From positions 39,990,001 to 40,054,000 of the forward strand of contig NC_073379.1 in the NCBI RefSeq assembly GCF_028641065.1: a DNA stretch of 64,000 nucleotides. Reading direction: 5' to 3'. This document shows positions 1-64,000 of the stretch, piece by piece (within the stretch, counting starts at the first letter, position 1; each line of letters opens with the position of its first letter). The position numbers and the translations under genes were made by a program. The notes under the pieces are model-generated. The model was not told the DNA's origin and searched no databases. It saw only the letters and a list, made by a program, of their open reading frames with translations. Source of the stretch: Leucoraja erinacea. Lineage: Eukaryota.

Positions 1-122
1 GAGAAGGCAGGTACGGGATACTGAGTTGGATGATCAGCCATGATCATATTGAATGGCAGTGCAGGCTCGAAGGGCCGAATGGCCTACTCCTGCACCTAAT
101 TTCTATGTTTCTATGTTTCTAT
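1..122 (+). mobile_element. CR1 LINE 3' end (family A, (TTTCTATG)n tail)
   Basis: GAAGGGCCGAATGGCCTACTCCTGCACCT followed by (TTTCTATG)n; same 3' UTR as the RT-bearing copy at 19585-21610. Confidence 0.9.
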
Positions 123-145
123 CACTGCTCCCTAGAGGGAGCATA

Positions 146-615
146 CTATTCAGTATTCAGTATTCAGTATTCAGTATTTATTTAATATCATTTTAACTGA
201 GTACTTGCATACACAGATGAAACGAAAAAAACGTTTCTCAATCAGTTTCCATTCGGTGTAGTTAATAAAAACAGGATAAATACATAGAGCTTTAAAAAAA
301 TTAAAATTACCATATCTAAAAACAAAAAGTAGGCCTAAAAATTACATAAAAATAAAAACAGACATTCCGACCGACAGTGGCTTTGCTTTGACAGGTGCCC
401 AGCTGTGAAAGTATGGGCGAGGTTGAATGTGTTGGTGAACGATATATGGGGAGGGGACACAGTCCGTTAATCAGTCTTATTGCCTGTGGGAAGAAGCTGT
501 GGAGCATCCTGCTGGTTTTGCAGCTGATGCTCCTGTACCTCTTCCCAGATGGCAGAATGGAGAAAATGTGGTGTGATGGATTGTGGGGGTCCTTGATAAT
601 GGAGATGACTCTGCT
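146..615 (-). mobile_element. Rex1/Babar-type LINE 3' fragment with (CTGAATA)n tail
   Basis: Minus strand reads PHHIFSILPSGKRYRSI...HSFFPQAIRLIN, the typical Rex1/Babar ORF2 C-terminus; (TATTCAG)n array at 146-176. Confidence 0.75.
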
Positions 616-679
616 GACTACTGATACTACTATTTACAGTATGCCCAACCCCTATTTACAGTTCCTAAATGCATCACCT

Positions 680-960
680 CACATTTGTTAGGATTGAATT
701 CCATTTGCCAATGTTCTACCCACCATTCCATCTGATCTCCATACTGCTGTATTCTGCTTCAGCAACTTTCCTTGCTATCCACAAGATCAGCAACTCTCAA
801 GTCATCTGCAAAATTACTAATCATACCATCAAGCATCCAAATCATTCATATTATCAGAACAACAATGGTCCCAGTGCTAATCTTTGCAGTACCCCACTGT
901 TCAAAGATTTGCTATCAGAAGAGTACCCTTCCAGGCAGATGTCACTGTTTTCCCTGTTTT
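680..960 (-). mobile_element. Degenerate CR1 RT fragment
   Basis: GGTCCCAGTGCTAATCTTTGCAGTACCCCACTG is a decayed antisense GVPQGSVLGP; GTCATCTGCAAA is antisense FADD. Confidence 0.6.
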
Positions 961-1429
961 TATAATCACTAGTAACCTGACTATTGGAGTCAGAAATTAT
1001 TCAGCAGTTCAGTCCTTCCAAAGACGATGTATTCTTTGAAAGGTGTAGTGGCCAGAAATACTCTAGATGTGGTCTAATTGGGGCCCTGTTTTGATTGTCT
1101 TGGAATCTTATTTGATAAATTGTGTGATTTTAATCTCTTTTTAATTTGTAGCATAACAGATTGCAATTCATAGCTCACGCTGGGTTAATAAATAGACTTT
1201 TCCCTTGGATTGTGTAGAGATACTTGAACTGAATTCCAGTCCAAAACACCTCCAATTTTAACCACTCAGATGCCAAATTAATTACCCGGTTGCTGTTTGC
1301 CAAAGTTTACTCTGCTTAAGTAGGTTGCACGACTCTGAGCAGGAACAACTGCTGGTTGAGGTACTGATTATAATATCCTTTGACTGCTGGAAGTTGCGAT
1401 AGAATGACATTTACTTTCGTTCAAGTGCT

Positions 1430-1730
1430 GTTTAGTTTAGAGATGCAGTGTGGAAACAGGTCCTTCAGCCCACTGAGTTTGTGCCGACTAGCGATCTCCG
1501 CCCATTAACGCTATCCTACATACGAAGGGCCGAATGGCCTACTCCTGCACCTATTTTACAATTTTTACCAAAGCCAATTAACCTACAAACCTGTACATCT
1601 TTGGAATGTGGGAGGAGACCAAGCACCCAAAGAAAACCCACACAGTCACAGGGAGAACGTACAAACTCCATACAGACAGTACTTGTAGTCAGGATCGAAC
1701 CTGCGTCTCTGGCACTGTAAAGCAGCAACT
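1430..1730 (-). mobile_element. HE1-like tRNA-derived V-SINE
   Basis: Antisense tRNA-like head (CAGGATCGAACC, B box), conserved core ACCTACAAACCTGTACATCTTTGGAATGTGGGAGG, CR1-like tail; several homologous copies in the window. Confidence 0.85.
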
Positions 1731-2079
1731 GTTGGAATGGCAAGTATTTGTCCAGCAGGTGTTAATGGTGGACACTGAACAATTGCCCCATAGAGAGGGG
1801 CAACTGGAATTGTAAGCCTTTATTGGATGAGGTCAAGGGCCTCCAGTTGTTTAGTATTCAACATCTGCAGTCGCTGGTGTCTCATATATAATGTCAAATT
1901 TTCTTGTTAATTATTTATTTTCTGTTTCATTGTTTTAAGATGTCTCAGGTTTTTAAATGCTGTTTATGTTTAAAAAAGTTTATTCGTGTTTCTGCACATT
2001 AATATTCAGAGCACTTTAAAATATTTAGGCGTTTGGCAGTTCTGACTGAATACTGCATGGTGGCATGAATATATCACTT

Positions 2080-2820
2080 GTGGAGACATTGAGTCAAACA
2101 TTATGGATACAAACCCTTCGACCCAACTTGTCCATGCCATACAAGATAACCCATCTAAGCTAGTCCCATTTGCCTGCATTTGACCCAAATCCCTCTCAGC
2201 CCCTTCTACCCATGTACCTGTCGAAATGTCCTTTAATTGTCATTATAGTACTTGCCTCACCCACTTGCTCTTGCAGCTTAAGGCATACAAATACCGTCCT
2301 TAGTAGGAAAAAGATGCCTCTCAGCTTCGTATTAAATCTTTCCCCTCCCACCTTAAATCTATGCCCGCTAGTTCTTGATTTCCCAACCCTGGGAAAATGG
2401 CTCTATGCATTTACCTCATCTCTGCCCTTGATGATTTTACACACCCCAGTAAATTCACCCCAGTCTCCTGTTATCTGGCGTGCCCATCCAAGCTCCATCA
2501 CAGTGTTCAGTGAAAACTTTGTGACATGACTTTGATTAGCATGTCAGTTGTATGAAAATTTGCCCCTCCGGTTCCTATTAAATCTTTCCCCCTCACCTTA
2601 AACCTATGTTCTCTGGTTCTCAATTCCCCAACTCTGTAAAAGACTTTATGCATTTCCTCAATCTATTCCTCTCATGACCTCACAAATCTCTATAAGATCA
2701 CCCCGTCACCCTCCTGCAATCCAAGGAATAAAGTCCAAGCCTGCTCCACCTCTTCCTATAGCTCTGGCCCTCGAGTCCTGGCAACATCCTCATAAAACTT
2801 TTCTGCATCCTTTCCAGCTT
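2080..2820 (-). mobile_element. Older CR1 3' fragments (two pieces)
   Basis: Antisense ORF2 C-terminus/3' UTR motifs (TTAAATCTTTCCCCTC..CCTTAAA occurs twice). Confidence 0.65.
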
Positions 2821-3169
2821 AACATTATTAATGAGTTAAAATTCAGTGAAATCTGCCTGTTTTGCACACACCGTCTCACCGCTCACCATGGCAATGTTGA
2901 AAGGGCCCCATCACTTCCTCCTTCTGAAAATTCTAAGCAAAACGTTGCATCTGAGAGGGTAATCACGGTAAAACCAGTGAATGCTGGAAATCGATCTGCT
3001 GATTTAGTGGATTCCATTTAGAAAGGGAAAAAACCCGGAGTTAAAGCCCTGCAGTTCAGAGATGAATGGGCAAACTCACACAGAAATGTTTAACTCTGTT
3101 CATCTCTGCACCGATGCTGACTGATCTGCTGAGTATTTTCAACATTTTCCATTTTAACACAACCTTCTG

Positions 3170-3482
3170 AAGCTTAGTTTGGTTTATTAATTTGGAGATA
3201 TAGCACAGAACAGGCCCTTTGGCCCACCGAGTCCATGCCAACCAGCAATTCCAGCATCACTAACGCTATCCTATACACAATAGGGACAATTTACAATTAT
3301 ACCAAGCCAATCAACCTACAAACCTGTACGTCTTTGGACTGTGGGAGAAAACCAGAGATCACAGTGAAAACCCATGCAGGTCATGGTTTTAATATACAAC
3401 CTCTGAACAGACGACACCCACAGTCAGGATCGAACCAGGGTCTCTGGCGCTGTAAGGCAGCAACTCTACCGCCGCACCACTG
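3170..3482 (-). mobile_element. HE1-like V-SINE
   Basis: Homologous to 1430-1730; antisense head GTGGTGCGGCGGTAGAGTTGCTGCCTTACAGCGCCAGAGACC. Confidence 0.85.
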
Positions 3483-3489
3483 GGCACCA

Positions 3490-6400
3490 CCAAGTGGAAT
3501 CTGTGTGTGAAACACTTAAACAGATAAACCATAAATGGTAGAAAGACATGGGTTATTAACAACTTGATGCTAACTTGCATACCATTGCCCTTAATCGGAC
3601 CACAGTCCCAATTGGCTTTGAGTTAGACAATAACTCATGCAACACTGTTCAGAATTCTATCTGCAATCATACAGGCATATTCAACCAAATTTTATAAATT
3701 GTAAAAGCGCACTATGTAAGCCTCCTGCTGTCGCAAGAAGATGATCAAATGGGAATATTCATTCTATTGACTACTAATGAGCTACCATCAATCTCTTGAG
3801 AAAACTATTAAATAACAATGAAGAAACTATCCTTCATCTCATAGGTACGAGCAAGCTCAGTTTACCTGTATACATAATAACACCCCCAATCTCCGATCTG
3901 GTGGGTATGGCTGATCACTTCCACCTTTGTAAGCAACCATCAAAAGGGGCATCTGACAGGTAAATGCAGGAAGATTGTTGAATGTTGGGGAAGTCCAGCT
4001 GTTCAAGGGGTCACAGCTTAGGAAAGGGGGAAAGTTTAAAACCCGAGATGAGGAGAACTTTTTTCACACAGAGAGTGGTGAATCTCTGGAACTCTCTGCC
4101 ACAGAGGGTAGTTGAGGCCAGTTCATTGGCTATATTTAAGAGGGAGTTAGATGTGGCCCTTGTGGCCAAGGGTATCAGAGGGTTATGGAGAGAAGGCAGG
4201 TACGGGATACTGAGTTGGATGATCAGCCATGATCATATTGAATGGCTCAAAGGGCCGAATGGCCTACTCCTGCACCTAATTTCTATGTTTCTATGCCCGT
4301 TTTGCTTTATGAGATCTTTCCCATAACAAGGACCCTCATGTCAATTATGACCAAGAGACCGAGCCAGAGATTAAAAACTGTACTTTGTGCTGGAATCAGG
4401 GAGAAAACCGGAGCATAATCAACTTAAAACTGCCCCATTAGGGTCATGGTAGATGATATACAACCTGCTGAATAATTTACATATACATTCACACTACTAT
4501 GAACCAGGATTTTAGAGCGCTCATATAAAAGACACCAACTCTAACGTTACACCAGCGGGGAACACCAAGTGGAATCTGTCCCACTTAAACACACTAACAG
4601 AGAATGACAAAATTGCAGAAAGCATGTCAATTGTGCTCTTGATGCTAATCGGCTCTCTAAGCCCAAACTGAAAGAAAACAAACCTCTGCTACTTCTGTTT
4701 AAAGTAGCCCACATGTTTTCTTCACAAACTTCCCATACATTCGTGCAGAGCTAGCTGCACGAGAAATAGTCTGAACTAGCCATCACTCGTGACTTCGAGT
4801 AATTAGGAGCTTCGATCAGCCGCTTTTACCATGGACACCCTGAATGACTAGGCTAAATTGGCCCTATTAAGTTTCATGTTGCCTCATCCTTAATATCGTA
4901 AGAGGCATCTACTGATAAAACCCCTGAGTCTTATCAGTTACAAATTTTGCATGACACAATGTCATTTGATCTGAGTAGGGCAGAATTAGCTTTAGAATCT
5001 TTGTAAATAGCCTAGGTCTGAAGACAACCCCTAGGTAGAGCCTAAACGTTCCACCACTGGCTTTGTCATCAAAACACCAGATATATCTGTGCCTCTCGTA
5101 TATAGATATGGCAAAGTATGCATCTTCAAGATCGATTGAGGCCTTAATCCTCTGAATCAGCTAAATTGCTGAAAGACAATTATCCATCTTAAATTGGGTA
5201 ACCAAACACATGATCAGACTAGCCAAATCCTAACCTGATTTGTCATGCTCCACTTTTCTGCAACCTTGAGAAATATCAGAAATATACCTTTCTGGTTCTT
5301 GGGCAGACTACTCATCCTTTGTGAGACGTCTCTGTTTCCACTTGGGTAACCATCGTTTCCTCTATACACCGTACGGACCGAAATCTTTGGCTTCTCTTGC
5401 CGCAGAAGATGCATTTATCTATTTATTTATTTATTTATTTCGCTCATACCATATCATCAGATCCTAATGACTAGAGTTGAAACACAACATCCACTTGATG
5501 TGGGAATACGAGTTCCCTGTCAACTCCTGACTGTCAGTCACCACGAATTCTCAGCCTACTTCCTCAGAGTGGAAAATAGCATAACGCAACCCTGAACCAG
5601 GAATTGCTCCGCAGTCCTCTCAGTGAAACCACCTGCCTCAGTCACCAGTGTGCGCAACACACTCTCTTCGACCAGCCACTCAATCAGGAATACTGGTATT
5701 GAGAGCCTACCGATTATTATATATATATTTTCTATTCACAACATGACCGGCAGGTCAGATAAAAAATGCTACATTTCGGCTGGTAGCTACCTATCCCAGA
5801 GAGGATGGCAATGATGTTTCCAACAAACTGGCAACTCTATTAACTGAGCTGAAAGAATTAACCATGTGTTGAGGGAAACCTCAAACTACGCCACTCTACT
5901 GAGCAGCCTGATAACCTCAACGACAGTTGTTGAGGCAGTGCTCCCCTGGTCAATATGTTCCATATGGCCAGCCAGTTCCAAGATGGTCTAACCTGAATCA
6001 GGGTAGCTAAGCTGTTCCTACTTGGAACTTACAGAGGTTGCTGTGCAAGGCACTCTGCCAATGTCTCTGCATCAAACTGATCTTCTCCAGAGACAGTGAA
6101 AGGTACCAGACAGCCCATGCTGCAAGTAAATCCAAACCCGGGCCGACAGACTGCTCCATTGCGGAGTTCTACGGAGGTTAATAAGAGACCTTATCTGCCA
6201 GTGTCTCTGAGCCCAGGTCGACCTCCTTGTTGGAGCTTCAGCGAAGTTCCATTGCAGACCCTGTCTGATCACATCTTCAGTCCCACGCTTGCCAAACAGC
6301 TCGTTTCCGAAGCTCAAAAGTGATATTGCTGTGCAAGGCAGGCCTGCCAGCATTTGGGAGCCCAATGGGACAGACTACTTCTTCGGCCTACAGCCTCTTT

Positions 6401-7762
6401 AGAGCCTTTCTGGAGCATTAATGTGCAGGTCACGCTATCAGTTATTCCCAACCTGGTTTGACAGGCCGCTCCTTTGACTCTTTCTGCTCCTTCAGAGCCT
6501 AGCAGAGCTCACTGAACAGGTCACACCTGCCATAACTCCGAGCCTGCCTCGACAGGCTACTCCTGCGGCCTTCTGCCTTTTTTTGAAGCCTTTGCTGGAG
6601 CTGACTGTGCAGAACGCGCTGCCAGTTTCTCCCAGCCTGGATCGACAGGCTGCTCCTTTGGCCAGGCTGCTCCTTTGGAACCTCAGCGGCTCAGTGGACA
6701 GGTCACGCCTGCCATTACTTCAAACCTGGTTCAACAAGCTGTTCTTGCGAGGCCAGCTATTCACTCCCGACTGCTCCTTTCCAGAGCTTCAAAGGCGCTT
6801 TCTGCTCCTTGAATACAGGGTGAAAACCCGCCGGAATGCTGGAGCTTTACCCACATAGAATGGTACTCCACCCCCCCCCATTAGTTCAGGGATTTGATTT
6901 CCTTATCGATATCCACATAGTTGTAATCACCTCTTCTGAGCGGGAGATATTATAACGCAAACCTGAGCTAGGTATTGCTTCCCTTCTTCTGAGCGGGAGA
7001 TATTATAATGCAACCCTGAGCCAGGTGTTGCTCCCACAGGCATCTGACTGACACAGCCTGTAAATGTCTCCTGAGCTAGGAGCACATTTCCTTTTTCCCT
7101 TTTATTTATTTATTCATCCATTTATTTTTTCTTTATTTATTTGTTTGTTTGTTTATTTATTTATTTACTCACTAGACAGGTTGCACCTGCTAGTGACTCC
7201 GAGTCCTTGCTCCCTTCTGGAGCCTCAACGGAGTTTCTTAGGAGAGGAAATAGAACGCAACCCTGAACCAGGTGTTGCCTCTTCAGGCCTCTGGCTGACG
7301 CCCTTTCGGAGCTCCAATCTGTACAGGCATTGACCGTCAGATGCTCTGAACAGCCACCTGCTCCAGTGGAGCCCCATTCTGCCACAGCAGTCGATGTCCT
7401 GGCAGCCGCTATTTTTAAAAAACCGCCAGCTCCTGCTGAGCCTCCACAACGGTCTATGTACCGGCCGCGCTGGCAGCCGCTATTTTTATCCCGCCAGCTC
7501 CTTACGGAGCCTCCACAGCGGCCTCTCCAACTCCGGCCGCCTGCTCCCATTTGGAGCTCCAACGGCGGCAGCTGAACAGGCTGTGCCTGTCAGCTTCTCC
7601 GGGCCAGCTGCACCTCAGTGGCCCGTTCCTGAAAACAAAATTGTCTTACCTGCCGGAGCAGTTTCGAACTGCTCCGATTCCCGCGCCATGCGTCGACGTA
7701 TTGACGCGCATGTGGGCTGGCGGGCTCTTCATGTAGTCACTCACGTGAATTCAAAATAAAAT
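3490..7762 (-). mobile_element. Degenerate DIRS1-type retrotransposon (copy 1)
   Basis: Antisense RT motifs ASIDLEDAYFAI (~5105-5142) and GLSS..RLFTKILK (~4990-5030); terminus 7726-7762 TCTTCATGTAGTCACTCACGTGAATTCAAAATAAAAT matches the copy-2 terminus at 14765-14801; left boundary uncertain. Confidence 0.7.
3945..4295 (+). mobile_element. CR1 family A 3' fragment
   Basis: ORF 3982-4326 FFTQRVVNLWNSLPQRVVEA; TTTCTATG tail. Confidence 0.9.
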
Positions 7763-10700
7763 GTCCTATGGGCTCCAGTAGCAGTCAATGTTCAGTGACA
7801 TGTAGAGAAAACTAATGAGTCACAGTTGTTGGGAATTGACATTTTAAATGTAGCAATGTATTGACTATCCTACTTGTGGAAGCTCATGTTCTTAATAAAA
7901 CTGCTTTAGCAGTATATTCTTGATTGTCCTTTTGCTTGTGGAAAATTTGCATGATGTCATGTCAGAAGTTAATTCCAGCAATCATTTCCATAATTTAGTT
8001 TAGTGACTCATCTTTAAGCATGGCATAATTTCAAGGAATTGAAGCACAGCTATGAAACTATAGATAGAAAAATACTTGCATTTGTATGATGCCTATCACT
8101 TGTTCAGAAACAACTGTGTAGCTGGTTGCACAAATCATGATCTCACAAACCAACCAGTCAGGTGAATCTGGTGAATGGTCTGTTTTGTTGCCAAATGCTG
8201 ACTAGAGCAATGGAGAAGAAATACCTTAATCCAGAGTTTGAGGACTTTCTTCTGAAAGATGCGTCCCAACACTCCAGTGTTCATTCAGTACTGCTCTGAA
8301 GCAACAGAACCACAGCATAGTTAGTCTATCTTTAACCAAGCATAAATGTCTCAACTAAACATTCTGTCTCTGAGTTATCAAACAAAGTATTGAAACAGAT
8401 GCCCAAATGTTTGTTGATAAGGGAAGTCCTTAAGTGGCAACTTAAAGGAGCCGAAGAGGTTTAGGGAGGCTGTACGGTTACCAAGGGTGGAGCAATTAAA
8501 TTCAGATGTGGGGAAGAGGCCAGAGTTATTAAACAGTGGGAGCTAGGGTCCTGACGCAAAATATAGCTTGTCCAGTCCTTCCGCAGATGCTGCCTGACCC
8601 GCTGATTTCCTCCTGCACTTCGTGTTTTATTCACGATTCCAGCAACTGCAGTTCCTTGTGTCTACTTGTAAAAACTTTTAATACAATGGGAGACAAATGG
8701 TCCAAACTCAGCCATTTAACGTAATTAGTAAAATGATGGATGACATTGGATATTAGGCCAGAAGAAAAGAAAACGTAACTCAAACAGCTTGTAATTAAAC
8801 TGCACCCTTAACATATTAAATAACCCTAGGCACTTCGGAACATAATTAGACAATATTTAACACTATGATGTTTGAAGAGATATTATGATTAAGTCAGTTG
8901 TTAAAAATGTGAGTTTTAAGGAGTGTGTGAAAGGATGAGAGTAATTCTGATAAATTTATGGAGACATTTTAGAACCCAACATTTAGGCAGCTGAATCTTT
9001 AGCCACAGGTGATGCAACAAAATAAATTGAGGAAACGTGGGTGGCTAGAATTAGAATGTAGACATTTGATCAGCTGTAAGGCTGGAAACGATTATAGACA
9101 AATAAGAGATCAAAAGCAATGGAAAAAAATTAAAAATGAGAATTTTAACATCACATTGTTTCTTAACCAAGAGCCAGTGGAGGCTGGCAAAAATAAATTC
9201 CAAAGATTGATCACTCAGTTCCTAAAGTGGACCAATGGTGCTCCTATTTTAATTTTGGAGCCAGTGAGCCGTGGCTAATGCAAGAAAATTAATGCATGGT
9301 TTTCGTTCAGTTTTAATATCTAATCTTGAATAGTCAAATTCCCTCCAATTGTGTCAAGTCCCATGTACCCATTAAATCTTCTGGATGTATAAAATCCAGT
9401 CATTCCCCTCTGGCTGCTCAGCCACCTCCATCAATTTGCAAGCGAAATCAGCACAGCCTCTGCTGCTTCAAGAATCAACTTGCAGCACCAAATCAGCTCC
9501 ACACTTTGCACTCATTGTTGCTGCAGTTTATTAAGTCTAATCATCTTTTATTCTGTGGGTTTCAGTTCATTCTGTAAGACTGCCTTTCAGAGAGCTTTAT
9601 GTTTTTTCTATATCTATCTCTTTAACCATTCAGCGTATGGTATTCTTTAATTAAGTTTATTTTATGTAAAATATTGCGGCACAAAAAGAGCCCCTTCGAC
9701 TCAAATGGTCCCATGTATTTATCTTGATGTGATCCAATTATACTCCACACGAGTTCCACTATGATCCAGTTTTAAAATATCCTAAGAATTTGACCATCGA
9801 AAAACAGATTTTTAAATGATTTTGTTCTGCTGCAGGAAACAGTATTATCTCTGTTCTTTTATTCTCCCACCCTGCGACAATGCCATTGTCCAGCCTTTCC
9901 CTCATTTCACTGGCTGTCACTAAAAGAACAATGGCCCTAAAATGCAAATTAATTCTGTCAGCCAGGCTCAGGTGATGTATGATTTGAATTGAAAAAGATT
10001 TTAGGCAATTTCTGGAATCATTTCGTTCTGAAATAGAAATAACTGTTGAGAATGATTACACGATGAAAATCAATCATCACTGGAAAAATGCCAAGTAAAT
10101 TATTTCAGTCCTTCTCATGGGGTAAGATGAGATGTTGTTTTCTTTCTATTTATTCACGCGTACTTTCTGAATTCAGATTTAAAAGAGAAGAAAATATCCC
10201 GTTTTTACGGATCAAACTGGTATAGTCCCTTATTTCTATATTTATTCATGGCACAGGAGAACCCCAGGCCAGGTCAGTATTTAATAACCATTTCTAAATG
10301 CTCCAGAAAAGGTGTTTATTATGTTCTTCTTGAGCTGCTGCAGTCTTTCTAGAGAAGATACTCCCATTGTGCCAACATGGAGGAAGTTTCAGAATTTAGA
10401 CCAGTGACAGGAGAGGAAAGGTGATTTATTTCCTAGGTGAATACTTATCACTTGATTATTGCTGGGTCTAATTCCTCGAGCTTCTGGCTCAATATTGTGG
10501 GAGTATCTTTACTAGAGGTACTGCAACTGTTCACGTTGGCTGCTCACTACTACCTTCTAAGAATCAGTTAAATTATAGCCTTTTCTTAAGATCCACATAA
10601 TAGTTAAAACATGTTAGGAAGCTATTCAGGTGGAGGGTAACCTGCAAATGTGCATATTCCCATGCGACTGTTGCCCTTGTGGTAGGGGCAATAGATTGGG

Positions 10701-11136
10701 AGATGATGTTGGAGAGTCCTCACTGCATTGCTTCAGTGTAGCTTGTAAATGGTTTCTACGGGGTCGAGGGATTGAATTGGCAATTGCTGTATGCATTACA
10801 TTTTCCATTGTTGCTTAATACATTTTTATCCACCTCTACAATTAAACTTCATTCATCCGAATGTTCAATATCTTCTGTCATAGAGATCAGATGAAAAGTC
10901 ATTGACCAAAATCATCAACCTTTTTTCGCTCTCTGCAGATACTTCTATATTGGTAGTGTCATCCCAACAGTTACTTGTCAGATTTTTATCATCCACATTT
11001 TATTTTTGCTTTTGCATTATTGTCTGTCTGAAGCAAAGGCAAAGATCAGACTCTGAAAATTCCAACAAGTATTGTCCAACAACAATCCCAACATTTTGGG
11101 ATGAGCCACTGTCTGTTATGTGCTCTCCTGACAAGA

Positions 11137-14100
11137 AAAATAGTAAGATTAAACGAGAACTTACCAGTTTGAAGTTTGATCTGTATTTTATGAGGAGTTA
11201 CGATGAGGGATTACGTGAAGAACCCGTCCCGCACGCATGCGCGGCATACTTCAAAGCAGCGGTGTGGAATCACAGACAGACACAGCAATTGAAATAAATA
11301 TAGTAAAGAAAAGGAGAGCTTAGTTACCAGTTTGATCTCTATTATTGAGGGTGGGAGCGGAGGGCACGTAATCCTTCATCGTAACTCCTCATAAAATACA
11401 GATCAAACTTCAAACTGGTAAGTTCTTGTTTAATCTTACTATAATTACTTCGGAGTCACGTGAGTGACTACGTGAAGATTTTAAAGCTCTGTGATTTCAA
11501 ACCGTGTAACAGTTCATACTTCACTCGCTGCCGAAGTCATTCGAGGTATGTTATCGTAATCAACCATGAATCTGTTTGTAAAACAAAAATGGTGTTATCA
11601 ACAATAACAAGACAAAAATGCTCCCCCGGGCTTAAATTATATATTTGCAGATTCTAATGTTATTTCTGCAACCGATACAGGTTCTGCCAGTGGCTTGTTA
11701 CAAAGTTTGGAACGTATACTCCCTAGACCACCCCACTGTAGCCAGGATTTGGTCCATAGGCACGTCCATCCTCTTAGTCACTGACGTGGAAGCTGCCCTG
11801 GTGGAATAAGATTTATACTCGTTAGTATTTACTCCAGCAACTCCCAGTACCTGCTTGAGCCACTGGAGATAGTTTAGCTTGTCACCCGACCATGAGGTTT
11901 CTTGTGGCTGATCCATAAGGCTTTTTCTTCTCCCTCGAGTATTTTTTATTGTGTCAACGTAGTTCATTAAGTGGGTCATGACACATAACCGTGGTTCAGG
12001 TGGGTATGCCCGGAATTCCATGACTGGACCTGATGTTCCTGGTCTGCTCTGTTTGGCCAGCCCCTGAATGGAAAATGTGACACTATCTGGTGTTATCACC
12101 ATGTTGTCCAATCACAGTAGATGGAAGAACTGGGTCTTTGTGCTGAGGTAAGGCCGTCAGCATATCCATCTTCAGGGTAGGCTGTTCCAGGGTGAGGGAC
12201 CTGGCTGGTGATCATCCCCTAAGGTACGTCAGGATCTCACTGACTTCCCAATTTGGGTGTACCTAGTTGTGGGGAATGGGAATTGAATATACCTCTCCTG
12301 AATTTGATCACCAGTGGGTGGTACCCTTGCCCTGTTGTCGTGGTGCCTGAGTTGAGTAGGCTGACAGAGTACTTCTGGCTATATTGATGGCGCAGTAGCT
12401 GAGTCCTTCATTGTGGTGAAGGATTCAGCTACTGCGCCATCAATATAGCCAGGTTAATATATAGACATGCCATGACGAATGTTCCTTAAGTGTCAGGGCT
12501 GGTTTGAAATTCTGGAATAGCTTCTGGAATAGCTTCGGCTCATATAAGCCAATTCAATAATAAGTCAACTCAAATCATGTCAAGTCAAGTTTATTTGTCA
12601 CATACACATGCGAGATGTGCAGTGAATAAAAAGTGGCAATGCTCGCCATGGTTGCCCCATCCAGGTAAATTGTGGTATATCCGAAATCTTATACATAGAA
12701 ACATAGAAACATAGAAATTAGGGGCAGGAGTAGGCCATTCGGCCCTTCGAGCCTGCACTGCCATTCAATATGATCATGGCTGATCATCCAACTCCAGTAT
12801 CCCGTACCTGCCTTCTCTCCATACCCCCTGATCCCCTTAGCCACAAGGGCCACATCTAACTCCCTCTTAAATATAGCCAATGAACTGGCATCAACTACCC
12901 TCTGTGGCAGAGAGTTCCAGAGATTCACCACTCTCTGTGTGAAAAAAGTTCTTCTCATCTCGGTTTTAAAGGATTACCCCTTTATCCTTAAGCTGTGACC
13001 CCTTGTCCAGGACTTCCCTAACATCGGGAACAATCTTCCTGCATCTAGCCTGTCCAACCCCTTAAGAATTTTGTAAGTTTCTATAAGATCCCCCCTCAAT
13101 CTCCTAAATTCTAGAGAGTATAAACCAAGTCATCCAGTCTTTCTTCATAAGACAGTCCTGACATCCCAGGAATCAGTCTGGTGAACCGTCTCTGCACTCC
13201 CTCTATGGCAATAATGTCCTTCCTCAGATTTGGAGACCAAAACTGTACGCAATACTCCAGGTGTGGTCTCACCAAGACCCTGTACAACTGCAGTAGAACC
13301 TCTCTGCTCCTATACTCAAATCCTTTTACAAAAGGGTACTGAATAGAATGCATCTTTAAAGTCGATGTCTACCATAAAGTATCCTTGGAATCCATGGTAG
13401 TAGTTACAAATTTCATAAGTGGGTATACCTGGTGAAATATTCAAGTGGTTAATCAATGATGGTGCGACGTTCACCATCTTGGGGTTTTTTTGGTACCAAA
13501 GGCTCATATGAGATTTCTTATAACCCCTGGTATATCTTTCCCAGTAGCTTCTTCTTCTTTCGTGTGGCGTGCACAGCCTAAAGTTGTTGGACATCGAGTT
13601 GATTGCATTAGTCGAAACAGGGCGGACCACGTGAAGGTTGCAACCCCCCCCCCCCTCCCCCCCTCTGTTAGTACAAAACCTTTATGTGATTGTAGGAACC
13701 ATACTTATCTGTCTTCACTGTTGTTTGGTGGTGTGTTCATTTCTTCGGTTTCTGGTTCCTTGTCTGTAGGGATGGTGTGTTGGGGGGTGGCGCATTTTCC
13801 ATGCGGCCCGCTCTGGGCCCTGGCCTAAAAGGCTTATGGGATTGGCATGCAGGCCCTGAGCTTTCACCAGTACCATGACGTAGACGCCCCTGGTGGATGC
13901 GTAGAGGTACTGCTGTGTGGTTTAGTGTGGTGCTCATTCCAGACCCTGCCCTCTTGAGCCGAATATTTTGGACACTTCGTCCAGTTTTTTAGGCTTGGTT
14001 TGGTAACTTGCCAGATAGCAGGATCTGTGGTTGTGAGGTCGGCGTTCTCACAGTCCTGTGAATTTTATAGGTTGAGGGCAGGTTTGTGACATCCCTTGAG

Positions 14101-14801
14101 AAGTTGCGGAGCATACTGTGAACAGTAGGGTCAGGTGTTTTGCCATACTACCCTGCCCTTCTGGAATGAGCATGCAAACATGATAGCTGACGTCAGGGTA
14201 TCAAATGCAATTTTAAGATATTTGGGTTTTAAAATGCCCTGCTCAATGTATCCCCCAATAATGGTGGGCACTTCGAGTAAATGCAATTTAGGGGAGGCGT
14301 GATGAATCCAATGCCTCATGGCTACCTGCCTTGGAGAGGTTTTTTGGAAAAACAGGTAGTAGGCTGGCCGTCAGTGATACTGAAAGGCCATCTTGCTCGT
14401 GGTGAAGTCACGTAGCGGCCACACCCAGCAGCTCTTCCTGATCCTGTACCTCAAGCATACTCCCGATGTTGTTCAGCCAGTGACCCCTCTTCTTGACCAG
14501 CCCAGCTCTGGTCGCCATCAATCCCTCGACAAGGGAGATGACCAGTGCTGTATCACTGGAGCGGGAGTGTTATGCTCGAACGGGGGCCGCTTCCCTCTGC
14601 TGCTTTGCTCCCCCTGGAGCAACAAACGAGAGCAAAGTTGCGATTTTAAACTGAAGGTAATTACTTACCTAACGGCCTTCAGGCTTGTAGCAGGAGCGCC
14701 TGTACTCCCGCTCTTCGCTGTTGCACTGCGTGAATGCAATGTCACGCATGCGTGCTGGACGGGTTCTTCACGTAGTCACTCACGTGACTCCGAAGTAAAA
14801 T
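11137..14801 (-). mobile_element. DIRS1-type tyrosine-recombinase retrotransposon (copy 2) with ITRs and ICR; internally deleted and frameshifted
   Basis: YR remnant 11698-12111 (KQSRPG, LCVMTHL, YKSYSTRAASTS, ILATVGWS..TF); RT remnant IDFKDAFYSVP (~13335-13370); 11140-11217 inverted to 11365-11442; 11445-11478 inverted to 14765-14798; 11212-11247 inverted to 14739-14774. Confidence 0.92.
12693..13328 (-). mobile_element. CR1 family A, 5'-truncated, inserted into the DIRS RT
   Basis: ORFs 12689-12958 and 13111-13353 (VRPHLEYCVQFWSP); (CATAGAAA)n tail; DIRS RT continues on both sides (FYSVP / FTWMGQ). Confidence 0.92.
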
Positions 14802-15009
14802 TAATTAATTTATGTAGCACACTTAGCATGATAAATAGGAGCAGGACTGGGCCATTCAGTCTTTTCTACCATTCTGCTACTCAACAAGATCATGGCTGAT
14901 CTGGTACCTCAACGCTATTTTCTATCAATTTCTGGTTCGTATGCACTCTATGGCTGAACCACTGCACTAAAAAAATGTTGTTCTCCTCCTTTCAGTCCTC
15001 AATTCTGTG

Positions 15010-15465
15010 AGACATGAAGCAAAATACACCAGATGCTGGAATCTTGAGTGAAAAAAATAAACTGCAGGGGGATCGTAGCGGGTCAGGCAGCATTTGTAGA
15101 GGGAATGGGCAGATAATATTTTGAATCAGGATCCTTCTGCAGACTAAAAATGACAGTGCTGGAGAAACTCAACGGGTCAAGCAGTATCTCCGGAGAAGAT
15201 GGATAGGTGATATTTCTGGTTGTGACTCTTCTTCAGACTCATACTGAAGAAGGGACGTGGCCTGAAACGTTGCCTATCCACGTTCCCCAGAGAAGCTGCC
15301 TGACTGTGAGTTACTCCAGCACTTTGCATCTTGTTTTTGTAAATGAGCATTTGTATTTCCTCATGTCTCCCTTCTTCAGGCTGACACAAAACTTAGTTTG
15401 TCCATTTCCTTCCACAGGTGCTGCCTGACCTGCTGAGTTCCTCCAGTAGCTTGTTTTTTACTCAG
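15010..15465. mobile_element. Nested palindromic mini-elements built from Penelope terminal sequence
   Basis: Inner inverted pair GTGCTGGAGAAACTCA (~15156) / TGAGTTACTCCAGCAC (~15321); outer pair GGGTCAGGCAGCA (~15080) / TGCTGCCTGACC (~15420); the same sequence ends the Penelope copies at 53640 and 55641. Confidence 0.75.
15244..15271 (+). ncRNA. Minimal hammerhead-ribozyme-like core (Penelope pLTR type)
   Basis: CTGAAGA-AGG(gacgtgg)CCT-GAAACGTT: CUGANGA and GAAA boxes, short stem II, palindromic ACGU helix III; stem I weak. Confidence 0.5.
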
Positions 15466-15654
15466 TTCTGAGTCTTTGATCCTGACGCTGAATTCTTCAA
15501 CACTGGTAACTTCTCAGAATTGAGTATGCTTCAGTGAGGTCACCTCTCATTCTTGTAAAGTTTGAAGCAAACAAAGAAACAAAATTCTTTCCAATAGGTG
15601 ACTCCTTTGTACAAATGGTGCTTCTAGAGTGGTTTATTGATTATTGAAAATTCT

Positions 15655-16430
15655 GAGTGCAGTTTCAATCCCAGTTTCCTTCAGAAACGCTATGAAGGTG
15701 TCTTTGTAACATTTGTTTATACCACTGTGAGCTCTTTGACTTAACAGTGCTGGGAATAGATAATGTGTCTGGGGATGTGCTTATCAATTGTAGGCAGTCA
15801 GCGATGAACCCATTGCAACTGATGATCAATAATCATGGGCTTAACAGTGTTAAGTTAACACCGATGATGGTAGCTTGGAGCAGAATGTTAACATTTGTGC
15901 AGTTGTCTTCTCACCTGTTTCTGAGGATGTGCCAATCCGTCTTTCTTTGTTTGTGATACAGAACTTGGCTTTAACAACAGTAAAGAAGGATTGGTATGAC
16001 CATGGCATGTAAAGAGGAGTGTTTGGTTAGCATCGGGAAGTCATGGTTGTTGAAAAATAAGTACATCAGCTTCCTATGGACAGAACATATGCATGCGATG
16101 AAGTGTTGGATTCCATCATTGAAATTTGCTTCCTCAGAAAGGAAACAAATTAGGTGACAAAAGTCCCCGATGTCTCCCAGCTTGCCTGCCTTGGTACCAG
16201 GAGAGGGAAGCCACCGAGCCTGGCCCTTGTGCACACTGAAGACCAGGAACCCAAGAGGAGGTGGAGTGAGTAGGCGATGGCAGCAGACACTGGACAAGGG
16301 GCGATAGGAAAAAGCGGGGTAGGGTCTTACATTCCTCATCTTCAGAGCCGGCATTGGGAGGCGCTCCCCAGGGCATGAGATTTGACTACGGCTGGGCAAG
16401 GAGAAGACAACAGTTCACAGGACGACTGGA
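15655..16430 (-). mobile_element. Degenerate RTE-like LINE remnant
   Basis: Antisense decayed ORF2 C-terminal segments and an RTE-like 5' segment; recognised by eye only. Confidence 0.4.
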
Positions 16431-16499
16431 TGGAGGTGATAGCTGCAACAGGCCTTTATGGTAAGCTGCAGCTGACACTGACATGGCACCAAATCCTGG

Positions 16500-17010
16500 C
16501 TACTATTGCATCTAGACTTGGTTTCTTTGCAATTTGTGCACACAGGGGATTGTACTTATGTATGGCAACAATCTCACTGATTTGTATACAAAAAAATAAT
16601 TTCACTATACCTTGGTACACGTGATGATAAAGAAACCATTGTACTTGTGCATTAAACTTGATACATATTGGTGTTGTGGGCTGCAGCTGAGTTGGGTCAA
16701 CATGAGTCTTAGATTTCTCAATATTGATGGTGTCGAAGTTCAGTTCAGTCCAGTTTAGTTTATTGTCACGTGCACCGAGGTACAGTGAAAAGCTTTTGTT
16801 GCATGGTATCCTGTCAGCAGAAAGACAATACATGATTACAATTGAACCATTTACAGTGTATAGCTACATGATAAGGGAATAACATTTAGTGCAAGGTAAA
16901 GCCACCAAAGTCTGATCAAGGATAGTCCGAGGGTCATCAACGAGGTAGATAGTAGTTTAGCACTGCTTTCCAGCTGTGGTAGGATGATTCAGTTGCCTGA
17001 TAACAGCTTG
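16500..17010. mobile_element. Rex1-type LINE 3' UTR fragments in both orientations
   Basis: TTTATTGTCACGTGCACCGAGGTACAGTGAAAAGCTTT; homologous inverted pieces at ~16590-16640 and 62310-62350. Confidence 0.5.
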
Positions 17011-17349
17011 ATAACTAATGAAGTATTTGTCCGCATCTTAAAAATACTTAGTGTGGCGGTTTGTGTTTGTGTTACAATGGCAGAGGCAATAGGATGATCA
17101 AGTTTAATGATTAACACCCCCCTGGCCTTTGAATTTTCCCACAAATGGGCAGAGTTGAAAACTTTAGCGTCCATTCAGAACTCAGTGGAGTCCCAGGCGA
17201 GGTGTTCCCTGATAAAAAAATAGAAGAAAGGGTTTGAGCAGGAACATAGCTTTGCTTGACTCCATTGATCTCGATAAAGAGGAGTGAAGTATTGCAGGGA
17301 CTGTGGTGATTATTTGAGAACACATGGCGCTTGTGATATTGTGTAGAAG

Positions 17350-17590
17350 ATAGACAGAAAGTGCTGGAGTAACTAAACGGGTCAGGTAGCATCTCTGGAG
17401 AGAAAGATTGGGTGATGTTTCGAGTCGGCTCCCTTTATCAGACTGGAGAGAGGAGGAAAACTTCTCCAAAGTAGGCATACCTTGAGGAGATTTCATAGTG
17501 GAGCAGAGAAAATGTGTAGAAAGGAACTGCAGATGCTGGAATATACTGAAGATAGACACAAAGTGCTGGAGTAGCTCAGCGGGTCAGGGA
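17350..17590 (-). mobile_element. Tandem Penelope terminal fragments
   Basis: Direct repeat GAAGATAGACA.AAAGTGCTGGAGTA..T.A.CGGGTCAGG at ~17346 and ~17549; decayed hammerhead-like core at 17411-17443. Confidence 0.65.
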
Positions 17591-17654
17591 GACTCAAGAC
17601 GTGATATGGAATGGATTTCTGTGGGCAGCCAGACTTGAACTGGTTTCTTCATTG

Positions 17655-17985
17655 AGAATCAATAGAATCATAGAGCCATATAGTATGGGAACTGGCCCAA
17701 CTCCTCCGGGCAGACAGAGATTCCCCATTCAAACGTCCCATTTGCCCGTATCCCTCTAAACCTTTCTTATCCATGTACCTGTCCACGTGTCTTTTAATTG
17801 CTGTTACAGTACCTGCCTCAAGTACCTCCTCTGGCAGCTCATTCCATATATTCACCACTCTCTGAGTGAAAAGGTTGACCCTGAAGATCCCATTAAATCT
17901 TGCCGCTTTCACTTAACCCTATATCCTCTGGTTCTTGATTCCCCTACCTTGAATAAGTGCCTCTGTACATTCACCCTATCTATTC
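17655..17985 (-). mobile_element. CR1 3' fragment
   Basis: ORF 17649-17912 LFTQRVVNIWNELPEEV. Confidence 0.8.
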
Positions 17986-18725
17986 CAACAGATATCAATA
18001 GATCACTGAAAGCCACAAAACAATTCATTTTATTACTGTCAAGTCTTGGATTAGCCTGCCTGCAGTTCTTGGTCTAAAGCCACATGCTAACTCAGATGGG
18101 AGTATGTTAGGCGCTGTAAAAATGCATGGCTTTATTTGAGCCTGTCTTAGTTACTGTGGAATTTGAGCTCCTGAAATTTTCCTAACTCCTTCGGTGAATA
18201 AATATATATTCATCACTTATAAATCCAACAAAGAAATCAGGAAAAGAGCCTGATTCCACAGGGATCGATGGAGGTGAATAGCAGAGATGGGAAGCTGAAT
18301 ATAAATGTGTTTCATAATAAAAAGATGTTGCAGGGGAGCATTGCATTCCTGACTTTGAAGTCTCCATTTGCACTTCACGTGCAGCTTGAAAGGAGATTGC
18401 AATCCTGAGGGGTTTATCCTAGCACGTTGGTTAATAGTCCAATTATTGCTGCTGCTTGCAGTCAGACCCCTTCTCAGCTGATGGTGCTTGGTTATTCCCT
18501 GGACACCATCACATCACTTGCACACGATTTCAGCTGCAATGTATGATCACCACTCTCTCAAAAGAAAACAAGTCAACCTCCAGGATATACTCAGCACAAT
18601 GCACAACTGGTGAGTGTTTCATTTCCAATTCTGACCACACTTATGATGTAATTGTCATTGATGAAGCCTTGGCTTCTAATCTAGCTCTCAGTTCCAATGA
18701 AAGTTCTTTCATATACCTCATTCGC

Positions 18726-19413
18726 GTACACCGGGTACTGAGAGTTGACTTACAGGTACAGCAGGCAGTGAAGAAAGCTAATGGAATGTTGGCCTTCATA
18801 ACAAGAGGATTTCAGTATAGGATTAAAGAGGTTCTTCTGCCGTTGTATAGGACTTTGGTGAAACCACATCTAGAGTATTGTGTACAGTTTTGGTCTCCTA
18901 ATTTGAGGAAGGACATCCTTGTGATTGGGGCAATTCAGGAGATTGGGATGGCGAGACTGTCATATGAGGAAAGATTGAAAAGACTAGGCTTGTATTCACT
19001 GGAGTTTAGAAGGATGAGGGGATATCTTATAGAAAGATATACAATTATAAAAGGACTGGACAAGCTAGATGCAGGAAAAAATTATCCAATTTTGGACGAG
19101 TCCAGAACCAGGGGCCACGGTCTTAGAATAAAGGGGAGGTCATTTAAGACTGAGAAAAAACTTTTTCACCCAGAGAGTTGTGAATTTATGGAATTCCCTG
19201 CCACAGAGGGCAGTGGAGGCCAAGTCACTGGATGGATTTAAGAGAGAGTTAGATAGAGCTCAAGGGGCTAGTGGAATCAAGGGATATGGGGAGAAGGCAG
19301 GCACGGGTTATTGATAGGGGACGATCAGCCATGATCACAATGAATGGCGGTGCTGGCTCGAAGGGCCGAATGGCTTCCTCCTGCACCTGTTTTCTATGTT
19401 TCTATGTTTCTAT
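18726..19413 (+). mobile_element. CR1 family A-related, 5'-truncated
   Basis: KKANGMLAFI...LVKPHLEYCVQFWSP...LGLYSLEFRRMRG; (TTTCTATG)n tail. Confidence 0.92.
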
Positions 19414-19584
19414 AATGGGGGTGCGGGGCTTCATGTATTTGTCCGAGCTCCAAGTGAACAGATCAGAGCAGCGGCTAAACATTGCTAGCAATGCATTGCA
19501 ATGCAAGAATTAGGGATGAGTTGGAGGGAAGAAGGTGACATGTTTAGTGTAGGAACCATTTTTGTTTAGGCTAGCTACTGTTGG

Positions 19585-21610
19585 CATAGAAACATAGAAA
19601 CATAGAAATTAGGTGCAGGAGTAGGCCATTCGGCCCTTCGAGCCTGCACCGCCATTCAATATGATCATGGCTGATCATCCAACTCAGTATCCCGTACCTG
19701 CCTTCTCTCCTTACCCCCGATCCCCTTAGCCACAAGGGCCACATCTAACTCCCTCTTAAATATAGCCAATGAACTGGCCTCAACTACCCTCTGTGGCAGA
19801 GAGTTCCAGAGATTCACCACTCTCTGTGTGAAAAAAGTTCTTCTCATCTCGGTTTTAGAGGATTTCCCCTTTATCCTTAAGCTGTGACCCCTTGTCCTGG
19901 ACTTCCCTAACATCGGGAACAATCTTCCTGCATCTAGCCTGTCCAACCCCTTAAGAATTTTGTAAGTTTCTATAAGATCCCCTCTCAATCTTCTAAATTC
20001 TAGAGAGTATAAACCAAGTCTATCCAGTCTTTCTTTCATAAGACAGTCCTGACATCCCAGGAATCAGTCTGGTGAACCGTCTCTGCACTCCCTCTATGGC
20101 AATAATGTCCTTCCTCAGATTTGGAGACCAAAACTGTACGCAATACTCCAGGTGTGGTCTCACCAAGACCCTGTACACCTGCAGTAGAACCTCTCTGCTC
20201 CTATACTCAAAATCCTTTTGCAATGAAAGCTAACATCCCATTCGCTTTCTTTACTGCCTGCTGCACCTGCATGCCTACCTTCAATGACTGGTGTACCATG
20301 ACACCCAGGTCTCGCTGCATCTCCCCCTTTCCCAAGATCGGCCACCATTTAGATAATAGTCTGCTTTCCTGTTTTTTTTGCCACCAAAATGGATCACCTC
20401 ACATTTATCCACATTATACTGCATCTGCCACACATTTGCCCACTCACCCAGCCTATCCAAGTCACCCTGCAGTCTCCTAGCATCCTCCTCACAGCTAACA
20501 CTGCCCCCCAGCTTAGTGTCATCCGCAAACTTGGAGATATTGCCTTCAATTCCCTCATCCAGATCATTAATATATATTGTAAATAGCTGGGGTCCCAGTA
20601 CTGAGCCTTGGGGTACCCCACTAGTCACTGCCTGCCATTGTGAAAAGGACCCGTTTACTCCTACTCTTTGCTTCCTGTTTGCCAGCCAGTTCTCTATCCA
20701 CATCAATAGTGAACCCCCAATGCCTTGTGCTTTAAGTTTGTATACTAATCTCTTATGTGGGACCTTGTCGAAAGCCTTCTGGAAGTCCAGATACACCACA
20801 TCCACTGGTTCTCCCCTATCCACGCTACTAGTTACATCCTCGAAAAATTCTATAAGATTCGTCAGACATGATTTACCTTTCGTAAATCCATGCTGACTTT
20901 GTCCAATGATTTCCCCACTTTCCAAATGTGCTGCTATCCCATCTTTAATAACTGACTCTAGCAGTTTCCCCACTACCGATGTTAGACTAACTGGTCTGTA
21001 ATTCCCCATTTTCTCTCTCCCTCCCTTCTTAAAAAGTGGGGTTACGTTTGCTACCCGCCAATCTTCAGGAACTACTCCAGAATCTAAAGAGTTTTGAAAG
21101 ATTATTACTAATGCGTCCACTATTTCTGGAGCTACTTCCTTAAGTACTCTGGGATGCAGCCTATCTGGCCCTGGGGATTTATCGGCCTTTAATCCATTCA
21201 ATTTACCCAACACCACTTCCCGGCTAACCTGGATTTCACTCAATTCCTCCAACTCCTTTGACCCGCGGTCCCCTGCTATTTCCGGAAAATTATTTATGTC
21301 TTCCTTAGTGAAGACGGAACCAAAGTAGTTATTCAATTGGTCCGCCATATCCTTGTTCCCCATGATCAACTCACCTGTTTCTGACTGCAAGGGACCTACA
21401 TTTGTTTTAACTAATCTCTTTCTTTTCACATATCTATAAAAACTTTTGCAGTCAGTTTTTATGTTCCCTGCCAGTTTTCTTTCATAATCTATTTTTCCTT
21501 TCCTAATTAAGCCCTTTGTCCTCCTCTGCTGGTCTTTGAATTTCTCCCAGTCCTCCGGTATGCTGCTTTTTCTGGCTAATTTGTACGCATCATCCTTCGC
21601 TTTGATACTA
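19585..21610 (-). mobile_element. CR1 family A, ~2 kb, RT domain largely intact, C-terminal frameshifts
   Basis: ORF 20281-21801 (KSPGPD, NYRPVSLTSVVGK, QHGF, YLDFQKAFDKVPH, GVPQGSVLGP, KFADD); the ORF's N-terminal ~64 aa is read-through into the adjacent LTR. Confidence 0.95.
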
Positions 21611-22250
21611 TGTCTTAGGCATATTATATTATTTTGTCTAGATATATCTTGCAGTGTTATTTTGGACACTTGGGAGCGGTCAGTAGATGCACAGATCGGT
21701 GTATATATAAGGGCATAGGGGACAGGAAGTGACAGGCACAGGGAGGGAGAGCATACAGTTCTTACCAGGCCAGGGGCAGAGCAGCCAGCTACAACTTGCA
21801 TGCAGAATAAGGAAAACCTGGTACATTGATCTCTTTATTTTTACAACTACTTCAATAAACAACTAATTAAACTGTAAATAATGACTGGAAGATATGTTCC
21901 ATTAGGTCTGCATAAGATCACTCCTACTTACCTGTGTAGTAATGGCAACTGGGAAAGAAGACACTGGAACAGTCAGAAATTTGCCATTACATTGTGAGAA
22001 CTAGCTCTATGAGTGAAACTGGAGCTTGTGAATCATTCAAACGGAACCAGGATTGTTTATTTTCACAAACCTGACGCCGCCATTCCCAATCAACTGGACA
22101 AGGTCGCTACCTGCGCTAATCTGACTGACAGATTGGAGACCCTGAAAGCCAGCACGCAGGGAGAGGGTACATACAGCATTTATTGTATAAGCTATATTGG
22201 AAAAATGGCTACTATAATGGTGAATTGAGGTAACCTTGAGAATCACAACA
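21611..22250 (+). mobile_element. Putative LTR/leader of BEL/Pao element
   Basis: Begins TG; TATATAA at ~21704 and AATAAA at ~21854; directly upstream of BEL gag; end uncertain. Confidence 0.5.
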
Positions 22251-22326
22251 ATATCAGTTGTTTGAAATATTATGCCGCCGGCATACGGCTTTACGTCAAT
22301 GAGTCTTAAATGGATAGTGGACAAGT

Positions 22327-25300
22327 ATGTCTGTGGTCAGATCTGATGCTCAGTCACAAGATGGCAATGTTGGAAAGGATTCTGAAAAGGGAAGAAGGTT
22401 TATTAAATACACTGCCAAAGGCTTGGAATTGGTCATTGAAATGTGTCGGAAGACAAGAAACTCTATATGTAAACAAGCAAACAAACTAATTGGAATGCTG
22501 AAAGAGCTCATGAAATCCATTGAATATACAAAGGAAGTCCAATCTAACCTGGTTCAATTAATCAAGCTGTGATGAGGTCAGAGAAAACCATGAGTCATTG
22601 GTGAAGTTACTGCCTGACAATGAGCTTGAAATGCAAAATTAGTGGTTTCAACAAAGAATGGAAGTTTTTAATGGTTTTATACAAGATGTTATGGTGTGGT
22701 TATCTGATGTTGGACCGTAAACTACAAACTACATAGCTGAAACTGCCATACAACAGAGTGTTGTAAACTCAGATGACATTGGACCTGATGACATTGTTTC
22801 AAATGTCTCAAATCCTAAATTAAGCCACAAATCTAGTTTTCATCATGTGCATCTTCAACGGTCTCTGCTCGCATTGAAGTTTAGGCAGAAAGGGCTGCTC
22901 TCTTGGAACGGGTTGCTGCCCTGAACAAAAAGCAAGAGCTTGAGGCACAAGATGTACAAGTGGAAAGAAAGAAAGAACAAGTGGAAAGAGAGAAAGAACA
23001 GTTGAAAGGAGAGAAACAGCTGGGACAAAAGACTGAACTGGCAGCAACCAATGCAAAGATCAATGCACTTGCGGCCATGGGATCAAGAAGCAGCTCTAGA
23101 GTATCTGAGAGGATGAGCTCTTATATGAGAAGAGGAACTGTTCAAAGGGGAAAAAAAAGCTAAAATAGATCCACATGCAGACGAATACTTACCTGCTCAA
23201 GTGCAACAAAGCCAGAATGTGTTGATGGGAATTGAATCTTCCTCCCAGCAACAGGTTGTTAGACCAAAACAAACAACTCATGGACCATCTGATAGAGCTC
23301 ATGATATGACCCACCAATACTCTCTTGAAAGGCAAAATGTACAGACTCGTATGCAAATGGGTGTGCAGGGGCATGTTCGCAACCCCCCCTCCCCACCTCT
23401 GTACCGAATGATGGCAACCAAGGTGATATCTGGAACCTAATTCAGAGGCCAAATGACATCACTGCCCTTCTGGCTCAACAAAATCTCTCTTCTACTTTAC
23501 CACCAAGAAATTCCTGTTTACGATGGTGATCCTTTGAAGTATGAAGTTTTCATCATGGCATTTGAGAGAGGAGTGGGAAGAGAGACTAATGATGACAGTG
23601 ATTGCTTGCATTTTGTAGAACAATACACAAGAGGACATCCAAAATACTTAGTCTGCAGCTCCCAACATTTGCCTCCAGCCCAGGGCTACCAAAGAGCAAA
23701 AGATCTACCTACTTAAAGACCATTTTGGTAATGAACATAAGATTGTCACTGCATATATGGTCAAGGCATTTGCCTGGTCAGTGCTCAGATCAGAGGATGT
23801 GAAGGCATTGCAAGCATTCTTGCTGTTCCTTAGAGGTTGTTGCAATGCAATGGACCATCAAGGAAGTATGATGTTGTGGCGATCAGTGAAACATGGTTGC
23901 ACGAGGGCTGTGATTGGAAATTAAATATTCCAGGATTTTGTTGCTTCAGGTGTGATAGAATTGGAGGGGCAAGAGGTGGAGGTGTTGCATTGCTTATCAG
24001 GGAAGATATTACAGCAGTGCTTTGGCAGGATAGATTAGAAGGCTCGTCTAGGGAGGCTATTTGGGTGGAACTGAGAAATGGGAAAGGGGTAGCAACACTT
24101 ATAGGGGTGTATTATAGACCGCCAAATGGGGAGCGAGAATTGGAAGAGCAAATATGTAAGGAGATTGCAGATATTAGTAGTAAGCACAAGGTAGTGATTG
24201 TGGGAGATTTCAATTTTCCACGCATAGACTGGGAAACACATTCTGTAAATGGGCTGGATGGTTTGGAGTTTGTAAAATGTGTGCAGGATAGTTTTTTGCA
24301 ACAATACATAGAAGTACCTACTAGAGAAGGGGCGGTACTGGACCTCCTGTTAGGAAATGAGATGGGTCAGGTGGCAGAGGTATGCGTTGGGGAACAGTTC
24401 GGGTCCAGTGATCACAATAGCATTAGTTTCAATATAATTATGGAGAGGGACAAAACTGGACCTAGGGTTGAGATTTTTGATTGGAGAAAGGCTAACTTTG
24501 AGGAGATGCGAAAGGATTTAAAAGGAGTAAATTGGGACAGTTTGTTTTATGGGAAAGATGTGGAAGAGAAATGGAGTACATTTAACGGTGAAATTTTAAG
24601 AGTACAGAATCTTTATCTCCCTGTTCGGCTGAAAGGAAATCGTAAAAATTGTAAAGAGCCATGGTTTTCAAGGGAAATTGGACACTTGGTTCGGAAAAAG
24701 AGGGAGATCTACAATAATTATAGGCAGCATGGAGTAAATGAGGTGCTTGAGGAGTATAAAGAATGTAAAAAGAATCTTAAGAAAGAAATTAGAAAAGCTA
24801 AAAGAAGATATGAGGTTGCTTTGGCAAGTAAGGTAAAAGTAAATCCGAAGGGTTTCTACCGCTATATTAATAGCAAAAGGATAACGAGGGATAAAATTGG
24901 TCCATTAGAGAGTCAGAGTGGACAACTATCTGCAGAGCCAAAAGAGATGGGGGAGATATTGAACAGTTTCTTTTTTTCGGTATTCACTAAGGAGAAGGAT
25001 ATTGAATTATGTGAGGTAAGGGAAACAGGTAGAGTAGCTATGGAAACTATGAGGATCAAAGAAGAGGAAGTACTGACACTTTTGAGAAATATAAAAGTGG
25101 ATAAGTCTCCAGGTCCGGACAGGATATTCCCTAGGACATTGAGGGAAGTTAGTGTAGAAATAGCAGGGGCTATGGCAGAAATATTTCAAATGTCATTAGA
25201 AACGGGAATAGTGCCGGAGGATTGGCGTACTGCACATGTTGTTCCATTGTTTAAAAAGGGGTCTAAGAGTAAACCTAGCAATTATAGACCTGTTAGTTTG

Positions 25301-26951
25301 ACGTCAGTGGTGGTCAAATTAATGGAAAGAATACTTAGAGATAATATATATAAGCATCTGGATAAACAGGGTCTGATTAGGAACAGTCAACATGGATTTG
25401 TGCCTGGAAGGTCTTGTTTAACTAATCTTCTTGAATTTTTTGAAGATGTTACTCGGGAAATTGATGAGGGTAACGCAGTGGATGTTGTGTATATGGACTT
25501 CAGTAAGGCCTTTGACAAGGTTCCTCATGGAAGGTTGGTTAAGAAGGTTCAATGGTTGGGTATAAATGGTGGAGTAGCAAGATGGATTCAACAGTGGCTG
25601 AATGGGAGATGCCAGAGAGTAATGGTGGATCGGTGTTTGTCAGGTTGGAGGCCAGTGACGAGTGGGGTGCCACAGGGATCTGTGTTGGGTCCACTGTTGT
25701 TTGTCATGTACATCAATGATCTGGATGATGGTGTGGTAAATTGGATTAGTAAGTATGCAGATGATACTAAGCTAGGTGGGGTTGCGGGTAATGAAGTAGA
25801 GTTTCAAAGTCTACAGAGAGATTTATGCCAGTTGGAAGAGTGGGCTGAAAGATGGCAGATGGAGTTTAATGCTGATAAGTGTGAGGTGCTACATCTTGGC
25901 AGGACAAATCAAAATAGGACGTACATGGTAAATGGTAGGGAATTGAAGAATGCAGGTGAACAGAGGGATCTGGGAATAACTGTGCACAGTTTCCTGAAAG
26001 TGGAATCTCATATAGATAGGGTGGTAAAGAAAGCTTTTGATGTGCTGGCCTTTATAAATCAGAGCATTGAGTATAGCAGTTGGGATGTAATGTTAAAATT
26101 GTACAAGGCATTGGTGAGGGCAATTCTGGAGTATGGTGTACAATTTTGGTCGCCTAATTATAGGAAGGATGTCAACAAAATAGAGTACAGAGGAGGAGAT
26201 TTACTAGAATGTTGCCTGGGTTTCAGCAACTAAGTTACAGAGAAAGGTTGAACAAGTTAGGGCTTTATTCTTTGGAGCGCAGAAGGTTAAGGGGAGACTT
26301 GACAGAGGTTTTTAAAATGATGAGAGGGATAGACAGAGTTGACGTGGATAAGCTTTTCCCACTGAGAGTAGGGAAGATTCAAACAAGGGGACATGACTTG
26401 AGAATTAAGGGACAGAAGTTTAGGGGTAACATGAGGGGGGAACTTCTTTACTCAGAGAGTGGTACATGACTTGGAATGAAGGGACAGTGAAGGTTAGGAT
26501 GGTAACATGGTTCGTTTTTATCTTCTTTAAAAATAAATTGAGATAGTAGCTGGGAAGGGAATGGAGGGTTATGGTCTCTGAGCGCAGAGGTGAATAGACT
26601 GAGGTGGAATGACTTCCAGTGAAGGTGGTGGGGCAGGTTCGTTTTATCATTTAAAAATAAATGGGATATTGATATGGATGGGAAGGGAATGGAGGGTTAT
26701 GGTCTGAGCGCAGGTATATGGGACTAGGGGAGATTATGTGTTCGGCACGGACTAGAAGGGTCGAGATGGCCTGTTTCCGTGCTGTAATTGTTATATGGTT
26801 ATATGGTTATATGGTTATATCTCACCTATATGGATGAATTTTGCTTCTAATATGGAGACCATCCTTCTAAAACTGCCTCACAAGCTCAGAGACATGTGGA
26901 GGGATAGGGCATGTCAGCTACAGGAAAAGCGTGGACATCGAGCCGGTGTTT
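22327..26951 (+). mobile_element. BEL/Pao gag pseudogene (DUF1759-like), split by CR1
   Basis: GRRFIKYTAKGLE; coiled-coil; EIPVYDGDPLKYEVFIMAFE..LEQYT-like (VEQYTRG)..HFGNEHKI..FLRGCCNAM, resuming after CR1 at 26819 with LTYMDE..ILLKLPHKLRDMWR. Confidence 0.85.
23860..26818 (+). mobile_element. CR1 family B with near-complete ORF2 (APE endonuclease + RT), (ATATGGTT)n tail
   Basis: 798-aa ORF 23837-26233: VVAISETWL, GVYYRPP, IVGDFN, LDLLL, SDH; RT GVPQGSVLGP, KYADD; frameshift near 26180; apparent ATC target duplication. Confidence 0.95.
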
Positions 26952-27772
26952 ATGGCAGATGGAGTTTAATGATGATAAGTGTGAGGTGCTGCATCTTGGC
27001 AGGACAAATCAAAATAGGACGTACATGGTAAATGGTAGGGAATTGAAGAATGCAGGTGAACAGAGGGATCTGGGAATAACTGTGCACAGTTCCCTGAAAG
27101 TGGAATCTCATGTAGATAGGGTGGTAAAGAAAGCTTTTGATGTGCTGGCCTTTATAAATCAGAGCATTGAGTATAGCAGTTGGGATGTAATGTTAAAATT
27201 GTACAAGGCATTGGTGAGGCCAATTCTGGAGTATGGTGTACAATTTTGGTCGCCTAATTATAGGAAGGATGTCAACAAAATAGAGTACAGAGGAGATTTA
27301 CTAGAATGTTGCCTGGGTTTCAGCAACTAAGTTACAGAGAAAGGTTGAACAAGTTAGGGCTTTATTCTTTGGAGCGCAGAAGGTTAAGGGGAGACTTGAT
27401 AGAGGTCTTTAAAATGATGAGAGGGATAGACAAAGTTGACGTAGATAAGCTTTTCCCACTGAGAGTAGGGAAGATTCAAGCAAGGGGACATGACTTGAGA
27501 ATTAAGGGACAGAAGTTTAGGGGTAACATGAGGGGGAACTTCTTTACTCAGAGAGTGGTGGCTGTGTGGAATGAGCTTCCAGTGAAGGTGGTGGAGGCAG
27601 GTTCGTTTTTATCATTTAAAAATAAATTGGATAGTTATATGGACGGGAAGGAATGGAGGTTTATGGTCTGAGTGCAGGTATATGGGACTAGGGGAGAATA
27701 CGTGTTCGGCACGGACTAGAAGGGTCGAGATGGCCTGTTTCCGTGCTGTAATTGTTATATGGTTATATGGTT
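26952..27772 (+). mobile_element. CR1 family B, 5'-truncated
   Basis: ORFs 26911-27330 and 27306-27671; near-identical to 25850-26818. Confidence 0.93.
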
Positions 27773-27773
27773 T

Positions 27774-28595
27774 AGACATCCTACACACCAGCCCCTAATT
27801 GCATATAACAAAATAATTACCAATAAACATTTAAAGGAGCCATAAAAACATTACACATTTAAAAAAAAAAGGTATGTACTATGTTTAAAAAGGAACTGCA
27901 GATGCTGGAAAATCGAAGGTAGACAAAAATGTTGGAGAAACTCAGCGGGTGAGGCAGCATCTATGGAGCGAAGGAAATAGGCAACGTTTCGGGTCAATAC
28001 CCTTCTTTAGACTCGTTTCGGGCTGCATATGTACTATGTGTTGACATTTAATCTTCTTTGGTGATTCGTCAATCTTCTTCTCTTCCATCTTCTTATCCTT
28101 ATCTTGCTGTACCTAGGTCTCAGCTTCTTGGAGCAGACATATCTTTGTTATCGGTCTTTCCAAAATGTTGCTCTTAGTCTGAAATCGAACTGTGCGCACA
28201 AGACCTTGTGCATCTGATATGGTCTCCAATATTCTGCCCATTAACCAGGAGCCTCGTGGTGTAGTGGAATCAGCCACCAGAACAATGTCACCTGGAGCAA
28301 AGCTTCTTCTTACCCTTGACCATCGTTGTCATTCTTGGATTAGAGCCAAGTGTTGCTGTGTCCACCGTTTCCTAAAGAGATTGCACCTGTCTCCATCTGC
28401 GTTTAATGTACAAGTCTTCCTTTACAAAGAGTCCAGGTGATAGTATTGGCTTGGTTTTCAACAGAAGAAGATGGTTTGGTGTGAGTGCTTCCAGGTCCAT
28501 TGGATCATCAGAACTCTTGGTAATACGTCGATCATTTAAAATTGCTTCAACTTCACCAATTAAAGTTTGCAATCCTTCATCGTCCAGAACCGGAT
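27774..28595 (-). mobile_element. BEL/Pao integrase C-terminus (DUF5641-like), polypurine tract and LTR stub
   Basis: EVEAILNDR.IT..SDDP.DLEALTPNHLLL, RRWRQVQ, GDIVLV, GLVRTV, LERPITKICLL; antisense CAATTAGGGGCTGG-TGTGTAGG at 27777-27801; Penelope terminal fragment inserted ~27885-28025. Confidence 0.88.
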
Positions 28596-29199
28596 CTTTA
28601 GGCCAAGGGTGTGGGATGCAGTATCCAATGCATCCTCTGAACAGATTCAATCTAGAGTAGGCAAACCAATCGCCACACCTTGTAAGGCACCAGATGAAGA
28701 TCACATCAGCTGGAGGTGCTTTTACCTGGACTTCTGTATTCACCATGTATTTTTACCGGGACTTCTGTATTCACCATTCTGAAGCTGTTTGCCACACACA
28801 GCTGATTTGAATGCAGAGGAGTATATTGCAGCTTCCCGCTTCCCAGCTGCAAGAATGTACAGATGCATACACCACAGTAAAGGTATGGAACCTTTCTCAT
28901 CTGCAGAAATGCACTTTGGCATTGAGAGCATTAAATATTAACTGTGCTCAAGTCTTTGCATGAGTCTGTGGTCCCCCCTGACTGATGCACACCGCATCAC
29001 CCACTCCACCCGTAATAAGCAATAGGGGATCTTAAAGGAGATATTTCAGTTTAGGTATATTTCCATGAGAAGGGAATGGAAAGGAACTCGAAGTTAAGCT
29101 TATTTGCATGATGCAGAAGGTAGAGAATATGATGAAATAAAAGGGGCTTAATGTATCTTAGCTGAACTCTTCATGCAAGAATCAAGCTAGATCCAATAA

Positions 29200-31165
29200 G
29201 CTGAAAGAGGAAGTGAAGTGGAAAATAACACAAATGTGAACTGAAAGGTCTTCCATCAGCATGTAACATTCAAAGTAGGACCTGCCAGGGTCATAAAAGA
29301 TTAATGCTTCGAGTTGTGGGATAAGGATGGAATACTTAATGACTACTTTGTGTCCGTTTATGAAGGAAGTGAGTGCTCAGAAAATATCAGTAGAGACGGA
29401 GCTGGGAACGAAAACCGTTAACCTGAATGTGTCAGAGAAACCAACTCCACTTGGAACGGATAATTTCTCTGAGCTGGATGGCTTTCAACCATGGTAGACA
29501 ATGGAGACAGGGGTAGACATGTTAGAGGACTTTTCTAGATGTGAAGGAAATGCTGGAGGATTGAATGGTGCCGTGCCTCATTCAAGAAGGAATGTTCCCA
29601 GTAACTCCAGGCTGATCATCAGTGGTAGGTAAGATGTTAGAAACTATAATCGGTAACTTGGACAGGTTAGACCACACACAGATTAGTAAAATGTAGATGA
29701 TGTTTGACTAGCCTGTTTGAAAAATGTCTGACAAAGTAACAGAGGAGGTTCATTAAATGAAAGTATGTGTTGTAGTACAAAATAAATAGCTTGCTGACAC
29801 AATTAAGTGGTTTTAATGGACAGATTGAAACAGGCCTGAGGAGAGGAAAGCAGCAAATGGTGGTAAATTATTGAATTTCATACTGAAGGATGATAGGCAG
29901 TGGTAATATATGTAAATAAATGACTTGGATATTGGAATCTGACGTGAAATTGTCTGATGATTCCAGGTTGGGAGGGTGGTAGTACTTGACTGCAACAGGT
30001 AACAAGTGAGCTACAGAATGGCTGTGAAGTGGCACATGGAATTTTATACACAGAAAGGTGAGGTGGTGTATTTTGGCAAAAGGAATGGGAGAGTTAATGT
30101 TGACATTGTGTTGCATTTCGAAAGAGTGTGCATGGACAGAGGGACGAGGGTGTCCATGTGCATAGATCTTTCATGCGACAGGTCAGTTGCAGGCGTGGTT
30201 AAGAAAGTGTGTGGGATCTTATGATTCAGAGAGTTACTGAGAACAAAAGGAGAGATATTATGCCGAATCTTGGCATTAGATAAAGCCAGAGTACCTTGTC
30301 AATACTTTCGGAAAGATGTCAATGTCCTGGAATGAGTATAGAAGACTCATACAGTATAGAAGAGCTTTACAAGAATGGTTCTATGGATGATGGAGAAGGC
30401 AGGAACGGGGTACTGATTGTGGATGATCAGCCGTGATCATGGTGAATGGTGATGCTAGCTTGAAGGGCTGAGCAGCCTACTCCTGCACCTAGTGTCTATT
30501 GTCCATTGTCTATAAAGTTAGTTTGGGGGAGCTATGCTTCGTACATTCATGTTACAAAGGCGGTTGGGGGGGGTGGGGGGGGGGGGGGGGGGGGGGGAAG
30601 ATTCCCTGGAGCTGCACAAGATTGTGACCTATTTAGATGTTGGAGAAAAAGAAACTGATGATACAAAGGCACATGGCAGAGATTTAAGATTTTGGACTTG
30701 AGATACAGAGGGGAAGTGCAGAAGAACTCTTTTACACAGGAAGTGGTAGAGGCATTAGGACAAGCACACCGAGTAGAAAGGTTTAGAGGAACCTGGGCCT
30801 AACAAAGGCAGTTGGACAAGCTCAGCTGGGCAACTTAGTCGGTTAGGACGCGTTGGGCCAAAGGACCTGTTTCCCTGGTGCACAAGTCTGAGCTAAAACT
30901 CTACCATCACAGTAGAAACAGATCATCATCGATGATTTCCAATCGACATTGAATAGTCAGAGGGTGGAAACAGGCCCTTCAGCCCAACTTGCCTACACTG
31001 GCCAACACGTCCCAGTTATACTAGTCCCACCTGCTCGCATTTGGTCCATATCCCTCCAAACCTGTCCTATCCATGTACCTACCTGTCTAACTGTTTCTTA
31101 AATGTTGGGCTAGTCCCAGTCTCTGGCAGCTCGTTCCATACCCCCAACATCCTTTGTGTGAAAGG
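29200..31165. mobile_element. Cluster of old CR1 fragments (mostly +; - at 30955-31165)
   Basis: Decayed AVKWHMEF..KGEVVYFGKRN; 3' UTR copy at 30390-30512 with (TGTCTAT) tail. Confidence 0.65.
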
Positions 31166-31519
31166 GAGGTAAACCTGCAGAGGTGAGGGGGGTAGATCGA
31201 GGTGCAGGAGGTGATTGGATGGCACTAGAGAGAACTGTCATGGACTAGAGGGACCGAATGGCCTCCTACAGCGCTGTGGCGACACCAGAAACACCCACCT
31301 ATTTTTTTTGACGGGGTGTATTCTAATGATTCTGATCTAGGGCTTTCCCAAATGATTGTCGATGGTGTCGGAAACCTCTCAGGTGAGGAGCTATCCATTC
31401 TCGTGGGCAGCCAGTTGCACATCGCCTGCTGTGGTCTGTAATAACAGCACTGTTCCACGTTGGGAAGGATCAGGTACAAGGCAACCCCCAGTTGTCTCAG
31501 AGAAGGAGGAGGATTTCTC

Positions 31520-31530
31520 TTCCTCCCTCC

Positions 31531-31586
<56 letters not shown>
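31520..31586. repeat. Poly-C run followed by (CT)n microsatellite
   Basis: Directly visible about 150-210 bp upstream of the TRPM3 ATG. Confidence 0.95.
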
Positions 31587-31588
<2 letters not shown>

Positions 31589-31735
31589 GCTGCCTATCTG
31601 CTGCTGTCGAGAGATCAGTTTAGGCTGGGTTTGCTTGCTGCTTCAGCTGCCGGCTCCTCCAGCCGCTCTGGATTACTTTGCTCCCCCTGCCCTCGACGTC
31701 CCTCTCACTCAAATGCTGGACAGCCAAGATCCGTC

Positions 31736-31825
31736 ATGAGCCACACCGAAGCATCCCGGCCTCTGAACTGGACCATCCGTAAGCTGTGCCACGCAGCTTT
31801 CCTGCCATCAGTTAGACTCCTCAAG
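31736..31825 (+). CDS. TRPM3: TRPM3 cation channel, alternative first coding exon (mammalian 'exon 2')
   Basis: Encodes [30 protein letters not shown]; recalled human TRPM3 reads [30 protein letters not shown]|AQKSWIERAF; ends in phase-0 donor AAG|GTATGA. Confidence 0.93.
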
Positions 31826-34004
31826 GTATGAGAAAGTGTCACTCGTGTAGCAATGGGATCCGCGCTCCGTGCTAGTGCCGCTAATCTTCGCCTGGAGAAG
31901 ACTATATTGCGGTCTGCGGTTGCTTGGACTGTTGCTGAATGTGCGGGAGTATTAAATCCCTTTTGCATTGCTTTTATTAACGGCATCCTTTATACGATGC
32001 GACGCGAAATTGAACTGGAGGTATCTGCATTGTCTTAACTCATTCTCTCCAGTGCTGGCAGCTAACAGGAGTGCAACACCGCACTCGGCGTTCCACAATG
32101 TGACAGCACCGCGCGGTTAAAAAAAATGCACAATTATAAACAGGCGCTGGCTGCTGTTACTCGCAGGGAAGAGTTTTCCTCTGATCGCTGCACAGTTAAC
32201 GACGTGCACTGCAGCGGAGATCAGTGTTCAAGTGACGAGTTAATTCATAACTATCATAGTTAAAGCTCCGGGGTTCCCAGTGGAGCGGGGGAGAATACAT
32301 CCGTAGCAAATGCTACGCTCAGTTAGTCTGGCCAGCAAAACACAAGGAGCAAATTATTTCTCATTCAGCTAATAAGTGCTATATATATATTTCTTTAAAA
32401 AATAAATGAACCCGACCTGGGTGTCGGAATTCCCTCTTGCAGGCGTGGCATGCCATGGAATAGTTGTGCATCAGCCATATAAGGGGTTCTGGTTTAGCAG
32501 TCTGCTGCAGAATCTTTGACAGCTGAAGGTGCAGTAAGATACTTTTATCGCCCTTTCAGTATGTACCGAAAATGGGACGGTTGTACTGCAGGAAGACCGA
32601 GAATACATTACAGAGAATAAATATTAGCTGGATCTGGGGCATGTGCTAATTGTGCTTTTTATTGCTGGTCAGACTGGGGCACTATCTTTTATCATTGTAA
32701 TGAGTGCAACATACATGCATGGCAAACCTTTTTTTTTTAAGCCTTATTACGGTGATCACTAAATCTTTCTAGCAACATTGTTGTGGCTGTTAATGACTTT
32801 TCATAATTTCATTCAATGCAATGCGGTGGCCAACCTGTTCGATCACTGGATGTGCGAGTTGTTTTTTGTTTGCACAATTTGGGTCTGATTGTAGTGGCTG
32901 AATAAGATGCAAAATGCAGGTCTCGAGTCAGCTATTCAACCCCAGAGTGGAATGCACAGAATACCGGAAACCGTTAAGTGGATATTTGCTGCCAAAATGA
33001 TAAGCAATTCAAGCGCGAGATTAATGCATTTTCTGTCTTCTCTCTAAGGAGAATTGTACGTTGTGAGTGTGCCTGAACACGTTTAGCAAGTCCATTGGCA
33101 TCAAATTGACTACAGCTCTGATGAGCCAATTGAGAATCGGTGCTGGACTTTGATGTGGACATGGTCCACTTTATGGGAACTGATGTCCTTTTTAACTGTT
33201 GATAATGCAAAGAGAGACAGAATTCTGCCCACCAAGTTCGTCAATATTTCACCTGAATCAGGAGAAAACAGGGAGCTGGAGCTTTAGACCAGAGAAGAAA
33301 AAAATCCATAATTGACGCCACCAACTTCATGTTGAAGCACACACATATCTAGTCAGTTGTAATGCTAATAAACATTTTACAGAACAGATTCACGCCACTG
33401 ACCCAAACTGCTCCACCTACCCCTCCCGCACCCCACCCCCATCACCCTTAGTGTTCATGCTCTTTGTGATGGCTCTCCCATCCTTCCGCATCTCATTCCA
33501 TCATAACATCTTCCATTCCTTTCTCTATCTCTCAGCTTCACTTAAATGTATTAATTCTATTCATCTAAACACTCCCATTGGAAGTGAGATCCATATCCTC
33601 CCTGTAAATCCTTAAACTACAATGAATTTCCGGCACAGAATTGGATCATCCAACCCAAGTTTGAGTTTATGCTGAACACAAGCTGTCTCCCATACCTGTT
33701 CAATTTTTGGTGACTAGGTTACACTTTCTCACTCTGCTGGGATCATCATTATAATCATAGAAAGAAAGGCATAGGAAATAGGTGCAGGAGTAGGCCATTT
33801 GGCCCTTCAAGCCAGCACTGCCATTCAATATGATCATGGCTAATTATCTAAAATCAATACACTGTTCCTGCTTTCCCCCCCCATATCCCTTGATTAATCA
33901 ATTATTGGATAAAACAACAGAAGATAGTGGGTGGATCGAGATGGTATGATGAACAGCATGAAGCTAAAAGACCATAGCAATATTTGGTTTATATTATTTT
34001 AAGA

Positions 34005-36920
34005 ATGGCACACTGGCACAGTTTCAGAACTGCTGTCTCACAGCGCCAGAGACTGAGGTTCAATCCTGACCTCGGGTACTGTTGGTGCGGAGTGTGTATG
34101 TTCCCCCCGTGCCTCCTTGGGTTTCCTCCGGATGCTCTGCTTTCCTCCCCCAATAATTGGCCGCTGTAAACTGCCCCCTGTCCACAGGTGATAATCTGGG
34201 AAGAGATAATGAGAATGGGGAGAGAATAGAAAAAAAAGGATGTATATACATAGAAGTACCTACTAGAGAAGGGGCGGTGCTGGACCTCCTGTTAGGAAAT
34301 GAGACGGGTCAGGTGGCGGAGGTATGCGTTGGGGAACAGTTCGGGACCAGTGATCACAATACCATTAGTTTCAATATAATTATGAGAGGGTCAGAACTGG
34401 ACCTAGGGTTGAGATTTTTGATTGGAGAAAGGCTAACTTTGAGGAGATGCGAAAGGATTTAAAAGGAGTAAATTGGGACAGTTTGTTTTATGGGAAAGAT
34501 GTGGAAGAGAAATGGAGAACATTTAAAGGTAGATTTTAAGAGTACAGAATCTTTATGTCCCTGTTCGGTTGAAAGGAAATAGTAAAAATTGGAAAGAGCC
34601 ATGGTTTTCAAGGGAAATTGGACATGGTTCGGAAAAAGAGAGAGATCTACAATAATTATAGGCAGCATGGAGTAAATGAGGTGCTTGAGGAGTATAAAGA
34701 ATATAAAAAGAATCTGAAGAAAGAAATTAGAAAAGCTAAAAGAAGATATGAGGTTGTTTTGGCAAGTAAGGTGAAAGTAAATCCAAAGGGTTTCTACAGC
34801 TATATTAACAGCAAAAGGATAACGAGGGATAAAATTGGTCCATTAGAGAGTCAGAGTGGACAGCTATCTGCAGAGCCAAAAGAGATGGGGGAGATATTGA
34901 ACAATTTCTTTTCTTCGGTATTCACCAAGGAGAAGGATATTGAATTATGTGAGGTAAGGGAAACAAGTAGAGTAGCTATGGAAACAATGAGATTCAAAGA
35001 AGAGGAAGTATTGGCACTTTTGAGAAATATAAAAGTGGATAAGTCTCCAGGTCCGGACAGGATATTCCCTAGGACATTGAGGGAAGTTAGTGTAGAAATA
35101 GCAGGGGCTATGACAGAAATATTTCAAATGTCATTAGAAACGGGGATAGTGCCGGAGGATTGGCGTACTGCGCATGTTGTTCCATTGTTTAAAAAGGGGT
35201 CTAAGAGTAAACCTAGCAATTATAGACCTGTTAGTTTGACGTCAGTGGTGGGCAAATTAATGGAAAGGATACTTAGAGATAATATATATAAGCATCTGGA
35301 TAAACAGGGTCGGATTAGGAACAGTCAACATGGATTTGTGCCTGGAAGGTCATGTTTGACTAATCTTCTTGAATTTGTTTGAAGAGGTTACTCGGGAAAT
35401 TGATGAGGGTAAAGCAGTGGACGTTGTATATATGCACTTCAGTAAGGCCTTTGACAAGGTTCCTCATGGAAGGTTGGTTAAGAAGGTTCAATGGTTGGGT
35501 ATTAATGGTGGAGTAGCAAGATGGATTCAACAATGGCTGAATGGGAGATGCCAGAAAGTAATGGTGGATGGTTGTTTGTCAGGTTGGAGGCCAGTGACTA
35601 GTGGGGTGCCACAGGGATCTGAGTTGGGTCCACTGTTGTTTGTCATGTACATCAATGATCTGGATGATGGTGTGGTAAATTGGATTAGTAAGTATGCAGA
35701 TGATACTAAGATAGGTGGGGTTGTGGATAATGAAGTAGATTTTCAAAGTCTACAGAGAGATTTATGCCAGTTGGAAGAGTGGGCTGAAAGATGGCAGATG
35801 GAGTTTAATGCTGATAAGTGTGAGGTGCTACATCTTGGCAGGACAAATCAAAATAGTACATGGTAAATGGTAGGGAATTGAAGAATGCAGGTGAACAGAG
35901 GGATCTGGGAATAACTGTGCACAGTTCCCTGAAAGTGGAATCTCACGTAGATAGGGTGGTAAAGAAAGCTTTTGGTGTGCTGGCCTTTATAAATCAGAGC
36001 ATTGAGTATAGAAGTTGGGATGTCATGTTAAAATTGTACAAGGCATTGGTGAGGCCAATTCTGGAGTATGGTGTACAATTTTGGTTGCCTAATTATAGGA
36101 AGGATGTCAACAAAATAGAGAGTACAGAGGAGATTTACTAGAATGTTGCCTGGGTTTCAGCAACTAAATTATAGAGAAAGGTTGAACAAGTTAGGGCTTT
36201 ATTCTTTGGAGCGCAGAAGATTAAGGGGGGACTTGATAGAGGTCTTTAAAATGATGAGAGGGATAGGCAGAGTTGACGTGGATAAGCTTTTCCCACTGAG
36301 AGTAGGGAAGATTCAAACAAGGGGACATGACTTGAGAATTAAAGGACAGAAGTTTAGGGGTAACATGAGGGGGAACTTCTTTACTCAGAGAGTGGTAGCG
36401 GTGTGGAATGAGCTTCCAGTGGAAGTGGTGAAGGCAGGTTCGTTGGTATCATTTAAAAATAAATTGGATAGGCATATGGATGAGAAGGGAATGGAGGGTT
36501 ATGGTATGAGTGCAGGCAGGTGGGACTAAGGGAAAAAAAGTTGTTCGGCACGGACTTGTAGGGCCGAGATGGCCTGTTTCCATGCTGTAATTGTTATATG
36601 GTTATATGGTTAACTTCTTTACTCAGAGAGTGGTGGCTGTGTGGAATGAGCTTCAAGTGAAGGTGGTGGAGGCAGGTTCGTTTTTATCATTTAAAAATAA
36701 ATTGGATAGTTATATGGACGAGAAATGAATGGAGGGTTATGGTCAGAGCGCAGGTATATGGGACTAGGGGAGAATACGTGTTCGGCACGGACTAGAAGGG
36801 TCGAGATGGCCTGTTTCCGTGCTGTAATTGTTATATGGTTATATGGTTATATAGGAATAGTCTAATGGGTTTTTGATGGTCAGCATGTCCCCGTGGACTG
36901 AAGGGCCTGTTCCTGTGCTA
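34005..36920 (+). mobile_element. HE1-like SINE split by CR1 (pieces 34005-34245 and 36853-36920)
   Basis: Head CTCACAGCGCCAGAGACTGAGGTTCAATCC; tail GATGGTCAGCATG..GAAGGGCCTGTTCC resumes after the CR1 tail. Confidence 0.7.
34246..36852 (+). mobile_element. CR1 family B, frameshifted ORF2, with a second 3' end in tandem (36612-36852)
   Basis: ORFs 34618-35382, 35369-35866, 35860-36141, 36143-36529; two (ATATGGTT)n tails. Confidence 0.95.
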
Positions 36921-37709
36921 CATCTCTTTAATGTCCTGGCTGCAGTGTTTACACTACAGAACAAGCTACATCTTTAGTCAAGCTGTGCCAGAACAGTTAT
37001 ATCATTGGCATCTGCCAGCAACTGTGGAAAATTGCCCTAATGTCATGTCCACGGAAAGCAGGCCAAATCCAATTTGGCTAACTACCAGCCGATCAGTCCA
37101 CTGTGTCATCAGTAAATTGATGGAAAGTACAGTTGACTGTGCAATCTAGCAACACCGACTCACCAAGAACCTGCAGGTTGATGTTCAGTTTGAGTTTTTC
37201 CATAAAGCTGAATTCTAGAACAGCAATTAGTGGAATAAAGAAAAGAGTAAAAATGAATAACAAGAAGGAAAAAAAATCTGTTTACTGTTAACCATTACAT
37301 CACTAGAACAGGCATGATGTGTGTTAGACTGCGACCATCTCCAACAAGAGAAAATCTATCTTTGACTATTTAACGCCACTATGAGGCATTGCTAAGATTC
37401 ACCATAGACAAGAAGCTGAAACAGACCAGCCGCATCACTGCTGTATTTACAGGAGCAGGTCAGAGGCTGGGTATCCCGGGTGAATGTCTCATTTCCTGAC
37501 CATCGCAATGCCTTTCCATCCTGTGCAAGTCACTGTGTTTGTCTGAGGAGGTCCCGCTCCCACAACACTCAAACAGCTTAATGCTATCCCGGACAAAGCA
37601 GCCCACTTAATTGGCAATCCATTCACCAGCCTAAACATTTCATTCCTTTTATCTCCAGTGCACCATGCCTACCACAAATGCATTGCAATTACATTGCCAG
37701 AGCTGGTAA

Positions 37710-39280
37710 ACAATGTCTCTTTTGATTACTTCCATTTTCTGCAAATCAAAGATGTAGCCATGGTGTCATTAACTGTTCATTAACTATTTGGAGTAGTCTT
37801 TGTTGCAAACTTACTCTGGCGCCATTCCTTGACTCTACTATATCAAAAAAATGTGTTGTCTCCTGCCCTCAGAATGATCAACTTTATCAAGTTGATACCA
37901 ATATCTTAAATCCAGCCTTTAAATTCACTTGGACCATTTACAACATCATAATCCCCTTGATCTTACTGACTCCAGTCACAGGTGACAAACTATCTACAGA
38001 CATTTACTGCAAATCCACTAACCCGTGCAGCTACCTAGACTACATATCTTCTCTCCCTGCCACATGTAACAACACTATCCCATCGTCTCAGTTTCTCTGA
38101 CTCTGCTGAATCTAATCATGACATGAGGCTTTCTGTCGCAGGACTTTGGAGATCTTCCTTTTTAGCGAAATATAGTTCCATCCCCCCTCCAGTGTGATTA
38201 TCCTCCCTGTGTAATGTGGATATCCTCATCCACATCTCCTTCATTTCTGCGTTTCTGCTCTCACTCCAGCTTCCCCCAGACAATACTGAGGTGGAGTTCC
38301 CTTGGTCCTTACCTTTCACCCCACGAGTCTCTGCATCCATCACATCATTGTTCCACCAGCTACAACGTCATCCCAAGTAAGTTGCATTTTCCCCTTCCCA
38401 CCACTTTCTGCTTTCCACAGGAACTCCCTGGTTTCTTTTTCATGACTCCCTGGTTTGCTCATCCTTCCCCACCCATCGCCCCCAACCTCCTCCCTCCCCA
38501 ATCAATCAATCACATTCCCTCACAATCCTAGGAGGTACAACACTCACCTCCATCCAGGGATTTAAACAATCCTTCCAGGTGAGACAGAGATTCACTTGCA
38601 TCTCCTCCAGCCTCATCTATTCCATTCCATGCTGTCGAAATAGCCTCCTCTACAGCAGTGAGACCAAGGCTTGGATGGAGTGGATGTGGAGAGGGTGATT
38701 CCACTAGTGGAAGAGTCTAGGACCAGTGGTCATTGCCTCAGAATTACATTCCTTTAAGATGGAGATAAGGAGATATTTATTTAGTCAGAGGGTGGTTCTA
38801 ACCAGGTCCATTCACACAACCCCTTCAAAAATTTGTCAGCTCTTATCAGCCAGTTTCTTTCTCTTCCCCTTGAACTCCACCAACTGGATCACCGTCTCCT
38901 TTCCCTGCACCTGGTCCCTCTGCCCACTGTCCCTCCCTTCTTTGGTTTCAATCTTCACCTTCCTTTCTTATCAGATTATTTTACCTCCAGTCATCACCTC
39001 CGTGCCTCTATCTCTATCTCCATCCTTCCTTCCCCACCTGACTCCATCTCCCGATCGGCCCTTCCTCACCTGGATCCGTCTACCACTTGCTAGCTTTTGC
39101 CCCACCACTTCCCCTCACCTCTTCTGCTGGCTTCCTCTTCTTTATCCTTACTCCAGATGAAGCGTTTTGTCCCAAACATCACCTGTCTATTTCCTTCCAC
39201 AGATGCTGCCTGACTTGTTGAGTTCTTCCAGCAGCACATTTTATGCTCCAGATTCCAGCATCTGCAGACTATTGTCTCCA
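37710..39280 (+). mobile_element. Degenerate Penelope-like element (RT + GIY-YIG), CR1 piece inserted ~38670-38797
   Basis: QIK.VAM, STDIYCKSTN..SYLDY, IPSSQFL, FQVRQRFTCISSSLIYSI; pyrimidine-rich 3' region and terminal CAGATGCTGCCTGAC. Confidence 0.8.
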
Positions 39281-41659
39281 TTGCAGTTACATGGCTGGGC
39301 TGCCTTAACATTGCCTCTCAAACCCATTTCACACCATCCTGACTTGCACGTAACTATTCCAATAATGGAATTTTGTCTAAATGCTGGAATTCCCTACTCA
39401 ACAGGTCATGAATTGTTGTAGTTTAGAGTAGGGAACCTTTGCATGACCTTCTGAAGAGCAGCAAGGGAGATGTAATAAATACTAGTCTTGCCGTCATGAC
39501 TCTATCATATAAATGAATATGAAATGGAATCTAAATATGCAATATTCAAGCACACGCTACAACGACTTCCCAACTTCCATTGCATGAAACAAAAAGGTTG
39601 GGAGACTTATCTGAAGAATAATGTTGGATCATCTCCACTTGGATGTCAAGGTCTTTGTAAAGATGGGGCTTGCCGCTCTGCACTCCTGCCATATCCCGAG
39701 AAGACATTGGCAGTGTTTTGTGGGAATTGCATGGGTCCCTGCTAAGATGGAGCTGCAAAATGATGAATTACCTTTGTCCTTTTGCACCTGTGAACTTGTT
39801 GCAGAAGTATTGTGTCAGGCGAGGGAGGTGAGAGTGGAAAGCAGATGGAAAGCAGATATCGATGCTAGAAATCTTGATATAAAATGAAAAATTCTGAAAA
39901 TACTCTGTGGATAATTTGTGCAGAATTAATGTTTAATGTTGATGAGTTCTCATGTGTTCAGACTGGGAGGGAGCAATGTGGAATATGGGATACATATCAT
40001 GGAGATTGTGGGCCCTGGAAAGGGGCCTCTGCTGCTCATTACCCATCAGGTAGAAGATCTTCACCTCCGGGTTTAAACTGTGAAGTCTAGAGGGTGCTTG
40101 AAGTTATTGGTGCCAATGTATTGCCCTCTTGCTGTGTAAGACAAGGAGGCAAGTTAGTGAGTTGGACCCAGGGTCGCATGATGTGGTTGGCTTAACCTGT
40201 GAATGTCTGTGTCTCTACCTGGCTGAAAATGAGTGTGTGTGAGTAGGGGTTGGAGTAGGGCAGTGGTTGCACAGGCTCTGTTGCTGATCATGGTCAGTGT
40301 CATAGCCTTGGGTAAGTGTGGGGTATAGTTGACGTATCTTCCTTCATTGCTCCTTATTTCGGGGTGTCCAATTTCTGTTTTTTCTGCTGCACTGGTATCG
40401 TTTTTGAGGTAAGGCTCTCTATTGCCCGAGGAGGTCTCCTTCCCCTCAAGCATAATGCACCCCACTCCTCTCCTGCTTTGAATGTTTGACATGATAATGT
40501 TGAGGGTCTCTGTCCATGAAGCCAGGAGCTGGTTCCCTCTCCACTCCTGCCTCATCCAGATAGGACAACCTGCCACTGTGTTTGTTGCATGGGACTCTTT
40601 GGGGATGGAGCCACAACACTGCAGCTGCACATTGCGGCTTTGTAAAGGCTCCAGCACTCGGGCTAAAAGCAAGTATTTGAGAATAAAAGTACACTCAAAC
40701 TATTACACCAGGTTCACAATTCTGGGCATCATCTCAACATAAATGGGAATGTTGTGTACATTTTGAGAACCATTCAGAACCAGGTGAGTTTCTAGGCTAT
40801 TGTACCGCAACCTTAAATCGGAGATTGTTAATGTTAAATTAGACATATAGTTACATCAATTTAATTGCAGGACATTATGTGCACATCTACTTTAGACTCA
40901 AAGGGATAGAACAAAGTACTTTCTTGATGGTAAGAAACTTGGAAGGTCAAATGATTTGTTTATAGATCATGAAGATATCGCAAACAGTGCAGGAAATTGT
41001 CAAAAGACAGATGCTGTCCTAGACTTCGGGAGAGGCCATACAAAGGGATAGCAGTTGCCCTACAGCTGTACAAAGCCCTGGTTAGAGCAAAGCTGGAGCA
41101 CTGTGAATAATATTGCGCACCACATCTTCAGAAGGATGCAATGGCCTTTCAGGGAGATTGGTGGAGATTTAATAGAGTGAAACCTGGGACAAGGTGAAAT
41201 TACTGGTGGATATTTGATTGTAGTTGTGACAGCACTGCAGCACAGCAGCTCCAGCAACTTGGGTTTGATCTGTATGAACATTCTCTGTGTGCCCGTCCGT
41301 ATCAGCTTCCCATGGGTGCTCCAGTTCATCCTCGAATCCCTTAGATGTGTTGCGATTAATTGGCTGCAGTAAGCAGCTCTTTAATGCATGTAAATGGCAA
41401 AATGATGCAAAGGAGAGTCGATGTGAATATGGGAGTGGACAGGTTGTAAGAATGAAGGGACACGGGGTTGGTGGGATTGCTGGAATGGACCCGACTAGCA
41501 GAATAAACTCCTTCAGTAAGTCATTTAGTTTGCAGGCATAGTGCAGATAGAGTTACAAACAACAGTTTTATGAGAAGATCCAGTTGATAAATCAAATCAT
41601 TTCTCAGTTTCAACCATGTGAAACATGATTTACTTTAACCTGAGATTTTTAGTTACATG

Positions 41660-42370
41660 TGAGGGAGCAGCGGTAGAGCTTCTGCCTCCACCTTGCCCCC
41701 ACCTACATCAAAAGTCTGCTTACCCACCACACCACCTCCAGGTCCCTCAGATCAACCAACTTGGGGTTACTGACCATCCTAGGCATAAGCTCAGGGGCGA
41801 CCGCGTCTTTGCGGTTGCAGCTCCTAGACTGTGGAACAGCATCCCTCTTCCCATCAGAACTGCCCCCTCCATCGACTCTTTTAAATCGAGACTTAAAACT
41901 CATCTTTACTCTCAAGCCTTTCTTGACGTCCTCTGAGGGAAGGCTATATATATATATTTGTGTATGTACTTAATCTACGAACCACTGTTGTATAACGTTA
42001 GTACCTCCACCAATGTAATGTACTTTGGTCAACGAGAGTTGTTTTTTAAATGTGCTATAGAAATAAAAGTGACTTGACTTGATTTGACGCCTTACAGCAC
42101 CAGAGACCCGTGTTTTATCCCGACTGTGGGTGCTGCCTGTGCGGAGTTTGTACTTCTGTGTGACTGCATGGGTTTTCACTGGGTGATTCAATTTCCTCCC
42201 ACATCCCAAAGACATGCAAGTTTGTAGGCTAATTGGCTTCTGTAAATTCCCCCTAGTGTGCAGGCTGCAAAAGTGGGATAACACAGAACTAGTGTACATG
42301 TGATCGATGGTCGGCGTGGACTCAGTGGGCTGAAGGGCCTGTTTCCACACCATATCTCTGAACTAAATGA
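41660..42370 (+). mobile_element. HE1-like SINE split in its tRNA head by an L2
   Basis: GCAGCGGTAGAGCTTCTGCCT before the L2 and GCCTTACAGCACCAGAGACC after it (GCCT duplicated). Confidence 0.8.
41690..42087 (+). mobile_element. L2 LINE 3' fragment
   Basis: GDRVFAVAAPRLWNSIPLPIR..FKSRLKTHLY; AATAAA plus (GACTT)n tail. Confidence 0.88.
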
Positions 42371-42769
42371 AACTATAAAGGCACAAATGGCAATGTTTTC
42401 TACCAACCTAGTTTGTGTTCAGCTTTTTCATATCGAGTCACCAGTGAGATAGCACTGCGTGTTACGCTGCCAGCTTAAAGGCACGATTAGTCACCTGGCA
42501 TAAGCTTCAGAACTAAGCACAATTCCATTCTCTTGGGAGCTGTGGTATTTTATCCCAACTGGAACCGAACATTAGATGCTTCGGAACATACAGTGCTTCT
42601 TTCCATCTCTATAGTATTCAAACTCGAGTAGATATTTTTTTGAATACATCATGGTTCTCTTGTATAAACTTGATGCAGCGGCAATTTTGCCAGCCTTGCT
42701 GAACAAAAATCATCACCTCCATCCATCCCACAAGTTCTGCTGTTCACCCCTCACCATTATGCTATCTCC

Positions 42770-43811
42770 TAGCAATGTTACAACATTTTGAGATTTTAAA
42801 AATCAAGTCTGCAATTTATCGCATCAGATAAAGCACAAAAAGAAGTTTAATTTTACACCTAATTCACTTTCATATCTTCAGTATTAAAAAGGTTATGGCC
42901 ATTTTCATACTCGGAAATTGGCATCTTGTTCCCTATTGCTTTTCCATTAACAACTCAAAAGCTGTGATCGAGGACAATCAAAAGCCCATAACTTTATTAA
43001 AAATTAAGAAAACTGAAATAAATTTTCAGTTATTATAGATTGAAGCATTCTGAAACAAATATGAAACAATCTTACTTGGATGACCTGAAATTAAAGCATA
43101 TAATTAGTTAGTTACCCAATTGTAGCTAATTATATAATTCAATTATTAGATCTAAACATCTATCCATTTCTTAAGAAAAGATCAACATTTTTAAATAGCC
43201 TAAGTGTCCAAATAACATACACACAAGAATTCACAATATAACATGATTTTTAAATCTCATTGTCATGGATTTATAGGCCAAATGGAAGGAATTTAGCGTT
43301 TAATACCTGCAAATTAATGGCCATTTAAATCATCTTGCGAGTGTGATTTTCTGGAACGAGATCATTTGGAACGTTGCATTTGCAGTGAATTTGAGCCCCA
43401 TGTCGGCAGGAAAAATACTGCCGGTTCGTATGGGCTCCAAGTCACCTTCTCGCAACTTAAAATTTTGATTAAAGGGATCTTGAGAAGCACTTTTTAATGT
43501 AAAAATAAACAGCCTACCTTGCCTTGTCCCCTACGTGAGATCTGTCCCGTTGTCGGCGTTCACGGCTTTAGAAGATGATTTTTTAATTTACTATAACAAT
43601 TAAATTATCTAACTTAGTTTAAAAATAAGTGCAGAGAACGGCAGTCGGAGCGATTTTTCTTGAGCAATTAAACAGGCTGATCAACATCGATTTAAACAGC
43701 CTGGAGGAAATGGCATTTTAAAACCGCCCCCCTCTCAAAGGCGCCAAAGGCGCGCACACGGGCAGTGACAGAACTGCAGCGCCGCTGAAGGTAAGTTTTG
43801 CAACATACCTA
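42770..43811. mobile_element. Non-autonomous DNA transposon, ~1.04 kb, TAG...CTA termini
   Basis: Imperfect TIRs TAGCAATGTTACAA / TTGCAACATACCTA; flanks TATCTCC and TATCTCT; no ORF. Confidence 0.6.
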
Positions 43812-45253
43812 TATCTCTCAGACCTGGCTATTCCAGTGCTCAACGCTCTCAACATCTCTGCCACTCAGATATCCTCAGAAGCAGCCTTAATTAATAATCT
43901 GATAATAATAGGCTACTGCTCATAACATTGGAACCAAAAATTCCAATCAACCAAATCATATTCCAGAATTATTACCATTATTCCATATCCATACTTCAAC
44001 ATTTGAGATCTTTTCCTATCAGACTAAACCTAATGCCCATCACCATAATGGGAAAACAGTGCATGAAGTAATTGTTAGTGTATCTGGCATATCTATCTCT
44101 CATGCATTTAGGACAAAATTAAGTATTTTGGGCAGTTTTCAAATTAGCAGGTCAAGTGATTGTTGAAGCTGAACATGTAGACGCAAGGGGGTTTGGACGT
44201 CTGAGCACTAACGAATCCACCAGGGACTCAGAGTCAAACACAATAATGAGGTCAGTCAATTGTTGAAAGTACCTCCTAGGATATAGCAACCTTGTGGTTA
44301 TGGTACTGATCCAATTTCCCTGGTCACATTTGTGAAACCAAGTGCAGGAAGGCTGTTCATTCATGAATCAGCCACAGACTACTGCCATGGAAAATGTCAG
44401 ACAGTAGTAATGAGTTCACTGTGATGCTTTTGGGATAGGGCCACCATGGGTCGGGCCTCTGTTCAACACAAGTGTGAAGCTGGAGGCAATATCTTACCAG
44501 GTGCATCCACCTCTTATCAACTGATAATAAAAATCGTTGCTTTTATATTATTTTTCCTTTTTTTTAGCATTTGGACAGAGTAGTAATTGTAATAGTAGCA
44601 GAGTAGTGGATGAGTGCAGGTCCAACACACATGAAGTTTGATAGCATCTTGGGTGAAAGGACCTGGTACCCTCGTCCCTGCAAGTTTCACATTACCCTGA
44701 CCTGGAAATATATCACCACTGTTGGGTTTGAATCCATCGAAGTCCAATCCAGCAACTCTCTGGAAGTACCATCACAGTTCACACTGCAGTGATACAAGAA
44801 GACAATTAGGGATCATTACGGAAAGAATAAATGAAAGAAATTTAACATCATTTTCATTTGATCGGATCTGCTTGCATTTTTTCAATGTTGGGGGTTACTC
44901 TGGTAGAATTTTAAGTTCAACATGAAGTGAAAGTTGCATGATTTTTTTGAAATTCCCAAAATGAACCTGCTGTCCTAACACATCCTCTACATCAGCAGCA
45001 GCTAAAATCTCGAGTGCATTTAAAAATTAGTAACGCCTGTTGGAAAATGAAAGAAAGGTTTGATTGGTCACAGGCCTTTTCTACCCCTTTCAATTTCTAA
45101 GCTTAACATAGAACAGTACAGCACAGGAACAGGTCCTCCAGCCCACGATGTCTGTGATAAACATGATGATAAAGTAAACTCATCTCAGAGCAATAAAAAG
45201 GAGATTCAAAGAACTTCATATGCTGGTTTACAAAAAAAGACACAAGTGCTGGA

Positions 45254-45461
45254 NNNNNNNNNNNNNNNNNNNNNNNNNNNNNNNNNNNNNNNNNNNNNNN
45301 NNNNNNNNNNNNNNNNNNNNNNNNNNNNNNNNNNNNNNNNNNNNNNNNNNNNNNNNNNNNNNNNNNNNNNNNNNNNNNNNNNNNNNNNNNNNNNNNNNNN
45401 NNNNNNNNNNNNNNNNNNNNNNNNNNNNNNNNNNNNNNNNNNNNNNNNNNNNNNNNNNNNN
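45254..45461. other. Assembly gap
   Basis: Run of N. Confidence 1.
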
Positions 45462-45479
45462 CCAGGGTTGGTGGTATTT

Positions 45480-46838
45480 GGGTTCGGTACATGATGGTAC
45501 ACTGCTTTAGTCACATTAACACTAATAACAACACAGATCACAGTAATAAAGTGCATCCATACCACATCACAAATCACAAATCTCACCAACAATACATAGT
45601 GCAAAAGAACAGACAAAGACCATAGACAAGACACTGTATACATCAAAAGTCCTTAATATTGACTGTTATTGGAGGGAATTGAGTGTTCTTATTGCTGAGG
45701 GGAAGAAACTGTTTTTAAAGCAGGTGGATTTTGTAGCAAGTGACCTGAGGCGCCTCCCTGAAGGGAGAGACTGGAAAAGGTGGTTTGCTGGATGGGAGGG
45801 GTCCGATGATCTTTATTGCCCATTTTGAGGTACGTTGGAGGGGATTGAGGGGATTGGAGGGGATTGAGGGGAGGCGGGAGTTGATGATCCTGGAGGCCTT
45901 GGAGACAATGCGCTGTAATCTGTGTAGTGAGTGACTGTCAGTGTTTCCGTACCAGACTGTGATTGAGGAGGTGATGATGCTTTCAATGATGGATTGATAA
46001 AAACGGACCAGGAGGTGTTTGTGGACTGAACTTTTTGAGCTGTCTGAGGAAGTATAGGCGCTGGTTGTCCTTTCAGCATCTATGGTCTGCGTTGAAATAG
46101 GCAACAGTATCGGTGCCCAAAACTTAAATCAGACTGATCGGAGGTTATGGGGTGGGAGGGGACAAGACATGGACCGGGGGGAGGAGCCCGTTTGCGTCTG
46201 AAATCTATGATGATTTCTAAGGCGATTTCTAAGGTTTTTGAAGTATTAAGGCTGGAGGTTGTTGTCTGCGCACCATTTGACTGCGCTGTCCACTGTTTGA
46301 TGGTATTGTGATTCGTGGTTGTCTGAGATCAGGCCAATTATTGTTGTGTCATCTGCATATTTTGACTGAGCTGCATTGGGATGTGAGGTTGTTGGTGTAA
46401 AGTGAAAAGAGCTGAGGTGACCCAGAACGCAGAGAGGGGGGAGACCTGTATTGAGAGTCAGAGGGAGTGGAAGTGCTGAGCACCCCGGGAGGTCAGCTTG
46501 GTTATTGCTGTCTGTTTGTCAGAAAGTGCAGAATCCAATGGCACATGGCTGGGTGAACGCTCATGTCCAACAGTTTATTGTCCGCTTAATTGGGTGTATC
46601 ACCGATATAGGCCGAGCTAAAGTATATAAACAGGATGTGCATAAGTGTTCGGTGATTCCAGGATGATGTAGTCGAGTAGTGAAGAGCTAAGTCCTTAGCA
46701 TCCTCCACAGACCGGGGACAAGGGCGCTGTATGCAAATTGGAAAGGATCCATGTTGGGGCCAGTGTGTGTTTTCAGATGGGTGAGGACTATGTGCTCAAA
46801 GGCCTTCATGGCAACTGATGTTAGTGCAACAGGTCTAA
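45480..46838 (-). mobile_element. Rex1/Babar LINE, degenerate RT and C-terminus
   Basis: RPVALTSVAMKAFE..MDPFQFAY, YADDTTIIGLI, FYQSIIESIITSSITVWYGN..LQRIV. Confidence 0.88.
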
Positions 46839-47254
46839 AACATGGATAGGTGACAGTTCAGGTCGGAAATGTTTGCGGATCCAGGCTGATTTTTTTTGGG
46901 GATCATGGGGGGAGTGGGGGGGTGACGTTGAGGCTGGCCCAAACTCCTGTCGGAGGAGAACTTTTTAAAAATAGTATGTGAGGACATTTTGCAGTGGGGC
47001 AATAAGGGAGAAACGAGGGGACTACAGGCCCTTGTTTACAAAAAAAAGATGGGTGTTGGAGTAACTCAGGAGGTCAGACAGCAGTCTCGAGAGTAGGGTA
47101 TATGGAACATTTGGGGTTGGGACCCTGGTGCAGAGCATCTCAATTTTTGTCTGCACATGATCCATCTGTCCGTACATGGTTGATTTCAATTTCAAACTTG
47201 TTTTACCCAATTAAGTATTTTTGAAATGTAATCACCATTGTAAAGTGGGGAATA

Positions 47255-50005
47255 ATGCAGGTCCTGACCAAGTGCATCCTAGCACATTTTGGGCAGTTGG
47301 GGAACAAATTATGGGAACACTGGCAGAGATAGTTGCACAATTAATAGCAGTAGGTGAGGATGGGTAATTTATGTCTCTATATGAGAAAGACAAGGGATAC
47401 AGGCTGATGAATCTAACATCAGTACGTCAGTGATTGGAAAGGTACTGGATGGGGTTCTAAGAGACAGGATCTGCCTGCATTTGGAAAGCCAAGGACTAAT
47501 TAGGTCAAGTCAGCATGGCTTTGTGCCTCTGAAATCATGTCTCGTGAATTTGATGGAGTTTTGTGAAGTTTCATGCCTACTATATTCTGTCGTGCTGAAG
47601 CAAAGCAAGAATTTCATTGCCCTATCTGGCACACATGACGATAAACTTGCTTGAATCTTGAATCTTGAATCTTGAAAGGTGACTGAAAAGATTAATAAGG
47701 GCAGTAAGTATGGTAGATGTTGTTTACATGGACTTTAGCAAGGCCTTTGACAAGAAACCTCATCGTAGGTTGGTCCAGAAAGTTTGATTGAATGGGATCC
47801 AGGGTGAAGTATCCAACTTGATACCAAATGAGTGTGAAGCTAGGAGATAGAGGGTGGTGGTGAAAGGTTGTTTTTCAGACTGGAGGCCCGTTACAAGTGG
47901 TGTGCCACAAGGATAGGTGTTGGGTCCACTGTTGTCCGTCAACTATATTGAACATTTGGGGATGAGAATGAAGGTGACATAGAAACATAGAAAATTAGGT
48001 GCAGGAGTTGGCCATTCGGCCCTTCGAGCCTGCACCGCCATTCGATATGATCATGGCTGATCATCCAACTCAGTATCCCGTACCTGCCTTCTCTCCATAC
48101 CCCCTGATCCCTCTAGCCACAAGGGCCACATCTAACTCCCTCTTAAACATGCCTAGTAAATCTGGAGATGACACTAAAATAGGTGGGTATTTAAAAAGAC
48201 CAATGCTATTACAACAGGATCTTGAACACCAGGGCCAATTGGCTGAGGATTGGCAGGCAACGTTTCATTCAATAAATACGAGGTGTTGATTTCCATAAAT
48301 TTATGTCACAGGAACAGAATAAGGCATTTGGCCCTTCAAGACCACTCTGCCATTCAATCAGGGATGATCTATCTTAACTTCTCAACCCCATTCTCATGCC
48401 TTTTCCATGTACCCTTTGACATCTTTACTAATCAATCTGTCAATCTCTGCTTTAAAAATATCCAATGATTCAGCCTCCACAGACCATTGTGGCAACGAAT
48501 TCCACAGACTCACCACCCTCTGGCTAAATAAATTCCATCTCACCTCCTTTATAAAGGTATGTCCTTTTATTCTGAGGCTGTGCCCTCTGATCCTAGACTC
48601 TCCCACTATGGAAATATCTTCTCTATATTCGCTCTATCCAGGCCTTTCATTATGCATAAGTTTCAATGGGATCCCCACCCCCCCCCCATCCTTCTTAAAT
48701 TTAGCGAGTACACGCCCAGAGCCGTCAAATGCTTGTTATAAGTTAACCCAATCATCCCTGGGATAATTCTCGTAAATCTCCTCTGGGCCAGCATAGCCCT
48801 CCTCAGATATAGGGCCCAAAACTGCTCACAGCACTCCAAATGTGGTCTGACCAGTGCCTTATAAATGAATGATAACATTGTATTTGCCTTCCTTACTACT
48901 GATTCAACCTGCAAATTAACCTTTTGGGATGTAATGTTAAAATTGTACAAGGCATTGGTGAGGCCAATTCTGGAGCATGGTGTACAATTTTGGTTGCCTA
49001 ATTATAGGAAGGATGTCAACAAAATAGAGAGAGTACAGAGGAGATTTACTAGAATGTTGCCTGGGTTTCAGCAACTAAGTTACAGAGAAAAGCTGAACAA
49101 GTTAGGGCTTTATTCTTTGGAGCGCAGAAGGTTAAGGGGGGACTTGATAGAGGTTTTTTAAATGATGAGAGGGATAGACAGAGTTGACGTGGAAAAGCTT
49201 TTCCCACTGAGAGTAGGGAAGATTCAAACAAGGGGACATGACATGAGAATTAAGGGACTGAAGTTTAGGGGTAACATGAGGGGGAACTTCTTTACTCAGA
49301 GAGTGGTAGCTGTGTGGAATGAGCTTCCAGTGAAGGTGGTGGAGGCAGGTTCGTTTTTATCATTTAAAAATAAATTGGATAGTTATATGGATGGGAAGGG
49401 AATGGAGGGTTATGGTCTGAGTGCAGGTATATGGGACTAGGGGAGATTATGTGTTCGGCACGGACTAGAAGGGTCGAGATGGCCTGTTTCCGTGCTGTAA
49501 TTGTTATATGGTTATTATATGGTTATATGGGAACCCTGCACCAGCACCCTTTGCACCTCCAATTTCTGAATCCTCTCCCTCATTTAGAAAATAGTCTATG
49601 CCTTTATTCCTATTACAAAAGTGTATGACCACACACTTTCAGCCAATATTCTATCCATGCTAGTATGTTTCCTCTAACACCATAGGCTCTCATCTTGTTT
49701 AACAGGTCAGACAAAGCAGGCAGGACTTGAACAATAACTGGTTGGGCCCTGGGAAGTGTTGTAGACCAGAGAGATCTAGGGTTGCATGTACATCATTCCT
49801 TGAATTGGACAACACGCTAGACAGGATGGTGAAGGCAACATTTGGTGTGTTTGCCTTCATTGGTCATGAAGTTGGGATATCATGTTGCATCTGTACAATC
49901 TATTGTTGTCATTAAACTTGAAAGGATTCAGGAATGATTTATGATTATATTATCTGGACTGGAGGATTTGAGCTATGAGAAAAAGATGGATAAACTAGGA
50001 CTAAG
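47255..50005. mobile_element. Multi-level nested CR1 cluster
   Basis: Old + strand RT (QHGFV..SCL, MDFSKAFDK, GVPQG) interrupted by a Rex1-type tail (~47570-47675), CR1-A 3' end (-, 47978-48148) and CR1 (-, 48310-49645), the last itself split by CR1-B (+, 48924-49530). Confidence 0.85.
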
Positions 50006-50954
50006 GATCATGGCAAAATCACTCACATTTTTCAAATCTGTTGCTGGCAAACTGCAAATCTGTTTATTAAATTTAATATTTCATAAAGTTTGAATATGTT
50101 AGATTCCAAAAGTCTCTCACTAAACATTACTAACAGATATTAATTACATTTTACAACAGCATGTTAAATTTGAACAAACTAAATTAAAGAAAATGACAAC
50201 TAGCCAATAACAATATGTTGAAGTACAAACATTATTTATTGGAATTAAAGCTAAAGAATGAGCAATCGGGTTGACAGTGAAAATGTCAATTTATTCATGT
50301 GATATAGATACAGTATCTCTGGGAGGGTAATATTGTTGCCCATCTCTAATTGCTCCTAGAAGGTGTTGAAGAGCCATTGTCCTGAACTGCTGCAGGTCAG
50401 GCTGTGACTGTTCATGTAACAACCTTTGATTCTGAAAGCCTACCTTGCCCCAACTGGCTACTAATAATTTAAAAATGAATAGGTATGAGGCTGTGGTAAT
50501 GTTTTTCCATTTGTCATCCCATCTATTTTTTTTTTCAACTCTTACCACAGCAGACCCTCTCGAGATTACCTGATGGTCAGTCAGAAATTGATTGTTGCTC
50601 CCTGACTGAATTTTCCAACTCAAAAATCCTTCTGCGTAATCTAGGTTTGCACACCTTATGATGAGCTGTCTGTCAAGATGTGTCAAACCAGCTGCAAGTT
50701 AGTATTTTCCCCAGAGAGAGAGCCCGGTGCCATTTAGGCTCACCTACAGTACGTCTGCATCAGAAGATAATGTCACTCCAGAGACGAGGCTACAAAATCC
50801 AGACTGACACTCTCGCTGCAGTGCAAGAGAGTGCTGCACTTGTGAGAGGTGGGATGTTGATCCAAGGCCCCACTCCACGGCACTATTTCAAAGAACAAGC
50901 AGTGTTCTTTCAGTTCCACGGTCAAAATATAATCTCCATTCACCATCATTCGAA

Positions 50955-51290
50955 AGAAGATGTTTCAACTTGTGGGAGAATCTAGGACCAGAGGCCACAG
51001 CCACAGCATAAAAGGACGTACCTTTAGAAAGGAGATGAGGAGGAACTTATTTAGTCAGAGAGTGGTGAATCCTTGGAGTTCATTACCACTGACGACTGTG
51101 GAGGCCAAGTCAATGGATATTTTTAAAGTGATTAGATTGATAGATTCTTGATTAGTACGGGTGTCAGGGGTTATGGGGAGCAGGCAGATGAATGAGGTTA
51201 GGAGGGAGAGATAGATCAGCCATGATTGAATGGCGGAGTAGACTTGATGGGCCAAATGACCTAAATCTCCTCCTATAACTGATGAACATG
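50955..51290 (+). mobile_element. CR1 3' fragment
   Basis: GESRTRGHS..RRNLFSQRVVN. Confidence 0.85.
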
Positions 51291-52320
51291 AGGATTACCT
51301 ACTAGTGTTACCATTGGAGATTACAGTGCACAAACTGACTCCCAATGTTGTAAAGGAGAACTGTGACCACATTTCAACAGAGATCTATTCATTGGTTGTG
51401 AAGCACCACCTTGAGATTTTGAAAGACATCACATAAATGCGCATAAGTTTTGTGATGGCAATGTAAATTTGAATCGTCGCTGAGTTGAGGAATGCACTGG
51501 GAGCAGGACATTTTTCACAGCAGCTGTTTCATCTCTTGTGCATATTTAAAACATTACTCATTAAATATTAGAACAGATCAAATCTACAATACAGCTCATC
51601 CACATCAATGAAACAATCAATGATGTAATGAAATGCTTCCGGGAGATAATTATCTTAAAGATAAACTGCATCAGGATTCTGTGCTTAATTTCATGCAATT
51701 CTGTGTACCCATCACTCTCCTGGTCCAGTGAGCCACTTTGCGCCCAGCGGGCAAACCTTCTGCTTTAAAATTCTTACCCTTGTATCAAATACCTCCTTCT
51801 TCAGAACTGCAACCTCATCCCCCCACCCGCCTCCTACCACATCAGCCTAACAACCACTGACACCTATCTGTAAAGTTCCCTAACCCTCTTATCCTCTAAA
51901 ATATCTGCACTCTTCTACTCCTACTCTGATTTGAATCTCATCCCCACTGGCCCCTATAAGTTTTGCTGTCAAAACACTGGAGCTTCCTCAATTGTCTGCT
52001 TCGCTTTCCTCCTGTAAAATGTTCCACAAATCCCACCTTTGCCCAAGCTTTTGGGCACCTGACTTCAGAATGTGTTTTTGATTGTTCCTTGGGATTCCTT
52101 GTTATGTTAAAGATTCCTTATAAATCCAATTTATTGTTAGTTCAGAAATTGTCACATTGCAATGGTGAGTTCACTTCAAAAATATACTTTATTGGCGCTT
52201 TGTGATAGCAAGTGGCGCCGTGTAAATGTGACCTTAATACCTTCATTTATCTTCATCCTAGGATATCTTCCAGTGCTTCCTTGCTCCAGGTTTCCTTATG
52301 TAGGGAACCATGGAATGTAA

Positions 52321-52668
52321 TGGGCTTGTCCCACTTACGTGACTTTTTCGGCGACTGCCGTCACCCGTCATAGGTCGTTGCAGGTCACCGAAAATTTTCA
52401 ACATGTTGAAAATCCAGCGGCGACCAGAACAAGGTACGACTCTTTGGGCGACTACTCACGATCATATAGGCTTCACCCAGCGACATGTCGCCAGGGTGTT
52501 GCCTGTGTGGTCATGAGTAGTCTCCTCAGTCGCCCAAAGAGTCGTAGTGTCTTTCTGGTTGCCGCTGGATTTTCAACATTGAAAACGTTGACAATTTTCG
52601 GCGACCTGCAACGACCTATGACGGGTGCCGGCAGTCGCCTAAAAGGCCGTGTAAGCGAGACAGGCCCA
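52321..52668. mobile_element. PIF/Harbinger-like palindromic MITE
   Basis: TIRs TGGGCTTGTCCCACTTAC / GTAAGCGAGACAGGCCCA; whole element self-complementary; flanks TAA / TCA. Confidence 0.85.
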
Positions 52669-53067
52669 TCAGCCACAAATATCAGTTCTTGAAAACCTGC
52701 AAAAGCCCAGTGGTCATCTCTCTCCTATCTTCTGGATAAACCATGCTTCTTCTCCAAGCTGTGCTGCTACTCCATCATTGTTGGTCCTTTGCACCCTACC
52801 TCATCTCTGCTATTTAGTGTCGCTTGTTGTGAAACCAGTCTGATAAATATTTACACTTTTTTTAAAATCCAGCTTCATCTTCTAGCGGTAGATGGGGTGT
52901 TATCAGTTTAGTTTTTAATTCATTCCATGGCAGTGACAAACTCAAACATTTGTTGTTCATCTGCTGTTGATTAGCCTTGGGAAAGTGGTGAGAAGCTGCC
53001 ATGTAGAAACACTTGCATTGGAGAAAGCCTAGTGATTTGATGCAATCTAATGGCTCCCTGGGGCTAT

Positions 53068-53145
53068 TAAAAGTCAACTACATTGCTATGGGTCTGGAGT
53101 CATCTATAGGCCAGACCGGGTAAGGCAGCATGTTTTCATCCTCAA
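53068..53145. mobile_element. Ancient DeuSINE (SacSINE1-like) core fragment
   Basis: GTCAACTACATTGCTATGGGTCTGGAGTCATCTATAGGCCAGACCGGGTAAGG resembles the recalled elasmobranch Deu-domain SINE sequence. Confidence 0.45.
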
Positions 53146-53639
53146 ACTGAGTACGTAGAAGCAAACTCGGAAATCCATGTTGCAGCCACCGATCCTTGCT
53201 TCCTCACAGTGTACATGGATTTGAATCTTTTTCCAGTGTAATCCTCAGAAAGCTGACTAAATCCTCTATCTGTTTCCAAACGACTTCACTGAACAAAACT
53301 CTAAAATGCAGTGCAAGTGTTGGCATCCTGAGTCGTTATTACTGCTTAGCAACCATGCTGGCCCCTATAAACTAACGTTTATATGTGTGGGTTGTAATTC
53401 CCTCTGATAAATACTTTAAAGAGGCATTTAAATTGTAAAATAATGAAAGTGTGCCTTGAATATATTAGCCTCCATGTTAATCTTCTATATATTATAATCG
53501 CATTGTAAATATATTTTTGTAATTTGGATAAATGTTTCTCTATTTGCATCCTGGTAGGTTGACTGTTAGAATTCTTTGATGTTTCTGGCTGTTGAGCAGT
53601 TAATGATATCACTGCCGCTGGGATCTTGTACAATCTAAA

Positions 53640-54835
53640 ACATACACAAACTGCTGGACAAATTAGCGGGTCAGGCAGCATCTATGGGGAACGTGAATAA
53701 GGCAACTTACCCTTATTCAGACTGATTCTAGTGGGGGGGGGGGGGGAGGGAGCTGGAAGAATGGTGCAAGCAGGACAAAGTGATAGGTGGATAGAGGGGG
53801 GGGGGGAGGGCGGGGGGGGTTTGGAAAGCAGATGGTTGGACAAAGGCCAAAGATGAAAACACAAATCGTATAAGAGGACAAGGATAGAAAAAGCAGGAAA
53901 TGTGAAGCCAAAGGAAGAAATATGTGTGGAGGGAGTTTGTATGGGGAAGGGGAAAAGGAGAAATTGATGCACATCCAAGTGGGGCACAAGGAAGAGAGAG
54001 GGAAAAAAAGGGAATGGAGGGGGGGGGGGGGGGGGGGGGGGGGAGGGGGGTTGTAGGTTAGTTTAGTTACCTAAGATTAGAGAATTCAATGTTCATACCG
54101 CTGTTGTAAACTACCGGTGGAATATGAGGTGCTGTTCCTCCAGGTTGCGTGTTGCCTCATTCTGACAGTGGAGGACGCCCAGGACAGTAAATTCAGTATG
54201 GGACTGGGAAGAGCAGTTAAAACGGTTAGCAACTGGGAGATTCAGCAGGCCTTGGTGGACCGTACAGAGGTGTGTGGCAAAACAGTCGCCAAGCATATCC
54301 ATGGTCTCACCGATGTAAAGGAGGCCACATTTGGACCACCAAACGAAGTAGATGAGGTTAGAGGAGGCGCATGTGAATCTCTGTCTCATTTGGAAGGGCT
54401 GCCGGGGTCCCTGGATGGATGTGAGGCAGGAGGTTTAGAGACAGGTTATTACATCTCCTGCGGTTGCAGAGGAAAGTATCTGTTGAGGGGGTGGTTTGGA
54501 TGGGAAGGGATGGGTGAGCCAAGGAACAGAGGGAGTGGTCTATGTGGAAAGAGGTGGGGCCCAGAACATGTGACTGGTGGTTGGATCACAATGCGGATGG
54601 CAGATTTGTGGAGAATGATCTAGTGGATGCGGAGGTCGCTAGGGTGAATGGTGAGGACCAGGGGAGCTCTAACCTTGTTCTGTCTGGTGGGGTGGGGGGG
54701 GGGGGGGGGGGGGGGGGGGAGGGGGGGAGCAAAGCTGAACTGCAGACACAGAAGTGACCCAAGTAAGGGATCCACCTAGTTCAGCAGGGGGGAGGGGAAA
54801 CCACGTTTACAAAAGGAAGAGGACATCTCGGATTG
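53640..54835 (-). mobile_element. Penelope-like element 3' part (GIY-YIG endonuclease)
   Basis: ORF 54111-54389 RQRFTCASSNLIYFVWWSKCGLLYIGET..VANRFN..LEEQHLIF. Confidence 0.88.
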
Positions 54836-55640
54836 TCTGGTGAACCGAGCTATCTGACAACGACCAAAATTGGAAATTCAGAACGGCCTCCGAAGAATAT
54901 TCCTCATAATAATCTCGAATCCATTGTGAGGAATAATCTTTAGGATCAACTGTTAGCATTGTTCCTGCTGACCATGAATCCAAACAACGGATTAGTCCAA
55001 TACTGCTTGTTTATGCCAAAAGCAGCAGGCATTTATTCTTTTTGTAACTTAGTAAGAATGTGGCTAAGATTGCACTGTGTCCGTGTCACATTTTGGCTAA
55101 TCTGTAAGGAGTCATGTGATCTAGTGGAATCATGTGATTTGGAGCATAAAATTGAACATCTCTTAGTATTCACCACACACAGAGCTGATTCGATTCCAAT
55201 GCTTTCTGCATGAGTGCATGACAGAGCAATGGAGTGCACTGTTGTATCATTACAATAGCTGGAACATTGCCACTTAATGCTGCAACAGATAATATTAATG
55301 CCATTTCTAATGAGTGTGGGTCATGCATTTAAATTTAGCATCCCATTAAAAGAGCAAACTTTCTCATGCAGCACATTTGACACTTGCTATCATCCCAGCA
55401 ACCCATGGCCTTCCATATGTTATGCAAATCAATCTCAACCTTTGTTTGCTGTGAATGTCTCACATTACAAATGTTAAAGAACACAGAGTGCGGGAGTAAC
55501 TCAGCACATGCGGCAGCATCGCTGGATTGATTGATATTATTTTATTTTCACATGTCAGAGAGTGAAATTCTTTGTTTTGCATACCATGCACAAGGTATGC
55601 AAAGAATCGCCACGTATAGGGTGCCTATACAAAGTGATCA

Positions 55641-56580
55641 ATGTAGACAAAAATGCTGGGGAAACTCAGCGGGTGAGGCAGCATCTATGGAGCAATGGAA
55701 TAGGTGACATTTCGGGTCAAGACCTTCTTCAGACTGATGTGGGGGGGGGGGGGGGGGGCAGGAAGAAGAAAGGAAGAGGTGGAGACAGTGGGATGTTGGA
55801 GAGCTGGGAAAGGGGAGGGGAAGGAGGGAGAAAGCAAGGACTACCTGAAATTGGAGAAGTCAATGTTCATACCGCTGGGGTGTAAACTACCCAAGCGAAA
55901 TATGAGGTGCTGCTCCTCCAATTTACGGTGGGACTCACTCTGGCCATGGAGGTGGCCCAGGACAGAAAGGTCGGATTCGGAATGGGAGGGGGAGTTGAAG
56001 TGCTGAGCCACCAGCAGATCAGGTTGGTTATCGCGAACTGAGCGGAGATGTTGGGTGAAGCGATTACCTAGTCTCCGCTTGGTCTCACCGATGTAGAACA
56101 GCTGACACCTAGAGCAGCGGATGCAATAGATGAGGTTGGAGGAGGTGCAGGTGAACCACTGCCATGCCTGGAAAGACTGCTTAGGTCCTTGGATAGAATC
56201 AAGGGGGGAGGTGAAGCAACAAGTGTAGCATTTCCTGCGGTTGCAAGGGAAAGTACCAGGGGAGGGGATGGTTAGAGTGGGAAGGGACGAATGGACCAGG
56301 GAGTTACGGAGGGAGCAGTCTCTGTGCGGATATAAGGAGGAGATGGGAAGATGTGGCCAGTGGTGCGATCCCGTTGGAGGTGGCGAAAATGTTGGAGGAT
56401 TATCTATTGTATGTGACGGCTGGTAGGGTGGAAGGTGAGGACAAGGGGGACTCTGCCCTTGTTACGAGTGGGGGGGGGAGAGCAGAGTTACGTGATATAG
56501 AAGAGACCCTGGTGAGAACCTCATCTATAGTTGAAGAGGGGAATCCCCGTTCCCTAAAGAATGAGGACATCTCCGATGCC
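55641..56580 (-). mobile_element. Penelope-like element 3' part, younger copy
   Basis: SEMSSFFRERGFPS; antisense CTSSNLIYCIRCSRCQLFYIGETKRRL..LEEQHLIFRLG; terminal repeat with hammerhead-like core. Confidence 0.9.
55703..55734 (-). ncRNA. Minimal hammerhead-ribozyme-like core in Penelope terminal repeat
   Basis: Minus strand GT-CTGAAGA-AGGTCTTGACCC-GAAATGTC-ACC: both catalytic boxes, stem II, GUC triplet. Confidence 0.55.
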
Positions 56581-56856
56581 AGGGTTGGGATCAATGTAGT
56601 CCCCAATGGTCGCTCTTTGTTCTAAGCGGCCCATCAATAGGTGGTGTTACCCTTCTTCAGACTGATGTGCTGAAGTAGGGGCTGTGGAAGAGAGAAGAGG
56701 CTGGCCAAATGGACACAGTGTGGCAGATGACAGTTTACATAGGCAAGGGTATGTTTGATGGGGAGATGGTAGGAACAAAGGCCAGAGAGAAAGCAGATGT
56801 GAATAGGATTGGAGTGTTGCGAATTGTGTAGCTAGGGGAATGTTGGCAGGGCTGAT

Positions 56857-56889
<33 letters not shown>

Positions 56890-57164
56890 GGGGGAAGTAG
56901 GGGGAGCCCTGGGGGGGCACAAGGTGGAGAAAAGGTGAGAAAGGGGGTTGTGAGGGAGAAAGGGGATGTTCGTACCGTTGGGTGCAAGTATTAGTTACTT
57001 TTCTGCTACAGCAACTCTCTCTCTGAAGGTATCACTTATTTGGGGGAAAAAAACACATAAAAAGTAATGTTTCTCAACCACTAGATTCACAATGCAGGGC
57101 ATCCTGAATGTAGCCAAATGCCCCTGAGTGCTTTATAGGAGTGTCAACAAACAACATGTGGCAT

Positions 57165-57470
57165 TTTAGTTTAGAGATACAATGTGGAAAAACTCACTTT
57201 AGCCCACCAAGTCCACTCCGACCAGCGATCTCTGCACATTAACACTATCCTACACACACTAGGGACAATTTACATTTTTACCAAATCCAAATAACTTACA
57301 AACTTGTACATTTTTGGAGTGTGGGAGGAAGCTGGAGTACCCAGAGAAAACCCATGTGGTCACGGGGAGAACGTATGAACTCTGTACAGACTGCACCCAT
57401 AGTCAGGATCTAACCCGGATCTCTGGCGCTGAAAGGCAGCAACTCTACCGCTGCGCCACTGTTCCGTCCC
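57165..57470 (-). mobile_element. HE1-like V-SINE, full length
   Basis: Antisense A box TGGCGCAGCGG, B-box-like GGTTAGATCC, conserved core, (CTAAA) tail. Confidence 0.88.
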
Positions 57471-58214
57471 CAAGATGTAAATAGATTAGGATGGCAACCA
57501 AAGGCTTGTCTAAGATGATATTTTTTTTATGGAGCATTTTAAAGGAGATGGTTTGGGTAGAGGGAATTCGAGAGAAAATTCCAGATCTTAGGACCTCAGA
57601 AAGCACATTCTTCCACAAATCGATCTCAATAGCACCATCACTGTGTACTCCGATACCATGGGTTGGGTACAAGGCTTATTGCCTCTCTTATTTCCATCTA
57701 TTTAGTTGAATACGTCACCAGAAGCTGATGACTTCTGTACAATTATAGCAGCATGAACCAAAACCTGTTTGGTATAAATGCAGACACCTACAGACATTTT
57801 CACACTCATTTGTGGAAAATGGAGGTTACGGACATGGTTAATATTTATCACCTATATCTCTTGAGAAGGAGATGACGAGTTATGTTCATGAACTGCCGGA
57901 ACTGTTGGACTCTACAAAGCAATGGCGGCCCCACTGTGCTGTTGGGCAACATTTGGTTTCAAAATTTGTGCCTATTTATAATGAGGGGATGGCAATATAT
58001 TTCCAAGTCAGAAAAATCTGTATTTGACATTGCTTCCTTGCATCTGCTGCCGTTGGTGGGAGTGATCACAGGCCCGGGTGGCATTGTGAAATAATCCCTG
58101 GGAAGTAATGGCCGTGCGCTTTATGGATGGAACAAGATGGTAGCTGCACTCCTCCTCTGATGGTGAATGGAGTGAATAATTAAGGTGGATGTTCGTGTGG
58201 TGATCAGAGTGGCC

Positions 58215-58545
58215 TGGATGGAGTGAATGTGGAGAGGACGTGCCCACTAGTGGGAAAGTCTAGGACCAGAGCCCGTAGCCTCGGAATAAAAGGACGTACC
58301 TTTAGAAAGGAGCTGAGAAGTAATTTCTTTGGTCAGATGGTGGTGCATCTGTGGAATTCATTGGCACAGACGGCCGTGGAGGCCAAGTCAATGGATATAT
58401 TTAAGGCAGAGATTGACAGATTCTTGATTAGTATGGGTGTCAGGGGTTATGGGGCGAAAGCAGGAGAATGGGGTTGGGTGGGAGAGATCGATCAGCCATG
58501 ATTGAATGGTGGTGTAGACCTCATGGGCCGAATATCCTGCTCATA
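58215..58545 (+). mobile_element. CR1 3' fragment
   Basis: ORF 58223-58501 GKSRTR..HLWNSL..IFKAEIDRFL. Confidence 0.85.
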
Positions 58546-58967
58546 GAAATTATGAAGTTATGTTCAAGCAAAGTTGCCTTGCTCTGGACAGTCTTAACAT
58601 TTTTGGAGTTACATTCAAGACAATGGGGTGAGAGGCGGTGATCAGCAAGAGGCAACACGATGAACATAGACTGGCTGAACAGCATGTAGGAGGAATGATT
58701 CAAGGCTCTGACTAAACCTCTGTGGTATCTGATAATGCAATTATTGCCATATGATCAATTATCAGAGTAGCCTAATTAGTTATCCCTTATTAATATCTGT
58801 GCGGGTAGAAATATATCAGTCTCACAGTGAGAATAGATAACCATCTTCACCAGGATTTGGGTTAGCAGATACTAACATAGGCACGAGTTAACTCTGCCAT
58901 TAAGACTGTGCATATGGATGAGCATGTGTGATAAGGGTCAGCCAGGGTCACATTTCTCACTGTTCTC

Positions 58968-59140
58968 NNNNNNNNNNNNNNNNNNNNNNNNNNNNNNNNN
59001 NNNNNNNNNNNNNNNNNNNNNNNNNNNNNNNNNNNNNNNNNNNNNNNNNNNNNNNNNNNNNNNNNNNNNNNNNNNNNNNNNNNNNNNNNNNNNNNNNNNN
59101 NNNNNNNNNNNNNNNNNNNNNNNNNNNNNNNNNNNNNNNN
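58968..59140. other. Assembly gap
   Basis: Run of N. Confidence 1.
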
Positions 59141-59719
59141 TCACCACTCTCCTGGTGACTAACTATTGACTATCCTGCAGAAGCACGACCACAGATAGCC
59201 AAAGAGGCTCACTGCCCTCGTTGCCCCTGCATTTCCCCAAGGGGCTCAGACAATCCTGGCCACAAATTGCTTTCACTCTGCAAACCTTTGACATTTGTCC
59301 TATCGATTTGAGTTGCTCTTTCAGAAGGTTTTTGATCTAATGCCATTTAACAGTCCCCTACTATTCAATTTTCTCCTCTTTACTGAACTTTCATTCACAT
59401 CTCCACGTCAGTACTTCCCAATATTTTATGAATGAAATTCCCAGTTCTTCACACGCAATGCAGTACAACTCCCCTGACCTGGCACCACAAGCGCCCCTAT
59501 GATGCAATCTCCAGTTCCTTTAAAGGTTTTGGGACTGCCCTGAGGATTTATTTATAGAGGGTAGTAGCAAGTTTACAAGTGGGGCACCTGCAAGGAACCC
59601 ATTGAGTCCATTGACCCCATGAGTTTCATTTCCTTACTTGTTTCCTATAACCTATTCTCCCTCACATGCCCATCCAGTCTTCTGTCATAACACTACTCAT
59701 GAAGACCATGTAAACCCTG

Positions 59720-60650
59720 GGTAGACACAAAATGTTGGAGTCACTCAGTGGGACAGGCAACATCTCTGGAGAGAAGGAATGGGTGACATTTCGGGTCGAG
59801 ACCCTTCTTTAGACATCTGCAGTTCATTCTTACACATTTTGTACCTTCTCACCAGAGAGGCTATCTTGCCCGCTGCTGAAAGACTCATCCATGCCTTCAT
59901 CTCCTCCCGACTGGACTATTGCAACTCACTTCTCCTTGGCATCAGCTCCATGTACATCAACCAACTCCAATTGGTCCAGAACGCAGCCGCCCGACTCATC
60001 ACCCACACCAAATCCTGGCCTCACATCACTCCAGTCCTCAAACAACTTCACTGGCTTCCCATCTCCCACCGGATCACCTACAAAATCCTGATCCTCACCT
60101 ACAAAGCCCTCCACCATCTGTCCCCCCCATATCTCACTGACCTCCTCTCCCCCTACCAACCCTCAAGGTCCCTCAGATCCACATCAGCCGGTCTCCTCTC
60201 CATCCACAAGTCCAACCTCCACAGTTTTGGGGACAGAGCCTTCTCCAGGGCAGCTCCCAGGCTCTGGAACTCCCTCCCCCAACTGATCCGCAATTCCGTG
60301 TCCCTCACCATCTTCCAGTCCCGCCTCAAGACCCATCTTCACCTCTGCCTATCCTTAGCCCCACGTGCCGTCCCTTTTCATCTGTGCATTAATTGCCTCA
60401 TACTGTGTTTTGTATTGAATTCTGTATTTACTTTGTGTACTAGTCATGTCTCTACTATTTATTGCATTCCCCTTACATGTTTTTCCTCTACCTGCTAAAT
60501 TTTTGTAAGGTGTCCTTGAGACTCTTGAAAGGCGCCCATAAATAAAATTTATTATTATTATTATTAGAGAGGCTGCCTGACCCGCTGAGTTACTCCAGCA
60601 TATTGTGTCTACCTTCAAATTAAACCAGCATCTGCAGTTCTTTCCTACCC
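59720..60650. mobile_element. Palindromic Penelope-derived mini-element split by L2
   Basis: GTAGACACAAAATGTTGGAGTCACTCAG (59720) inverted to CTGAGTTACTCCAGCATATTGTGTCTAC (~60585-60612). Confidence 0.75.
59863..60565 (+). mobile_element. L2 LINE 3' fragment with 9-bp TSD
   Basis: LIHAFISSRLDYCNSLL..LQLVQNAAARL..LHWLP..GDRAFSRAAPRLWNSLP; (ATT)n tail; AGAGAGGCT at 59854-59862 and 60566-60574. Confidence 0.93.
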
Positions 60651-61911
60651 ATGTAAACCCTGGATCAGAGTCCAATGTAGGTTACGGGAGCTGGTGTCAA
60701 ATATAATCGTATTCACTGTTAACTTATGTTTCACTTTAATATTATTAACCCCCACAACACCCCCTGTAGTCCTTGGTGTTTACCTGAGGGATCACTGAGC
60801 CCAGTTCCTGAGGAACATCTAGTCCTGTCATCCAATGTGGCCAATGTTGGTGCTGGCAATGTTACTTATACCTGTAAAAAAAACGACACAGAGTGCCGGA
60901 ATAACTCAGTGGATCAGGCAGCATCATGAAGGACATGGATAGGCGACACTTCGGATTGGGACCAGACTCGCACTTGTGGTTTCCTGAAGCCCAACTAAAC
61001 ATTTTAAAACCCAGCAGATGAGAAAATAGTGCACCTCTCTGTAGAAATTAAGGAAACAAACAGATGAGGTGTTTGAACATAACTGGCTGTGGAGGGAACT
61101 CTGAGGCTGTGGCAACAATGAGTCAGTACAGGAACATGGGGCCAAGTGGTCTCCTGATCTATGAATATTGATCAGCCTCTATAGCTAAGTTGAGCCCTAA
61201 GGGATTTTTCTAGATTTTTTTTTTCCTTTTCCATCTCTATGCATTAGAAATGAAAAAAAAATCACATTTCGAGATGGTAAAATGCCAATTGTTTATTTGG
61301 TTTATCTATAAAGCAGAATTCTGCAACACATTGAACACTGTATAGCCCTTTGCATCCGAGCTAGCTTTTTCAAAGCTTGATCCATTTAGTCTATCTTCCT
61401 CTGTTCTCTCCTTACAGCCCTCCACTTCCCCACCCTTCAAGTATAAATTTAATTTCCTTTTAAAAATCGAATCCGTCTTTTCAGGCAGCATTTTTTTTAG
61501 ATCAAAACAAATCGCTGTGCAAAAACATTTCTCATCATTTCCCTTCCCACCCCACCCCACCCCCTCCACCCTTCAAAGCTTGCCAATTATTTTAAGTCAC
61601 CAATATTTTGTTACATTTAATATATTTTCCTCCATACATAATTAACATTTCAAGCTGATAGTTTTAAAGGTGTTGTTTTAAGCAAATAAAACATAGAAGA
61701 AACATTCCCTGCTATCCACTATTGTTGGCTCTTAAAGGAAGAAAACCTTAAGAATAATGTGATTCTGTTAAAATCCTAAAATTGCTTTCCTTCTGAATAT
61801 TTTCTGGCCGCAAATACAGCAGACTCTTGGTCTTCTGAATCAGGTTTTGAGTTCAAATCAAGTACATGGCTAAGAAAGGTTTAGAGGGATATGGGTGAAA
61901 CACTTACAAAA

Positions 61912-62085
61912 TAGAGATAGAGCTTGGGAACAGGCCCTTCAGCCCACCGTGTCTGTGCCGACCAGCGATCTCCTCACACTGTCCTACACACTAGTGACAA
62001 TTTACAATTTTTACCAAAGCCAGTTGACCTCCAAACCAATACTTATTCAGAATGTGGGAGGAAACCGGAGAAAAACCCACGCAGT
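61912..62085 (-). mobile_element. HE1-like SINE fragment
   Basis: GGAACAGGCCCTTCAGCCCACC..TGTGGGAGGAAACCGGAG homologous to the other copies. Confidence 0.75.
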
Positions 62086-63574
62086 TGGCTAGCTGAGTTG
62101 GGCATCTTGGTCAGCATGGATGAGTTGAGCTTTGGGACCTGTTTCCATGTTTTATAGACTATCAATACTTGTCTCTGGAACCGTTGTGCTACAAACAGGA
62201 GAGCTATATTCTGCACTCTGTGTACTTTTCCTTTGCTCTAGCTATTGTACTTGATTTTGACTTGATTGTATCTATGTGCAGTATTATCTGATTTGAATGG
62301 ATAGCATGGAAACCAAAGCTTCTCACTGTACCTCTGTACACGTGACAATAATTAAACCTCAACCTATCCATGTTGACAACTCAGTACATGCTATTGCTCT
62401 GACAAGGGTACCACATCACATTTGTTTAAAACATAGAATGAGTCTGTTGAACCTCTGGCAGCTCTAAGAGCATTCCCATACCTCCCCTTTCCTCGCTTAA
62501 TTCCCTGTAACCAAACCAGCACTTTGGGTTGTGGGAGGAAAGTGGAGCGCCCAGGTCACATGGTCACAGGGAAAATGTGCAAACTCCACAAAGGCAGAAA
62601 CAAAGTTCAGGGTCAAAGCCAGGTTGCTTGCACTGTCAGTTAAAATATGAAAAAGGAGGCCTTATCTCACCACTCATGTTGATGCGCACACCCCAATACC
62701 CAATATTTTCAAGACTGAAATCTCATTGTCTGTAGTTAGCTCTCAGCCAACTTCATAGACAACAATAGATTATTATGGTTACCACAATCGTGTTTGTGAG
62801 ACAAAGCTGCTTGCCAAACGCTGCTATATTTTCCAAATTTCAGCAATGAATGCACTTCAGAAGAGTTCCATTGGCAGTTAAGCACTTTGACTTGTTCTCA
62901 AAAGATAATCAGCAGATGGTGAAAATTCTCAGCAGCTCAGACAACATCACTAGACAGAGAAACACAGTTAAAATAACAGTGCACTTCCACCTGGGTTTGG
63001 ACATATTTGACAGAAGACTTTATTTTTTTGCAAATGGCTAAAGGAAAAAAATCTTATAAATTGCCTTTGTAAACCTCGGGAATATTACAACCACGCAGCC
63101 AAAGATTAGTGATTCATGAGCCAGCCATCACTAGAATGATGACAACTTATTTTAAATGTGATACAGATGAATAAACTGCGTCACTGGCCGGTAATCATGA
63201 ATGTGCACATACATTGGCTTAAGTGGTCTTTGGAGTAAATTAACTGCTACTGTTTACTCCAGTCAGGAAATGCACCATAATTCTGTCAACGATACAATAA
63301 GATCAGAACACCAAGATTGTAACTTGCTGCTTCCTGAAAGATAGAGAAAATATGTAATTATTTTTAATTGTATCGTTCAAAATGGTGTATGTGGCCATTT
63401 TCTTTCCCCCACCTTTACTTTCTCACCTGAATTTTTTTTCTACCATCTGCATCCTGTCGTCATTTCAAAAGCAAGCGTATTTTGGCTTCAGTCCAAAAAA
63501 AAAACACACTATTATAAAGTAACTATTTTTCTCAGTGAATGAATTTCTGTTGCAACATCTCTCAGTCCTTTGAA

Positions 63575-63800
63575 CATTGAACATAGAACATAGAATAATA
63601 CAGCAGGGGAACAGGCCATTTGGCCCTCAATGTCTGTGCCATACATGATGTCAAGCCAAACTCATTTCCATGTGGTCCATATCTCTCCCTTCCCTACGTA
63701 TCTATGTGCCAATCCATAAGGGCCTTAAAGGCGGCTATCATAACTACTTCCACCACCACCCTCCACAGTGCATTCCAGACACCCACCATCCTCTGTAGAA
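63575..63800 (-). mobile_element. CR1 3' end fragment
   Basis: (ACATAGA) tail, AACAGGCCATTTGGCCC, CATTCCAGACACCCACC. Confidence 0.6.
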
Positions 63801-64000
63801 GACTCCCACAGGGCACCGTGCCCTATGGAGAAGCTGGCACAGTGTGTGGTCGAGGTCCTTGGGGTTGGAGCCTCGCGGTCGGGTCGAAGCCAAATTGGGC
63901 CGAGCCAGATCCCTGAGGACGGGATCTCCGAGTCTGGCCGAGGACGATTCGAGTCCGAGTCGGAGCCCCAACATCGATTGGGGCATCGAGGTTGGGCCAG

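What the first reader, a model, noticed from the sequence alone, without database searches (positions are those of the whole stretch)
15010..15465. Palindromic Penelope-derived mini-elements with back-to-back hammerhead cores on both strands
Seen: a ~170-bp palindrome (15156-15322) centred on TCTTCAGACTCATACTGAAGA gives a CTGAAGA...GAAA motif on each strand (+ CTGAAGA-AGG..CCT-GAAACGTT at 15244-15271; - CTGAAGA-AGAGTCACAACCA-GAAATATC at ~15208-15237). It is nested in an older palindrome of the same family, and a similar inverted unit lies at 59720-60650. Established: Penelope-like pseudo-LTRs carry minimal type-I hammerheads thought to cleave as dimers, and non-autonomous retrozymes exist. Inference: an ORF-less, MITE-like, two-strand ribozyme element family mobilised by Penelope machinery, with one core in the sense of TRPM3.
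Basis: partly seen in the sequence, partly recalled or inferred. Interest (0 to 1): 0.7.

Follow-up and report, generated by a model that had tools for sequence, protein, structure and literature searches.

The report
Head-to-head Penelope retroelement stumps
This mirror-image DNA is real, but it is one old, decayed insertion of two back-to-back copies of the short ribozyme-bearing end of a very common jumping gene (a Penelope-like element), likely joined as it landed; the layout is already known, and it is not a self-spreading two-strand ribozyme family.

Summary
The palindrome, both CUGAAGA...GAAA motifs and the nesting are real. Each arm is the 100-135-nt hammerhead-plus-tail terminus (pLTR) of an abundant GIY-YIG/RT Penelope-like element. 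In 126 unselected 10-kb stretches (1.26 Mb) I found 542 arms and 82 head-to-head pairs (about 140,000 genome-wide, extrapolated). They carry the known Penelope signature: tail on one arm only (40 of 50 classifiable pairs) and target-site duplications (24 of 81; shuffled 0.5%); an ORF-bearing 2.6-kb copy has the same layout. Against a self-propagating two-strand ribozyme element: 81 junction types among 85 pairs, both arms reach the core in 18 of 82, both ribozymes look intact in 2 of 82, catalytic G12 decays like any CpG, and the hairpin is predicted to bury the cores. Both cores here have damaged helix II. The unit at 59720 has one mutated core. What survives: ends are not random. 196 of 293 core-bearing copies begin within a few bases of the ribozyme's first base, not at its cleavage site, suggesting run-off copying from an RNA starting there. 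This scan reported the same thing in other shark and skate genomes.

The parts
15146..15369 (.). Inner head-to-head insertion (subfamily 1): tailless arm on -, tailed arm on +
   Evidence: alignment to in-script subfamily consensus, 86% and 82% identity; flanked by duplication
15146..15242 (-). Left arm, no tail; minimal hammerhead remnant from 15236 (CTGAAGA) to about 15209; helix II keeps 2 of 4 pairs
15244..15369 (+). Right arm with ~35-nt tail; core CTGAAGA 15244-15250, helix II 15252-15263 (G.U at 10.1-11.1, one mismatch), GAAACGTT 15264-15271; first helix I pair lost
15133..15145 (+). Left copy of likely target-site duplication of the inner element (11 of 13 match to 15370-15382); lies in the reverse-strand core of the outer element
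   Evidence: D1
15370..15382 (+). Right copy of that duplication
15010..15145 (-). Outer, earlier element (subfamily 2): left arm with tail, core mutated (CTGCAGA)
   Evidence: 80% to consensus over 114 nt; tail end read
15383..15460 (+). Outer element: right arm, no tail, no core
   Evidence: aligns from consensus position 38
14998..15009 (+). Possible duplication of the outer element (10 of 12 match to 15461-15472); weak
59721..60648 (.). Second head-to-head insertion (subfamily 4): tailless left arm with one mutated core, tailed right arm without core; perfect 15-bp duplication 59706-59720 / 60649-60663
59863..60565 (+). Later insertion inside that right arm, 9-bp duplication, (ATT)n tail; looks like an L2/CR1 LINE 3' end (label recalled, not tested)
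55645..56580 (-). 5'-truncated parent element: ORF end with Cys-rich linker and GIY-YIG domain, C-rich tract, then the same hammerhead arm
   Evidence: PF01541, 23.1 bits, cut-off 22.6

Best explanation
The palindrome is a single old insertion of two head-to-head copies of the hammerhead-bearing terminus of a Penelope-like retrotransposon, likely built afresh at landing when the element's enzyme primed reverse transcription from both cut DNA strands on one RNA source. Shown: the arm is both the 3' end and the 5' start of an RT + GIY-YIG element; arms end at two preferred places ~35 nt apart; pairs usually have one of each, share a source and sit between 9-20-bp direct repeats; junctions are individual; cores decay at background rate. 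Inferred: one cut end primes at the far site (tailed arm), the other at the near site (tailless arm); both cDNAs stop at or shortly before the start of the hammerhead, likely because the RNA begins there or a barrier lies there; their ends are then joined. The hammerhead is cargo from the parent and is predicted to be inactive in the palindrome.
For: Parent link: window 55645-56580; the arm continues into an ~800-nt 5' region that aligns on to the RT ORF; 2.6-kb copy L124 shows duplication + short inverted tailless arm + RT/EN body + tailed arm; inverted arms also lie upstream of ORF remnants in L116, L128, L129, L133, L134. Unselected sample, 126 loci: 542 arms; of adjacent pairs within 30 nt, 82 head-to-head vs 6 tail-to-tail and 12 tandem; 12 vs 1 vs 0 in 20 further loci. 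Tail: 40 tail/no-tail, 5 tail/tail, 5 none/none, 32 unclassifiable; 8, 1, 2 and 1 unclassifiable in the replicate. Same subfamily on both arms 56 of 59, expected 0.32; shared non-CpG variants 0.32 vs 0.11 (max 0.16) in 300 within-subfamily shuffles, 75 pairs. Duplications scoring >=9: 24 of 81 pairs vs 0.005 shuffled; 24 of 124 solo arms vs 0.007. Junction types 81 of 85 distinct. G12 changed in 22 of 84 palindrome arms vs 66 of 251 at neighbouring CpG positions; CUGANGA 12 of 144 vs control 54 of 837. Literature: head-to-head inverted pLTR, one-sided tail, 8-10-bp TSD (PMC3846280, PMC8557442); a purified PLE protein cuts and extends both strands, starts at two sites that define the tail, and does not need hammerhead cleavage (PMC11167929).
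Against: Twin priming is inferred from end products only. Shared variants between arms fit a fold-back or later gene conversion equally well. Only about 30% of pairs show a scorable duplication (age may hide the rest). One junction type recurs 5 times in 85 (centre on the short self-complementary TCAGTCTGA), which could be a hot spot or a small family of re-copied palindromes. Microhomology at junctions was not enriched overall (11 of 85 with >=2 nt vs 0.137 simulated), so how the two ends join is unexplained. The in vitro paper used a Poseidon-clade protein, not this one. No self-cleavage assay could be run.
Confidence: 0.8

Rival explanations
1. One reading: an ORF-less, MITE-like element whose palindromic unit is transcribed, cleaved by hammerheads on both strands and re-inserted by Penelope proteins.
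For: About 65 pairs per Mb; inner ends cluster at the core start; duplications flank the whole palindrome; one junction type seen 5 times in 85; arm sequences are abundant in RNA runs on both strands (reads from many copies).
Against: Junctions individual (81 of 85); both arms reach the core in 18 of 82 and 2 of 12; both intact in 2 of 82; cores decay at background rate; each strand has one core, predicted unpaired probability <=0.01 in the hairpin; no excess of 5' ends at the cleavage site (1 of 378 non-palindromic arms starts at position 35, 6 at 36, none of them with a scoring duplication); no RNA begin/end pile-up there (table 6).
Confidence: 0.05
2. Fold-back: one cDNA snaps back on itself at a short self-complementary spot in the ribozyme region and is extended on itself (self-priming, proposed in an antisense form in PMC3846280).
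For: Arms share subfamily and private variants; the recurring junction sits on a 9-nt self-complementary sequence and two others on helix II.
Against: Inner ends are often very unequal (2/27, 53/17, 103/5) without enriched microhomology; the tailless end of palindromes falls at the same place where solo arms end (all arms: 223 tailed, 214 tailless), as expected of an independent priming site.
Confidence: 0.12
3. Chance or later rearrangement: two independent insertions side by side, or inversion after insertion.
For: Arms are dense (430 per Mb) and do insert into each other, as in this window.
Against: 82 head-to-head vs 6 tail-to-tail; same subfamily 56 of 59; one duplication around the pair.
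Confidence: 0.03

Closest known systems
EN+ Penelope-like insertions with inverted pLTR, tail and TSD (Pen2a_Av etc., PMC3846280; general scheme PMC8557442 Fig. 2)
   Same: Head-to-head inverted terminus, 30-40-nt tail on one side, short TSD, palindromic junction, 5' truncation, partial tandems.
   Different: Here the commonest products have no body between the arms (about 200-240 bp in all) and number about 1e5; duplications run 9-20 bp rather than 8-10.
Minimal type I hammerheads of metazoan PLEs (PMC4209133)
   Same: CUGANGA, extra base before helix II, G-C first pair, palindromic 15.2-16.2, no helix III; that paper already notes pairs of motifs on opposite strands 100-700 bp apart and many solo motifs from truncated PLEs.
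   Different: Helix II is 4 bp here; the motifs abut; the copies in this window are damaged.
Non-LTR retrozymes (bioRxiv 10.64898/2026.07.22.740005; PMC7229834 seen as listing only)
   Same: Non-coding, pLTR-derived, hammerhead-bearing, dependent on PLE proteins.
   Different: Retrozymes are head-to-tail tandems with two or more same-sense ribozymes; these units are head-to-head with one core per strand.
Poseidon element of Anolis in vitro (PMC11167929)
   Same: Two reverse-transcription start sites that define the tail; both strands extended; ribozyme near the start of the template.
   Different: Other clade; the paper sections I read do not describe head-to-head products or 5' end clustering at the ribozyme start.

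Membership tests
EN+ Penelope-like element insertion | Parent ORF with RT and C-terminal GIY-YIG | tested here: met
   GIY-YIG over cut-off in the window copy; RVT_1 E=1.4e-4 (under cut-off) in L124 and GIY-YIG just under cut-off in L125, L127
EN+ Penelope-like element insertion | Same terminus at 5' and 3' end (pLTR), partial tandems | tested here: met
   arm precedes the 5' region and follows the ORF; tandem form in L206/L207/L210
EN+ Penelope-like element insertion | Inverted 5' copy and 30-40-nt tail on one side | tested here: met
   40 of 50 classifiable pairs; window copy
EN+ Penelope-like element insertion | Short target-site duplication | tested here: met
   24 of 81 vs 0.005; window 11/13 and 15/15
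Neptune clade | Cys-rich Zn-finger-like linker before EN; RT phylogeny | tested here: inconclusive
   Cys-rich linker seen (feature from PMC8557442); no tree built
Minimal type I hammerhead (subfamily consensus) | Core boxes, 4-bp helix II, G10.1-C11.1, UH triplet | tested here: met
   core invariant in all four subfamily consensuses, helix II kept through wobble changes (read by eye)
Minimal type I hammerhead (the two window copies) | Intact helix II and first helix I pair | tested here: not met
   + copy 3 of 4 pairs with G.U at 10.1-11.1 and A/G at helix I; - copy 2 of 4 pairs
Minimal type I hammerhead | Self-cleavage as dimer | not testable with these tools
   needs in vitro assay
Non-LTR retrozyme | Head-to-tail repeats with >=2 same-sense intact ribozymes | tested here: not met
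   head-to-head layout; both intact in 2 of 82
Non-LTR retrozyme | Circular RNA | not tested
   available runs were not suited; not examined
MITE-like self-propagating unit | Uniform structure shared by many copies | tested here: not met
   81 junction types in 85; unequal arms
MITE (DNA transposon) | Identical terminal inverted repeats and fixed-length TSD | tested here: not met
   ends differ by the tail; duplications 9-20 bp

The most novel reading that the evidence does not exclude
The element's RNA starts at the first bases of the hammerhead (an initiator-like TCAGTCT), so priming in the 5' copy of the tail gives strong-stop-like run-off cDNAs of 100 or 135 nt; priming from both cut strands joins two of them head to head. 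This would explain the inverted pLTR and one-sided tail of all endonuclease-bearing Penelope elements, with about 1e5 natural reaction products in one genome as the test set.
Probability: 0.45. Interest if true: 0.55.

Novelty: new member of a known kind. Interest (0 to 1): 0.25.

Why it matters
As a locus it is an ordinary decayed repeat. As a family it matters modestly: how Penelope-like elements make their inverted ends and tail is still open (PMC8557442, PMC11167929), and a genome with about 1e5 minimal products, TSD-defined ends and four age classes gives a direct statistical test of two-strand priming and of where the template RNA begins. It also warns that motif scans will count about 1e5 intact-looking hammerheads here (76 of 542 arms pass my rule) that show no sign of selection.

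Tried and rejected
Rfam scan: no hammerhead model hit. Selection on the core: an apparent excess conservation of the AAA of GAAA in palindrome arms (2 of 252 vs 33 of 688) did not repeat in 20 further loci (2 of 33 vs 3 of 81; small sample), and G12 decayed (22 of 84; 7 of 11), so rejected. Microhomology-driven joining: not enriched. 5' ends at the cleavage site: no peak supported by duplications. Splicing of host exons onto the AG before the core: base frequencies at -2 to -4 fit an exon end, but T follows the element at -5 in 18 of 30 and duplications lie within 0-7 nt of the core in 20 of 32 solos, so not the main route. Copied cap G: G before AGT in 7 of 48, background level. RNA: no RNA holder listed; in two RNA runs read at 5-6% there were no reads on the unique flanks and 99% of arm reads came from other copies, which says nothing firm on expression; no begin/end pile-up near the ribozyme on a tandem copy, but these fragmented libraries cannot show start sites. 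Fold caveat: isolated arms also have low predicted helix II probability (0-0.27), so folding cannot show that a single arm is active. TRPM exons in the window: 9 ORFs scanned against Pfam without a relevant hit; the others were only read by eye (cut, and 61). A planned further 200 kb of replicate sample was not obtained, so the replicate is 20 loci. Repbase and Dfam were not available.

Full report
Observation. The palindrome is there and far beyond chance (z -11.9; whole nested region z -12.8). Contigs from two other organisms cover the centre and flanks with few differences, so it is an old shared insertion, not an assembly error. The host is likely a cartilaginous fish (my recall of the repeat types; no call names it). 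The inner element spans 15146-15369 between 11-of-13 direct repeats. Its left arm lacks and its right arm carries a ~35-nt tail. It sits in the centre of an earlier pair of another subfamily. The unit at 59721-60648 has a perfect 15-bp duplication, one mutated core and a later insertion in its right arm.

Parent. At 55645-56580 the same arm follows an ORF end with a Cys-rich linker and a GIY-YIG domain and a C-rich tract. That protein has 115,197 first-look candidates in the genome, 150 scored. Longer copies carry RT. One 2.6-kb copy reads: duplication, short inverted tailless arm, RT/EN body, tailed arm, duplication. A sequence found downstream of two tails led to 30 loci; in these the arm runs on into a 5' region that aligns to the RT ORF. 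So the arm is the pLTR at both ends. Of 12 distinct loci among those 30 whose arm reaches the core (three near-identical ones counted once), by eye 7 begin at the core after unique flank or an inverted arm, 3 follow the 3' tract as tandems, and 2 follow other internal fragments.

Family census. The 30 best matches to the window palindrome (4,836 candidates, 40 scored) are selected for likeness, so I used them only to seed a profile (27 of 30; three opposite-strand duplicates dropped). Counts come from 126 stretches of 10 kb at round coordinates on the 36 largest contigs (1.26 Mb; not a formal random sample, small contigs not sampled). They hold 542 arms (430 per Mb; about 9e5 extrapolated) in four subfamilies 8-22% from their consensus. 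Adjacent arms within 30 nt: 82 head-to-head, 6 tail-to-tail, 12 tandem; about 1.4e5 pairs extrapolated. Twenty further loci gave 67 arms and 12 pairs. Tail pattern: 40 one-sided, 5 both, 5 neither, 32 unclassifiable. Subfamily agreement 56 of 59 confidently assigned pairs (expected 0.32). Shared private variants 0.32 against 0.11 (75 same-subfamily pairs). Duplications: 24 of 81 (one pair at a locus edge dropped) against 0.005; lengths 9-20 bp.

Is the palindrome the copied unit? Among 85 same-subfamily pairs (of 94) there are 81 junction types; one recurs five times, centred on a 9-nt self-complementary sequence. My junction measure is blurred by mutation, which inflates apparent diversity, but the raw centres are plainly different. 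Both arms reach the core in 18 of 82, one in 32, neither in 32. The same architecture holds with 0 to 2,600 nt of body between the arms. This is what assembly at landing predicts.

Are the ribozymes working? By my rule (11 core bases, 4 of 5 candidate helix II pairs, 15.2-16.2 pair, UH), both are intact in 2 of 82 pairs, and 76 of 542 arms pass. G12 is changed in 22 of 84 palindrome arms, the CpG rate; CUGANGA in 12 of 144 positions against 54 of 837 control. One contrary result, low change in the AAA of GAAA (2 of 252), did not repeat. A transcript of either strand holds one core, predicted paired in the long hairpin (unpaired probability <=0.01); isolated arms also fold poorly into the ribozyme in this model. 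The core is invariant across subfamily consensuses, so it likely mattered to the parent.

What is not ordinary truncation. Of 293 arms (of 542) with the core aligned and 60 nt of upstream sequence, 125 have unique flank and 71 an inverted arm within a few bases of C3; 97 continue into the body. Base composition returns to background by position -7. Duplication-defined 5' ends lie 0-7 nt before C3 in 20 of 32 solos, with 10-27 extra bases in the rest. There is no supported peak at the cleavage site. Either the RNA begins there (the sequence fits an initiator consensus, recalled; Inr-like TCACT is noted in a rotifer pLTR, PMC3846280) or the enzyme stalls at the C-rich tract. The RNA runs could not decide.

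Mechanism. Shown: parentage, two 3' end points, one-sided tail, common source of both arms, duplications, individual junctions, background decay. Inferred: priming from both cut strands at the two start sites, stop at the ribozyme's start, end joining. Confidence 0.8 for assembly at landing by Penelope machinery; twin priming is favoured over fold-back on end positions only.

Literature seen. PMC4209133: parts 1-2 of 4 (results, discussion, part of methods). PMC11167929: parts 1-2 of 4 (main text). bioRxiv 10.64898/2026.07.22.740005: parts 1-3 of 5 (through discussion); its supplements are closed. PMC8557442, PMC3846280, PMC2377424: passages by term search. PMC7229834, PMC6155905: listing only. 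No supplements were read; those of PMC4209133 may list a shark motif. Searches for a description of this family or of twin priming in Penelope found none beyond these; the library lacks most subscription papers, and Repbase/Dfam were not searched, so the family may be catalogued.

Earlier scan notes. My reading was recorded before looking (nothing found by sequence). A word search returned eight notes on other shark and skate genomes with the same conclusion; they are AI notes, not independent support.

Verdict. Real, abundant, a new member of a known kind; the two-strand ribozyme element is not supported. Interest 0.25.

Noticed in passing
L005:1370-1500; L112:2222-2596; reads: Head-to-tail arrays of a ~66-nt piece of the arm (from GAAAC to just before the tailless end), lacking the first half of the core; the joint is common in RNA runs (1,251 reads in X12). 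Could be repeated re-priming at the near start site, telomerase-like, or a minisatellite.
   Followed up: no
L192 and L203: 5'-complete elements whose arm is preceded directly by what looks like an internal RT or EN fragment; template jump or splicing to the AG before the core.
   Followed up: no
window 11140-11442 and 14760-14810: Another inverted-repeat element (78-nt arms, 97% complementary) with a related short sequence near 14760 that is very abundant in other runs; not Penelope-like by eye.
   Followed up: no
window 12374-12453: Near-perfect 80-nt hairpin inside a stretch whose ORFs look like tyrosine-recombinase retroelement remnants (label recalled); weak microRNA model hits below threshold.
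   Followed up: no
window 52320-52669: Inverted-repeat element, 91-nt arms, 85% complementary; MITE-like.
   Followed up: no
subfamily 3 consensus: In the youngest subfamily helix II is closed by a UUCG loop with wobble pairs, position 17 is U and 1.1 is G: coordinated changes that keep the fold, suggesting selection in the parent.
   Followed up: partly
window 17357-17590: An arm followed by the element's 5' region, one of two copies that revealed the 5' structure.
   Followed up: yes
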